Positions 1 through 53,733 of a stretch of DNA of 53,733 bases are shown piece after piece. The position numbers were made by a program, and so were the translations under genes. Within the stretch, counting starts at the first letter, position 1. The number at the start of each line of letters is the position of its first letter. Under the pieces are notes generated by a model that had not been told where the DNA came from, searched no databases, and saw only the letters and a program-made list of their open reading frames with translations. The DNA is from an uncultured Spirochaetaceae bacterium. GTDB lineage: Bacteria > Spirochaetota > Spirochaetia > Sphaerochaetales > Sphaerochaetaceae. The DNA is taken from the NCBI GenBank assembly GCA_964534915.1, contig CAZHQL010000001.1, positions 1 through 53,733 on the forward strand. The letters are read 5' to 3'.

Positions 1-13
1 TGTAGGAGATAGT

Positions 14-313
14 ATGAGACTGAAGAAAGATGACACAGTCAAGATCATTGCCGGAAAGGACAAGGGAAAGACCGGCAAGATCGTGAAGATTGACCCGAAG
101 AACGAGAGGGTCTACGTCCAGGGTGCCAACATGGTCACGAAGACTATCAAGAAGAGAAGTCCTCAGGACAAGGGTGGCATGATGGAAGTCGAGGCTCCGA
201 TTCATGTTTCAAATGTCGCCTTGCTCTCAAAGGAGAAGACATCAAGGATCGGATACAGGTTTGAGAACGGGAAGAAGGTCCGTTACGCGAAGAAGACAGG
301 TGAGGTACTCTAA
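14..313 (+). CDS. rplX: 50S ribosomal protein L24
   Basis: 99-aa ORF with a KOW-type N-terminus ([20 protein letters not shown]). AGGAG RBS upstream. First gene of an L24-L5-S14-S8-L6-L18-S5-L30-L15 run. Confidence 0.95.
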
Positions 314-870
314 TGGCAGAAGAGAAGTTTATTCCAAATTTCAAGGCAAAGTATCAGAAGACTGTCGCACCTGAGCTTTTCAAGGAATTCGGCTATAAGA
401 CTGCAATGCAGGTTCCAAGAATCGAGAAGATTACAGTCAGCGTCGGTGTAGGAGAGGCTACAGTCAACAAGAAGCTCCTTGATTCAGCTGTAAAGGAACT
501 CGAGCAGATTACAGGACAGCATGTCGTCAAGACGAAGGCAAGAAAGAGCATTGCAAGCTTCAAGGTCAGGGCTGGAATGGAAATCGGGGCTATGGTGACG
601 CTGCGCGGGGACAATATGTGGTACTTCCTCGAGCGCCTCATCTCAATTGCTCTTCCCCGTGTTAAGGACTTCAGGGGAGTCAAGCCAAATGCATTCGACG
701 GGCATGGAAACTACAGCCTGGGAATCACGGAGCAGATCATTTTCCCTGAGATTGACTATGACAAGATTGAGAGAGTCAGCGGTCTTAACATCGCTATCGT
801 AACGACTGCAAAGACAGATGAGGAGGCATTCGCACTTCTTAAGAAGCTCGGCATGCCTTTTGCGAAGTAA
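313..870 (+). CDS. rplE: 50S ribosomal protein L5
   Basis: 185 aa. ATG overlaps the rplX stop (TAATG). Typical L5 sequence and position after L24. Confidence 0.95.
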
Positions 871-882
871 GGAGGGGAAGAA

Positions 883-1068
883 ATGGCTAAGAAGTCTTTG
901 ATAATCAAGGCAAAGAAGGAACCGAAATTCTCCACCCGTGCTTACAACAGATGCAGAATTTGTGGTCGTCCTCGTGGTTATATGCGCCAGTTCGATATGT
1001 GCAGAGTATGCTTCAGGAAACTGGCAAGTGAAGGCCAGATTCCTGGCGTTACCAAATCAAGCTGGTAG
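883..1068 (+). CDS. rpsN: 30S ribosomal protein S14, short zinc-ribbon (type Z) form
   Basis: 61 aa with two CxxC pairs ([10 protein letters not shown]...CRVCFR). GGAGG RBS. Lies between L5 and S8. Confidence 0.95.
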
Positions 1069-1077
1069 GAGATAGTT

Positions 1078-1476
1078 ATGGCACAGAGTGATCCAATTGC
1101 AGATATGCTTACCAAGATCAGGAACGCTAGTCAGGCTAAGCATGAAAAGGTAGAGATTACCAATTCCAGGATGAAGCTGCAGATCGTCAAGATCCTGAAG
1201 AATGAGGGCTTCATCAAGAATTTCAAGAAGGTTACGAAGGATAATATTCCATATATCCGCGTATTCCTTAAATATGACGATATGCAGAACCCTGTAATTC
1301 ACGGTCTCGATCGTATCTCAACTCCAGGCCGCCGCGTATACTGCGGATATAAGGATATCCCGAGCGTATACAACGGCAACGGTGTTGTAGTCATTTCTTC
1401 CTCAACCGGAGTCATCACAGGCAAGGAAGCCGTTGGTGCCAAAGTCGGTGGAGAGCTCATCTGCAGGATCTGGTAA
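1078..1476 (+). CDS. rpsH: 30S ribosomal protein S8
   Basis: 132 aa. N-terminus [13 protein letters not shown] is the classic S8 signature. Operon position fits. Confidence 0.95.
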
Positions 1477-1486
1477 GGAGTAGCAC

Positions 1487-2029
1487 ATGTCAAGAGTAGG
1501 AAAATTACCAGTAGCAATCCCGGGCGGAGTAACGGTGTCCCTTTCTGGAAACATCGTAACTGTAAAGGGAAGCAAGGGAACTCTCACACAGGAAATCAAG
1601 GGAGATGTCAGCGTAGAGGTCAGGGATAACGAGGTCATCGTAACCAGAAGCAACGATGAGAAGATCTCAAGGAGCTATCACGGGCTCTATCGCCAGCTTA
1701 TTGCCAACATGGTAAAGGGCGTTAGCGAAGGGTACTCCAAAGTCCTTCTGATCAATGGTGTCGGATACCGTGCAGAGGTCAAGGGAAACATCCTTACACT
1801 GAACCTCGGATACTCAACACCGATTGAGTACATGATCCCGGAGGGCATCACGATTACAGCAGACGGACCTGCAAAGCTTACTGTCTCCGGCATAAGCAAG
1901 GAGAGGGTTGGACAGGTTTCTGCAGAGATCCGCTCCCTCAGAGGACCTGAGCCTTATAAGGGCAAGGGTATCAAGTATGAGACTGAGACTATCCGCCGCA
2001 AGGTAGGCAAGTCCGGTGGAAAGAAATAA
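1487..2029 (+). CDS. rplF: 50S ribosomal protein L6
   Basis: 180 aa. MSRVGKLPVAIPGGVTV start is typical of L6. Operon position fits. Confidence 0.95.
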   Translation: MSRVGKLPVAIPGGVTVSLSGNIVTVKGSKGTLTQEIKGDVSVEVRDNEVIVTRSNDEKISRSYHGLYRQLIANMVKGVSEGYSKVLLINGVGYRAEVKGNILTLNLGYSTPIEYMIPEGITITADGPAKLTVSGISKERVGQVSAEIRSLRGPEPYKGKGIKYETETIRRKVGKSGGKK

Positions 2030-2041
2030 GGGGAAGTACTG

Positions 2042-2401
2042 ATGGACAGAATGATAGATAAGAGAAGAAGGCAGCTCAAAAGGAAGGCTCATATCAGAAA
2101 GAGGATTTCTGGAACTCTGGAGCGCCCGCGCATGACTGTTTTCAGAAGCAATCTCCATATGTACGTCCAGGTAATTGACGACACATGTGGAAAGACCTTG
2201 GTTTCTGCATCCACTGTTGAGGCAGATCTTAAGAGCCTGAGGAACAACTGTGACGATGCCATGAGGCTCGGAGAGGTTGTAGGAAAGAGGATCCTTGAGG
2301 CCAATATTGAATCAGTTGTATTCGACAGGAACGGTTATCAGTATCATGGAATCGTAAAGGCGATTGCAGATGGTGCAAGAAAGGCCGGGGTTAAGTTCTA
2401 G
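2042..2401 (+). CDS. rplR: 50S ribosomal protein L18
   Basis: 119 aa. Basic N-terminus, [20 protein letters not shown] and a [20 protein letters not shown]-terminus. Confidence 0.95.
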
Positions 2402-2409
2402 GAGCAGAT

Positions 2410-2919
2410 ATGGAAAGGTCTAAGGATTTTGAAGAAAAGAAAGACGCATACGTAGAAAAGCTCGTAAAGCTTAATCGCGTATCGAAGGTAGTTAAAGGCG
2501 GCAAGAGGTTCTCCTTCTCTGCTCTGGTAGTAGTAGGAGATGGCCAGGGCAAGGTCGGTTACGGCTTTGGCAAGGCAAACGATGTCTCAGATGCCATCAG
2601 GAAGGCCACAGGAAAGGCAAGGAGCAATATGATTACTGTTCCTCTGAAGAACAATACTATTCCTCACGACATCGTAGGCAAGTATAAGAGCGCATCAGTA
2701 ATCATGAAGCCGGCAGTTCCTGGAACCGGAGTCATCGCAGGTGGAGCAGTCCGCCTGGTCTGTGATGCTGCAGGAATCAAGAACATCATCTCTAAGAGCC
2801 TCGGATCCAGGAATGGAATCAATACCGTTAAGGCTACCTTTGATGGACTGGAGCACCTCTTTGATGCAGCTCAGGTTGCAAGAAACAGAGGCAAGTCTCT
2901 TAAGGAAATGTGGAGTTAA
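2410..2919 (+). CDS. rpsE: 30S ribosomal protein S5
   Basis: 169 aa. VKLNRVSKVVKGGKRFSFSALVVVGDGQGKVGYGFGKA matches the S5 dsRBD region. Confidence 0.95.
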   Translation: MERSKDFEEKKDAYVEKLVKLNRVSKVVKGGKRFSFSALVVVGDGQGKVGYGFGKANDVSDAIRKATGKARSNMITVPLKNNTIPHDIVGKYKSASVIMKPAVPGTGVIAGGAVRLVCDAAGIKNIISKSLGSRNGINTVKATFDGLEHLFDAAQVARNRGKSLKEMWS

Positions 2920-2922
2920 GCC

Positions 2923-3105
2923 ATGGCAGACAAGATTAAGATAACACTTGTTAGGAGCGTTGCAGGAACCCTGCCGAAGCAGAGAAGGACTGTTAAGGCT
3001 CTTGGACTCGGAAAGATCAACAGCTCTGTTATCAAGGATAACAATCCTGTACATCAGGGTATGGTCCGCGTAGTATCACACCTGGTAAAGGTAGAGGAGG
3101 TATAA
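2923..3105 (+). CDS. rpmD: 50S ribosomal protein L30
   Basis: 60 aa. [24 protein letters not shown] is typical of L30. Lies between S5 and L15. Confidence 0.93.
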
Positions 3106-3107
3106 GC

Positions 3108-3539
3108 ATGGCACAGATTGTTAAGCCATTAGGCGCGACAAAGAAGAAGACGATTGTCGGTCGCGGATCTTCCTCCAAGGGCAGGACATGCGGAAGAGGA
3201 CATGACGGACAGAACTCCAGAAGCGGCGGCGGAGTACGACCGGGCTTTGAAGGAGGACAGATGCCTCTCTACAGGCGTGTTGCACGCAGGGGTTTCTCTA
3301 ACTGTCCTTTTAAAGTCACATATCAGGCTATAAGCTTGCATGATCTCGATCTCTCTTATGAGAAGGGCGAGAGGGTAAGTGAAGAAAGCCTCAGGGAGAA
3401 GGGACTTATCAAGGGTCATAAGACAGTCGCTAAGATTCTTTCAAATGGAGAGATCTCAAAGTCTCTCATCATTGATGGAATCAGATGTTCCCAGTCTGCT
3501 GGAGAGAAGATCAAGGCAGCCGGCGGAGAAATTAAATAA
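3108..3539 (+). CDS. rplO: 50S ribosomal protein L15
   Basis: 143 aa. Gly/Arg-rich N-terminal half (GRGHDGQNSRSGGGVRPGFEGGQMPLYRR). Confidence 0.95.
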   Translation: MAQIVKPLGATKKKTIVGRGSSSKGRTCGRGHDGQNSRSGGGVRPGFEGGQMPLYRRVARRGFSNCPFKVTYQAISLHDLDLSYEKGERVSEESLREKGLIKGHKTVAKILSNGEISKSLIIDGIRCSQSAGEKIKAAGGEIK

Positions 3540-3556
3540 CAGATAGAGGGTAACTG

Positions 3557-4885
3557 ATGTCAAACACTCTGGTAGATATGATGCGCATGAAGGATATCAG
3601 GAAGAAGGTCCTGATCACCTTAGGACTTCTTGCGGTATCGAGAATCGGTGCTGTAATTCCTGTTCCTGGTATCAATCCTGTCGCAGTTCTAAATTACTTT
3701 GAAGCGAGTTCAAACAGCTTCACAGAATATCTGAACTTCTTCTCCGGCGGTGCGTTCAGCTATTATTCGATTTTCATGCTGGGCGTAATGCCATACATCA
3801 GCACGCAGATCATCGTTCAGCTGCTGATGCTGGTAGTTCCTTCCCTGAAGAAGCTCTCTCAGGATCCACAGGGTGCGAAGAAGATTCAGCGCTACACACG
3901 CTACGGCACTATAGTAGTCTGTGTTCTGCAGTCCCTTGCGACTACGGTTTACGCCAGAAGCATCCCCGGTGCGCTTACGATTGGAACTGTTCCATTTACG
4001 CTTGTTGCAATCGTATCCGTAACCGCAGGCTCGATGCTTTTAATCTGGCTTGGTGAGAAGGTCACGCAGTTCGGAGTTGGAAACGGTATCTCGCTGCTCA
4101 TCTTTGCAGGTATCGTCGCACGTATTCCATCCGCATTCTACACTCTCATCCAGCAGATCAGCCTCTGGGTCAACTCTGACTCCGGAGCCAGGGTTGGAAT
4201 GAACCCGCTGGCACTTGTTCTTGTGGTTGTGATGTTCTTCTTTGTCATCATACTTGTAGTATGTGAGGAGCAGGGGCAGAGAAAGATTCCCGTGCACTAT
4301 GCGAGGAGGGTTGTCGGAAGAAAGATGTATGGCTCACAGTCATCGTTCATTCCTTTCAAGATCAATCCGAGCGGAGTTATTCCGGTCATCTTCGCATCCG
4401 CACTGCTTTCCTTCCCTCTCCAGATCGGATATAATTCGAACGTAGGCTGGCTGCGCTCGATTGCAAACTTCCTTAATCCTCAGGGTGCCCCCTATATCAT
4501 TATCTACACCTTGTTGATTATCGGTTTTGCATTCTTCTACACTCAGATCAGTCTCAATCCGGTTGAGATGGCTAAGAATATCCGTGACAACGGCGGGTCC
4601 ATCCCGGGCGTCAGGACCGAGAAGCTGGAAGAGTACCTTACGAAGGTCCTCAACAGAATCGTTCTCCCTGGCTCTCTCTTTTTAGCTTTCATCGCCCTGA
4701 TTCCGACTCTGATCCAGATGATATTCAAATTCCCGAGCGATGTTGCGATGCTCTTCGGCGGTACCTCACTGATCATCATGGTCGGTGTAGACCTCGATAC
4801 AATGCGCCAGCTCGATGGACTTATGAAGATGCATCACCATGAAGGCTTTGTCGACGTAAAGAAGCGCAAAGCAAAGAAAATGTAG
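3557..4885 (+). CDS. secY: preprotein translocase subunit SecY
   Basis: 442 aa, about 10 hydrophobic segments. [13 protein letters not shown] and [15 protein letters not shown] motifs. Follows rplO. Confidence 0.95.
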
Positions 4886-4902
4886 TAATAGGAGCTCACA
4901 AA

Positions 4903-5016
4903 ATGAAAGTTAGAGCAAGTGTCAAACCAATTTGTGACAAGTGTAAAGTAATCAGGCGTGCAGGGGTCGTACGCATCGTTTGCGAGAATCCCAAGCACAA
5001 GCAGAGACAGAAATAA
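4903..5016 (+). CDS. rpmJ: 50S ribosomal protein L36 (Zn-binding form)
   Basis: Not in the supplied ORF track because it is under 60 aa. I read ATG at 4903 to TAA at 5014-5016, giving [37 protein letters not shown] (37 aa). GGAG RBS at 4891-4894. Confidence 0.93.
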
Positions 5017-5028
5017 TAGGAGGCCAGG

Positions 5029-5394
5029 ATGGCACGTATAGCAGGCGTTGACTTGCCAAACAAGGCGGTAAAGATCGCTTTGACTTATATCTATGGAATC
5101 GGAAGGGTTTCGGCCGCAGATATCTGTAAGAAGACAAACATCGATCCGGAAGTAAGGATCAACACTCTTGACCAGGATCAGATCGCTCTTCTGAGAAAGG
5201 TCATCGAGGAGGAGTACAATATCGAGGGACACCTTCGCACTGAGGTCGCTCTCAACATCAAGAGATTGATGGATATTGGATGCTATAGAGGGCTTCGCCA
5301 TAGAAAGGGTCTTCCTGTTCGCGGTCAGAGAACAAAGACGAATGCAAGAACCAGAAAGGGCAAGAAGAAGACCGTTGCTGGAAAGAAGAAGTAA
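5029..5394 (+). CDS. rpsM: 30S ribosomal protein S13
   Basis: 121 aa. [10 protein letters not shown] start and [20 protein letters not shown] motif. Confidence 0.95.
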
Positions 5395-5407
5395 GGGCAG
5401 GTGAGAA

Positions 5408-5785
5408 ATGGCAAACGCAAAGAAGAAAGTAAAGAAGACCGTTCTGGAGGGAAATGTCTATATCCAGACAAGCTTCAACAACACGATCATTACCGTTACT
5501 GATCTTGCCGGTAATGCTATAAGCTGGGCCTCTGCCGGAGGACTTGGCTTCCGCGGTGCGAAGAAATCAACACCCTATGCGGCACAGACAATCTGTGAAT
5601 CAGCAGTAAAGAAGGCCATGGATTACGGCCTGAGGGAAGTCAATGTCTTCGTTAAGGGACCTGGAGTTGGAAGAGAGAGCGCTATCAGGACTATCGGAGT
5701 CCTTGGCCTCAAGGTCCGTTCCATCAGGGACGTTACCCCGATTCCTCATAATGGTTGCCGCCCACGCAAGGCAAGACGTGTCTGA
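5408..5785 (+). CDS. rpsK: 30S ribosomal protein S11
   Basis: 125 aa. [21 protein letters not shown] and [16 protein letters not shown](A)RR C-terminus. Confidence 0.95.
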
Positions 5786-5825
5786 TTTGCTGCGGGAGTC
5801 CCGCAGTACATTTAAGGAGTATTAA

Positions 5826-6881
5826 ATGGCTAGAAAATCACTTCTCAAGGGTTTCAAGAAGCCTTCGGGAATCACTTTCGAACATGCAGTAAGCAGCTCA
5901 GAGTATGGAAAGTTCATCGCTTATCCTTTTGAAAGGGGATTCGGGACGACGGTTGGAAATACTCTACGCCGCGTTCTCCTTTCATCCATCCAGGGGTATG
6001 CGGTAACGGCTATCCGATTCACGACTTTCAGCGCTGAGGATCATACGCCCCATCTTGTTACAAGTGAATACGAATCGCTTACAGGTGTCAGGGAGGATAT
6101 CAACGATATCATTGCTGCCATTAAGAAGCTTCAGATCAGCATGCCTGAGGACTGTGAGGAGACCTTCATCACGATTACCTGTAAGGGTCCTGGAGTAATC
6201 ACAGGAGCTGATTTCGAGAAGAACCAGGTAACTGTAACGAATAAGGATCTTGAGATCTTCACGATGATGGATGACTGCGACATGGAGATGGAAATCCAGA
6301 TTGACCTCGGCCGCGGCTATGTTCCTTCCGAGTACAATGAGAAGTACTCAGAGGAGCCGGGCACGATTTCAATCGACGCATTCTTCTCCCCGGTCAAGAG
6401 AGTCAGGTACTCTATCGAGCCTACAAGGGTCGGACAGAGGAACGATTATGACAAGCTGATTCTCGAAATCTATACTGACGGGACAATCAGCCCGGAGAAT
6501 GCACTCGGGGAAGCAGCCATGATCATCAAGGATCATTTCACAATCTTCATCAACTTCGATGAGAGCAAGATTGCTTCCAACGATGAGGTTGATGAGGAAG
6601 AGGAGAGGATCAAGGGCATACTCGATACTCCTGTAGAGGAGCTCGAGCTTACTGTAAGATCTTCTAACTGTCTGAAGAATGCCGGCATCAAGACAATCGG
6701 TGATTTAGCAAGGAAGACTGAAGACGAGATAGGAAAGACAAGGAATTTCGGAAAGAAGAGCCTTTCTGAGATTAAGGACAAGCTCAAGGAATGGGGCCTG
6801 ACCCTTGGAATGACTGACTTCAGTGTATTGAAGACGTCTATCAAAGTTCCAGAGAATAAGGAAGTGGATAATGAAGCATAG
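5826..6881 (+). CDS. rpoA: DNA-directed RNA polymerase alpha subunit
   Basis: 351 aa. [13 protein letters not shown]-terminal-domain motif and a C-terminal domain with [23 protein letters not shown]. Follows rpsK directly, with no rpsD between. Confidence 0.95.
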
Positions 6882-7305
6882 AATAGGTTTTAACGCGCTA
6901 TCGCGAACAACAAGCGAGCGCAAGGCCCTCAAGAGAAACATGGTAACATCCCTCTTCAGGTACGAGAGAATCGAAACCACAAAGGCAAAGGCACTTGAAG
7001 TGAGGAAGATGGCAGAGAAGATGGTCACCCGTGCCAAGACAGACAGCGTTCATAACCGCCGTATGATAGCACGAGACATCAAGGATGAGGCCGTCCTCGA
7101 CAAGCTCTTTAAAGAGATTGCGCCTCTCTTCAGTGACAGAAACGGAGGTTATACCAGAATCCTGAAGACCGGGTACCGCCTTGGGGATGCAGCTGAAATG
7201 GTTATCCTAGAGCTCGTAGAGAAGACTCAGAAGAAGGAAGCCAAGGCTGAGAAGAAAGATGCCAAAGCACCAAAGGCCAAGGCAGAGAAGAAGGCAGCAA
7301 AATAA
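6871..7305 (+). CDS. rplQ: 50S ribosomal protein L17 with a Lys/Ala-rich C-terminal tail
   Basis: 144 aa. [20 protein letters not shown] start. Overlaps the rpoA end by 11 nt. The tail is [24 protein letters not shown]. Confidence 0.93.
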
Positions 7306-7336
7306 GACCTTCTGATGCGGGTATTTATTACCTGAG

Positions 7337-7365
7337 CCCTCATGTAATGTGAGGGTATTTTTTTT
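7337..7365 (+). terminator. Rho-independent terminator of the alpha operon
   Basis: Stem CCCTCA (7337-7342) pairs with TGAGGG (7350-7355) around a 7-nt loop, followed by TA plus a T8 run. It sits 32 nt after the rplQ stop. Confidence 0.8.
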
Positions 7366-7395
7366 GACCAGGGGACACTTGTTTTTCTTCTAACC

Positions 7396-7424
7396 TTGAC
7401 AGTTGGGAGAGTTTCGACCATTAT
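7396..7424 (+). promoter_or_regulatory. Candidate sigma70-type promoter for rny
   Basis: TTGACA (7396-7401), a 17-nt spacer, then CATTAT (7419-7424), about 40 nt upstream of the rny start. Sequence match only. Confidence 0.45.
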
Positions 7425-7464
7425 CAATAGATATATGTAGTCATACATCAGGGAGGTTATTTTG

Positions 7465-8997
7465 ATGTTTTACGTAATTATAGCCCTCCTATGTTGTGTA
7501 GTTGGCATCTGCATCGGATTCTTGATCCGTTGGATATATGCAAAGAGCAAGCTCACTTCAGCTGAGCAGCAGGCCGTCCGCGTTGCAAAGGAAATCGAGG
7601 ACAGGGCCAATGCTGAGGCAAAGGAGCTTCTTCTTGAAACCCGTGAAGCGCTGCAGAAGGAGCAGCAGCAGAACGAGAGAGATGCAAAAGAGAGAAGATT
7701 GGAGCTGCAGAAGAGCGAGAGAAGGCTTCTGCAGAAGGAAATGAATCTCGAGCACAAGCAGAATGAGCTTGATGCTGTAAAAAGACAACTGGGAGAAAGG
7801 GAAAACTTTATCTCCGAGAGGGAAAAGGCCATCGAGGAGAGAGAGGGCGCACTTGTTTCAGAGCTTGAGAAGGTCGCATCGATGTCTAGGGAGGAGGCTA
7901 AGAGCCTCATCATAGAACAGATGAAAGCCGAGGCAGAGCATGACGGACAGGTGTACATCAACAAGATTGAGAGTGAGGCACAGATCCAGGCTGACAAGAT
8001 TGCGCGTGAGATCATAGTCACGAGCATTCAGCGCCTTGCTACGGAAGTTGCCGGGGATATCACAACAGCATCGGTATCCCTGCCAAGCGACGAGATGAAA
8101 GGACGCATAATCGGGCGTGAGGGGCGCAATATCAGAACCCTTGAGACCCTTACGGGCGTGGATATCATAATTGATGATACCCCGGAGGCTGTTGTTATCT
8201 CATGCTTCGATCCGGTAAGGAAGGAAATTGCCCGTGTTGCACTTGAGCGCCTCGTACAGGATGGAAGGATTCATCCTGCACGCATTGAGGAAGTCGTAAA
8301 CAAGGTCAGCAAGGAAGTTGGAAGAATCATCGTTGATGAGGGAGAGAAGGCTGTATTCGACCTTGGAATCCATAATATCAGTCCTGAGCTGATAAAGGCT
8401 CTCGGGCGCCTTCACTTCCGCACAAGCTATGGCCAGAACGTGCTGCAGCACTCGAAAGAAGTCTCAGTGCTTGCCGGCATGATTGCAAGCGAGGTCGGTG
8501 CGGATACCGAGATAGCACGACGCGCAGGGCTTTTCCATGACATCGGAAAGGGTGCTGAGACGGACAGCGATGCCAATCATGCAGAAATCGGTGCTGATAT
8601 GGCAAAGCGCCTCGGAGAGGAGGCCCGCGTAGTCAATGCAATCCTTGCACACCATAATGACGTTGAGCCGAGCTGCATAGAATCCGTAATCGTCCAGATT
8701 GCAGACGCAGTAAGCGCAGCGCGGCCCGGGGCACGCAGGGAGAGCCTTGATAACTACATCAAGAGGCTTGAGAGCCTTGAGGGAATCGCAAAGGGCTTTG
8801 ACGGGGTTGAGAACGCATATGCAATCCAGGCCGGAAGGGAGCTCAGGATCCTTGTTGATGCCGAGAGCATAACAGATGAGAAATCGAGGGAGATAGCTAC
8901 AGGAATCGCACAGAGAATTGAGGCTGAGCTGAGGTATCCTGGAAAGATCAAGGTTACGATAATCAGGGAGCTCAGAGTCGTGGAGTACGCAAGATAG
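7465..8997 (+). CDS. rny: Ribonuclease Y (N-terminal TM anchor, coiled coil, KH and HD domains)
   Basis: The ORF track starts at TTG 7462. ATG 7465 sits 8 nt after GGGAGG. KH region GREGRNIRTLETLTGVDIIIDD and HD region LFHDIGK...AHH. Confidence 0.93.
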   Translation: MFYVIIALLCCVVGICIGFLIRWIYAKSKLTSAEQQAVRVAKEIEDRANAEAKELLLETREALQKEQQQNERDAKERRLELQKSERRLLQKEMNLEHKQNELDAVKRQLGERENFISEREKAIEEREGALVSELEKVASMSREEAKSLIIEQMKAEAEHDGQVYINKIESEAQIQADKIAREIIVTSIQRLATEVAGDITTASVSLPSDEMKGRIIGREGRNIRTLETLTGVDIIIDDTPEAVVISCFDPVRKEIARVALERLVQDGRIHPARIEEVVNKVSKEVGRIIVDEGEKAVFDLGIHNISPELIKALGRLHFRTSYGQNVLQHSKEVSVLAGMIASEVGADTEIARRAGLFHDIGKGAETDSDANHAEIGADMAKRLGEEARVVNAILAHHNDVEPSCIESVIVQIADAVSAARPGARRESLDNYIKRLESLEGIAKGFDGVENAYAIQAGRELRILVDAESITDEKSREIATGIAQRIEAELRYPGKIKVTIIRELRVVEYAR

Positions 8998-9764
8998 TGG
9001 CTGTTATCAGGGTTCTTCAGCTTGGAGATGTATCGGGCTCCTCTGGAATGGGGGCCCTGTTTCTCTCCCTTCAGCGTATTGTGAAGGAAGAGAAGATTGA
9101 TTTTGTAATTGCTAACGGAGAGAACGCATCCGAGGGATTTGGAATCAGCATTGATGATTACAACAGCTTCATGAAGATGGGCATCGACGTAATTACAAGC
9201 GGCAATCATATATGGCAGAAGGAGGAGATCTGTCGCATCCTCGATAAAGCAGATAATCTCCTTCGTCCCATAAACTATCCGCCAGGCACGATAGGAAAGG
9301 GCTATACCATCAAAAAGGGGATTGCAGTAATCAATGCCCAGGGCCGCTATTCGATGACACCTATAGACTGCCCGTTCCAGACTGTCGGGGCTGCAGTTGA
9401 GAAGATAAGAAAGACAACGCCTTTAATCTTCGTTGATTTTCATGCAGAGCACACGGAAGAAAAAGAGGCTCTTGCATTTGACCTTGACGGGAAGATCACA
9501 TGCCTTGCCGGAACGCACACACATGTGCAGACAAGGGATGAGAGGATCCTTCCAAAAGGAACAGCATATATTACGGACCTGGGAATCACCGGAGTTCTTG
9601 ACGGTGTAATCGGGAGCAGGGAGGATAAGGCCATTGAGAGGGTCCTCACTCAGCTTCCCATAAAAAGCGAAGTCAAGGAAGGAGAGGCCCATATACAGGG
9701 CATCATAGTAGAGGCAGATGCAGGGACTGGCAAAGCACTCTCAATAGAGCGCTTCAGCAGATGA
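8997..9764 (+). CDS. ymdB: YmdB-family metallophosphoesterase (2',3'-cyclic-nucleotide phosphodiesterase type)
   Basis: 255 aa. The GTG start overlaps the rny stop. Motifs LGDVSGSSG, GENASEGFGI and TSGNHIW. rny-ymdB adjacency matches Bacillus. Confidence 0.85.
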   Translation: MAVIRVLQLGDVSGSSGMGALFLSLQRIVKEEKIDFVIANGENASEGFGISIDDYNSFMKMGIDVITSGNHIWQKEEICRILDKADNLLRPINYPPGTIGKGYTIKKGIAVINAQGRYSMTPIDCPFQTVGAAVEKIRKTTPLIFVDFHAEHTEEKEALAFDLDGKITCLAGTHTHVQTRDERILPKGTAYITDLGITGVLDGVIGSREDKAIERVLTQLPIKSEVKEGEAHIQGIIVEADAGTGKALSIERFSR

Positions 9765-9815
9765 TTCTTCGATTTTGCCTTGAGGAAAGAAAAGCAAAGG
9801 CCTTATTATTAGTAC

Positions 9816-11531
9816 ATGGTCCAGTTCAGGGGAATATCATCATCAGAGGGCTATGCAGTATCTAAAGCCTTCATCTACCGCCATGACAAGCTCATAATTT
9901 CCCATGATTTTATAAACCCGGCTGACATTGATAAGGAAACAGCTTTCCTCGATTCAACGTTCTCATCCCTTATTGCTGAGTATAAGGAGAGCCTGAGAAA
10001 TGCTGTGGATGACACGGAAAAGGCCTTGTACTCAGTCGAGATACTGATGCTTGAGGATGCTGAGTACAGGAAAGCCATAAGGAAAATCATAAGAGAGAAG
10101 CTCTACTGCGCTCCATGGGCCGTTGAGGAGGCCACAGAGGAGATAATAGAGAAAATAAAGGGCATAGGGGATGAGTATATCAAGGAGAGGATAATCGACA
10201 TACGCGATATCGAGTATGTAATCCTTGAGACCTTAAGCGGCAAGAGAAGGGGGCGCATAGTAATTCCTGATAAAAGAATCCTGGTTGCCGACTATATCCT
10301 CACAAGCGAGCTTTTAGCCCTTGAAGGACTTGAGAATGTAGAAGCAATCGTACTGGACTCAGGTGGAAAGGCAAGCCATATCTCTGTTTTGGCAAAGAGC
10401 AACAGGATTCCATCTGTTGTGGGAGTTGAGAACTTCTCGCTCTCTGCAGAGGAGGGAGAGCTTCTTGTTGTGGATGCTTATGAGGCAAGAGTCATAAAGA
10501 AGCCCTCAAAAAAAGTAATAAATGAGTATGATGCGAAAATAAAGGCCTTAAGGGAGGCTCATGAAAGCTTTGATGCTTCAAAGGGAGCCACAGGGGATGA
10601 TCATCCTGTCACGCTTGATGCGAATATCGAATGGCTTGAAGGAATAGGCGATGCAATCAGGGCAGGATGTGAGAACATAGGACTCTTCAGGACTGAGTTC
10701 ATTGCGATAAAGGAAGGCATGCTCAGCAGTGACAGCAATGGCGAGATCTATGCAGAAGCTGCGCGACGCATGGCAGGGCGGGGGCACGTAGTCTTCAGAA
10801 CGCTTGACATCGGAGGGGATAAGAAGAGTGATGGAATGAGTGAGGAAGAATCCCCCCTTGGCTGGAGGGCAGTCAGGTACATGCTCAGACATAAAACAGA
10901 GTTCAAGGCCCAGATTAAAGCGATACTGATGGCATCCAGGTACCGCAATGTCAGGATGATGTTTCCCTTGATAAGCGGCCTTGAGGAGCTTGATGAAGTT
11001 CTTCTTCTTCTAGAGGAAGTGAAAAAGGAGCTGAGAGAGAAGAAGATTGACTTTGACGAAGGGATGAAGACAGGCATCATGATAGAAGTTCCATCTGCAG
11101 CGCTTATATCTGACCTCCTTGCAAGGAGGGTGGATTTCTTCTCAATAGGCACTAATGACCTCATCCAGTATACAATCGTAGCTGACCGTGATAACGAGAA
11201 GACCAATTACCTCTATGATCCGCTGCATCCTGCCCTTCTGAGGCTGATAAAGAGCGTGGTAGAGAACGCACACAGCGCAGGCATCCAGGTCGGCATCTGC
11301 GGCCAGATGGCTTCCGAGAAGCTCTATACTCCCATTCTCGTCGGCCTTGGCGTAGATGAGATGAGCATGAGCCCCTCAAGCCTGCCTGTTATAAGGAAAT
11401 ACCTTTCCTCTTTAACCTTTGATGATTGCTCAAGACTTGTAAATGAAGTACTCTCAGAAACTAGCCATGCTGTTATAGAAAAAATGGTTAAGGAATTTTT
11501 AAATGAGCGAGAAACTCGAAATCAGGAATAA
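9816..11531 (+). CDS. ptsI: Phosphoenolpyruvate-protein phosphotransferase (PTS enzyme I)
   Basis: 571 aa. Phospho-His region GGKASHISVLAKSNRIPSVVG, GTNDLIQY, and catalytic Cys region ICGQMASE. Confidence 0.9.
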   Translation: MVQFRGISSSEGYAVSKAFIYRHDKLIISHDFINPADIDKETAFLDSTFSSLIAEYKESLRNAVDDTEKALYSVEILMLEDAEYRKAIRKIIREKLYCAPWAVEEATEEIIEKIKGIGDEYIKERIIDIRDIEYVILETLSGKRRGRIVIPDKRILVADYILTSELLALEGLENVEAIVLDSGGKASHISVLAKSNRIPSVVGVENFSLSAEEGELLVVDAYEARVIKKPSKKVINEYDAKIKALREAHESFDASKGATGDDHPVTLDANIEWLEGIGDAIRAGCENIGLFRTEFIAIKEGMLSSDSNGEIYAEAARRMAGRGHVVFRTLDIGGDKKSDGMSEEESPLGWRAVRYMLRHKTEFKAQIKAILMASRYRNVRMMFPLISGLEELDEVLLLLEEVKKELREKKIDFDEGMKTGIMIEVPSAALISDLLARRVDFFSIGTNDLIQYTIVADRDNEKTNYLYDPLHPALLRLIKSVVENAHSAGIQVGICGQMASEKLYTPILVGLGVDEMSMSPSSLPVIRKYLSSLTFDDCSRLVNEVLSETSHAVIEKMVKEFLNERETRNQE

Positions 11532-13047
11532 GGCAGATATAGATACTTCCCTACCTTTAATAAGCATCATCGGGCGTCCGAATGTCGGCAAATCGACGCT
11601 CTTTAACCGCCTGATCGGAGAGAGGAGGGCAATTACTGATTCAACTCCGGGAGTAACCAGGGATCCGATTCCTGCCCGCTATCTGCTTGGGAACCATCCT
11701 GTGACACTTGTTGATTCAGGAGGAATCAAGGCAGAGAAAGAAGGACTTGATTTTGCAGTAAGCGAGAAAGCGCTCTCCCTTGTTGAGATATCAGATGTGA
11801 TTCTCTTTGTCCTTGAATGCACTGAAATCACGGGCGAGGACATGATGCTCATAGAGGATTTAAGGCCTTATTCAGATAAGGTGATCCTGGTAGTAAACAA
11901 GGTGGATGATCCCTCGCGCGATGACCTGGTGTGGAACTATTTCAGCCTTGGCTATCAGAGGATTGTTCCTCTTTCTGCTGCCCATGGCCTTGGCTTTGAG
12001 GAGCTTGAGGATACGATGCTCGGCATGCTGAATCTCGAGAGATCAGAGATAGAGCCAGAGGAGAATGAGAGGATAAAGATTGCAATCCTTGGAAAGCCGA
12101 ATACGGGCAAGAGCACGCTTACGAATCTTTTAACTGGCAGGGATATATCCATCGTAAGCGAGATTGCAGGAACTACGCGGGATGTAATGCGCGGCACTTT
12201 CGAGTATAAGGGCACTGATTACACTGTCCTGGACACTGCAGGCATCAGGAGAAAGAGCAAGGTCGAGGAGGATGTCGAGTATTATTCAGTGAACCGTGCC
12301 ATAAAGACGATAGATGAGGCAGATGTCGTACTGTTGATGATAGACATCAGGGAAGGTCTTGCAGAGCAGGACAAGAAGATAGCACAGCTGATCGTGCGCA
12401 GGGGAAAGGGCATTGTAATAGTACTTAATAAGGTTGACCTGCTTGAGGGAATTGCAAATCAGGTAGAGGCAATCAAGGACCGTGTGCGCTTCTTGTTCCC
12501 AATCCTCGGCTTTGCTCCGATCGTCACGATCTCTGCAACAGAGTCAGACGGAATAGCTAAAATGCTTGATACCCTCTGGCTTGTCTGGAAACAGCTTAAC
12601 AAAAGAGTAGATACTGCAGAATTCAATGAATCTCTCAAAAAGTGGACCAGTGACTATGAGATTCCACGGTCCAGCAGCGGCTACTTCAAGATCCTATATG
12701 GCACCCAGGTCTCTGTGACGCCTGTGCGCTTTCTGCTGTTCGTAAACAGGATCAAGGGCTTTCCTGAGACGTATCTGCAGTACATAAAGAACCAGATAAG
12801 AAAGGAACTGGGATTTTCATCAATCCCTGTTGAGATAAACCTGAGGGAAAGACAGAGGAATCCAAGCCTGAAGGAAAAGGGCATGAGCAAGGATGAGGCA
12901 GCTGTGAATAGGATTGTCAGCAAAGCTGTCTCATCTGGCCGCAGCAAGGGAGTAAGCAGGAAGCCTGGAGGAAAGGCAAGAATCGGAAAGCAGAAGGAGA
13001 GGGCAGAGAAGATTCTCAGAAGCCAGAAGCAGAGGAAGAAGAAGTGA
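11503..13047 (+). CDS. der: Ribosome-biogenesis GTPase Der (EngA) with a basic C-terminal tail
   Basis: 514 aa. Two G domains (GRPNVGKSTLFN and GKPNTGKSTLTN, each with DTAG/DSGG and NKVD) plus a KH-like domain. About 70 aa of Lys/Arg-rich tail. Overlaps ptsI by 29 nt. Confidence 0.92.
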   Translation: MSEKLEIRNKADIDTSLPLISIIGRPNVGKSTLFNRLIGERRAITDSTPGVTRDPIPARYLLGNHPVTLVDSGGIKAEKEGLDFAVSEKALSLVEISDVILFVLECTEITGEDMMLIEDLRPYSDKVILVVNKVDDPSRDDLVWNYFSLGYQRIVPLSAAHGLGFEELEDTMLGMLNLERSEIEPEENERIKIAILGKPNTGKSTLTNLLTGRDISIVSEIAGTTRDVMRGTFEYKGTDYTVLDTAGIRRKSKVEEDVEYYSVNRAIKTIDEADVVLLMIDIREGLAEQDKKIAQLIVRRGKGIVIVLNKVDLLEGIANQVEAIKDRVRFLFPILGFAPIVTISATESDGIAKMLDTLWLVWKQLNKRVDTAEFNESLKKWTSDYEIPRSSSGYFKILYGTQVSVTPVRFLLFVNRIKGFPETYLQYIKNQIRKELGFSSIPVEINLRERQRNPSLKEKGMSKDEAAVNRIVSKAVSSGRSKGVSRKPGGKARIGKQKERAEKILRSQKQRKKK

Positions 13048-13736
13048 GTTACTTGAAGGATAACAATATCAGGGCAGTCTGCTTTGACATAGATGGAACT
13101 CTCTATCCTAAGTGGCAGGCTGATTTAATACTCTTTAAGACATCGCTTTTACATCTTCCATTTGCCATCAGGTACATGAAGATGCGGATCAGGATAAGAG
13201 AAATGGACGGCTATGATGATTTTCCCCTCTCATCCGGCGATGAGTTCAAAGAGAGGGAGTACAGGATAATGTACCCGGAAGGACACAAGGATATCGCCTG
13301 GTTTAAGAAAAAGGAGAAGAAAGTCTTTCACGATAAATGGGAGAAGGCCTTCTCTCGTGTAAAAGGCTTTCGTGGCATGTCTGAATTCCTGAAGGAGCTT
13401 TCTTCTTCAGTTTCCGTGGCATTTCTATCAGATTTCCCAATCGGGTCCAAGCTCAGGGCCCTTGATATAGAAGGCGTTGCATCCTGTGTTTTAAGCAGCG
13501 AGGAGGCAGGGCGATTAAAGCCTTCGCGCCTCCCGTTCCGCCTTCTTTGTGAGCACTTAGGTCTTGAGGCTGAAGAAGTGCTCTATGTGGGGGACAGTGA
13601 GAAAAAGGATGTAAAAGGAGCGCATCAGGCAGGAATGAGGAGCCTGCTCATAACACAGAACAGGAAGAAAGCTCAAAGCAGCTCTGCAGATATAGTCGTC
13701 TCATCCTTTTATGAGATGAGGGAGAAACTACTCTAG
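13044..13736 (+). CDS. HAD-superfamily hydrolase
   Basis: 230 aa. DxDxT motif (CFDIDGTLY), distal GDSEKKDVKGAHQAGM. The GTG start overlaps the der stop (GTGA). Confidence 0.8.
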   Translation: MSYLKDNNIRAVCFDIDGTLYPKWQADLILFKTSLLHLPFAIRYMKMRIRIREMDGYDDFPLSSGDEFKEREYRIMYPEGHKDIAWFKKKEKKVFHDKWEKAFSRVKGFRGMSEFLKELSSSVSVAFLSDFPIGSKLRALDIEGVASCVLSSEEAGRLKPSRLPFRLLCEHLGLEAEEVLYVGDSEKKDVKGAHQAGMRSLLITQNRKKAQSSSADIVVSSFYEMREKLL

Positions 13737-13747
13737 GGGGAAATCTT

Positions 13748-15238
13748 ATGGATAACAGCATGATTATTCCTATCGCGATATCGTTTGCTCTGTTTATTCT
13801 TTCGCTTCTGATTTTCTTTTCAGCGAGGGTCGCTGACAAGAAATCGAGGAGTCTTGCTAATGTCACTGCTCAGATCAAGAGCTTCAGGAACGAGGTCTCA
13901 GCAACAACTCAGCGCCTTTTAACCTCGAGCCAGGACTGTACGGATAACGTGATGTCACATATTGAGCAGGCCAGGACCATAGTCGATATCATCAGCACAA
14001 GCCTCGACAGGCTCTCTCAGCACCAGAAGGACCTGACGCAGCTTGAAGGAATCTGCGTGGACTATCAGAGGGCACTGGATAAGCTCAGAACTCAGACAGA
14101 GCAGGCTGAGAACAGGATTGCAATAGTACAGCAGGAAATAAGGAAAGCTGAGAGCGTATCAGAATTCGTAAAGGCCTTCCATGAGGAATCAGAGCTGCTG
14201 GTAAACCAGATGCAGGATCTGAAATCCGAATACGTGCGCCTGGTTACATCCACTCAGGAAGCACTCAAGCAGCAGGCAGCGCTTCAGAAGAGTGATAACA
14301 GCGAGGCACTGAGCCAGTTCTCATCTGCCATGGAGAGGCAGAAGGCACAGCTTGTGGAATTCATTCACGCAGCCAGGGCAGACTTTGAGAGAGAGTGCAG
14401 CGAACAGACGAAGATTGCATCCTCCCTTACTGAGCGCATTCTGGATAAGAGGGCAGAGCTGGATGATGACCTCAGGGCCCTTGAGTCATCCAGAATTGCC
14501 ATAAAGGAGGATCTCAAGGCCTTCTTTGATGACACGAAGGCTTCTCTTGAGGCTCTCAGGGCTGAGATGGCAGAGACTATTGAGAGCATGGAAAGGGATG
14601 CAGAGGATGAAAAGAGAGATCTTGAGAATAAGAGCGCAGAATCCTCAGAGAGCCTCAGCAAGGCCTATGATGCCCTTTCAAGGGATTATGAGAATAAGAA
14701 GGCCTCTCTTGAGATTCTCATTGAAGAGAAGCTCAATGCTTTTGATGAGAGAATTGCTGCCCGTGAAGAGAAGCTCAGGCAGGCACTTGATAAGGCTGCA
14801 CTTGTCTCTGAGGAAAAATCAGAAAAAGAAGCAGAGGATTTCAGAGAGCTTGAGAAGATGAAGGCAGAAGCAGAAACCCTTGCTGAGAAGACAAGGGAAG
14901 CAGATGCGCTCTCAGATACAGCTTCTCCTGATAATCAGTCATCAGATGCTGAGGATGCAGAAAAAGAAGAAAGCCTTGAAGCAGAGGATCTTAATAAAGA
15001 AGAGATTGAGGAGGGCAGAGAAGAAGAGACAGATGCTGCTCAGGAAGAAGAAGCTGAAGCCGGGGATCTCCTTGAAAGCGAGGCAGTCCTTTATGATGAA
15101 GATATAGAGAATGAGATAAGCATGGACGATGGCATGATTGATGCATCTGAGATAAGCATGGGCGAGAGCATAATCGAGGAATTTCCTGACATCTTCATCG
15201 GAGAAGAGGAGGAGATAGACCTTGGGGATGATGATTAG
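13748..15238 (+). CDS. Hypothetical membrane-anchored coiled-coil protein with a hyperacidic C-terminal tail
   Basis: 496 aa. One N-terminal hydrophobic helix (IIPIAISFALFILSLLIFF), about 350 aa of heptad-like E/K/Q/L-rich sequence, and a last ~110 aa dominated by D/E. I recognise no enzymatic motif. Confidence 0.6.
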   Translation: MDNSMIIPIAISFALFILSLLIFFSARVADKKSRSLANVTAQIKSFRNEVSATTQRLLTSSQDCTDNVMSHIEQARTIVDIISTSLDRLSQHQKDLTQLEGICVDYQRALDKLRTQTEQAENRIAIVQQEIRKAESVSEFVKAFHEESELLVNQMQDLKSEYVRLVTSTQEALKQQAALQKSDNSEALSQFSSAMERQKAQLVEFIHAARADFERECSEQTKIASSLTERILDKRAELDDDLRALESSRIAIKEDLKAFFDDTKASLEALRAEMAETIESMERDAEDEKRDLENKSAESSESLSKAYDALSRDYENKKASLEILIEEKLNAFDERIAAREEKLRQALDKAALVSEEKSEKEAEDFRELEKMKAEAETLAEKTREADALSDTASPDNQSSDAEDAEKEESLEAEDLNKEEIEEGREEETDAAQEEEAEAGDLLESEAVLYDEDIENEISMDDGMIDASEISMGESIIEEFPDIFIGEEEEIDLGDDD

Positions 15239-15240
15239 TC

Positions 15241-15270
15241 TTGACGCTTGAGTGCCCTCGTTATTATTTT
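15241..15270 (+). promoter_or_regulatory. Candidate promoter of the grpE-dnaK-dnaJ operon
   Basis: TTGACG (15241-15246) is followed by TATTAT at a 15-nt spacing or TATTTT at an 18-nt spacing, 30-40 nt upstream of the grpE ATG. Spacing is not ideal. Confidence 0.35.
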
Positions 15271-15300
15271 CCCATTTGGTATCTGGAAAAAGGTGAAAGC

Positions 15301-15849
15301 ATGAAAGATGAAGATGTAAAAGACAGCATCCCTGAAGAGGAGATGAGAAAAGAGGGCGATGAAGGCGGCAAGGAGGATGCTCTCCTTTTGAGAATCAAGG
15401 AACTCGAGGAAGAGATAAAAGCGCTCAGGGAAGAGGATCTGAGAAACCGCGCAGAGACTGAGAATTACCGCAAGAGGCTCCTGAAGGATAAGGAGAGTGC
15501 AGTTACATTTGCAAACGAAGCCCTTATAAAGGACCTTCTTGATCCTGTTGACAATTTCTCACGCGCCATCGATTCAGCGAATAAGAGCGAGGACTTCAAG
15601 GCCCTTAAGGACGGCATTGAGATGGTTGAGGACCAGCTTCTGTCCACGCTGAAGACCAACTGGGGACTTGAGGTAATCGATGCCATGGACAAACCCTTTG
15701 ACCCTGCCGTGATGGAAGCATATGCAGTTGAGGAAAGAGAAGACATTACAGAGGAAAAAGTCATCAGCGTTTTTCAGTCTGGCTACACTCTGCATGGCAA
15801 AGTCATAAGAACAGCAAAAGTCATGGTTGCCAAGCCCAGAAATGCTTGA
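15301..15849 (+). CDS. grpE: Nucleotide exchange factor GrpE
   Basis: The track ORF starts at TTG 15241. ATG 15301 is preceded by AAAGGTGA. Acidic N-terminus, RAETENYRKR motif and a C-terminal beta domain (GYTLHGKVIRTAKV). Directly upstream of dnaK. Confidence 0.9.
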   Translation: MKDEDVKDSIPEEEMRKEGDEGGKEDALLLRIKELEEEIKALREEDLRNRAETENYRKRLLKDKESAVTFANEALIKDLLDPVDNFSRAIDSANKSEDFKALKDGIEMVEDQLLSTLKTNWGLEVIDAMDKPFDPAVMEAYAVEEREDITEEKVISVFQSGYTLHGKVIRTAKVMVAKPRNA

Positions 15850-15920
15850 CGATTAACACTGCCTTTATTATTTTGTTTTCGTAAATCATAGAGATAGATA
15901 ATTAATGGGAGAACATAGAA

Positions 15921-17828
15921 ATGAGCAAGATTATTGGAATTGACTTAGGTACTACGAACAGCTGTGTTGCTGTCATGGAAGGCAGTGAGCCAGTCGTCAT
16001 CGCCAACAGCGAGGGAGACAGGACCACACCCAGCGTAGTTGGATATAAAGGGAGCGACCGTCTTGTAGGAAAGCCTGCAAAGAACCAGATGGTTACAAAT
16101 CCGGAGAACACGGTTTACTCAATCAAGAGGTTCATGGGCCGCAAGTTCCATGAGGTAGGCGAAGAGATCAAGATGGTGCCATACAAGGTTACAAGCGGAG
16201 CCGGGGATGAGATCAAGGTTTCTGCAAATAATGAGCTGCTCTCTCCTCCTCAGATCAGCGCTGTAGTTCTTCAGAAGATGAAGAAGACTGCAGAGGATTA
16301 CCTTGGAGAGACTGTAACAGAGGCTGTTATCACAGTACCTGCATACTTTAACGATGCCCAGCGCCAGGCAACCAAGGATGCAGGGCGTATTGCAGGACTG
16401 GATGTTAAGCGAATTGTTAACGAGCCTACAGCTGCAGCACTGGCATACGGCTTTGGAAAGGATAAGAGCAAGGATGAGACCATCGCTGTATATGACCTTG
16501 GCGGCGGTACGTTCGATATCTCAATTCTTGAGCTTGGCGATGGAGTATTTGAGGTAAAGAGCACGAATGGAGATACTCACCTTGGAGGAGACAACTTCGA
16601 TCAGGTGATCATCGACTGGCTGGTTGCGGACTTCAAGGCTAAGAACGGAATAGATCTCTCGAGCGACAAAATGGCACTTCAGCGCCTGAAGGAAGCTGCA
16701 GAGCAGGCTAAGATCGTACTCTCATCCTCAACGACTACTACAATCAACCTTCCGTTCATTACAGCTAATGCAAGCGGACCACTTCACTTGCAGCTTGAGC
16801 TTACAAGAGCCAAGTTCGAGCAGATGATTGCTCCCCTTGTAGAAAGGACGAAGGGCCCATGCCTTAACGCACTTAAGGATGCAGGGCTATCTGCAAGCCA
16901 GATAGACGAGGTCATCCTGGTAGGAGGATCCTCAAGAATCCCATGCGTACAGGAAGCTGTAAAGCAGATCTTCGGGAAAGAGCCTCACAAGGGAGTGAAC
17001 CCGGATGAGGTAGTAGCAGTCGGAGCTGCCATCCAGGGCGGAATCCTCAGCGGAAATGTAAAGGATGTCCTCCTTCTCGATGTAACTCCGCTCTCACTTG
17101 GAATCGAGACTCTCGGAGGAGTTGCTACGAAGCTCATCGAGAGGAATACCACAATTCCTACCAAGAAGAGCCAGATCTTCAGCACTGCTGCAGATAACCA
17201 GACAGCAGTATCGATTCACGTCCTTCAGGGAGAAAGGGAGCTTGCAAGCCAGAACAGGACCCTTGGCACATTCGACCTCGTTGGAATTGCTCCAGCTCCG
17301 CGCGGAGTACCTCAGATTGAGGTTACATTCGATATCGATGCCAACGGAATCGTACATGTAAGTGCTAAGGACCTCGGAACAGGCAAGGAGCAGCAGATTG
17401 TAATTGAGTCTTCTTCCGGACTTTCAGAAGCAGAGATTGAGAAGATGGTCAAGGATGCTGAGGCACATGCTGCAGATGACAAGAAGACAAGGGAGACCAT
17501 AGAGGCCAGGAACACTGCAGAGTCCGTAGTCTACCAGACTGAGAAGGCACTCAAGGACTATGGGGATAAGGTCTCTGATGCTGAGAAAGGCACTATTGAG
17601 AGCGCTCTGAGTGAGCTTAAGAACACTCTTGGAAATCAGAGTGCTACAGCTGAGGAGCTCAAGAGCAGGACTGATGCAGTCCAGCAGGTAGCAATGACGC
17701 TGGGACAGAAGGTGTATGAAGCTGCCCAGGCTCAGCAGAATGCATCAGCAGGCCCGGGTCCGGAGAGCACAGCAGGAAGCAAGAATGACGATGGCTCTGT
17801 GGATGCAGACTTCGAAGAGGTTAAGTAA
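15921..17828 (+). CDS. dnaK: Chaperone DnaK (Hsp70)
   Basis: 635 aa. [24 protein letters not shown] and [11 protein letters not shown] signatures. Confidence 0.97.
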
Positions 17829-17859
17829 GGCTTCTTCAAAAACATATTTTCGGCAAAAG

Positions 17860-17882
17860 CAGCATGGGAACATGCTGTTTTT
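17860..17882 (+). terminator. Intrinsic terminator/attenuator hairpin between dnaK and dnaJ
   Basis: CAGCATG (17860-17866), GGAA loop, CATGCTG (17871-17877), then TTTTT. Lies 21 nt upstream of the dnaJ start. Confidence 0.6.
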
Positions 17883-17903
17883 CCTATGATATAGAGGAAA
17901 GAA

Positions 17904-19007
17904 ATGGCAAAGCGTGATTATTATGAAGTTCTCGGCGTTTCCAAGAGTGCTACTCTTGATGAGATAAAGAAGGCCTACAGGAAGATCGCCATGGCAAACC
18001 ATCCCGATACGCACCCTGATGACAAGGCTGCAGAAGAGCGTTTCAAGGAGGCCAGTGAGGCCTATGAGATCCTTTCGGATGAGACTAAGAGACGAAATTA
18101 TGATCAGTTCGGCTTTGCCGGGGTAGAAGGCTTTACAGGAGCTGGAAACTACAGCAATGTCTACAGGGATTTCTCTGACATATTCTCAGGAGGATTCTCA
18201 GACATCTTCGAGTCCTTCTTCGGAGGAGGAGCAAGGTCATCAAGAAGTCAGGGCCGTCAGGGCTCATCCCTGCGCTATGAGCTTTCAATAGACTTTGCAG
18301 AGGCAGTAAGCGGATGCAAGAAGGAGATATCATTCTCTCATAAGGTAAAGTGTCACACATGCAGCGGAACGGGGGGAACGGGCCGCAGGAGTTGTCCCAC
18401 ATGCCACGGATCGGGACAGGTTGCACGCGGAAGCGGCTTCTTCCAGGTTGCAACTGCTTGTCCTGCATGCCATGGATCGGGGTCGATAATAGACAATCCA
18501 TGCGCATCATGCCACGGCACGGGAACAGAGAGAAAGAGCGAGAAGCTCATGGTGACAATCCCTGCAGGCGTTGAGACTGGAAGCCGCCTCACGCTGAGAG
18601 GAAAAGGCGATGCCGGGGAAAATGGCGGAGCAGACGGGGATCTCTATATCTTCATCACTGTCCGCGATGATAAATACTTCGTACGCGATGGCCAGGATGT
18701 ATACCTTGAAGTCCCCATCTCGTACTCACAGGCAGTACTTGGAGCAGATATCTACGTTCCGACGATAGATGGAACTGAGATAAAGGTTTCAATTCCTGCA
18801 GGAACCCCTGGAGGAAAGACACTGAGGATAAAGGGAAAGGGCTTTCCCTATATAAACTCAACGCAGAGAGGAAACATGTATCTGAAGGTTACTGTGGATG
18901 TGCCCAGGCATGTTCTTTCCTTAAAGCTTCGAAAGCTCATCAAGGAGCTTGGCGAGGAGCTTGGATCGAGTGACCATCCGACTCCTGTAGAGTATGAGAT
19001 TGATTAG
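17904..19007 (+). CDS. dnaJ: Co-chaperone DnaJ (type I)
   Basis: 367 aa. J domain with HPD (ANHPDTHPDD), a G/F region and four CxxCxGxG zinc-finger repeats. Confidence 0.95.
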   Translation: MAKRDYYEVLGVSKSATLDEIKKAYRKIAMANHPDTHPDDKAAEERFKEASEAYEILSDETKRRNYDQFGFAGVEGFTGAGNYSNVYRDFSDIFSGGFSDIFESFFGGGARSSRSQGRQGSSLRYELSIDFAEAVSGCKKEISFSHKVKCHTCSGTGGTGRRSCPTCHGSGQVARGSGFFQVATACPACHGSGSIIDNPCASCHGTGTERKSEKLMVTIPAGVETGSRLTLRGKGDAGENGGADGDLYIFITVRDDKYFVRDGQDVYLEVPISYSQAVLGADIYVPTIDGTEIKVSIPAGTPGGKTLRIKGKGFPYINSTQRGNMYLKVTVDVPRHVLSLKLRKLIKELGEELGSSDHPTPVEYEID

Positions 19008-19035
19008 CCTTCCTAAATAAAATAGGATTAGTCTT

Positions 19036-19779
19036 ATGGGTGAAAGAATTTATGGCTATCATGCGATAGAAGAGGCTCTCAAGAAGGCTTCTGCCGGCTC
19101 TAGTCTGTACTTGCTGAGAAACGGGGGAGAGCGCTTAAATAAGCTTGTCTTCCAGGCACAGTGCACGGGAAAGGTTGCTGTTAAAAAGCTCAGCCGTGAG
19201 GAGCTTGACAGGATGGCAGGCGGGATTGACCACCGCGGAGCAATACTTGATCTCGGTGGCCCGCGAAAGGGAGCAAGCCGCCTTCAGGAGATAGGAGTTG
19301 AAGAGTTTCTTTCGTCCCTTTCCGAAGAGAAGGACTACATCGTCCTGATGCTTGACGGGATAACGGATCCTCATAATCTTGGTGCAATCCTGAGGAGTGC
19401 AGACCAGTTCAGCGTAGATCTGGTCATAATCCCTGAGCGCCGTAGCGCTCAAGCCAATGAGACAGTGGTGAGAGTCTCAAGCGGAGCGGCTCAGTATGTT
19501 CCCATTTCCGTTGTAACGAACCTTTCAAGGGAGATAAAGAGATTCAAGGAGAGTGGTTTCTGGGTATATTCTGCAGACATGGACGGCACGCCTTGCTGCG
19601 AGGAGAAGTTCTCCAGGCGCACGCTTTTAATAATGGGCAGTGAAGGAAGCGGAATCTCTCCTCTTGTAAGGAAGAACTCGGACTATGTCGTATCAATTCC
19701 AACATCAGGGCATATAGACTCATTGAACGTATCTGTATCTGCCGGGATACTTCTTTACCAGTACAGAAAGAGCCATTAG
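19036..19779 (+). CDS. rlmB: TrmH/SpoU-family 23S rRNA 2'-O-ribose methyltransferase (RlmB-like)
   Basis: 247 aa. N-terminal substrate-binding domain (YGYHAIEEAL) and SPOUT motifs (ITDPHNLGAILRSA, LIMGSEGSGIS, IPTSGHIDSLNVSVSAGILLY). Confidence 0.8.
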   Translation: MGERIYGYHAIEEALKKASAGSSLYLLRNGGERLNKLVFQAQCTGKVAVKKLSREELDRMAGGIDHRGAILDLGGPRKGASRLQEIGVEEFLSSLSEEKDYIVLMLDGITDPHNLGAILRSADQFSVDLVIIPERRSAQANETVVRVSSGAAQYVPISVVTNLSREIKRFKESGFWVYSADMDGTPCCEEKFSRRTLLIMGSEGSGISPLVRKNSDYVVSIPTSGHIDSLNVSVSAGILLYQYRKSH

Positions 19780-21041
19780 CTCTGGAAGAAGCGGTTCCCT
19801 ATATCGTTTCTGTACCAGCCCCCGTCTATGTGGATGCTCTTTACAGTGCGGTATGCCGCCTTATTTGCCTCTTCTATGCTCTTTGCCTTGCCTACGACTG
19901 TTATGGCCCTTCCTCCTGTTGTAACAGGCCTTCCATCAACATCAGCTTCTACTGCGCCGCAGAATATGAGCGGACTCTTTTCCATCTCAAGGCGCCTGAT
20001 ATGAGACAGTCCTTCGACATATCGTCCGGTCACGGGCTCCATTGGATAGCCTTCGCTTGCAATTACCACAGCAACCGTGAAGTCATTGCTCGTCTCAAGC
20101 TCAATCTCAGAGAGCCTGTCATTTCCAATGGCAAGGAGGATTTCCAGCAGGTCATTCTTGATAAGAGGCACGAATGCCTGCGTCGCAGGGTCATTGAACC
20201 TCACATGGTAATCCACGAGCACAGGATCACTGCTATCTGGTATGATGATTGAGAATGTCAGTACTCCGCGGTATGCAAGCTGCTCGACCTTCATCCCGTA
20301 GAGCGTCGGATCTATGATCCTTTCCTTTATAAGAGAAGCTAAATCATCATGTATGGGAACCGGGCATATTGCTCCCATTCCTCCTGTAGGGATATCATCC
20401 CCGTGGCCTCGCTTTGAGTATTCGCTCACGATTGGAAGCATTAGAAAGCTGTTCTTGTCTAAAAGGGCTGTTGCTGTGATTGAAAGTCCCGGGATGAACT
20501 CTTCAAGCAGCACTGGTCCCCTCTTCAAGAGATGCTTTGCATATTCAAGGAGCTTCTCTGTATCGCTTGAGCTCAGCGTCTCCCTGCTGGGAGAGATGTT
20601 GTTGCTCTTTACTATGTATACCTTATCCTTATGGCGCACAAGGTATTTCTCCATCTGCTTTATATCAGCAAAGAGGCTTCGGCGCGGGGTAGGGATGTTG
20701 TGGCGGTCTGTGAAATCACGGCTGAATGCCTTGTCATCTTCGAGCTTTATTGACCTGCTCGGAGCACCGAATGTCTTTATTCCCCTCTGGTTAAGGTATT
20801 CGATGACGCCAGTTAAAAGAGGAGCCTCAGTGCCCACGAATACAAGGTCAACGGCATGCCTGAGGCATGCCTCGTAGATGCTCTTGCCATCCGATGGGTC
20901 TACATTTTCCAATTTTTCCGCGATGTCGGGTGTGCAGTAATTTCCTCTGGCAACGAAAAGGCCAGAAATCAGACAGCTCTTGCTAAGCCACCATGTCATC
21001 GCGTGATCCTTAGCTCCCGAACCTAGAACTAGAACGCGCAT
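19776..21041 (-). CDS. purD: Phosphoribosylamine-glycine ligase-like ATP-grasp protein (divergent PurD)
   Basis: Collinear with PurD along its whole length (MRVLVLGSG..., FVGTEAPL, TGGMGA, RFNDPATQ, GGRAITVVG). I place the start at Met54 of the 474-aa track ORF (ATG at 21041), which is preceded by GAAGGAG. Several ATP-grasp motifs are altered (see findings). Confidence 0.75.
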   Translation of the reverse strand: MRVLVLGSGAKDHAMTWWLSKSCLISGLFVARGNYCTPDIAEKLENVDPSDGKSIYEACLRHAVDLVFVGTEAPLLTGVIEYLNQRGIKTFGAPSRSIKLEDDKAFSRDFTDRHNIPTPRRSLFADIKQMEKYLVRHKDKVYIVKSNNISPSRETLSSSDTEKLLEYAKHLLKRGPVLLEEFIPGLSITATALLDKNSFLMLPIVSEYSKRGHGDDIPTGGMGAICPVPIHDDLASLIKERIIDPTLYGMKVEQLAYRGVLTFSIIIPDSSDPVLVDYHVRFNDPATQAFVPLIKNDLLEILLAIGNDRLSEIELETSNDFTVAVVIASEGYPMEPVTGRYVEGLSHIRRLEMEKSPLIFCGAVEADVDGRPVTTGGRAITVVGKAKSIEEANKAAYRTVKSIHIDGGWYRNDIGNRFFQS

Positions 21042-21099
21042 ACGAACTCCTTCTATTAAAACGCTAGCATATGGAAAATCACAATTCAAGAAATTTTTC

Positions 21100-22044
21100 T
21101 CAGGCCTCGAGGGCCTTGAGAGCGCTGATGTACTCATCGATGCTGCCTGCACGGCAGAGGGCATCTTTAACCCTGCTCGAGTTCTTGAGGCCTTTGACAT
21201 ATGAAGGGGCAGTCTTTCTCATCTCCCTGACAGCAACGCTCTCAGAGTAATACCCTGCTGAAAGCATCAGGTGCTTTATCAGTGCATCCTTTCTTTCCTT
21301 CAGGGAGGGAAGGCAATAAGATCCTTTTTCAATAAGATCCTTAGTCTCAGCGAATATGAACGGGTTTCCAATGGCTCCACGAGCAAACATCACGCCATCC
21401 ATTTCATATTCAACGAGGTAGCTAAGTGCATCCTCTGGAGTAAAGACATCGCCGGAGGCATAAAGCAGCGGGGATGCTGGATCTGTTTTTGGAAAGAGGG
21501 AGCGCAGTGCCCTGAAGTGTTCCTTGCGAGCATCTCCTGAGTAGCCCTGGCTTCTTGTCCTTGCATGGAGAGTAAGCTCATCTGCGCCGCTCTCTGCAGC
21601 TGCCTGGGCAAACTCCAGATAGTTTATGCTCTCATCATCCCAGCCGAGGCGGAATTTTATGGAGACCTTCAATCCAGTTTCTTCCTTGAGCATGCGGATT
21701 ATAGCACCGGCTGTCTGAGCATTCCTCATAAGAGCAGAGCCCGAGCCTGTCTTGACGACCTTTGGTACAGGGCATCCTGCATTGATGTCTATCTTCTTAA
21801 AGCCCTTGTCTCTTATATTCCGGATGGCACGGCGGAATGCATCCACATTGCTTCCAAAGAGCTGAAGCGTGAGGTTTTCGCTATCAGAAAACCTTTCCAT
21901 GAGGGCAATGGTCCTATCACTGTCGCGCGCAAGGCCTTCGGCAGAGACCATCTCTGTAACGGTTTCATCTGCGCCGTATTCGGTTGCCATCTGTCTGAAT
22001 GCCTTATCCGTGTAGCCTGCTAAAGGTGCGAGTATCAGGGCCAT
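21100..22044 (-). CDS. tRNA-dihydrouridine synthase (Dus family)
   Basis: 314 aa. LAPLAGYTDKAFR N-terminus, catalytic region IDINAGCPVPKV and a TIM-barrel FMN pattern. Confidence 0.88.
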   Translation of the reverse strand: MALILAPLAGYTDKAFRQMATEYGADETVTEMVSAEGLARDSDRTIALMERFSDSENLTLQLFGSNVDAFRRAIRNIRDKGFKKIDINAGCPVPKVVKTGSGSALMRNAQTAGAIIRMLKEETGLKVSIKFRLGWDDESINYLEFAQAAAESGADELTLHARTRSQGYSGDARKEHFRALRSLFPKTDPASPLLYASGDVFTPEDALSYLVEYEMDGVMFARGAIGNPFIFAETKDLIEKGSYCLPSLKERKDALIKHLMLSAGYYSESVAVREMRKTAPSYVKGLKNSSRVKDALCRAGSIDEYISALKALEA

Positions 22045-22110
22045 GAGTGGAAAATATCATTAATTCGGTCTCTTTGTCCACAAAGCAGTTATTGCCTATT
22101 TACTTCTCTC

Positions 22111-23088
22111 ATGGTACTTTTCTTACATATGAAGGAAAAGAAGAACAGGCCTGAAGGAGAGATGGCCTATATCTATATAATAAAGAATCCCAGCTATAAT
22201 GATATATCCCTTGGCGCTTACAAATCCGTTCTGTATCCGGGGACAGCTGTAGTCTATCAGACAAGATTCGGCCTGGACCTCGGTGTTGTTACAGCTCCAG
22301 CTCCCATGAAGAGCAGGGAGTACCATAGGGGATGTGACGCAGTATGCGGTGCATGCTCCTCAGGCAAGCATTCTCTCAATGTTGAGCCTCAGATGACTGA
22401 GGTGCCGCGGGATGTTGACTTCATAGATCACCTTGCAAGTCCTGAGGAGATGGCGCGCTATGAAGAAAACAGCGCGAAAGAGGATTCTGCTCTCAGGGTA
22501 TGCAGGGATAAGGTAGCAAAGCATAAGCTCAATATGAAGCTTGTGACAGCGCACTTCCTTTTAGGGGAAGCAAAAGTCATATTCTTCTTCACTGCAGAGG
22601 AGAGGGTGGATTTCAGGGACCTTGTGAAGGACCTTGTGGCAGTATTCAGGATGAGGATTGAATTAAGGCAGATAGGAGTGCGCGATGAGTCACGGCTCCT
22701 TGGAGGCCTCAGCGTCTGCGGGCGCGACTACTGCTGCCACTCCATCACGAGCAATTTAGAGACTGTTACGATAAAGATGGCGAAGGAACAGAACCTTTCC
22801 CTGAACAGCATGAAGATATCCGGGCCGTGCGGGCGCCTTCTATGCTGCCTGGCATATGAGTACAGGTATTATCTGGAAGAAAAGGCAGCATGTCCCCCTG
22901 AGGGAACGAGAATCAGGATAGGGCATGAGCTGTGGAAAGTAACGGAGGTTAACATACTTTCTCGCAAGCTGACGCTCCAGGGCTCAGAAGGCCAGAGCAT
23001 GTACATCCCGTTTGATGATGTTGAATACAACAGTGAGACCGGCTACTGGGATGTAAGGGAGGAATTCCTCGAGGCTTTCCTCTCATAG
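22111..23088 (+). CDS. PSP1-domain protein (RicT/YaaT family)
   Basis: PSP1 C-terminal domain (VIFFFTAEERVDFRDLVKDLVAVFRMRIELRQIGVRDE...GPCGRLLCCLAYEY). The start is uncertain: ATG at 22111, 22129 or 22162. Confidence 0.82.
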   Translation: MVLFLHMKEKKNRPEGEMAYIYIIKNPSYNDISLGAYKSVLYPGTAVVYQTRFGLDLGVVTAPAPMKSREYHRGCDAVCGACSSGKHSLNVEPQMTEVPRDVDFIDHLASPEEMARYEENSAKEDSALRVCRDKVAKHKLNMKLVTAHFLLGEAKVIFFFTAEERVDFRDLVKDLVAVFRMRIELRQIGVRDESRLLGGLSVCGRDYCCHSITSNLETVTIKMAKEQNLSLNSMKISGPCGRLLCCLAYEYRYYLEEKAACPPEGTRIRIGHELWKVTEVNILSRKLTLQGSEGQSMYIPFDDVEYNSETGYWDVREEFLEAFLS

Positions 23089-23231
23089 CCTTAAATTCAT
23101 CTGTCATAGAAAGATAATAAAAAGTATTGACGAAAATTATACTATTATGATAACTTGACTAACGCTGTCGGAAATCATGCTGATGCTATCCTGCAGCGAA
23201 TATGATAACTATTATTCTTGGAGGAAATAAA

Positions 23232-23492
23232 GTGGCAAAGAAATCCGCTCAGAGAAGCGAACGCAGGAATCAGGCACGCAGAATGCTTAACCGTGCTGCA
23301 AAGAGCAAGGTGAGAACTTCCATAAAGAAATTTGATGCAGCTGTTCTGGCAAATGACAAGGAATCAGCAACAGCTCTTATGAAGGAAAGCTTCAAGCTTC
23401 TTGACAGTGCAGTGAACAAGGGTGTAATGCATCGCAATACTGTTGACAGAAAAAAGAGCAGAATGGCTCATGCATATAACAAGCTTGCTTAA
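23232..23492 (+). CDS. rpsT: 30S ribosomal protein S20
   Basis: The track ORF begins at 23202. GTG 23232 sits 7 nt after GGAGG and gives an 86-aa protein, VAKKSAQRSERRNQARRMLNRAAKSKVRT..., which is typical of S20. Confidence 0.9.
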   Translation: MAKKSAQRSERRNQARRMLNRAAKSKVRTSIKKFDAAVLANDKESATALMKESFKLLDSAVNKGVMHRNTVDRKKSRMAHAYNKLA

Positions 23493-23511
23493 TTCAGACG
23501 GGGTGTAGGAT

Positions 23512-23826
23512 ATGGACGAGAAACTTACGAAGGCAACGATCATTGAGAATCTGCATAACAAACTTGGCCTTAATAGGACTGAAATCCATATGGTAATTGA
23601 CGAGCTCTTTGAGGAAATCAAGGACGGACTCAAGGATGACAGGGTTATCGAGCTCCGCGGGTTTGGAACGTTTGAGGTCCGCACGAGGAAGGGCCGCGAG
23701 AAGGCCAGAAATCCCAAGACAGGGGAACTTGTTGCAGTAGATAAGCATGGAGTCGCAATATTCCGTCCTGGAAAGGAGCTGAAGGAGTTCGTATGGAACA
23801 TCCGCACAGCTAAGGATCTTGGTTGA
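23512..23826 (+). CDS. HU/IHF-family DNA-binding protein (spirochaetal Hbb-like)
   Basis: 104 aa. ELRGFGTFEVRTRKGREKARNPKTGELVAVDKHGVAIFRPGKELK is the HU beta-arm. It lies immediately after rpsT, as hbb does in Borrelia. Confidence 0.88.
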   Translation: MDEKLTKATIIENLHNKLGLNRTEIHMVIDELFEEIKDGLKDDRVIELRGFGTFEVRTRKGREKARNPKTGELVAVDKHGVAIFRPGKELKEFVWNIRTAKDLG

Positions 23827-25496
23827 TTTCAGGAGATAAAGGCTTGAAAAATGAGAAGGAAAGGAGCCTCAGGACTGTGTGTTCTGAGGTTCTTGTATTA
23901 TTAACAGCCACATTCGTATTTTCCCTGGCATTCCCGGGCTTCACGCTTTCTGAGGGCCTCGGGTTCATATCATTTTTCGTACTGATCCCGGTATTCGCTG
24001 TAATCAGGAACACGAGCTGGAAGCTGATTGCCCCTTACGGCTTTTTCTTCGGCTTCATGTACTACATGTTCTTCTGTTACTGGCTCACGACATTCCATCC
24101 GCTTGCAATTCTGATAGTTCCCATAATAAAGGGCGCTGAGATGCTCATCCTGTTTCCTGCCCTGAAAGCAGCGGATGCGCTTTTTAAAAAGAAGGGGTAC
24201 ATCGTCCAGGCATTCATATGGGTTGCATATGCATACCTCTCACAGTCCTGGTTCGCAGGCTTTCCATATGGCACGATCTGCTACGCGCTCTATAAATACC
24301 TTCCTCTCATCCAGATTGCAGACATTACAGGAATATGGGCCATAGTATTGTTGCAGGTGCTTCCGCAGGCATACATCGGTGCCTATATAATGGACAGGAT
24401 AAATGGCACTGCAGACACAGTTAAGAAGTATGTAATGTCCAATCTGGCTGTAATCATAATTTATGCCATATTAGTAATCTCAACGCTTGTTTACGGCTTT
24501 GTAAAGGTAAATGAATGGAGCAATAAGGAGCCTGACCGCATCTGGCGTGTTGCAACCGTGCAGCATAATCACGACTCATGGAAGGGGGGCATCACTACAT
24601 ACAGAAGGAATTTCAATAACCTCAAGCGCTACACGCTGGAGGCTATAACGAAGGATCCGGATATCGTAGTATGGTCCGAGACAGCATTCGTTCCATCAAT
24701 TGACTGGAACCTGAGATTCGACTATGAGGGGAACCACGAAATGAGAGCTCTTGTAAAGGAGTTCGTAGACTTCGCAGAGGCCCTCCCTGTGCCTCTTCTC
24801 ACAGGAAATGCTGACGGGGCTGTCATAGATGAGAGTGCAGGCCCTGTCCTGGAAGATGGCACGCAGAACAGGAAGGATTATAACAGCGTAGTCCTGTTTG
24901 AGGACGGAGAGCTGAAGGATAAGTACCGCAAACAGCATTTAGTGCCATTTACCGAGCACTTTCCATACGAGAAGCAGCTTCCCTGGCTTTATAATCTCTT
25001 GCTTGCCAATGACTATAACTGGTGGGAAAAAGGAGAAGAGAGCATTGTCTTTGAATCTGATGGCATCAGATTCTCAACTCCGATCTGCTTTGAGGACGTA
25101 TTCGGATATCTTTCTGCAGATTTCGTAAGAAACGGAGCGGATCTTATCATCAACATGACCAATGACAACTGGTCGGGAACAGTCGTGGCAGAGAAACAGC
25201 ATGCTTACATGGCAGTTTTCCGCTCGATAGAGACGCGCAAGAGCATGGTAAGGGGAACAAACAGCGGCTATACCTGCATGATAACCCCCGACGGGCGCCT
25301 TCATGACCCGATGAGGCCTTTCTGGATGGGCTACCATATCTATGAGGTTCCTGTCTACGAAGGAGGTGAAAATACGTTCTACGTAGAACATACCGAGCTC
25401 TTTGCGTATATTGCAATATGGGTATCCATTGCAGCTCTGGCAGCAGGGTCTGCATGGAAGATATATCTTTCAATCAAGGGCAGAAAGAATGACTAA
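23823..25496 (+). CDS. lnt: Apolipoprotein N-acyltransferase
   Basis: Multi-TM N-terminal half plus a CN-hydrolase domain (VVWSETAF, KQHLVPFTEHFPY, TPICFEDVF). The start is either TTG 23823, which overlaps the HU stop, or TTG 23844, 9 nt after AGGAG. Confidence 0.88.
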   Translation: MISGDKGLKNEKERSLRTVCSEVLVLLTATFVFSLAFPGFTLSEGLGFISFFVLIPVFAVIRNTSWKLIAPYGFFFGFMYYMFFCYWLTTFHPLAILIVPIIKGAEMLILFPALKAADALFKKKGYIVQAFIWVAYAYLSQSWFAGFPYGTICYALYKYLPLIQIADITGIWAIVLLQVLPQAYIGAYIMDRINGTADTVKKYVMSNLAVIIIYAILVISTLVYGFVKVNEWSNKEPDRIWRVATVQHNHDSWKGGITTYRRNFNNLKRYTLEAITKDPDIVVWSETAFVPSIDWNLRFDYEGNHEMRALVKEFVDFAEALPVPLLTGNADGAVIDESAGPVLEDGTQNRKDYNSVVLFEDGELKDKYRKQHLVPFTEHFPYEKQLPWLYNLLLANDYNWWEKGEESIVFESDGIRFSTPICFEDVFGYLSADFVRNGADLIINMTNDNWSGTVVAEKQHAYMAVFRSIETRKSMVRGTNSGYTCMITPDGRLHDPMRPFWMGYHIYEVPVYEGGENTFYVEHTELFAYIAIWVSIAALAAGSAWKIYLSIKGRKND

Positions 25497-26730
25497 ATGC
25501 GCCCTCATTGTGATAGGCACTGAGCTTACACGCGGAATAATTGCTGATAAGCATGGCGTTCTGGTCTCCAGAGAGATGACGCATATCGGGGTACATGTCT
25601 CTGAGATTGTAGCTGTTCCGGATGACGGCTCTGTCACCGGGATATTGAAGGCCATCAAGAAGAATAATGATATCATCATCGTCACCGGCGGCCTCGGGCC
25701 TACCCAGGATGATATCACAAGGAGATGCATTGCAGAGGCATTCAATACAACGCTTGTAAGGAATGAGGACTGTATAAGGGAGCTTAAAAAGAGAGTCGGA
25801 GATGAAAGATTATCAGGAGCTAATGAGAAGCAGGCATACATCCCCGACGGCTTTACAGTCATGCCCAACCCGAATGGTACAGCCCCCGGCTTCTACGGCT
25901 CTGATGAAGAGGCTTTCTGCTTTGCTCTCCCCGGGCCCCCTCGTGAGATGGAGCCGATGTTCATATCCTGTGTCATTCCAAAGGTAAAGGAGATTCTCGG
26001 GCTCAGGGAAGCAGAAAGACATGAGTACACATCGTTCATAACAGCCGAGGCTCTTTTGGGAGAGCTTACATCGCAATATCCTGAAATAGAGTGGGGAACA
26101 AGGTTCCAGGATTATCAGATAAGCCTCTATGCATCAACTGATGACAAGAAGGCCCTTGATAGCGCTGTTAGGGAACTTAAGTTAAAGCTCGGGCCATACA
26201 GGATCGTAGAGGGAAGTACTACAGCCCTGGATATCCTTATAGACACTCTGAAGCTGCATAATGCCAGGATATCAGCAGCAGAGAGCTGTACGGGAGGACT
26301 TCTCTCTGAAATCCTGACAGAGAGAGCCGGCTCAAGTGAGTTCTTCCTTGGCTCTGTCGTCTCCTACAGCAATGAGATGAAAACAGATGCGCTGGATGTG
26401 AAAGAAGAGACAGTGAAAAGGCACGGAGCAGTATCTGAGGAGTGTGCTATCCAGATGGCAGAAGGAGCGCTTCTTCTTGCAAAATCCGATTACGCTGTTT
26501 CCATAACAGGGGTTGCAGGCCCTGACAGAAGCGAGGAAAAGGATGTGGGGACCGTCTCTTTCGGCTTTGCATCAAAAGAGAGAAAGAGTGAGGCCTTCAC
26601 TCTTCGCTTTACATCCTGGGGACGCTCATCGGTAAGAAGAAAGGCAGCAGTCACAGCGCTATTATTCCTTTCTGCATACATCAGGGGGGAAGATATAAAG
26701 AGCCTTGCAGGAAAGTGGAGTAATATATGA
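25489..26730 (+). CDS. cinA: CinA-family protein (MoCF-like domain plus NMN amidohydrolase PncC-like domain)
   Basis: I place the start at ATG 25489, Met30 of the track ORF, overlapping the lnt stop by 8 nt. N-terminus ALIVIGTELTRGIIADKHG..VTGGLGPTQDDIT. C-terminal domain ISAAESCTGGLLSE...VSITGVAGP. Confidence 0.88.
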   Translation: MTKCALIVIGTELTRGIIADKHGVLVSREMTHIGVHVSEIVAVPDDGSVTGILKAIKKNNDIIIVTGGLGPTQDDITRRCIAEAFNTTLVRNEDCIRELKKRVGDERLSGANEKQAYIPDGFTVMPNPNGTAPGFYGSDEEAFCFALPGPPREMEPMFISCVIPKVKEILGLREAERHEYTSFITAEALLGELTSQYPEIEWGTRFQDYQISLYASTDDKKALDSAVRELKLKLGPYRIVEGSTTALDILIDTLKLHNARISAAESCTGGLLSEILTERAGSSEFFLGSVVSYSNEMKTDALDVKEETVKRHGAVSEECAIQMAEGALLLAKSDYAVSITGVAGPDRSEEKDVGTVSFGFASKERKSEAFTLRFTSWGRSSVRRKAAVTALLFLSAYIRGEDIKSLAGKWSNI

Positions 26731-27245
26731 GTTTTGAGAATGTAGCGGAATATCTGAGAGAGAGGGGATACTCAGAGCGCATAAGGCTCTTTGATGTCTC
26801 GAGTGCAACTGTAGCCCTTGCTGCAAAAGCACTCGGGTGTGAGGAAGCGCTCATTGCAAAGAGCATTGCGTTCAAGAGCCCCGGCGGTGCCATCATACTG
26901 GTTACGGCAGGGGATACGAAGATAAACAGCGGCGCATTCAAGCGCTGTTTCGGCTTTAAGCCATCGATGACAGGCCCTGATGAGACAGAGAGGATAACAG
27001 GGCATAAGAGGGGAGGAGTATGTCCTTTTGCGCTTCCAGAGGGTGTTGATGTATACCTCGATGAGTCCTTGAAGCGTTTTGAGACAGTATATCCTGCTGC
27101 AGGCAGTTCAAACAGCGCAGTAAGCTTATCTCCTGATGAGCTTTATGAGATTTCAGGATCCAAAGCCTGGGTACAGGCTGCTCAAATCATAAAAGAGAAA
27201 GAAGAGTCACTTCTCTACTGTGTTGACAATCGGCAAAATGGGTAA
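26727..27245 (+). CDS. YbaK/ProX-family aminoacyl-tRNA deacylase
   Basis: 172 aa. KSIAFKS..ILVTAGDTKINSGAF...HKRGGVCPFAL...VYPAAGSSNSAV pattern of the YbaK/EbsC fold. 4-nt overlap with cinA. Confidence 0.75.
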   Translation: MSFENVAEYLRERGYSERIRLFDVSSATVALAAKALGCEEALIAKSIAFKSPGGAIILVTAGDTKINSGAFKRCFGFKPSMTGPDETERITGHKRGGVCPFALPEGVDVYLDESLKRFETVYPAAGSSNSAVSLSPDELYEISGSKAWVQAAQIIKEKEESLLYCVDNRQNG

Positions 27246-27251
27246 TATAGT
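27223..27251 (+). promoter_or_regulatory. Candidate sigma70-type promoter for rho (inside the ybaK 3' end)
   Basis: TTGACA (27223-27228), a 17-nt spacer, then TATAGT (27246-27251). It would give an AT-rich leader of about 90 nt before the rho start. Confidence 0.55.
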
Positions 27252-27344
27252 TTTAGCAGTTAAGGAACTAAATCCCTTTTTAAATCAAGAAATCTATTTT
27301 CGATATAAGAAAATTAATCCTAATGTTAAATGGAGTTTTACTCA

Positions 27345-29147
27345 ATGTCTGATGAGACAGTAAACGTAAATCAGGAAGCAGAGGGCACCACTGAAATCAA
27401 GAAAAAGCGTGGAAGGCCAAGAAAGCAGGTATCTGAAGTCCAGGAAAATGCTTCTGTAAAAGAAGAGAGCGGTGCTGAGGAAAATGACGGCACAGCGAAA
27501 AAAGTATTCCGCATAGCAAGATCTCCAAAGATCAAGGTAAAGATCAAAGAGGAAGAGACGCAGGATAAGAATCCCGAACTTCCGTTCTTTTTTGCTGAAA
27601 GCGGGGAAAGTGAAAGCGATTCCTCTTCTGATGGGCTCTCTGCGGATGAAAGTGCTATGCCGGATAGTCCTGCAGAATCTGTTCAAATGCAGGAAAGAGA
27701 AGAGACTGCAGAGACTTCAGAGAGCAAGGAAGAGGGCGCAGATGCCAGGAAGAAATACGATAAATACGAGCGCTATAAGAACAAGAAGGGCGGGAAGAAG
27801 AGAGAGGAGTATCCTCTGGAAGTGAACCTGGAAGAGAATCCTGATGCCCCCAGGATGTTCTTATCCGTGCTTACTACTCAGAATATAGATCAGCTGAGGG
27901 AAAGAGCAAGGAACATGGGCTTAAGCGAGGATGTGATTCTGGACTCGCGAAAAACTGATCTGATCTATAAGATATGCCGCATGCACTCACAGAGCGGCGG
28001 AGCGCTTCTTGCAGAAGGAATCCTTGATATCATACAGGAAGGGGCATATGGATACCTCAGGTATGCAGTGAATAACTACCTTCCCGGCGGTGAGGATGTA
28101 TATGTATCTGCTCCTATTATCAAGGCAACAGGATTAAAGACGGGAGATACTGTATATGGCCAGATCCGTGCCCCGAGGGACGGGGAGAAGGCTGCTGCCA
28201 TGATCAAGGTCTTCAAGGTAAACGGAGAGGAGCCTAAGATGGCCAAGATCCGTGCTCCGTTTGACAGCCTTACGCCGCTCTTTCCGGATGAGAGGCTTCA
28301 CCTGGAAGTTCTCGAGGATAAAAAGCCAAGTGATCTCTCTACAAGAGTCGTTGACCTTTTCTGCCCGATTGGAAAAGGACAGAGGTCCATCATTGTAGCT
28401 CCTCCGAGAACCGGCAAGACAGTTCTGATGCAGAAGATTGCAAATGCTATCTCTACAAACCATCCTGAGGTGCACCTCATAGTCCTCTTAGTGGATGAGA
28501 GGCCTGAGGAAGTTACGGACATGCGCCGCAATGTAAAGGCAGAGGTCGTTGCATCCACATTCGATGAGCAGGCAACGCACCATGTGCAGGTTGCTGAGAT
28601 GGTAATCGAGAAGGCAAAGAGACTGGTTGAGTACAAGAAGGATGTCGTAATCCTTCTGGATTCCATCACGCGTCTTGCCCGTGCATATAACCAGACGGTT
28701 CCAGCTTCTGGAAAGATCCTCTCTGGCGGTGTTGACTCAAATGCCCTGCATAAGCCCAAGAGGTTTTTCGGAGCGGCAAGGAACATAGAGCAGGGCGGAA
28801 GCCTCACTATAATATCGACAGCTCTGATCGAGACGGGATCCAGGATGGATGAAGTCATATTTGAGGAATTCAAGGGAACGGGCAACAATGAGATCGTCCT
28901 TGACAGGAAGATGGCAGATAACCGCAAGTTCCCGGCTATCAACATCAAGAAGAGCGGAACGCGCCGTGATGACCTTCTGCTGAGCGAGGATGTCCTGACC
29001 AGAGTATTCCTCCTGCGTACTGCATTTGGCAATCTTGATGATATGGACATGTCCGTATCTCTTATTGACAAAATGAAGAAAAATAACAACAATAAGGAGT
29101 TCCTTGACAGTATGAACGCAGCGAGCGTGAGTGCTGCGAGGAATTAG
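27345..29147 (+). CDS. rho: Transcription termination factor Rho with a long disordered N-terminal extension
   Basis: ATG 27345 sits 9 nt after GGAG (the track uses 27330). The C-terminal ~425 aa are canonical Rho: Rho_N helix bundle, CSD-like RNA-binding domain (GYLRY...DVYVS), Walker A (APPRTGKT), Walker B ([15 protein letters not shown]). Confidence 0.93.
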
Positions 29148-29202
29148 CCAGACGTACCCTTTCTGTGAAAGCAGAGAGAATTACATAGACCGGAGGAATA
29201 AG

Positions 29203-29409
29203 ATGAAGAAGGATATCCATCCAAAATATGAGTTACAGGAGATTCGCTGCTCATGTGGCAACGTAATCAAGACAAAGAGTACGAGCAAGAACCTTGCAGT
29301 TGAAATCTGCTCTGCATGCCACCCGTTCTTTACAGGCACACAGAAGCTCGTTGATACAACTGGAAGAGTTGAACGCTTCAACAAGAGATATAATAGAAGC
29401 AGCAACTGA
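29203..29409 (+). CDS. rpmE: 50S ribosomal protein L31 (Zn-binding type A)
   Basis: ATG 29203 follows GGAGG at 29192-29196. The 68-aa product is MKKDIHPKY...CSCGN...[10 protein letters not shown]...RVERFNKRY. The track ORF starts too early, at 29131. Confidence 0.92.
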
Positions 29410-29430
29410 TTCTGCTATATCAGCACTTAG

Positions 29431-29463
29431 CTCCTTCAGAGATTTCTGGGGGAGTATTTTTTT
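29431..29463 (+). terminator. Rho-independent terminator after rpmE
   Basis: A 10-bp stem, CTCCTTCAGA (29431-29440) with TCTGGGGGAG (29445-29454), including two G-U pairs. GATT loop, then TATTTTTTT. Confidence 0.8.
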
Positions 29464-29567
29464 GCCTTTTCTGAGCCGGTGGACATCAATACTGATTGTT
29501 CTTACAATTAACTAAATTCTTGCTTAGGTGCCTAAATGGATGTAATTATTTAAGGTAGGAGTTTTTT

Positions 29568-30737
29568 ATGTATAGGGTTCTTGTTCATCATCGGAATGAA
29601 TACGGAAAGGAGCCGGAGATTGTCGTTGACGTGCCTGGCGTGATGACGATTCTGGGCTCATATTCTGATTTCTGCGATGGCTATGCGCTGATGTGCACGA
29701 ATACTCAGGGCCTTCGCCTTGCCATATCCCGCCGTCAAGACAGCACAGTAAAGGTCTATAACCATACGATACAGGATCGCAAGAAGTTCCAGCTTGCTGG
29801 TCTTAAGTGCAAAAGCGATGATAAATGGATCAGCACAGTAAAGGCTGTCTTCATATCCTTGCAGCATGACGGGGTAACGCTTCCAGGGATGGATATAAGC
29901 ATCACAGGCAGGACTGCACACTCAGATTACGATACTCTTTCTGCTGCTGTTGCCGCAGGATTTTTAATTGCATTCAATGAGCTTTTGAATCTGAACCTGA
30001 ACCTGAACGACATGATGAGGATCGCACATGCTGCGAACGCATACTCCCACGGCTCCTCGCGCCTGAGGGACCTTTTGACGCTGTTCATCATAAAGAAGAA
30101 GGAGCTGGTTCTGTTTGATCTCGATACATATAACTACGAGACGATGGAGAATCCTTTCGATAACGATAAGATCACGACATACATCCTTGACTGCGGCATC
30201 CCCAAGAACATCCTCTATGAGGAGGAGCGCAAGGTCCAGGAGATTACGAAAGATACAATGGAGACTCTTCGATGCTCTCTAGAGAAAGGAATCAAGCTTC
30301 GTGACTACAGCACAAGGGAACTTAAATTCAAGCGGGGCCTGGCTCCTGAGAACGCTCTCAGGTATGCAAATTTCACGCTCTCTGAGGCATCGCGCACTCT
30401 TAAGGCATGGGACTCTCTGAAGCATTCAGATCATAATCAGTTTGCAAAGATTCTTCTTGAGCAGCAGGATGGCATATATGAGGATCTGGAAGTAACGAGC
30501 CCTGAGGTTGAGTGGCTCATAAAGAGGACTAATGAGAATCCTCATGTATATGCAGCTTCCCTTATAAGCATGGGACTGAGCGGCCACATACTCGTAGTTG
30601 GCAAGAGGGGACTGGCTGAGCAGTTTGAGGAAAAGCTCAATGAGTATGAGAGGATATTTGACTTCAATGCAACGCTCCGTCCGTTTTCCCCTACAGGCGG
30701 GGTAAGGATAATAAGGGATGACGATTCTATTAGTTAA
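29568..30737 (+). CDS. GHMP-kinase-fold protein, galactokinase-like with degenerate active-site motifs
   Basis: 389 aa, collinear with GalK by eye. Signature GEHTDY reads GSYSDF. The phosphate-binding PxGxGLSSSA reads GRTAHSDYDTLSAA. The C-terminal GGGFGG reads SMGLSGH. Confidence 0.65.
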   Translation: MYRVLVHHRNEYGKEPEIVVDVPGVMTILGSYSDFCDGYALMCTNTQGLRLAISRRQDSTVKVYNHTIQDRKKFQLAGLKCKSDDKWISTVKAVFISLQHDGVTLPGMDISITGRTAHSDYDTLSAAVAAGFLIAFNELLNLNLNLNDMMRIAHAANAYSHGSSRLRDLLTLFIIKKKELVLFDLDTYNYETMENPFDNDKITTYILDCGIPKNILYEEERKVQEITKDTMETLRCSLEKGIKLRDYSTRELKFKRGLAPENALRYANFTLSEASRTLKAWDSLKHSDHNQFAKILLEQQDGIYEDLEVTSPEVEWLIKRTNENPHVYAASLISMGLSGHILVVGKRGLAEQFEEKLNEYERIFDFNATLRPFSPTGGVRIIRDDDSIS

Positions 30738-31455
30738 CGATGACGGAATAGACGCAGAAGGCATAAAGGCCCTTGAAGATGTCCTCTCCTGCACTCATGA
30801 GGTCTGGGTGAGCGCACCAAAGCGCCAGATGAGCGGCATGAGCCATGCCATGACGATGCATGGCAGGATTGATATAGAGAGAAGGGGCAGGATGCGCTAT
30901 GCAGTAGCAGGAACTCCTGCAGACTGCATCCTCTATGCCAGATGCTATCGCGAGGCGCTCTTTCCTCATGATCCGGATCTTGTGATTTCAGGAATCAACA
31001 ACGGCTATAATCTTGCAACGGACATAACGTATTCAGGAACCTGCGGGGCATCGCGGGAGGCAGTTTATTCAGGATGGAAGTCAATGGCAGTCTCCTCTGG
31101 TGGCTGTGACTTTGTCAGAGCCGCCGGGTTTCTGAGAGACAACCTTGATAAGCTTTATTCTGCCCTTGATGATAAAAGCTTTATAAACATCAACTTCCCG
31201 AAGAACTTCAATGGAGAGATGAAGCTTACAATCCCGGGTGAGCTGAGGTACAGCGATAATGTCACCTTGCTTGAAGATAATGGTGATATTATCTCAGTTC
31301 GTATTGAGAGTACAGAGAGAACAGATATCCATGTTGATGGATATTTAAATGACACGGAGGCATGCCGCATGGGCTATGCATCAGTGTCTTCTGTGACTGT
31401 GATAAACAAAAGCAGCACTTCCGGCTTTAACGCCCTCATGGAGCATTACAAGTGA
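30718..31455 (+). CDS. surE: 5'/3'-nucleotidase SurE
   Basis: 245 aa. ILLVNDDGIDAEGIKAL, SGINNGYNLATDITYSGTCGASREA. Overlaps the upstream gene by 20 nt. Confidence 0.9.
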   Translation: MTILLVNDDGIDAEGIKALEDVLSCTHEVWVSAPKRQMSGMSHAMTMHGRIDIERRGRMRYAVAGTPADCILYARCYREALFPHDPDLVISGINNGYNLATDITYSGTCGASREAVYSGWKSMAVSSGGCDFVRAAGFLRDNLDKLYSALDDKSFININFPKNFNGEMKLTIPGELRYSDNVTLLEDNGDIISVRIESTERTDIHVDGYLNDTEACRMGYASVSSVTVINKSSTSGFNALMEHYK

Positions 31456-31745
31456 AATGGGAAGAGCTCTGCTTTCGCTGCGGCCTCTGCTGCCGCGAAA
31501 AGACCGTCACTGAGGATTACCTGATCTTTTCAGACTCTGTATGCTCTTTCCTTGACAGCAAGACCAGGCTCTGCACTGTCTACAAAGAGAGATTCAGGAA
31601 GTGCAAGCGGTGCCTGAAAGTCACTCCGCTCAGGGCCATGACAGCTTGCTTCCTTCCTCCGACATGTGCCTATGTGATGTGGGCAAAAAGGCATCATATC
31701 CGCTTTTCCAAAACGAGGGAAGTCGTCTTTTCTGACTGCTTATAG
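31452..31745 (+). CDS. YkgJ/UPF0153-type cysteine-cluster protein
   Basis: 97 aa. CFRCGLCC N-terminal CxxCxxCC motif plus further Cys residues. The GTG start overlaps the surE stop (GTGA). Confidence 0.65.
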   Translation: MKWEELCFRCGLCCREKTVTEDYLIFSDSVCSFLDSKTRLCTVYKERFRKCKRCLKVTPLRAMTACFLPPTCAYVMWAKRHHIRFSKTREVVFSDCL

Positions 31746-31813
31746 TGCAGGCTATAAGCTTGACGATGTTATTAAATACGGCTAACTTTAGTACGAGATG
31801 AGGACAGCTCCAG

Positions 31814-32989
31814 ATGGATAGATATATATATTTAGATAATAATGCGACGACAGAAATGGCTCCCGAGGTAAAGGAAGCTATGAGAGAGAATGAGGATCTC
31901 TACGCCAATGCATCGAGCATGCACAAGATGGGGCGTGATGCAGAGAGTGCGATTGCATGGGCCAGAGGGGAAGTAAAAGCCCTGCTTTCTGCTGATCATG
32001 ATAACGAAATCTACTTCAATTCAGGTTCCACAGAGGGAAACAACACAGTATTCAATATATTCCGCGATTTAATCGATGACGGGAGCAAGCGTGACAGGAT
32101 CCTTCTTTCTGCTGTAGAGCATCCTGCAAGCATTGAGACTGCAAAGTACCTTCAAGGCAAGGGCTATAAAATAGAGTATATCCCGGTTGATAAAGTGGGA
32201 ATGGTTGACCTTGCTTCCTTCAAGAAGATGATAGGGCCTGATGTAGCACTTGTGTCTGTGATGCTTGCAAACAATGAATCAGGAGTCATACAGCCAGTTA
32301 AGAAGGTATCAGAGATTGCAAGGAAGGCTGGCTCTTATATCCACACTGATGCAACCCAGGCGATTGGAAAGATAGAAGTGGATGTCAACGCTCTTGATGT
32401 TGACTACCTCACGCTCTCAGCTCATAAGTTCTATGGCCCGAAGGGAGTGGGAGCACTGTATATAAGACGTGGAGTTCCACGAACCCCTCTCCTTCACGGC
32501 GGACACCAGGAAGGAGGAGAGAGGGCAGGAACTTATAATACGCAGGCAATAATAGGGCTTGGAAAGGCTTCTGAGCTTGCCAGGCTTGGAGTGGATAAGG
32601 AAAGAAAGATGCTCTGGCAGATGCGCTCTGCGCTCAAAAAGGGCATAGAAGAGAGGATTGAGGGTGTCGTTTTCAATGGCTCTGATGATTATGAGACAGC
32701 ACTGCCCGGAACTCTCGATGTCTCATTTGCCTCGGCAGAAGGAGAAAGCATACTCCTCTATCTTGATATGGAAGGAATAGAGGTATCTACGGGAAGTGCA
32801 TGCGCATCCGGTTCCCTTGAGCCAAGCTATGTGCTCCTTGCATCCGGACTGGACATAGAGCTTGCTCATGGCTCGATAAGATTCTCATTCGGACGCTATA
32901 ATACAATGGAAGAAGTAGAGTATGTTCTGGAGAAGCTTGCTCCTGTTATCGAGAAGATAAGAAAGATGAGCACTAGGAAGGTAAAATAA
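31814..32989 (+). CDS. nifS: Cysteine desulfurase (NifS/IscS class)
   Basis: 391 aa. PLP-Lys motif SAHKFYGPKG and catalytic loop STGSACASGS. Confidence 0.92.
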   Translation: MDRYIYLDNNATTEMAPEVKEAMRENEDLYANASSMHKMGRDAESAIAWARGEVKALLSADHDNEIYFNSGSTEGNNTVFNIFRDLIDDGSKRDRILLSAVEHPASIETAKYLQGKGYKIEYIPVDKVGMVDLASFKKMIGPDVALVSVMLANNESGVIQPVKKVSEIARKAGSYIHTDATQAIGKIEVDVNALDVDYLTLSAHKFYGPKGVGALYIRRGVPRTPLLHGGHQEGGERAGTYNTQAIIGLGKASELARLGVDKERKMLWQMRSALKKGIEERIEGVVFNGSDDYETALPGTLDVSFASAEGESILLYLDMEGIEVSTGSACASGSLEPSYVLLASGLDIELAHGSIRFSFGRYNTMEEVEYVLEKLAPVIEKIRKMSTRKVK

Positions 32990-32990
32990 G

Positions 32991-33608
32991 ATGGCAAACA
33001 GTTTTATGTCACAATGGGTATATACGGATACAGTCAAGGATCATTTTATGAATCCAAGGAACATCTGGAGTGAAGAGGATGAATTCCAGGCCGATGGAGT
33101 TGGCGAAGTCGGGTCCCTGGCCTGCGGAGACCAGATGAGGGTCGGCATAAAGGTAAAGGGCAATAAAATCACGGATATCAGGTGGCTTACATATGGCTGT
33201 GCATCAGCAATTGCAAGCACGTCCATGATGAGTGAGATGGCAATAGGGATGACTCTTGAGGAGGCCTACAATCTGAGGCCGGATGATGTGACGGAGAAGC
33301 TCGGGGGGCTTCCTGAGCATAAGTTCCACTGCTCGGTGCTCGGGGATAAGGCACTGAGGGCAGCCATTGATGACTACCTTGAGAGAAATGGCCTTGATAA
33401 CCCTTACAAGGCTACGGTTGCAAGGATTGTCTGTGAGTGCAAGGGAGTTACCGATCAGATGATAGAAGAGCTTGTAAAGACTGATCAGGCCACCACACTC
33501 GAGGATGTCATAAGGCTCACAGGAGCTGCAACAGGCTGCGGAAAGTGCAAGGAAAGGATAGCCGCAGAGCTCTCAGAGCTCTTGCACATATACAGTAAGC
33601 AGCCATGA
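32991..33608 (+). CDS. nifU: NifU-like Fe-S scaffold (IscU-like domain plus BFD-like [2Fe-2S] domain)
   Basis: 205 aa. Scaffold Cys residues (GSLACGD, YGCASAIAS, FHCSV) and a C-terminal CECKGVTD...GCGKCK. Confidence 0.9.
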   Translation: MANSFMSQWVYTDTVKDHFMNPRNIWSEEDEFQADGVGEVGSLACGDQMRVGIKVKGNKITDIRWLTYGCASAIASTSMMSEMAIGMTLEEAYNLRPDDVTEKLGGLPEHKFHCSVLGDKALRAAIDDYLERNGLDNPYKATVARIVCECKGVTDQMIEELVKTDQATTLEDVIRLTGAATGCGKCKERIAAELSELLHIYSKQP

Positions 33609-33922
33609 TTTCAATCTATAAGGAAGCGGTAAGGGATGCGCTCTATCCCAGGAAGAACGGGGTAATAACGAAAAGGAACAAGTCCCTCTCCGTATCTTCT
33701 GTCAGAGAAATGGATGCTCATGCTGTCAGGGCACTGAGAAAGAGCTTAAGGCTCTCGCTCAGTGTCTTTGCAGAGGTCCTTGGCGTGAGTGCAAAGACTC
33801 TTGAGGCATGGGAAGCTGGAACAAACAGTCCATCAGGGCCAGCACTGCGCCTGATGAACCTCATCAAGGCCAATCCGGATCTTCTTATCGACACAGGAAT
33901 CATAAAAGAGAGCTTCAGATAG
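33605..33922 (+). CDS. XRE-type HTH protein resembling type II antitoxins (MqsA/YiaG-like)
   Basis: 105 aa. C-terminal HTH LRKSLRLSLSVFAEVLGVSAKTLEAWEAGTNSPSGPALRLMNLIKANPDLL. ATGA overlap with the nifU stop. Confidence 0.7.
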   Translation: MISIYKEAVRDALYPRKNGVITKRNKSLSVSSVREMDAHAVRALRKSLRLSLSVFAEVLGVSAKTLEAWEAGTNSPSGPALRLMNLIKANPDLLIDTGIIKESFR

Positions 33923-35567
33923 CATTGTATACGCTCGATCCTATGAACTCCCTTAGAATCGAATCGGAGGGAACCAAAGTCGAATCTATGGGAGAGATAA
34001 AGGCCAGGAAGGATAAGAGACGCTGTGCAAGGCTATATGCATCCTTTCCATCCTTTTTTACCATCCTTAAAAGCGGCACCGCCTTTGGTGCAAGGACTGC
34101 AAGCTCATAGTCAAGTGCGCTGTTGATCATGACATCAGCATTGTTCTGGTAAGGGAAGATGTGGTTCTTCTCTCCGCGCTCAACGCTTTGCCAGCGCGAG
34201 AGGGTATCCAAGGCATCAAAGCCGCGTGTCCTGTTGTCGCGTACCATGCGCCTTATTATCCTGTTATCGGTAGTGCTGATCCGGGTATTTGAGTCTATAT
34301 TCAAGAGCGAGAGCGCAGAGATGTAGATCTTAAAGCTCAATGCATCATCAAGCTCTGGAAGAAGATGAGGATTAAGGCCATGGATGCCCTCAATTACGAG
34401 ATACGCATCATCATCCATCCTGTATCCTTCCTTGCTGAATGTTGTCTTCTGCTCCTTGAATGAGAATGAGGGAATGTGAACTTCCTCTCCCTTTATGAAG
34501 GCATCTGCCTGCTCTCTGAATAAATCCAGACGCAGGGCTTCGAGCACCTCATAGTCATAGTCTCCGCTCTCATCGCGTGGCACTTCAGCGCGTGGCTTAT
34601 AGTAGTCATCCAGGCTTATCTTGATGGCTTTCTTTCCCATGATCCTCAGCTCATCTGAGAGCTTTAAGCTGAAAGTAGTCTTCCCGGAGGACGAAGGTCC
34701 TGCGATGAATATGATCTTCGCATTCTTCTTGTTCAGGATCATGTCAGCTATCTTGATGATCTTCCTTCTCTGCTGGGCTTCCATGAGGAGGATGTCATGG
34801 CCTATCTGTCCTGTTGCAATGCTGTTGTTGAGCTCCCCGATTGAGCGTATCGCAAGCGTCTCCTCATTCTTGCGGCTTTCTTCAAATATTGAGAAGAGAA
34901 GGGGATTGTCAGCAAATGGTGTGATTTTCCCTATTGAGCGGGACTGCGGATAGCGCAGGAGGAGCCCGTCCTCATATGCCCTGAGCTCCCAGACGGTCAA
35001 GAGGGAGAAATCAGGGAGAACTGGCTCTGTATGCAGCTGGCAGTAGGAGCCGCACTTATTGAAGTCATATCCTATGCTGTTCATGGACTCAAGGAGGAGT
35101 GCAGTCGCACTCTCCTTTGTCTTTTCAGCATACTCAAGTGCCTCCTCATGGCTCAGGCTTACTTTCTCAATCCTTTCTTTCCTGCTGACGGCCTCAGTCA
35201 TCTTCTCACGGAGCAAGGCGATATCGAATGGATCAGAGTCTTCGTAGCGGAAGAAATAGCCATCCCCGAGGCTGTGCCCGATGACTAAGGACCTCTCAGG
35301 ATATGCCATGCGCGATGCGTAGGATAAAAGGAGAGTAAGAGTCCTTCTGTAAATCCTCTTTCCAAGGGATGAGAAAAGATGAACGCTCTCTACATCCGCG
35401 CTCCCGACTATTCTTTGAGAAAGAGATGTGAGCTTGCCGTTGACAAGGACTCCGACAGTGGGATTGTCTTCATATTTCTTATCCCCATAGTCCACGATAC
35501 TCTTGTATTCACTGAGGAATATGACGCTCTTCATCACGCCATCTACTTTTACATTGATCTCATCCAT
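33915..35567 (-). CDS. Uridine-kinase/PRK-family P-loop kinase with a long N-terminal (TGS / ThrRS-additional-domain-like) extension
   Basis: 550 aa. Walker A FIAGPSSSGKTTF at mid-protein, followed by a Udk-like core (LDDYY...IEGIHGLNP...IRRMVRDNRTRG). The N-terminal ~270 aa are non-kinase, and that domain call is tentative. Confidence 0.7.
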   Translation of the reverse strand: MDEINVKVDGVMKSVIFLSEYKSIVDYGDKKYEDNPTVGVLVNGKLTSLSQRIVGSADVESVHLFSSLGKRIYRRTLTLLLSYASRMAYPERSLVIGHSLGDGYFFRYEDSDPFDIALLREKMTEAVSRKERIEKVSLSHEEALEYAEKTKESATALLLESMNSIGYDFNKCGSYCQLHTEPVLPDFSLLTVWELRAYEDGLLLRYPQSRSIGKITPFADNPLLFSIFEESRKNEETLAIRSIGELNNSIATGQIGHDILLMEAQQRRKIIKIADMILNKKNAKIIFIAGPSSSGKTTFSLKLSDELRIMGKKAIKISLDDYYKPRAEVPRDESGDYDYEVLEALRLDLFREQADAFIKGEEVHIPSFSFKEQKTTFSKEGYRMDDDAYLVIEGIHGLNPHLLPELDDALSFKIYISALSLLNIDSNTRISTTDNRIIRRMVRDNRTRGFDALDTLSRWQSVERGEKNHIFPYQNNADVMINSALDYELAVLAPKAVPLLRMVKKDGKDAYSLAQRLLSFLAFISPIDSTLVPSDSILREFIGSSVYNAI

Positions 35568-35633
35568 ACAGAAAGGATAGCATCAAAAAGTTCCATTGTC
35601 GAATAACAGGCTCCTGATTATAATTTAAAGCCG

Positions 35634-37151
35634 ATGAGTATTCTTTATGTGGATCTGGAAAGGAAAAGGATAAGCACAGATAAGGACAGGGATGAAAAAG
35701 GCTACCTTCTTCTGAAGGCCCTGACAGAAGAAAAGGAAAACTGCATAGCATTCTCAGCCCTTGGAAGCGATGCAATAAGATTCAAAGGGGCAAGTTCCTC
35801 TGTCTATGCTTTTTACTCTCCCTTGAGAAGGAAGGTTCACTATGGCCACACGAGCTCATCGTTTTCGTTCGTGCTCTACACTCTTGGCTACTCAGCGCTC
35901 GTAATAACAGGAAAGTCGGATGTCCTTTGCTATATATCCATCAGGGGAAATGCCATTGAAATAAGGGAATGTCCTGACCTGAAAGGCTCTTCCTATGATT
36001 TCATCAGGCGCAAGATAAAGGAAAAGGAGAGCGACATCGTGATTGCAACCGGGCCTGCAGCGGATAAGAACATTGAAATTGCAGCGCTGTATGATGAGTA
36101 CGGAGAACTTGGCAGGGCAGGCTTTGGCTTCGCATTCTCGCGCCTCAATCTCAAGGCCATAGCATTTCAGTCATTGATTCCCAGGAGAAGGGAAAGCGAG
36201 GAAGGAAGGAAATACAAGAAAGCGATAGAAAAATCATCATTTGCCAGGACTCTCAAGCGTGAGAGCACTACAAGCTGGATAAAGAGCGCAGAGAGCTGTG
36301 GCTTTCTTGCAATAGAGAACTTCACAAGACGCCATGACAGGAGAGCAGTTTTCTTAGATGGAACTCTTTTACAGGAGGAAGCCGGTGTTTACAGCATCTC
36401 CTGCAATGACTGTGCTGTCTCATGCAGGAGGATGCTTAAGGATGGAACACTGGCACCAGACCTGGCTGCAACACTTGCACTTGGCCCGATGCTGGGAATA
36501 TTTTCGTATGAGAAAATAACAGAGCTGAGGAACGCAGTATTCTCTGCAGGCCTTGAGAGCATTGAGGCATCTGCCATGCTGGCCTCTGCCCATCCTGGCT
36601 ATGAGGAGTGCCTTGAGAGAATCAGGATGTATAACGGAGAGAAATACGACTCATACAGAATCGGGGGCATCTCTCCTCTTTTTGACATCAGGGGAACAGG
36701 GGAGGCCGCTCTTTTCATGATTCTTGGAGATTCTGAGATTCCGTATTACTCACTCTTTGCTCCGATGCGGATTAAGAGCAACAGGATAAGTGCAATCCTT
36801 GCTCTCTTTGAGAGGATATACCGCTATGCACTCTCATCGCGCGGTCTTCCTGTGAAAGGCTCATACGCAGCCTATATTTCAAGGATTCCGAAAGCAGCAT
36901 ATCTGAGCGCGCCTCTCCTCCGCTCATGCCTTGAGCATATCACCATGTTCTCCCTTCCTGCTAAGACGCTTATAAAGGAAGGCCTTGAGATAATAAACGA
37001 ACTGGGAGAGGACGAAAATGCTATCCCGGATCATTTCATCTACACATCCTCATCAAGCGTTGAAGATACGACTGTAAAGCCTGCAAGGCTCTTAGAGTGC
37101 TACTATAAGGAAAAATCAAGGCTTGAGAGTAAGTACCTTGATACTCTTTAA
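35634..37151 (+). CDS. Aldehyde:ferredoxin oxidoreductase (AOR)-family protein, short and divergent
   Basis: 505 aa. The N-terminal domain aligns by eye with AOR (ILYVDL..., GYSALVITGKS, IATGPAADKNIEIAAL, GRAGFGFAFSRLNLKAIAF). The CxxCxxxC cluster motif is present (CNDCAVSC). Confidence 0.6.
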   Translation: MSILYVDLERKRISTDKDRDEKGYLLLKALTEEKENCIAFSALGSDAIRFKGASSSVYAFYSPLRRKVHYGHTSSSFSFVLYTLGYSALVITGKSDVLCYISIRGNAIEIRECPDLKGSSYDFIRRKIKEKESDIVIATGPAADKNIEIAALYDEYGELGRAGFGFAFSRLNLKAIAFQSLIPRRRESEEGRKYKKAIEKSSFARTLKRESTTSWIKSAESCGFLAIENFTRRHDRRAVFLDGTLLQEEAGVYSISCNDCAVSCRRMLKDGTLAPDLAATLALGPMLGIFSYEKITELRNAVFSAGLESIEASAMLASAHPGYEECLERIRMYNGEKYDSYRIGGISPLFDIRGTGEAALFMILGDSEIPYYSLFAPMRIKSNRISAILALFERIYRYALSSRGLPVKGSYAAYISRIPKAAYLSAPLLRSCLEHITMFSLPAKTLIKEGLEIINELGEDENAIPDHFIYTSSSSVEDTTVKPARLLECYYKEKSRLESKYLDTL

Positions 37152-37616
37152 GGAAGGAAAAGAAAGAAGTTCTATCCTGTTCTCATACAGCATTCCGATG
37201 CTCTTTCTTCCATCCCGTGGACGCGATGGACTTCCCGGATTGAAATATATTATTCCGCTATCCTCTTCAAGGCAGCCTATGTGAGTATGCCCCATTATGT
37301 AAATGTCGCCTTCCTTCAGCCCAAGCTGCTCAGGCTCATAGAAGCAGTCTCCATGCGTGATGACAACACGCCTTGAATTCCATTCGAAGGCTAACATCAG
37401 GGGAGGCCTTCTCATAAGTGTATATTCGCAGTATCTGTCAGAGTTTCCAAGAACAGTTCTGAAAGAGGTATTAGCTGCATCTATTTCCATTTTCGCAGTC
37501 GGACAGAAGTCCCCTGCTGAGATAATCTCATCAAGAAAGAGGCGCTCCTTGATTCCTGTTATCTTCTTGAAAGCCTCCTCATCCCCATGCAGATCTGAGC
37601 AAATCAGGTAGTTCAC
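37116..37616 (-). CDS. YfcE/MJ0936-type metallophosphoesterase
   Basis: 166 aa. LICSDLHGD, GDF, LGNSD, VITHGD and GHTHIG motifs. Its 3' end overlaps the convergent AOR-like gene by 36 nt. Confidence 0.85.
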   Translation of the reverse strand: MNYLICSDLHGDEEAFKKITGIKERLFLDEIISAGDFCPTAKMEIDAANTSFRTVLGNSDRYCEYTLMRRPPLMLAFEWNSRRVVITHGDCFYEPEQLGLKEGDIYIMGHTHIGCLEEDSGIIYFNPGSPSRPRDGRKSIGMLYENRIELLSFPSLKSIKVLTLKP

Positions 37617-37747
37617 AGAAATGAATTATACACCAGAAAAGGCTCCAGGAATAATTATTGGACATCAAGGTAATGATAGTTGACAGAGCCACCGGGAATA
37701 AGATTGAATTGAAGAGGGAAAAGAAAATTCAAATTAAAGGAGTTTTT

Positions 37748-38889
37748 ATGATTAAATCCTTACATTGTAATAAATTGATGGGGGGGCAGTCCTAATTCTC
37801 CTTCTTGCCTCTCTTCTTGTTGTATCGTGTAATCCATCTTCAGATGATCTGACTGACACAGACACACCAGATTATGAGATTGATGATGACAATGAAACCT
37901 GGCTCATTTACACTGCCGAGGGGCTTACACGCTGGAATATAGTAGCACAAACAGACCAAACTCTCAGTGCCAGGCTTAAGGCAGATATTACGCTTGTTAC
38001 TGATGAATATAACAACTGGTTGCCGGTAGGCACTGAGGATGCTCCATACACAGGCTCATTTGACGGCGCGGGGTACTCCATAACGGGCATTAAGGCATCT
38101 TCAAGCTCAGATTATGTTGGCATGTTCGGCTATATAGGTTCTGATGGAACAGTAAAGGATCTTGGACTTATAAAGGCTGACATATCTGGTGATGGTTATG
38201 TTGGTGCCATCGCTGGATACAACGAAGGAACCATCATAGCCTGCTATAGCGAGGATAGCAAGGTAGAAGGTGATTACTATGTCGGCGGCATCGCTGGATA
38301 TAACTATAACTATAGCTATAATTTCACTGGCGATACCATTATCAATGATAAAGGAAAAGTTCTTTACAGTTATTCAGATGCTGATGTTTCTGGAAGTCAA
38401 TATGTCGGCGGCATTGTCGGATATAACACCGATTATGCAACTGTTGCTGCATGTTATTTCACAGGAAGCCTTGATGGAACATCGTGTGTTGGCGGGATAG
38501 TTGGATTCAACTATGGTGTGTATTTAGACAGTGCGCCTGGCAATGTTATTGATGTCGGCTATGTTTATGCCTGCTATTCTGAAGCTGCAATTGAAAACAG
38601 CAGTGGAAAAAATTACATAGGAGGGATAGTTGGAAGAAATCACATTAATCATGGCCGCGTATACAATTCCTATTACACAACAGTCGCTATACCTTATGCC
38701 TGTGGCGCCCTTTCTGGTAGTGCAGGTACCAGCGGCACAGATGAAACCTGCTCCCAAGTTGGTTCATATGCAGATGCTGTAAGCGATATGAATCAGTGTT
38801 TATCTGATAACGGATTCACTGATTACATGTATGCTGACTCTTCAGTGGTAAGCCTGGAAAAAGTCGCGAATTCCGAACTTTCTGAATAA
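37748..38889 (+). CDS. GLUG-repeat surface lipoprotein, reading frame interrupted at a poly-G tract (phase-variable or frameshifted)
   Basis: RBS AAAGGAG (37736-37742) and ATG 37748 open MIKSLHCNKLMGGQS*, with a stop at 37793. The frame entered within the G7 run reads GGAVLILLLASLLVVSCNPSSDD... and stays open to 38889, with no ATG/GTG/TTG until 38020, where the track ORF starts. There are six [YC][VI]G[GA]I[AV]G[YFR]N repeats. Confidence 0.75.
37780..37786 (+). repeat. G7 homopolymer at the start-codon / signal-peptide junction
   Basis: Read directly as ...TTGATGGGGGGGCAGTCC.... G8 or G5 would join ATG 37748/37778 to the lipoprotein signal peptide frame. Confidence 0.9.
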
Positions 38890-38927
38890 TCCTCATTGGC
38901 CAAAGGATTTTTCTCTTTGATCTTAGG

Positions 38928-38960
38928 CTCCCTTCATTCATATTGGGTGAGGGGAGTTTT
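38928..38960 (+). terminator. Rho-independent terminator after the GLUG lipoprotein gene
   Basis: CTCCCTTCA (38928-38936) pairs with TGAGGGGAG (38948-38956): 9 bp with one G-U pair and an 11-nt loop, followed by TTTT. Confidence 0.6.
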
Positions 38961-39102
38961 CATCTCTTCAGACACTATGCTTTTTGAGCTGGGTAAATGG
39001 TTTGGCGTCCTTGTTGACGCTATATGGAAATACATCAAAACAATATAAGTTTTAAATGACTTTTATTCTCTGCTGTGGTATCTTCTAATCAAGGGTAATG
39101 TT

Positions 39103-40002
39103 ATGAAAGAAGAGCGATTAGTGATGAATGATGGTCATAATCTGTTTTATCGTATCTGGGATGTTGATAATCCCAGGGCAACTGTGCATATTAACCATGG
39201 CATGGCCGAGCACAGTCTGCGCTATGATGATTTTGCACGATTTTTAAACAGCCATAGATTTGCAGTTTATGCACAGGACCACAGAGGCCATGGATATACG
39301 GCAGCAGAGGATGAAAGGGGTTGGTTCAGTGAGAGCGCCGGATGGTCCCTTGTAGCAGAGGATGCGCACGCTCTTGATCTCAAGATCATGAAGGATTATC
39401 CGGATGTGAAGCACTTTCTCTTCGGGCACTCCATGGGCTCATTCATCGCCCGCATATTAATAGAGCGCTACAGCGCTGACTATGATGGGGCCATCATATG
39501 CGGAACTGGCGCTCATCAGGGTCTTTTGGGAAAGGCCGGGCAGATGATTGCCAGGCATCATGTAAGGAAATGGGGCTCCAGGATGAGGGACCCCAGGATG
39601 GACATGCTCATCTTCTCCTCATACAATAAGCGCTTCAAGGAAGAAGGGAAGTTTGCATGGCTTTCACGCGATGGCAGGGAAGTGGAGAAATATATTGAAG
39701 ATCCGCTTTGCGGCTTTGTATGCTCTTCCAAGTTCTATGATGATTTAATTGAGCTTTCAAACCATGCTAATGATAAAAAAGCTGTAAAAGGCATTCGCAA
39801 AAATCTTCCGCTGTTCATAATAAGCGGAGCAGATGATCCTGTCGGAGGATATTCAAAAGGCGTGAGGAAGGTGTCTGAGCTATACAGGAAGGGAGGGCTT
39901 GAAAACGTTGATGTGAAGCTGTACGATGGCGCAAGACATGAGATTCTCAACGAGACAAACAGAAGCGAAGTATACAGCGACATACTTTCTTTTCTTGCAT
40001 AA
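39103..40002 (+). CDS. Alpha/beta hydrolase, lysophospholipase / monoacylglycerol-lipase type
   Basis: 299 aa. HGMAEHSLRYDDFARFL, nucleophile elbow GHSMGS, and distal D and H (GADDPV, ARHEILNE). Confidence 0.82.
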   Translation: MKEERLVMNDGHNLFYRIWDVDNPRATVHINHGMAEHSLRYDDFARFLNSHRFAVYAQDHRGHGYTAAEDERGWFSESAGWSLVAEDAHALDLKIMKDYPDVKHFLFGHSMGSFIARILIERYSADYDGAIICGTGAHQGLLGKAGQMIARHHVRKWGSRMRDPRMDMLIFSSYNKRFKEEGKFAWLSRDGREVEKYIEDPLCGFVCSSKFYDDLIELSNHANDKKAVKGIRKNLPLFIISGADDPVGGYSKGVRKVSELYRKGGLENVDVKLYDGARHEILNETNRSEVYSDILSFLA

Positions 40003-40011
40003 GGACTTAAT

Positions 40012-41286
40012 ATGAAAAAGGACAAGGAAGACAGGGCGCATTCAGAGAGGGTGCTCAGATTCAGAGTGTGGTGGAAGGACTATGCACGTGTCCTTCTCCT
40101 GGCACTTTCACGCGTCTCCAAGGACAGTGTAAGCATCCTTGCTTCCGGACTGGTATATTCAACCCTGATTTCCTTAATCCCGTGCATTGCGTTTTTGTTT
40201 GCAATCTTCTCGGCATTTGGCGTCCTTCAGACAGTCATGGCCATGCTTACAGCATTCCTGGTAGAAGTACTGGGTGAGATAAGCGGGATGGAAATCATAA
40301 ATATGATTGAGACCTACACTGGCAATGCATTAAGCCTTGGAATATTCGGCGTGATATCATTTCTGATAACGAGCATACTCCTTATCGATAAGATATACAC
40401 TGTGATGAACAGGATATTCCGCACCCAGCCCAGCACGGGAACAATCAGGCGCTTTACGACTTTCCTGACGCTTTTAATCGTAGCGGCGCTTCTTGCGGTA
40501 GTGTTCATTACGGTGCAGGGAAGAGTGGAGAGGACGCTTCAGAACTTCGTGCGAGATGACTTTGTCCTTGCATCCTCATCCATCTGGGAGAAAATAATGC
40601 TCCTTGGCACTTCATGGTTCGTGATATTCTCAATGATATTCTTCATGCCGAATACGAGAGTAAGGCTCTCAAGCGCACTTGTAGGCTCTGTTACAGGGCT
40701 TTTATCGGTTGAGGTATCGAGTGCAGTATTCGAACTTGTCATACTGCGCTCGGTAAAATACTCAGTAATCTACGGATCCTTTGCCTCGATATTCCTCGCA
40801 CTGATCTATCTGTACATATTCTGGTTCATAATACTGGTTGCAGCCGAGATAGCATATGTCCATCAGTTCCGCCCGGACAAGGACCTAATAAAAGGACGCC
40901 CTGAAAGCCCGCTGTCCCAGATAAGCATGGGAATAAACCTGCTTCTGTTCATTGCGGATAACTATCGCTCTGGCCATGGGGCCACAACAGAGAATGAGAT
41001 GGTAAAGAGCCTTTCTGTTCCGACCAGCAAGCTCTATGGCTATCTTAACTGCCTCGAAGGCGGCGGCTTCATAATGCCTGTTAATTCCCAGCGTACTGCA
41101 TTCGTTCCGGCCATGCCCCTGGACAAGATCCGCCTTATAGATGTGCTCCATGCCCTCTACGGAAGCGAGAGAAAGGATGGGGAAGATATCCAGACGATGG
41201 GTGAGGCTGTTGCTGCAGAGCTTGAGGAGAAGGGCATCAAGGCCCTGAAGGACATTTCAATTGAGAACCTTATGGAGAGGCTATGA
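40012..41286 (+). CDS. YihY/BrkB-family membrane protein with a C-terminal winged-helix (Rrf2-like) domain
   Basis: 424 aa. About 6 TM segments with the YihY pattern (SILASGLVYSTLISLIP...). The last ~130 aa are soluble and resemble an Rrf2-type wHTH (...ENEMVKSLSVPTSKLYGYLNCLEGGGFIMPV...IRLIDVLHAL). Confidence 0.7.
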   Translation: MKKDKEDRAHSERVLRFRVWWKDYARVLLLALSRVSKDSVSILASGLVYSTLISLIPCIAFLFAIFSAFGVLQTVMAMLTAFLVEVLGEISGMEIINMIETYTGNALSLGIFGVISFLITSILLIDKIYTVMNRIFRTQPSTGTIRRFTTFLTLLIVAALLAVVFITVQGRVERTLQNFVRDDFVLASSSIWEKIMLLGTSWFVIFSMIFFMPNTRVRLSSALVGSVTGLLSVEVSSAVFELVILRSVKYSVIYGSFASIFLALIYLYIFWFIILVAAEIAYVHQFRPDKDLIKGRPESPLSQISMGINLLLFIADNYRSGHGATTENEMVKSLSVPTSKLYGYLNCLEGGGFIMPVNSQRTAFVPAMPLDKIRLIDVLHALYGSERKDGEDIQTMGEAVAAELEEKGIKALKDISIENLMERL

Positions 41287-41741
41287 TTCTGGAAAAGGAG
41301 AGTGCGGGCTCTCTTAATGGCTTTGAGTGGCCGAGCCTGCCTGATATCACTACAGGAGTTGTTAAGAAGGACTTTGATGAAGAGACTGGCCTCGGCCTTA
41401 TTTTCATGAAGGATCCTCAGAGCCATGGGGATGCTATGGTTGCAATCACGCACTCAGTAGCAGCGCTAAGGGATAGTCATATCATATTCACAGCTTCCCT
41501 TGAGGCTCTTGATTTAAGAGCGCTTTCTGCGGCCCTCGGGAAAAGCGTCAAAAACCTTAAGAATGAGTACGGCGTAAAGGGCTTTCTTGCAGAGAGCAGA
41601 ATCGTGCTCTATGGAAACGGAGAGAAGGAAGACCTCGGAGTCTATCTTGGATCTGAGAGAGATGAGGATGTTTTTTCTTTCCTCCGCGGCCTTTTTGAGG
41701 ATTCGTTTGTAAGCTCAGATGATTCCTGGATCATCGAGTAG
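41283..41741 (+). CDS. Hypothetical acidic cytoplasmic protein
   Basis: 152 aa. ATGA overlap with the yihY-like stop suggests translational coupling. I recognise no motif. Its 3' end overlaps convergent thpR by 27 nt. Confidence 0.5.
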   Translation: MILEKESAGSLNGFEWPSLPDITTGVVKKDFDEETGLGLIFMKDPQSHGDAMVAITHSVAALRDSHIIFTASLEALDLRALSAALGKSVKNLKNEYGVKGFLAESRIVLYGNGEKEDLGVYLGSERDEDVFSFLRGLFEDSFVSSDDSWIIE

Positions 41742-42257
41742 CTTTTCATAAACCGTAGTGTAAACCATCTCTCCCTTTATCCTGTCGCTTCTCATCAGTG
41801 CAAATGATGTAACGCTCTCATCAAAGCTTTCAAATGACGGAATATCCTGAGGGATGTAAGCATCACGCATAAGCGTTATATGAGGAATGAACTTTCTTTT
41901 CTCTAAGGCAAAGCCACGCTCTGAAAGAGCAGCGTGAAGAGAGAACTGAAGAGCCTCAAGATCTTCAGACCTCTCAGGCGAGAGGAAGTACGTTCTTCCA
42001 TCCCTTCTTTTGAAATATCCTGTCTTCCCGCTGAGACTCAGAGTAAAAGGGGAAGATGAGATAGTTTCCATGGCCCTGACAATCCCTGCTGTCCGTTCTT
42101 CTTCCATCTGGCCAAGGAATTCGAGAGTGATATGGAAATTGCTCTTCCTGACGGGCCGTCCTTTTCTTGAAATCCTTTTTAAGGAGCTTGCAATATCTGC
42201 TATATAGCTCTTGCATTCTTCTGACAGATTAATTGCGATGAAAAGTCTCATAGCCAA
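41715..42257 (-). CDS. thpR: RNA 2',3'-cyclic phosphodiesterase (2H family, LigT/ThpR)
   Basis: 180 aa. Two HxT motifs (FHITLEFLG and PHITLMR) at the expected spacing. Confidence 0.88.
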   Translation of the reverse strand: MAMRLFIAINLSEECKSYIADIASSLKRISRKGRPVRKSNFHITLEFLGQMEEERTAGIVRAMETISSSPFTLSLSGKTGYFKRRDGRTYFLSPERSEDLEALQFSLHAALSERGFALEKRKFIPHITLMRDAYIPQDIPSFESFDESVTSFALMRSDRIKGEMVYTTVYEKLLDDPGII

Positions 42258-42415
42258 TTATAGGAAGATGTGAAAACAAAGGGCAATATCAGGCTTCCAT
42301 GAGAAATTTCTGTCATTTTCAGAAGTTTTTGGTATTTGCAGAAGAGAGCAATTTTCTGCATCGAAAGTGACATTTTTTTCTTTTCAAACAGGAAAAAGTG
42401 ACGTACAATCGGGGT

Positions 42416-42925
42416 ATGGCAAAGTTGGTTTATCTGATTTTGCTGCTTCTTTTCATTATCATACCGGTATTCGGTTCATCGTTTTACATCGGCTTTGATC
42501 TAGCATCAGTCGATTCGTTCTTTGCAGATGGAAACAGAGTGAGTTTTGATCTCTCGTACCATTTCGCGGATTTCAGGATCTCCCTTCCCATTTCGTATTC
42601 ATTCTGCCTCGATGATGATATCTCAGCACTTGATGTTGCGCTGAGAGTGGATGTGTATCCATTTACGCGCCTGAATCTCTTCTTCGGGGTGGATGCCGTG
42701 CGTTATGTGCGCTTCTTCGGCCTTGGGAGCCCGGAGGAGAGGAATCTGATCCTTACATCAATCCGCATGGGATATACCTTTGATCTTCCCTATTGCTATA
42801 TCGAGCCGAGAATAGTCGCAGTGGATCCTGCGAGGATAAACGAGACTGAGACCGCGCTTTTAGATGACCACTTTCCCTTCTACTACGATTTCTATGTCGA
42901 GCTCTTAGTCGGAGTTCGCTTTTAG
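42416..42925 (+). CDS. Hypothetical exported protein, small beta-barrel outer-membrane-protein candidate
   Basis: The track starts at GTG 42398. ATG 42416 gives MAKLVYLILLLLFIIIPVFGSS (signal peptide). The mature ~150 aa has alternating hydrophobic/aromatic beta-like segments and ends in ...YVELLVGVRF, with a terminal Phe. Confidence 0.5.
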   Translation: MAKLVYLILLLLFIIIPVFGSSFYIGFDLASVDSFFADGNRVSFDLSYHFADFRISLPISYSFCLDDDISALDVALRVDVYPFTRLNLFFGVDAVRYVRFFGLGSPEERNLILTSIRMGYTFDLPYCYIEPRIVAVDPARINETETALLDDHFPFYYDFYVELLVGVRF

Positions 42926-42937
42926 GAGGAAAAGGAA

Positions 42938-43780
42938 ATGATGAAAAGATCGATTGAGTTAGCAAACCGTCTGATCGCGCTTATGATGATTTGTGTAATC
43001 ATCGCATCCTGCAGCCTGAACATCTCAGGCCCTGAGGCAATAAGCGAGAGCATGCTCGTCTCCCGCTCTTCGCGCCTGCTGGAGCTGTACCTTGATGAGG
43101 TATCCGGCCTTATGACTGATGATGAGCTTCCCGGCTTTTCTGAAGCCCTTGCAAGAGGCTTCTCAGCCGAGGATGTCGCATCCAGGACCCTTGGGGAGGA
43201 AAACGGCAGGTCATACCTTGAGTTCACGCTCTATACGAATAGCTATGAGAGCGTTGATGAGGTTCTTGCATTTGCATCCACCCTTGCGCCGGAGGAAGAT
43301 ATCGAGGGCATCAGGGAGACCATCAGTGAGATGGAGGAAATGCTCTACGAGGATGCTGAGGTGATATCACGCGCGATGACAGCAGCAGAGAGGAAGACAT
43401 TCTACTCAGAGCTTCGCAAGCTGGTAGTAAAGGCATCCGTGCTGTTTACTGCTGCAGTTGTCTATGCCTATGTTCCGAGCACTGTCTTCTGGGGAAAGGT
43501 TACTGCAGCAAGCGCAGTTGCAATCGCAGCAGGAATTCTGGCAGCTTCTTTCATGTCCCTGATAGAGTACTGGCAGACAGGATCCTCAAGTGTCACCTTC
43601 TCAGAGTGGGTGAGCGAGATATCGAGTGAGCCCACAGCTTCATGGGCTATTGCAAGCGGAGTAATCGCAACTAACTCTGCGATTGCGAAATCCGCAGTAA
43701 CTGCATCCATAATCCTGATAGTATTCGCTATCTATGGAATCGCAGATGATTTAAAGCCTCTGTTAAAGGCTTATTCCTGA
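42938..43780 (+). CDS. Hypothetical lipoprotein with a C-terminal hydrophobic helix bundle
   Basis: 280 aa. Signal plus lipobox (LMMICVIIASC|S), an acidic ~150-aa middle region, then 3-4 Ala/Ile-rich hydrophobic segments. Confidence 0.55.
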   Translation: MMKRSIELANRLIALMMICVIIASCSLNISGPEAISESMLVSRSSRLLELYLDEVSGLMTDDELPGFSEALARGFSAEDVASRTLGEENGRSYLEFTLYTNSYESVDEVLAFASTLAPEEDIEGIRETISEMEEMLYEDAEVISRAMTAAERKTFYSELRKLVVKASVLFTAAVVYAYVPSTVFWGKVTAASAVAIAAGILAASFMSLIEYWQTGSSSVTFSEWVSEISSEPTASWAIASGVIATNSAIAKSAVTASIILIVFAIYGIADDLKPLLKAYS

Positions 43781-43788
43781 GAGGGCAA

Positions 43789-43825
43789 AGGGTTTTCAGC
43801 AGAAAGCCCTTTAACTTTGCTTTTT
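43789..43825 (+). terminator. Possible intrinsic terminator
   Basis: AGGGTTTTC (43789-43797) pairs with GAAAGCCCT (43802-43810): 9 bp with one G-U pair and a 4-nt loop. It is followed by an interrupted T tract (TTAACTTTGCTTTTT). Confidence 0.45.
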
Positions 43826-43845
43826 CATGTGCAATAATCCTTTCT

Positions 43846-45063
43846 ATGAAAGACTTCAGAGACGAATTAATCAAGAACTTTGTTTATTACACTACATTCG
43901 ATACCATGAGCAATCCCGGCCTGCTGGGAAAGAAAAGGCCTACCACGGAGGGCCAGACAGTTCTGCTTGAAGAACTTGTAAGAGAGCTTAAGGAATTAGG
44001 CATTGAGGCGTCGCTTGACCCGGCAAGTGTCGCTTGTGGCTTCATTAAGGGGAATACGCCGGGAGAGGCTAAGGCCTTCATGGCACATGTGGATACTGCT
44101 GATGATGTAATGGGGGATGGCGTAAAGGCCATAGTCCACGACTATGAGGGAGGCGATATCAGCCTGCCATCAGGCATTGTGCTGAAAGAAGAGGATAACC
44201 CGGGCCTGAAGAAGTACAAGGGAAGTAAGATTATAACAAGTGATGGCACAACGCTCCTTGGAAGCGATGACAAGGCAGGAATTGCCATTATAATGAGCGC
44301 TGCCAGATACCTTGTAGAGCATCCTGAGATCAAGCATCCGGATATCGAGATCTATTTCACGCCCGATGAGGAAACGGGTTCTGGAATGTATGCATTCCCC
44401 TATGAGAGAGTTAAAGCCGCATGCTGCTATACAGTGGATGGCTCAGCAGAAGGAAAGATTGAGACTGAGTGCTTTAACGCAGCGACTCTCAGCGTAACAG
44501 TATCAGGGGTCTCCATCCATCTTGGCTCTGCCCGCGGGGTAATGGTAAACGCACTGACAATCCTTTCTCAGATTGCATCAACGCTTCCTCAGGCAGAGAG
44601 TCCTGAGGCAACCGATGGCCGCTATGGCTATTACTGTGCGCAGAATATCAAGGGCACTGCAACGGAAGCAGGGATGCAGATATTCATAAGGGACCACGAT
44701 GAGGATGCGTTCAAGTTCCGTATCGAAGCTGTCAAGAAGCTCGTTGATGCAATTGCATTCATCTATAAGGGAAAGGCATGCGTCGATGTGCACATAAGCT
44801 ATTACAATATGGCTAATGGCAATAAGAAGGGGGGTGAGTACGTTGATGCGAGATTCAAAGCGTGTGAGAGTCTTGGCATTGACTCTTCCAGAGAGATAAT
44901 CCGCGGAGGCACTGACGGGGCCCGCATCGCAGACAAGCTGAAAATAAGCTCCCCGAATATCTTCACGGGAGGGCATAACCTGCATTCGCTCTCTGAATGG
45001 CTGAGCGTTGAGGCCATGAATAAGAGCGCGAATCTGGTCCTTGCCCTGATGGAGAGCAGATGA
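43846..45063 (+). CDS. pepT: Peptidase T (tripeptide aminopeptidase, M20B)
   Basis: 405 aa. Full-length collinearity with PepT (FVYYTTFDTMS, AHVDTADD, LLGSDDKAGIA, FTPDEETG, RGGTDGA, FTGGHNLHS). Confidence 0.93.
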   Translation: MKDFRDELIKNFVYYTTFDTMSNPGLLGKKRPTTEGQTVLLEELVRELKELGIEASLDPASVACGFIKGNTPGEAKAFMAHVDTADDVMGDGVKAIVHDYEGGDISLPSGIVLKEEDNPGLKKYKGSKIITSDGTTLLGSDDKAGIAIIMSAARYLVEHPEIKHPDIEIYFTPDEETGSGMYAFPYERVKAACCYTVDGSAEGKIETECFNAATLSVTVSGVSIHLGSARGVMVNALTILSQIASTLPQAESPEATDGRYGYYCAQNIKGTATEAGMQIFIRDHDEDAFKFRIEAVKKLVDAIAFIYKGKACVDVHISYYNMANGNKKGGEYVDARFKACESLGIDSSREIIRGGTDGARIADKLKISSPNIFTGGHNLHSLSEWLSVEAMNKSANLVLALMESR

Positions 45064-45968
45064 TAAGAAAGCTCATCCTTGTTTTCTTCCTCATCTCTCT
45101 TGCTCTTCCTTTATTTGCCTCCCTTTCCTTTTTTCCTGAGATAAGCGAGAGTGACAAAACCCTTCTTACGCGTTTCTTTGAAGATGCTGTAGCGGGAAGA
45201 AAGGATGTGGGGATGGAAATAACATCCTTTGTCAAGGAAGATGGCTATATGCGCCTGAGCTTTTCAATTGAGGGAGAAAGGAGGGAAATATCTGCATCGG
45301 ATTATGATGAGCTTGAAGAGTTCATCGCCAATGCACTCTCTCTTGAGAGCCTTTTATACCTTGATGGGAGCACGCTCTTCTATGTAAGTGATAACATTAT
45401 TGCAAGTGAGGATGAGTACAGAACAGGAAGCTATGTTGAGGCATATGACAGGGATGGAAGGAAAAGGGCACTTTTAGAAGTAACAGATAATGAAGGAGGC
45501 ATAAACCTCTACTCAGCAGTATACAAAAAGGATCTGAAGGCAGGACTTCTTTTAAAAAAGGGTCCTCTTTTCTCACTTAACGTGAGAGCCCTGTCGGATA
45601 TATACTTCAATAACTTTGCATTCGCAGCAGATCTTCTCTATCTGCCATTATTCAAATACTTCAATCCATCGCTCTCGCTTTATGCAGCATCAAAAGGGGG
45701 ATCCTTCTCGTACTACGGGGGCCTCGGCGGAGAAGTGCGCCTTGCCCTGGAGCGCCTGATTAGATCCGGCTTTACGCTTATTGAGGATGCTTCAATAATT
45801 GCATCGGCAACGATTTACCTCGGATATGATAATGGATTTTCATGGGGCTCCGGGTTCTCTGTTGCATATGAGCACCATATATCCAGCCGCTATTACTGGC
45901 GCCTTGGCTATGAGACGAGTACAATAGTTCAAAACGGCATTATGCTGTCATTCGGAGTGCTGATTTGA
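45060..45968 (+). CDS. Hypothetical exported protein (beta-rich C-terminal half)
   Basis: 302 aa. Signal peptide MIRKLILVFFLISLALPLFAS. The C-terminal ~140 aa are rich in alternating aromatic/Gly/Ser strands. ATGA overlap with the pepT stop. Confidence 0.5.
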   Translation: MIRKLILVFFLISLALPLFASLSFFPEISESDKTLLTRFFEDAVAGRKDVGMEITSFVKEDGYMRLSFSIEGERREISASDYDELEEFIANALSLESLLYLDGSTLFYVSDNIIASEDEYRTGSYVEAYDRDGRKRALLEVTDNEGGINLYSAVYKKDLKAGLLLKKGPLFSLNVRALSDIYFNNFAFAADLLYLPLFKYFNPSLSLYAASKGGSFSYYGGLGGEVRLALERLIRSGFTLIEDASIIASATIYLGYDNGFSWGSGFSVAYEHHISSRYYWRLGYETSTIVQNGIMLSFGVLI

Positions 45969-47332
45969 GAAATTTTCTTGTTATCCTCTCTTTACTGCTT
46001 CTTGTCTCCTGTCTGAGCTTTGAAGAGTCATCCCTTCCTTCATGGACAACAAACCCCCGCGTACTGGCAGGGCGCATTGCATACAGCTCGGAAGGAAGCG
46101 GAGAGAGCGAGGAAGAGGCCTTCTCATCAGCGCTTGAGAATTTTCTTGCAGAACTCAGCCTTGACCTTGGATGGGATGCCTATGGCGCGTATTTCAGGGA
46201 ATTAAGCACTACAGAGCGTATTACTGCCCTCGATGGCTATATACAGAACAGATATATGCGTGAGTACCGCGGAGGGCGCTATCTCAGCTACATTCTTTTC
46301 AACTTAAGTGAAGAGCGCTTTTTGACACTCAGGAGCGCTGAGATGACACTTTTGAATGAGGCAGAAGATCTCGTGAGAACAGCTCTGGAGATGGCGCGAA
46401 GAAGCTATATGTCCAACAGCGATGTGGATGCACTTTCATACGCGCTTGAGGCACTTGAGCTCTCGCTGGGCTTTGAATTTGCCGATGAGAGCATAAGAAG
46501 CGACAGGATACTCTCTGAATACGTAATGTACTACCTTGAGCCCCTTGAGATCAGGGTTGAGCAGAACGGAGAGGGGATGGATGCAAGGGTTTTTCTCAGG
46601 CGCAACAGGGGCCTTTTGAGCCCGGCTGTCCTCTCAGCTGACTTAAGCGGCTACTACATTATCAGAAACACAGAGGGAGAGCACTCAGTCGAAGAGATAG
46701 GCATGATAATCCAGAATGGCGTCTATGATTATGTGAATACGAATCCCTATGCTTTAAGGCATGGAGAAATGACGATATCATTTGACCTGGATGAGGAAGT
46801 TCTTTCATCAATCAAGAGCAAGGCTCCAGAGGGATTCCTGGATGACTTCTATCAGATGCTTGATGAGAAGTCTGTTACCTATGAGTATGACCAGAGGGAC
46901 AATGAAAAGGCCTATCCGTTTGATGTCGTTATCTCAGAATATGATGCATCTGGCAGGGAACTTGAGAGCACATATGCACTCGATGCATTCAACTCATCCC
47001 TTTCAGGCGCTTCTATCAGCATAGCTGCAGAAAAAGGGCAGGGAGAGGATGATGAGATCATCATAATGAACTATCTGGCAAAGGACAGTGCCAGAGAACT
47101 TCTCGTGCTGGTACGGCTCGGAGTCTATGACTCAGTCGCAATCTCAGGCGATGCTTACATCGTAAATGTCCGCTCTGCTCTCGAAATCATGGATCTGGAT
47201 ACATTTGATGTGACATACAGTGACGATACTGTCTCTTCCGTGGGCTATGGAAACACATTTGATGAGGCAATGCGCGATGCCTTCATTCGCGCAGGAATCC
47301 TTTTAGCTGACATGTTCATTATAGACCTCTGA
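45965..47332 (+). CDS. Hypothetical lipoprotein
   Basis: 455 aa. The TTG start overlaps the upstream stop (TTGA). Lipobox LLLLVSC|L. A GxGx[ST]x[DE]EAxxxA segment lies near each end. Confidence 0.55.
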   Translation: MRNFLVILSLLLLVSCLSFEESSLPSWTTNPRVLAGRIAYSSEGSGESEEEAFSSALENFLAELSLDLGWDAYGAYFRELSTTERITALDGYIQNRYMREYRGGRYLSYILFNLSEERFLTLRSAEMTLLNEAEDLVRTALEMARRSYMSNSDVDALSYALEALELSLGFEFADESIRSDRILSEYVMYYLEPLEIRVEQNGEGMDARVFLRRNRGLLSPAVLSADLSGYYIIRNTEGEHSVEEIGMIIQNGVYDYVNTNPYALRHGEMTISFDLDEEVLSSIKSKAPEGFLDDFYQMLDEKSVTYEYDQRDNEKAYPFDVVISEYDASGRELESTYALDAFNSSLSGASISIAAEKGQGEDDEIIIMNYLAKDSARELLVLVRLGVYDSVAISGDAYIVNVRSALEIMDLDTFDVTYSDDTVSSVGYGNTFDEAMRDAFIRAGILLADMFIIDL

Positions 47333-47393
47333 TGCAGGATGCGGGCCTCTTCATTGTATTGTCAAACATACCATCTTACGATATTTTTCTCTT

Positions 47394-50243
47394 ATGGACT
47401 CAAATGGATTCAAGCTTCTGAATGAGAGGGATGTTCCCTCCTATGACGGAAGGGCAAGATACTATATTCACGAGAAAACCCAGTTTAAGGTAGTTGCTGT
47501 TAATAATAGCGACAGCGAGCAGTTCTTCTCCTACATCGTATATACTCCTGCAGATAATTCAAGCGGAGTATTCCATATAATTGAGCACACAGTACTCTCA
47601 GGGAGCAGGAAGTATCCTGTAAAGGATGCCTTCACTACCCAGATGAGCATGGGATGCCCGACGTTCATGAATGCCATGACGGGTGCTGACAGGACATACT
47701 ATCTGGCATCCAGCACTGTGAAAAAGGACTTTGAGAACCTCTTCAAGGTCTATAGCGATGCTGTGTTTGACCCCCTTTTGAGAAAGGAGACGTTCATGCA
47801 GGAGGGGATAAGGGTATCGTATGAGGGCCAGATGCATTTTGACGGAGTAGTCTTTTCTGAGATGCAGGGAGCTGTAAGCCAGCATGAGAGCGTTGTCTCT
47901 TCCGTTTCCAGCCACGGCCTCTTTACAGGCTGTCAGTATCAGAATGAGAGCGGAGGCATTCCTGCTGAGATAGCAAGATTAAGCTATGAGGAGTATTTAG
48001 AAACATATAAGAAATTCTATGTGCCTTCGAATATGTGCCTCTTTCTCTATGGCAATGTCGATGTTGAAAGCATCCTCTCATTTCTGAACAGTGAGTACCT
48101 TGAGAAAAGAGGATACACAGAGCCGCCCGGGAAGGTGGTTCTTCCAGAGCACTGGAAAGAGAAAAGAAGGACTTATGCAACATCTTCCTCAAGTGATGAA
48201 TCATCAAACGGGAAGGCAAGCGTTTTATACTCATGGCGTCTTGGCCCGAGCACCGATACTGTAGAGGGAGCAGCGCTTACTGTCCTTACGGATCTGCTCG
48301 TCGGATCTCCTGGCTGTCCATTATACAGCGCGATAACCTCCTGTCCTTATGCTGAGGATATCTCCACCGAGTCCGGCATGATCTGGGACTACAGCGAGTA
48401 CGCGTTCGCAGTCGGGATGTCAGGTGTTAAGAAAGGCGATTACGATAAAGCTGCAGATTATCTGATTTCAGCGCTTAGGAATATCGCTGAAAAAGGCTTC
48501 TCAGAGCGCGAGAAGGAAGCTGCGCTCAGGCGCAATGAGTTCAATTTGAGGGAGATATCGGGAGGTAATCCCCAGGGGATGAAGGCACTTTTCAGAATCG
48601 ACAAGGCCTTTGCATATGGCAAGGATCTTCTGGATATGCTCTATCCTGAGCGTGATGTAGAAGAAGTCAGGAGAAGAAGCGAGGAAGACCCCCGTTATTT
48701 CGAGTCTTACATCGAGAAGAACTTTTTGAATAATACGCACTCTCTTTTGTCCATAGTCGCCGTGGATGAGAGAAAGGACGAAGAGGAGAAGGCCTTGCTG
48801 GATGCTATCCTCAGAGAGGAAGCTAAGAAGCATCCAAGGAGTGAGGATGATCTTTTCATCGCGTTTTCAAAGAGCATTGACAGCCCGGATGCCTTCAGAA
48901 GCTTCGTCCCGCTGTCGCTTGGCGATGTAGAGGAAGTCAGGTTTGAGAAAAACCCGGGATCCTCAGGCGAAAGAATTGTATCTGTTGGCAAGTTCTCCAA
49001 CGGCATTGTATACCTTGATGCTGCGTTCGATGTCTCAGACTTTTGCTTGTCAGAGCTTGAGAGCCTGAATGTCTATGCACGCCTTCTTACGATGTGCTCA
49101 ACAAAAAACAAGAGAATGAACGAGGTGCAGACGGATATAAGGTACACTTCCGGGGGATATGCTTTCTACATTGAGAGCGGACAGACACTCGAAGGGGATG
49201 TAAGGACATACCTTCTATTCAGGATGAGAGCACTCAAGGAGACATGTCATGATGCACTCATTGAGTTCATAGGGCTTCTTAAGGATGGGATTATAGATGA
49301 GAGCGAGATCTCCAATGCCCTTACTGATATCTCAACTGATTATAAATCCGGGGTTACGCAGTCAGGGCAGAGCTATGCAATAAGCGCAGCATCCGCATCC
49401 CTTTCTCCCTCGCTCTATATAGGAGAGAAGCTTTCAGGACTTTCATTCTGGTACACTGTTGAAGAGAAGAAGAAGGACATAGGAAAGGAAGCAGAGAGAC
49501 TGAAATGCATCAAGGAGAAGCTTTTGAATGCAGCAAGGATAAAGGTTCAGACCTTCTCTGATAAGGAAAATGTTGAGTTTATGAGAGCGGAGGCTGCTTT
49601 CTTCCTTTCATCATTTGATGAAAAGATTGTGGAAAAAAGTGCGTCCATAGAAGCAGATTTTCCCAAAAAGACTGCATTCCTCTTAAGTACTCCGGTTTCC
49701 TATTCAGCTTTAAGCTGTTCAACAAGCAATACTCCATGGCCTCAGATGCTGTCAATGAGGATACTTTTATCCATACTCACAACAGATACGCTATGGGATC
49801 TGATAAGGGCCAAGGGTGGAGCCTATGGAACCGGGGCCATGCTCGACAATCTCGAAGACAGGCTCTTTTTCTATACATACCGGGACCCGAGGGGCATTAA
49901 AAGCTTCAAGGACTTTGTACGCTCAATCGAGATTGAGAAGCTCGATGAGAAGAAGCTTGAGGATGTCAAGATAAACATCAAAAGCCAGGACAGGAAACCT
50001 CAGAGCCCGTCGCAGAAGGCACTGACGTACCTTCGCAGGAGGCTCTTCAATGTAAGCGATGAATACCGCTTGAAACTCAGAAAGGAATTGAACGAGGTGA
50101 CACTTGAGATGGTTGAGAGCGTCAGAGTTCCTTTGCTATCATTAGTAGGCGATGCATCAACGCCTGTGGCGATAATCACTGATAAAAAGGAGGCCGGAAA
50201 GTTAAGGAATAAGGGCTACGAGATCTTTTTCCTTCCGATGTAG
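47394..50243 (+). CDS. M16-family zinc metallopeptidase, PreP/M16C-like
   Basis: 949 aa. Inverted zinc motif HIIEH (HxxEH) in FHIIEHTVLSGS. The length and four-domain layout are typical of presequence-protease-like enzymes. Confidence 0.85.
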   Translation: MDSNGFKLLNERDVPSYDGRARYYIHEKTQFKVVAVNNSDSEQFFSYIVYTPADNSSGVFHIIEHTVLSGSRKYPVKDAFTTQMSMGCPTFMNAMTGADRTYYLASSTVKKDFENLFKVYSDAVFDPLLRKETFMQEGIRVSYEGQMHFDGVVFSEMQGAVSQHESVVSSVSSHGLFTGCQYQNESGGIPAEIARLSYEEYLETYKKFYVPSNMCLFLYGNVDVESILSFLNSEYLEKRGYTEPPGKVVLPEHWKEKRRTYATSSSSDESSNGKASVLYSWRLGPSTDTVEGAALTVLTDLLVGSPGCPLYSAITSCPYAEDISTESGMIWDYSEYAFAVGMSGVKKGDYDKAADYLISALRNIAEKGFSEREKEAALRRNEFNLREISGGNPQGMKALFRIDKAFAYGKDLLDMLYPERDVEEVRRRSEEDPRYFESYIEKNFLNNTHSLLSIVAVDERKDEEEKALLDAILREEAKKHPRSEDDLFIAFSKSIDSPDAFRSFVPLSLGDVEEVRFEKNPGSSGERIVSVGKFSNGIVYLDAAFDVSDFCLSELESLNVYARLLTMCSTKNKRMNEVQTDIRYTSGGYAFYIESGQTLEGDVRTYLLFRMRALKETCHDALIEFIGLLKDGIIDESEISNALTDISTDYKSGVTQSGQSYAISAASASLSPSLYIGEKLSGLSFWYTVEEKKKDIGKEAERLKCIKEKLLNAARIKVQTFSDKENVEFMRAEAAFFLSSFDEKIVEKSASIEADFPKKTAFLLSTPVSYSALSCSTSNTPWPQMLSMRILLSILTTDTLWDLIRAKGGAYGTGAMLDNLEDRLFFYTYRDPRGIKSFKDFVRSIEIEKLDEKKLEDVKINIKSQDRKPQSPSQKALTYLRRRLFNVSDEYRLKLRKELNEVTLEMVESVRVPLLSLVGDASTPVAIITDKKEAGKLRNKGYEIFFLPM

Positions 50244-50247
50244 TCTG

Positions 50248-51093
50248 ATGAAGGGAATGGTATTAGAAGGAGGCGCATTAAGGGGCATTTATACTGCAGG
50301 ATGCCTTGATGTCCTGATGGAGAAGGAGATAGAAGTCGACGGGTATGCAGGAGTATCTGCTGGCGTTGTATTTGGCGCAAACTATAAGTCCGGTCAGGCA
50401 GGAAGGACAATCCGCTATAATATCCGTTATCTTAAGGACCCGCGCTACTCAGGCATCAGAAGCCTTATTAAAACCGGCGACCTCTTCGGCAGGGACTTCT
50501 GCTACAACCAGATTCCGAATGTCCTTGACCCGTTTGATTACGAGGCATTCAGAGCTAATCCCGTGAAGCTCTATGCAGTTGCAACCGATGCCCTAACCGG
50601 TAAACCCTTATACCATGAGCTTAGGGAAGGAAATGAATCAGACCTTGAATGGATGAGAGGCTCAGCATCGATGCCGGGCGTCTCAAAGGCTGTCAGAGTC
50701 GACGGCTACACAATACTTGACGGTGGAATTTCTGACTCAGTTCCAATAGAGTTCATGCTCTCAAAGGGCTATGAGAAGATCATCGTGATCCTTACGCGTC
50801 CCAGGGGCTACAGGAAGAAGGCAAAAAGGCTTAATCCCCTGGTGCGAAGAGCATTAAGGGACTGGCCGGCAATAATATCGGCTCTGGAAAGGAGAAGCGA
50901 AGAGTATAACCGTGAGCTGGATCTGGTGGATGAGCTTGAGAAACAGGGGAAAGTACTTGTCCTTGCACCAACAGAGGACCTCGGGGTTAAAAGGGTAGAG
51001 AAGAACAGGGACAAGGTCTTTGCTCTGTATTGTCTGGCTCGTGATGACACGTTATCTCGCATCAGCGAAATCAGGGAGTTCCTGGCTCTTTAA
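50248..51093 (+). CDS. Patatin-like phospholipase
   Basis: 281 aa. Oxyanion GGALRG, nucleophile GVSAG (GxSxG) and catalytic Asp in LDGGISD. Starts 4 nt after the M16 stop. Confidence 0.88.
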   Translation: MKGMVLEGGALRGIYTAGCLDVLMEKEIEVDGYAGVSAGVVFGANYKSGQAGRTIRYNIRYLKDPRYSGIRSLIKTGDLFGRDFCYNQIPNVLDPFDYEAFRANPVKLYAVATDALTGKPLYHELREGNESDLEWMRGSASMPGVSKAVRVDGYTILDGGISDSVPIEFMLSKGYEKIIVILTRPRGYRKKAKRLNPLVRRALRDWPAIISALERRSEEYNRELDLVDELEKQGKVLVLAPTEDLGVKRVEKNRDKVFALYCLARDDTLSRISEIREFLAL

Positions 51094-51137
51094 TGTTTTT
51101 CTCATCTTTCCATGCTATAGATTGACTGGGAGGTCTT

Positions 51138-51821
51138 ATGCGGATTCTTATTGCAGATGATGAGAGAGCGCTCTCAGACGTTATTGAGAAGAGGCTGAAA
51201 AAGGAAGGCTATGCAGTTGACTGCGTCTATAATGGCCTTGATGCGCTTTCGTATCTTGAAGCTGCAGAGTACGATGCTGCCATACTGGATATCATGATGC
51301 CATCTCTCAGCGGAACAGAGGCTCTCGAGAGCTACAGGAAGAAAGGGGGAAAGACTCCGATAATATTCCTTACTGCAAAGGCAAGTGTCAGTGACCGCAT
51401 TAAAGGCCTGGATGCAGGCGCGGATGACTATATTGTAAAACCCTTTTCATTTGATGAGCTTCTTGCGCGTCTTCGCTCCGTTCTGAGAAGAAGTGCCAGG
51501 AACTTCAATTCAAGCATCCTTCAGATTGACACTCTTACGCTGGATATGAGATGCGGAGTTGTAAAAAGAGGAGAGAATGTAATAGATCTCACGCAGAAAG
51601 AGTATTCGATGCTCGAGTACATGATGATCAACTCCAATATGATATTAAGCCGTGAGATGCTTTTAAGTCATGTATGGGATTATAGCTATGAAGGCCAGTC
51701 GAACATGGTGGATGTCTATATAAGGTACCTCAGGAAAAAGATAGACATTCCTGGAGAAAAGCCCCTTATCCACACATACCGCGGCCGCGGCTATATGATG
51801 GGAGACAGAGGTGTCACTTAA
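51138..51821 (+). CDS. OmpR-family response regulator
   Basis: 227 aa. Receiver domain (ILIADDE...LDIMMP...LTAK) and a winged-helix output domain (LTQKEYSMLEYM...VYIRYLRKKI...IHTYRGRGY). Confidence 0.92.
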   Translation: MRILIADDERALSDVIEKRLKKEGYAVDCVYNGLDALSYLEAAEYDAAILDIMMPSLSGTEALESYRKKGGKTPIIFLTAKASVSDRIKGLDAGADDYIVKPFSFDELLARLRSVLRRSARNFNSSILQIDTLTLDMRCGVVKRGENVIDLTQKEYSMLEYMMINSNMILSREMLLSHVWDYSYEGQSNMVDVYIRYLRKKIDIPGEKPLIHTYRGRGYMMGDRGVT

Positions 51822-53139
51822 GAAGAGGATCGTAACATGGTATACAATCTGGATCGTATTCCTGATTGTCCTGATTCTTATAATGTTCATTGCCTTTACA
51901 GGTTATCTTTTTCTCACTTCAATCCGTCATGATATAGAAAGGGCCTTAAGCATTGCCGCCTGGCAAATACAGCAAAGCGATGGCCTTCTCTCATTTTCAT
52001 CGCTTGAGGAAGTTGATGACGGGATATATCTCTTTGTGTTCTCTGAGGATGGAACAAGGCTCTTTGGAAGGAGGCTTGAAGTACTCTCTGCCTCTTACCA
52101 GGAAGGACAGAGGATGCTCAGTGCGGGAAGTTCAAAGTGGGTAATCAGCGACATGATGATGGATGGCTACTATATACGAGCTGCCTATCAGCTGCCGGCT
52201 TTCTTCACAGCGCTGTTATCAGATCTTCTTCCTCTTCTGGTATCTGCTGTTCTCCTTGTCCTAATATCCATATGCGGAGGCTATTTAATCGTCAAAAGGG
52301 CATTCGCACCTTTTGATAAACTGATAGAGACGGCATCCGTCATCGCAGATGGAGATGATCTGGAACTCCGCCTTGAAGAGGAGAAGACAAAGGAGGGAAG
52401 GGCCCTCAGCGAAGCATTCAACTCGATGCTCAGCCGCCTTGATTCATCGTTTAAGAGGGAAAAGGAGTTCTCTGATGATGCATCCCATGAGCTCAGGACT
52501 CCTGTTGCAGTCATAAAGGCTGAGAGCGAGTATGCATTAACAGTTTTGAATGATGAAAAAGAAGTTGCTTCCTCTCTTAAAAGCATTGAAAGGGAAGCGG
52601 ACAGGATGACGCGCCTTATAGGCACGCTTTCAGAGCTTTCACGAATGGATAAGAAGAGCATCAGCATAGACAAGAAGAAGTTCTCTCTCTCAAGCGCAGT
52701 AAGGCGTGTCTCTGATGGCATGAAGGAGATAGCAGAGGATAAGGGCCTTGCATTTACATCATCTCTGGCAGAAGGCATTTATGTATATGCTGATGAGGAT
52801 ATGATAGAGCGTGCCCTGATTAATCTTATAGATAACGCAATCTCTTACTCAAAGGAAAAAGGATCAGTCTCAGTAAATCTCAGAAAGGAAGAAGAAAGGG
52901 CAGTAATAGAAGTAAGGGATGACGGAATTGGAATAAAAGAAGAGGACCAGGTGAGGATCTTTGACCGCTTCTTCCAGGTTGATAAAGCACGGACAAGCAC
53001 CTCTTCCGGCCTGGGGCTTGCAATGGTAAAGGAGATTGCAGAGTTCAATGATGCTTCCATTTCCTGTTCAAGCAATCCTGGCATTGGCTCAACATTCACA
53101 TTCACTCTGAAGACAGTGGAAAACGAGCAGATTCCTTGA
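51811..53139 (+). CDS. Sensor histidine kinase (2 TM, HAMP, HisKA, HATPase_c)
   Basis: 442 aa. H-box DASHELRTPV, N-box LIDNAISYS, G-boxes DDGIGI and GLGLAMVKEI. Overlaps the regulator gene by 11 nt. Confidence 0.92.
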   Translation: MSLKKRIVTWYTIWIVFLIVLILIMFIAFTGYLFLTSIRHDIERALSIAAWQIQQSDGLLSFSSLEEVDDGIYLFVFSEDGTRLFGRRLEVLSASYQEGQRMLSAGSSKWVISDMMMDGYYIRAAYQLPAFFTALLSDLLPLLVSAVLLVLISICGGYLIVKRAFAPFDKLIETASVIADGDDLELRLEEEKTKEGRALSEAFNSMLSRLDSSFKREKEFSDDASHELRTPVAVIKAESEYALTVLNDEKEVASSLKSIEREADRMTRLIGTLSELSRMDKKSISIDKKKFSLSSAVRRVSDGMKEIAEDKGLAFTSSLAEGIYVYADEDMIERALINLIDNAISYSKEKGSVSVNLRKEEERAVIEVRDDGIGIKEEDQVRIFDRFFQVDKARTSTSSGLGLAMVKEIAEFNDASISCSSNPGIGSTFTFTLKTVENEQIP

Positions 53140-53258
53140 ATGCTTTCTCATAGCTATACATGTCCGTCGTTCAATGCGCAGAGACTAATTCATTGTACAT
53201 TAACCAGTTATGAGCACTTAGCGCTCAAAAAGTCATAAAACCCTGTAACAGGAAACGA

Positions 53259-53289
53259 ACAAAAAATAAGGAGCTCAATTCAGAACTCC
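53259..53289 (-). terminator. Minus-strand intrinsic terminator (T1)
   Basis: On the minus strand: GGAGUUC, a 6-nt loop, GAGCUCC, then UUAUUUUUUGUU. The one non-Watson-Crick pair is a G-U only on the minus-strand RNA and would be a C-A mismatch on the plus strand. Confidence 0.55.
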
Positions 53290-53426
53290 TCAATTGGGCC
53301 CCAGAGCGTATCTCGGGCAATGTAGAATTGGTTTCTACAAGTGAAGAATACATCAGAAATCCCGATATCGTCAAGACTGCGATGGCTGGAGCATCACTTG
53401 CGCCATCTGGGTTAAGGACTTTGTGA

Positions 53427-53463
53427 ATAAAAAACAACGAGGCTCTTCAGTTAGAAAGCCTCG
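53427..53463 (-). terminator. Minus-strand intrinsic terminator (T2)
   Basis: On the minus strand: CGAGGCU (53463-53457), a 12-nt loop, AGCCUCG (53444-53438), then UUGUUUUUUAUU. Confidence 0.6.
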
Positions 53464-53733
53464 CGGGGCGCCCAGAACGTCTGCCGGATGGCAGCCTGTT
53501 CTCGACTTACGCAGAAATCTCTACGCAACTAAAAGATATCTCACAGAGTCCTATGACGTCAAACCCTTTTGACCCTTTGAATCGACCAGGTGGCATTATA
53601 AGGGCGCAGAGAACGACTTTTTCGGATTCCTCCTTAACATTTCTCAGCCTTTTTGGATTAAAAAGTAGGAGACCTTAATAAACGAGGTCTTTCGCTGTTT
53701 GTGACTGATGGCAAGCAGAGGAAATGAAAATGA

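What the first reader, a model, noticed from the sequence alone, without database searches (positions are those of the whole stretch)
37736..38889. Poly-G tract splits RBS/ATG from the signal peptide of a GLUG-repeat surface lipoprotein: candidate phase-variable locus
What the sequence shows:
- A good RBS (AAAGGAG, 37736-37742) and ATG 37748 open MIKSLHCNKLMGGQS, which stops at TAA 37793-37795.
- A G7 run sits at 37780-37786.
- The frame entered within the run reads GGAVLILLLASLLVVSC|NPSSDD, a textbook h-region plus lipobox Cys.
- That frame stays open for 1.1 kb to 38889, and I verified codon by codon that it has no ATG, GTG or TTG before 38020.
- One extra G (G8), or two fewer (G5), would yield MIKSLHCNKLMGGAVLILLLASLLVVSC..., a complete SPase II signal.

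The mature protein carries six [YC][VI]G[GA]I[AV]G[YFR]N repeats of the GLUG type, as found in surface adhesins and protease-associated proteins.

Homopolymeric G tracts are an established ON/OFF switch in treponemes and other host-associated bacteria. This copy would be in the OFF state. The alternatives are a homopolymer sequencing error or a fresh pseudogene.
Basis: partly seen in the sequence, partly recalled or inferred. Interest (0 to 1): 0.7.

Follow-up and report, generated by a model that had tools for sequence, protein, structure and literature searches.

The report
Poly-G switch in spirochaete lipoprotein gene
A run of seven G's sits inside the export signal of a surface-type lipoprotein gene in a gut spirochaete and knocks it out of frame; related genes carry the same run at lengths from 6 to 11, some in frame and some not, so this is most likely a classic slippage ON/OFF switch caught in the OFF state.

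Summary
RBS AAAGGAG, ATG 37748 and a G7 run (37780-37786) open a 15-codon frame that stops at 37793-95. The frame one base back (reached by adding one G) is open from 37774 to 38889 and has no start codon before TTG 38020. G5, G8 or G11 would restore a lipoprotein signal (lipobox Cys28) fused to a GLUG (PF07581) beta-helix protein.

No orthologue or read data exist here, so variation at this locus itself is untested. The closest relatives, from ENA and Logan metagenome assemblies, carry a G run at the same point of their lipoprotein signal peptides:
- G6 and G9 are in frame.
- G10, G10, G11 and G11 are out of frame, as is a G9+AA copy that needs G10.
- In the MEKIRR-type copies the flanks are almost invariant and the downstream ORFs are intact; one G11 copy sits in a divergent third cassette.

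The rest of the window shows no homopolymer frameshifts. No frameshift-stimulating RNA structure follows the run.

Verdict: a slipped-strand, translational phase-variable locus, assembled OFF (about 0.6). Rivals are a consensus or assembly miscall, a fixed recent pseudogene, and recoding.

- The host is an Ornithospirochaeta-like gut spirochaete, not a treponeme.
- There are five strict repeats, not six.
- G5 gives one Gly fewer than G8.

This is a new member of a known kind, of moderate interest.

The parts
37736..37742 (+). Shine-Dalgarno-like AAAGGAG, 5 nt upstream of the start codon
   Evidence: Read directly from the sequence.
37748..37795 (+). Short frame as assembled (OFF state): ATG 37748, MIKSLHCNKLMGGQS, TAA 37793-37795. 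It encodes the n-region of the signal peptide and then runs out of frame.
   Evidence: One search shows that G7 terminates after 15 codons.
37780..37786 (+). G7 homopolymer, the proposed slipped-strand switch. The first G belongs to the in-frame ATG at 37778. G5, G8 and G11 are ON; every other length from G4 to G12 is OFF.
   Evidence: It is the only G/C run of at least 7 in 53.7 kb. Relatives carry G6-G11 at the same place.
37786..37830 (+). h-region and lipobox in the frame one base back from the ATG frame (reached by adding one G): AVLILLLASLLVVSC. The Cys codon TGT is at 37828-37830.
   Evidence: Translation. The PROSITE-type lipobox rule is met in the repaired protein. The h-region and lipobox are identical in P0002.
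37828..38889 (+). Mature GLUG-repeat beta-helix protein (352 aa plus stop), intact ORF.
   Evidence: Pfam Glug E=1.7e-11. The AlphaFold2 model has pLDDT 86.7 and pTM 0.88. Best PDB match is 3N6Z, E=5.6e-8, TM 0.63/0.65.
38197..38640 (+). Region holding the five strict GLUG core motifs: YVGAIAGYN 38197-38223, YVGGIAGYN 38278-38304, YVGGIVGYN 38401-38427, CVGGIVGFN 38485-38511, YIGGIVGRN 38614-38640.
   Evidence: Regex on the repaired protein, mapped back to window coordinates.
38020..38889 (+). The 289-aa ORF that gene callers report (TTG start; P0001). It is a truncation artefact of the OFF state. It lacks the signal peptide and the first 64 residues of the mature protein; residues from about 11 onward are confidently modelled.
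   Evidence: P0001, 100% identity, 76% coverage; 10-residue block means of pLDDT 89-98 for mature residues 11-64; residues 1-10 are low, block mean 49. No SD-like sequence precedes TTG 38020.

Best explanation
The locus is a single gene for a secreted, lipid-anchored GLUG beta-helix protein. It belongs to an uncultured gut spirochaete close to Candidatus Ornithospirochaeta.

A poly-G tract lies at the boundary between the charged n-region and the hydrophobic h-region of the signal peptide, 33 nt into the coding sequence. It sets the reading frame.

Proposed mechanism (inferred): slipped-strand mispairing during replication changes the tract length by one G at a time.
- At G8 (also G5 or G11), translation from ATG 37748 yields MIKSLHCNKLMGGAVLILLLASLLVVSC|N.... 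This product would be exported, lipidated at Cys28 and displayed.
- At G7, as assembled, ribosomes stop after 15 codons at TAA 37793 and no protein is made.

The tract encodes Gly-Gly in a part of the signal peptide that tolerates extra or missing glycines. Changes of three G's are therefore harmless, and the tract can persist.

Shown here:
- the anatomy and the frame arithmetic;
- the lipobox and the GLUG beta-helix identity;
- the intact downstream ORF;
- length polymorphism of the homologous tract, with ON and OFF states, in related genes.

Inferred:
- that this particular tract switches within populations;
- that the protein is surface exposed;
- that switching serves to vary a surface antigen or adhesin.
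For: 1. Anatomy and frame states.

2. Lipobox rule met. An Lnt gene lies in the same window at 23823-25496.

3. GLUG and fold: Pfam. The high-confidence beta-helix model best matches 3N6Z and the beta-helix domain of Gram-positive IgA1 proteases.

4. Relatives carry the same device.
- The MEKIRRSILM(G)nK-type cassette has G9 in frame in L001-L005, G6 in frame in L011, G10 out of frame in L007 and L010, and G11 out of frame in L012.
- L008 has G9 plus an extra AA, which is out of frame and needs G10.
- The 43 nt upstream and 66 nt downstream differ by only 0-3 bases.
- A third, divergent cassette (L014, MMKTFVTE-G11-NKYTVF..TTGC) is also out of frame and needs G9 or G12.

5. In every OFF relative with an intact cassette, the downstream ORF is intact. 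Gene callers start at internal codons there (P0008, P0010, P0014, P0111, P0122), exactly as for the window's P0001. P0005 is also called from an internal start, but its contig (L006) lacks the RBS, start codon and G run.

6. In the relatives' lineage, the neighbouring lipoprotein gene has a G5/G6/G8 polymorphism that splits or restores it. Short G tracts like the window's G7 are therefore mutable there.

7. The only other protein with the window-type signal peptide, P0002, reads ..QGGAILILLLASLLVVSC in frame, which is the ON configuration.

8. GGG is a minor Gly codon here, 16% in ten other genes of the window. Two GGG codons flanked by G's are not a codon-usage by-product.

9. The window is not riddled with homopolymer errors. 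17 of 26 runs of at least 6 lie inside unbroken long ORFs, and the rest are intergenic or at natural gene ends. About 25 neighbouring ORFs were scanned against Pfam; nearly all of those with a match show full-length domain coverage (the AOR-like gene is the exception), and four had no match.

10. Precedent: poly-G tracts of 7-11 vary within Treponema pallidum isolates and control outer-membrane protein genes (PMC7864442). Genic G(9-20) tracts switch pilC in Neisseria (PMC5953494).
Against: - No direct evidence exists for length variation at this locus. There is no orthologue in 5.8 billion proteins. The window genome was not found in the genome or metagenome collections. No reads are available.
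- G7 is at the low end of tracts usually regarded as hypermutable.
- A single G7 in 53.7 kb is within chance expectation.
- The relatives are only 33-38% identical in the mature part (tblastn; 32-41% by BLASTP), and their taxon is undetermined. The tract could be convergent rather than inherited.
- Differences in consensus G length between metagenome assemblies could partly reflect assembly or sequencing noise, or fixed strain differences, rather than switching.
- I picked the OFF relatives because of their truncated N-termini, so the ON:OFF ratio is biased.
- The DNA of P0002 could not be retrieved.
- No convincing promoter or terminator was found.
Confidence: 0.6

Rival explanations
1. Consensus or assembly artefact. 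The organism really carries G8 (gene ON), and G7 is a homopolymer miscall or the arbitrary consensus of mixed reads.
For: - A one-base homopolymer indel is the commonest assembly error.
- The gene is otherwise perfect.
- P0002, which shares the signal peptide, is in frame.
- The window appears to be a whole 53,733-bp contig of a metagenome-derived genome.
Against: - None of the other 25 homopolymers of at least 6, including T8, A7 and two T7, is linked to a frame break. The neighbouring genes scanned show no split or frameshifted domains.
- Relatives assembled independently show both longer and shorter tracts, and a G5/G6/G8 series in a neighbouring gene. That pattern is hard to ascribe to error.
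- If the reads are mixed, that is itself phase variation.
Confidence: 0.17
2. Fixed, recent pseudogene. A one-off G deletion inactivated the gene in this lineage, and it is not switching at any useful rate.
For: - G7 is short for a contingency tract.
- Nothing shows reversibility here.
- The gene has atypical composition, with GC3 0.36 against 0.49-0.57 in neighbours, as dispensable accessory genes often do.
- Relatives include locked or broken copies: a 68-bp deletion of RBS, ATG and tract in L006, and a rearranged L013.
Against: - 370 codons downstream remain open and give a confident fold, so any inactivation is very recent.
- The lesion lies exactly in the one tract that relatives vary.
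- The minor GGG codons are maintained.
Confidence: 0.15
3. Recoding. The protein is made from the G7 template by -1 ribosomal frameshifting on G GGG GGG, or by RNA polymerase slippage on the G run. G7 would then be a functional, low-level ON state.
For: - In the ATG frame, G GGG GGG is formally an X XXY YYZ heptamer, and the shift required is -1.
- Homopolymer transcriptional slippage is known in bacteria (own knowledge).
Against: - No stimulatory structure follows the run. The 103 nt from 37778 fold no better than shuffles (z = +0.85; 162 of 200 shuffles fold at least as well).
- Relatives are in frame at G6 and G9 and need no recoding. Their OFF copies are offset by either +1 or +2, which a fixed recoding signal would not tolerate.
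- G runs are poor slippage substrates compared with A or T runs of at least 9 (own knowledge).
Confidence: 0.05

Closest known systems
Neisseria pilC, with a genic poly-G tract as translational ON/OFF switch (Jonsson et al. 1991, cited in PMC5953494)
   Same: - A homopolymeric G tract near the 5' end of the coding sequence of an exported surface-associated protein.
- Single-G changes move the frame in and out.
- The downstream ORF is kept intact.
- PMC5953494 lists pilC as 'G (9-20), genic'.
- From my own knowledge, the pilC tract lies in the signal-peptide-coding region. I could not verify this here, because the paper is not held.
   Different: - pilC tracts are longer, 9-20 against 7 here and 6-11 in relatives.
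- The organism is a proteobacterial pathogen.
- The product is a pilus tip or assembly protein, not a lipoprotein and not a GLUG beta-helix.
Treponema pallidum poly-G tracts (tprE/G/J, tprL, tp0126 and others)
   Same: Spirochaete poly-G tracts of 7-11 that vary within isolates and govern expression of envelope protein genes (PMC7864442).
   Different: - The characterised T. pallidum tracts act mainly in promoters, through transcription and -35/-10 spacing. The tract here lies inside the ORF and acts through the reading frame.
- The host here is an Ornithospirochaeta-like gut commensal, not Treponema.
- The regulated family (GLUG) is unrelated to Tpr.
Repeat tracts in signal-peptide-coding regions of Neisseria opa (CTCTT pentamers) and Helicobacter pylori oipA/hopZ (CT dinucleotides)
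   Same: The switch is placed inside the signal-peptide-coding region. In-frame length changes only alter a tolerant part of the leader, and out-of-frame changes abolish the protein. This is own knowledge. Opa appears as a genic CTTCT repeat in PMC5953494.
   Different: - Those are multi-base repeats, not a homopolymer.
- The products are outer-membrane beta-barrels, not lipoproteins.
GLUG-domain beta-helix proteins: PDB 3N6Z (Bacteroides ovatus BACOVA_03286) and the beta-helix domain of Gram-positive IgA1 metalloproteases (6XJA, 7UVK)
   Same: - Pfam Glug repeats.
- Predicted right-handed beta-helix superposing on 3N6Z (TM 0.63/0.65, E=5.6e-8) and on the IgA1 protease beta-helix. In S. pneumoniae that helix gates substrate access (PMC7695701).
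   Different: - No M26 catalytic region, no HExxH motif and no other Pfam domain. It is a stand-alone helix on a lipid anchor, not a protease.
- No phase variation is reported for GLUG proteins in the searched literature.

Membership tests
Simple-sequence-repeat (homopolymer) translational phase-variable contingency locus | A repeat tract inside the 5' coding region whose length decides whether the start codon is in frame with the main ORF | tested here: met
   G7 at 37780-37786. G5, G8 and G11 are in frame; G4, G6, G7, G9, G10 and G12 terminate early.
Simple-sequence-repeat (homopolymer) translational phase-variable contingency locus | Tract length differs between cells, isolates or samples at the same locus while the flanks stay the same | not testable with these tools
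   For the window's gene there is no orthologue, second assembly or read set. For the homologous tract in the closest relatives the feature is met: G6, G9, G10 and G11 with 0-3 flank mismatches, and G11 in a third cassette.
Simple-sequence-repeat (homopolymer) translational phase-variable contingency locus | The ORF downstream of the tract is otherwise intact in OFF copies (reversible state, not decay) | tested here: met
   370 open codons, a Pfam hit and a confident model. OFF relatives with an intact cassette (L007, L008, L010, L012, L014) keep ORFs giving 394-483-aa calls from internal starts.
Simple-sequence-repeat (homopolymer) translational phase-variable contingency locus | Measured reversible switching and matching loss or gain of the protein | not testable with these tools
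   This needs cultures or samples, fragment-length or UMI amplicon analysis, and immunoblot or proteomics.
Bacterial lipoprotein (Lgt / signal peptidase II substrate) | Positively charged n-region, uncharged h-region and a lipobox [LVI..][..][AGS]C with Cys at position 15-35 (PROSITE PS51257-type rule) | tested here: met
   The repaired protein has K3 and K9, h-region AVLILLLASLL, and lipobox L-V-V-S-C with Cys28. SignalP and LipoP were not available.
Bacterial lipoprotein (Lgt / signal peptidase II substrate) | Lipoprotein maturation machinery present in the genome | tested here: inconclusive
   An Lnt-like gene (LNT_N plus CN_hydrolase) lies at 23823-25496.
GLUG-motif (PF07581) beta-helix proteins | Pfam Glug match above the gathering threshold, with repeated units | tested here: met
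   E=1.7e-11, 44.2 bits against 20.5, four stretches. Five strict core motifs.
GLUG-motif (PF07581) beta-helix proteins | Right-handed beta-helix fold like the solved GLUG proteins | tested here: met
   AF2 pLDDT 86.7 and pTM 0.88. Foldseek top hit 3N6Z, E=5.6e-8, TM 0.63/0.65, followed by the IgA1 protease beta-helix domains.
M26 IgA1-specific metalloprotease | Catalytic metalloprotease region with an HExxH zinc site | tested here: not met
   There is no HExxH in the 380-aa repaired protein and no Pfam hit other than Glug at E<=1. Only the beta-helix part aligns structurally, with TM 0.13-0.15 normalised to the proteases.
Programmed -1 ribosomal frameshift site | Slippery heptamer X XXY YYZ in the zero frame | tested here: met
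   G GGG GGG at 37780-37786 in the ATG frame. The shift needed is -1.
Programmed -1 ribosomal frameshift site | Stimulatory RNA structure a few nt downstream, and conservation of the frameshift requirement in homologues | tested here: not met
   The fold of 37778-37880 has z = +0.85 against shuffles. Homologues are in frame at G6 and G9, and their OFF copies are offset by +1 or +2.

The most novel reading that the evidence does not exclude
The poly-G is part of a portable 5' switch cassette (upstream region, RBS, lipoprotein signal peptide and G tract). A clade of uncultured gut spirochaetes places this cassette in front of a mosaic, recombining family of GLUG beta-helix lipoproteins.

At least three sequence-divergent versions exist:
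- the window / P0002 type;
- the MEKIRRSILM(G)nK type;
- the MMKTFVTE(G)nNK type.

The MEKIRR type sits at several genomic sites. Mature parts are exchanged between paralogues: P0122 is identical to P0009 over residues 2-94 and 98.7% identical to P0007 over the rest.

Neighbouring lipoprotein genes carry their own variable G tracts.

Taken together, this would be a lineage-wide system combining phase variation and antigenic variation in commensal gut spirochaetes. It would be comparable in logic to Neisseria opa or mycoplasma variable lipoproteins, and it has not been described so far.
Probability: 0.4. Interest if true: 0.6.

Novelty: new member of a known kind. Interest (0 to 1): 0.45.

Why it matters
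Homopolymer switches in surface-protein genes are a standard device of host-adapted pathogens such as Neisseria, Campylobacter, Helicobacter and Treponema pallidum. They are hardly documented in commensal gut spirochaetes known only from metagenomes.

If confirmed:
- An Ornithospirochaeta-like lineage and its relatives would be shown to vary a family of GLUG beta-helix lipoproteins stochastically. That points to strong, fluctuating selection on these proteins, for example from host antibodies, phages or adhesion niches.
- The GLUG helix, whose function outside IgA1 proteases is unknown, would be marked as a surface-interaction module.

There is also a practical annotation point. Gene callers systematically report truncated, signal-less proteins for the OFF copies. 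P0001 here, and P0008, P0010, P0014, P0111 and P0122 in relatives, are examples; the deletion copy P0005 is truncated the same way.

Tried and rejected
Searches that found nothing useful:
- Orthologues of the window gene, to compare tract lengths. There is no close homologue besides the window's own 289-aa call. Exact look-ups of P0001 and P0002 found no contig.
- The genome-contig scan returned only a distant GLUG gene in a MAG labelled 'uncultured Gammaproteobacteria bacterium' (L009), and neither the window genome nor P0002.
- Two JGI metagenome scans found nothing. One used a degenerate pattern for G5+...LILLLASLLVVSC. The other used the MEKIRR cassette with a variable gap.
- A word-index search with the 44-aa N-terminal alignment found no candidate.
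- The exhaustive representative search found only P0002.

Taxon and habitat of the relatives:
- Cluster look-ups of ten neighbouring proteins gave no names.
- Accession strings are in no held paper.
- No window ORF other than the GLUG gene has a match in the fetched loci.

Synteny between the window and L008, both of which have a Hydrolase_4 gene downstream, is rejected. The two proteins are only 25% identical.

Other negatives:
- The -1 frameshifting reading was tested and not supported.
- The simple scans gave no significant promoter or terminator: 7 promoter-like sites against 4.7±2.4 expected, and 0 terminators.
- NCBIfam gave no hit.
- A literature search for GLUG together with phase-variable returned nothing.
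- The Jonsson 1991 pilC paper is not held.
Full report
**Observation**

- AAAGGAG (37736-42) lies 5 nt before ATG 37748.
- The frame reads MIKSLHCNKLMGGQS and stops at TAA 37793-95.
- A G7 run occupies 37780-86. Its first G is the last base of an in-frame ATG at 37778.
- The frame one base back from the ATG frame (reached by adding one G) opens after TAA 37771-73 and runs to TAA 38887-89. It begins ..GGAVLILLLASLLVVSC|NPSSDD.
- Its first 82 codons hold no ATG, GTG or TTG, so ORF finders start at TTG 38020.

Simulating tract lengths shows that G5, G8 and G11 give a full-length product of 379-381 aa. All other lengths from 4 to 12 stop within 14-29 codons.

The G8 product satisfies a PROSITE PS51257-type lipobox rule: K3, an uncharged h-region, L-V-V-S-C, and Cys28.

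Pfam Glug (PF07581) is hit at E=1.7e-11, 44.2 bits against a threshold of 20.5.

Two small corrections apply. The strict motif occurs five times rather than six. G5 yields MGAV, not MGGAV.

**Is it more than chance?**

A G/C run of at least 7 is not in itself improbable. A first-order Markov model expects 3.2±1.8 in this window and a mononucleotide shuffle expects 4.3±2.0, against one observed.

The non-random aspects are these:
- It is the only such run.
- It lies precisely between a good RBS/ATG and a signal-peptide core.
- It is built from the minor Gly codon GGG, which makes up 16% of Gly codons in ten other genes of the window.

**Host and context**

The window's DnaK (15921-17828) is 88-90% identical to proteins that include DnaK of Candidatus Ornithospirochaeta stercorigallinarum. 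That genus belongs to the Spirochaetota and was named in a chicken-gut metagenome study (PMC8035907, listed). The host is therefore a gut spirochaete of or near that genus, not a treponeme.

The gene stands alone:
- It is divergent from a Metallophos_2 gene (37116-37616, minus strand).
- It is followed by genes for Hydrolase_4, BrkB-like and LigT-like proteins.
- Its GC3 of 0.36 is well below that of its neighbours at 0.49-0.57.
- The simple scans give no significant promoter or terminator.
- An Lnt-like gene lies at 23823-25496.

**What the protein is**

An AlphaFold2 model of the mature part (window 37828-38886, with an alignment of 82 sequences) is confident: pLDDT 86.7, pTM 0.88. It consists of short strands in the three-per-turn rhythm of a beta-helix.

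Foldseek against the PDB gives these matches:
- 3N6Z, Bacteroides ovatus BACOVA_03286, deposited as a putative IgA1 protease: E=5.6e-8, TM 0.63/0.65.
- The beta-helix domains of the Gemella and S. pneumoniae IgA1 metalloproteases.

In the pneumococcal enzyme that helix gates substrate access, and catalysis resides elsewhere (PMC7695701).

The window protein has no HExxH motif and no other Pfam domain. It is a stand-alone helix on a lipid anchor. The most likely role is a binding or adhesin-like surface module, but that function is inferred.

The 289-aa protein that gene callers report (P0001) lacks the leader and the first 64 mature residues; from about residue 11 these are modelled at block-mean pLDDT 89-98. 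P0001 is therefore an artefact of the frameshift.

**Comparative evidence**

No orthologue exists in the 5.8-billion-protein collection.

The best hit, P0002 (NCBI, 649 aa, 41-48% identical), begins MIKPLLSKIAQGGAILILLLASLLVVSC. Its h-region and lipobox are identical to the window's, and it is in frame. It is the only other protein with this leader among 1.84 billion representatives. Its DNA could not be retrieved.

The next relatives are 33-38% identical by tblastn of the window ORF against the loci (32-41% by BLASTP) and come from ENA and Logan metagenome assemblies. They begin MEKIRRSILMGGGKTLLLGF..ATGC. Their DNA reads ..CTTATG(G)nTAAGACC.., so the G run sits at the same n/h boundary, again directly after an in-frame ATG.

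G-run states in these contigs:

| Loci | G run | State |
|---|---|---|
| L001-L005 | G9 | in frame |
| L011 | G6 | in frame, one Gly fewer |
| L007, L010 | G10 | out of frame |
| L012 | G11 | out of frame |
| L008 | G9 plus an extra AA | out of frame, needs G10 |

The 43 nt before and the 66 nt after the run differ by only 0-3 bases (L008 aside, because of its AA insertion).

A third, divergent leader (L014: MMKTFVTE-G11-NKYTVFLTLLLALLCIALVTTGC) is also out of frame and needs G9 or G12.

In each OFF contig with an intact cassette the downstream ORF is intact, and the gene caller began at an internal codon (P0008, P0010, P0014, P0111, P0122), the same artefact as in the window.

One relative, P0103, has FGK where the others have GGGK. 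This was seen at protein level only, but it suggests the tract is not needed for export.

In this lineage the lipoprotein gene just upstream has its own run, CCAATG(G)nCGACG:
- G6 in L002, where the gene is intact at 894 aa.
- G5 in L003, where it is split.
- G8 in L007, where it is split.

Short G tracts such as G7 are therefore demonstrably unstable there.

**Caveats on the comparative evidence**
- I selected the OFF examples by their truncated N-termini, so the proportions mean nothing.
- Some contigs may derive from the same runs.
- Differences between assembly consensus sequences are not the same as switching within a clone.
- The relatives' taxon could not be determined.

**Rivals**

Assembly or consensus error:
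- The window is otherwise clean. Of 26 homopolymers of at least 6, 17 lie deep inside unbroken ORFs. The others are intergenic or at natural gene boundaries such as PtsI/Der and CinA/tRNA_edit.
- About 25 neighbouring ORFs were scanned against Pfam. Nearly all of those with a match show full-length domain coverage (the AOR-like gene is the exception), and four had no match.
- A miscall at the single most slippery site cannot be excluded without reads. Mixed reads would in fact be phase variation.

Fixed pseudogene:
- The intact 370-codon ORF and the placement of the lesion in the family's variable tract argue for a very recent, and probably reversible, change.
- Locked copies do exist among relatives. 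L006 has lost RBS, ATG and tract through a 68-bp deletion. L013 is rearranged at a repeated Big_2 segment.

Recoding:
- G GGG GGG is formally a -1 slippery heptamer.
- The downstream RNA folds no better than shuffles (z = +0.85).
- Homologues are simply in frame when ON.

**Mechanism proposed**

Slipped-strand mispairing at the G tract during replication toggles the frame. The ON state gives an exported, Cys28-lipidated beta-helix protein. The OFF state gives a 15-residue peptide.

Placing the tract in the Gly-tolerant n/h junction of the leader makes ±3 changes neutral. This is seen as GG against GGG in relatives, and it would let the tract persist.

The anatomy, the frame logic, the protein identity and the polymorphism in homologues are shown here. 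Switching at this locus, surface exposure and the selective agent are inferred.

**Comparison with known systems**

The architecture is the classic translational contingency locus.
- Closest parallel: a G tract in the 5' coding part of an exported protein, as in Neisseria pilC. PMC5953494 lists it as genic G9-20. Its location in the signal-peptide-coding region is from my own knowledge.
- Second parallel: repeats inside the leader-coding region of opa, oipA and hopZ (own knowledge).
- In spirochaetes: poly-G tracts of 7-11 vary within T. pallidum isolates. The characterised ones act in promoters (PMC7864442).
- No paper in the library links GLUG proteins to phase variation.

I therefore class this as a new member of a known kind.

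**The broader, more novel reading**

The leader-plus-tract may form a portable cassette in front of a recombining GLUG lipoprotein family.
- The MEKIRR cassette lies at several genomic sites: next to a DDE transposase in L001 and L006, after the 894-aa lipoprotein gene in L002, L003 and L007, and elsewhere in L008, L010 and L013.
- Different GLUG alleles occupy the same site. P0009 and P0008 are 48% identical.
- P0122 is a clean mosaic. Residues 2-94 are identical to P0009, and the remaining 371 residues are 98.7% identical to P0007.

**Verdict**
- Confidence in the phase-variable reading is about 0.6.
- Interest is moderate, at 0.45.

Noticed in passing
L002 2653-2720, L003 2654-2720, L007 385-450: The 894-aa lipoprotein gene just upstream of the relatives' GLUG gene (MKRVAILVSIIAFVIVFFSC|SNE, no Pfam hit) carries an internal run CCAATG(G)nCGACG. 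It is G6 and intact in L002, G5 and split into 291+618 aa in L003, and G8 and split in L007. This is a second variable G tract in that lineage.
   Followed up: partly
L006 about 2740-2760, compared with L001 4960-5040: One relative has lost 68 bp covering the RBS, the start codon and the whole poly-G. This gives a locked-OFF copy with an otherwise intact gene (P0005).
   Followed up: partly
L010 3001-4398 (P0122), compared with P0009 and P0007: This is a mosaic GLUG gene. Residues 2-94 are identical to P0009, and the remaining 371 residues are 98.7% identical to P0007 but only 54% to P0009. That indicates recombination between paralogues. In addition, different GLUG alleles (P0009 and P0008, 48% identical) sit behind the same upstream gene in L002 and L007.
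   Followed up: partly
L001 3010-4587 and L006 618-2195: A DDE_Tnp_1 transposase gene lies immediately upstream of one copy of the GLUG cassette.
   Followed up: no
L013 2630-3060: The poly-G is in frame (G9), but the lipobox Cys is lost and the frame changes at a duplicated TCCAGCCAGACAATGCGAC segment of the Big_2 repeats. This is either a rearranged gene or a repeat-induced misassembly.
   Followed up: no
window 37748-38889: The GLUG gene has an atypical composition. Its GC is 0.43 and GC3 0.36, against GC3 of 0.49-0.57 in dnaK, the hydrolase gene and the brkB-like gene. This suggests an accessory or fast-evolving gene.
   Followed up: no
window 37774-38019: The 82 in-frame codons of the downstream ORF's frame contain no ATG, GTG or TTG at all. 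The OFF state therefore has no nearby internal restart. Whether this exceeds chance was not tested.
   Followed up: no
window 35634-37151: The aldehyde:ferredoxin-oxidoreductase-like ORF (505 aa) matches AFOR_N but only positions 4-145 of the 385-position AFOR_C profile. It may be a divergent or shortened family member.
   Followed up: no
window 13748-15238, 42398-42925, 45060-45968, 45965-47332: Four sizeable ORFs (496, 175, 302 and 455 aa) have no Pfam match at E<=1e-4.
   Followed up: no
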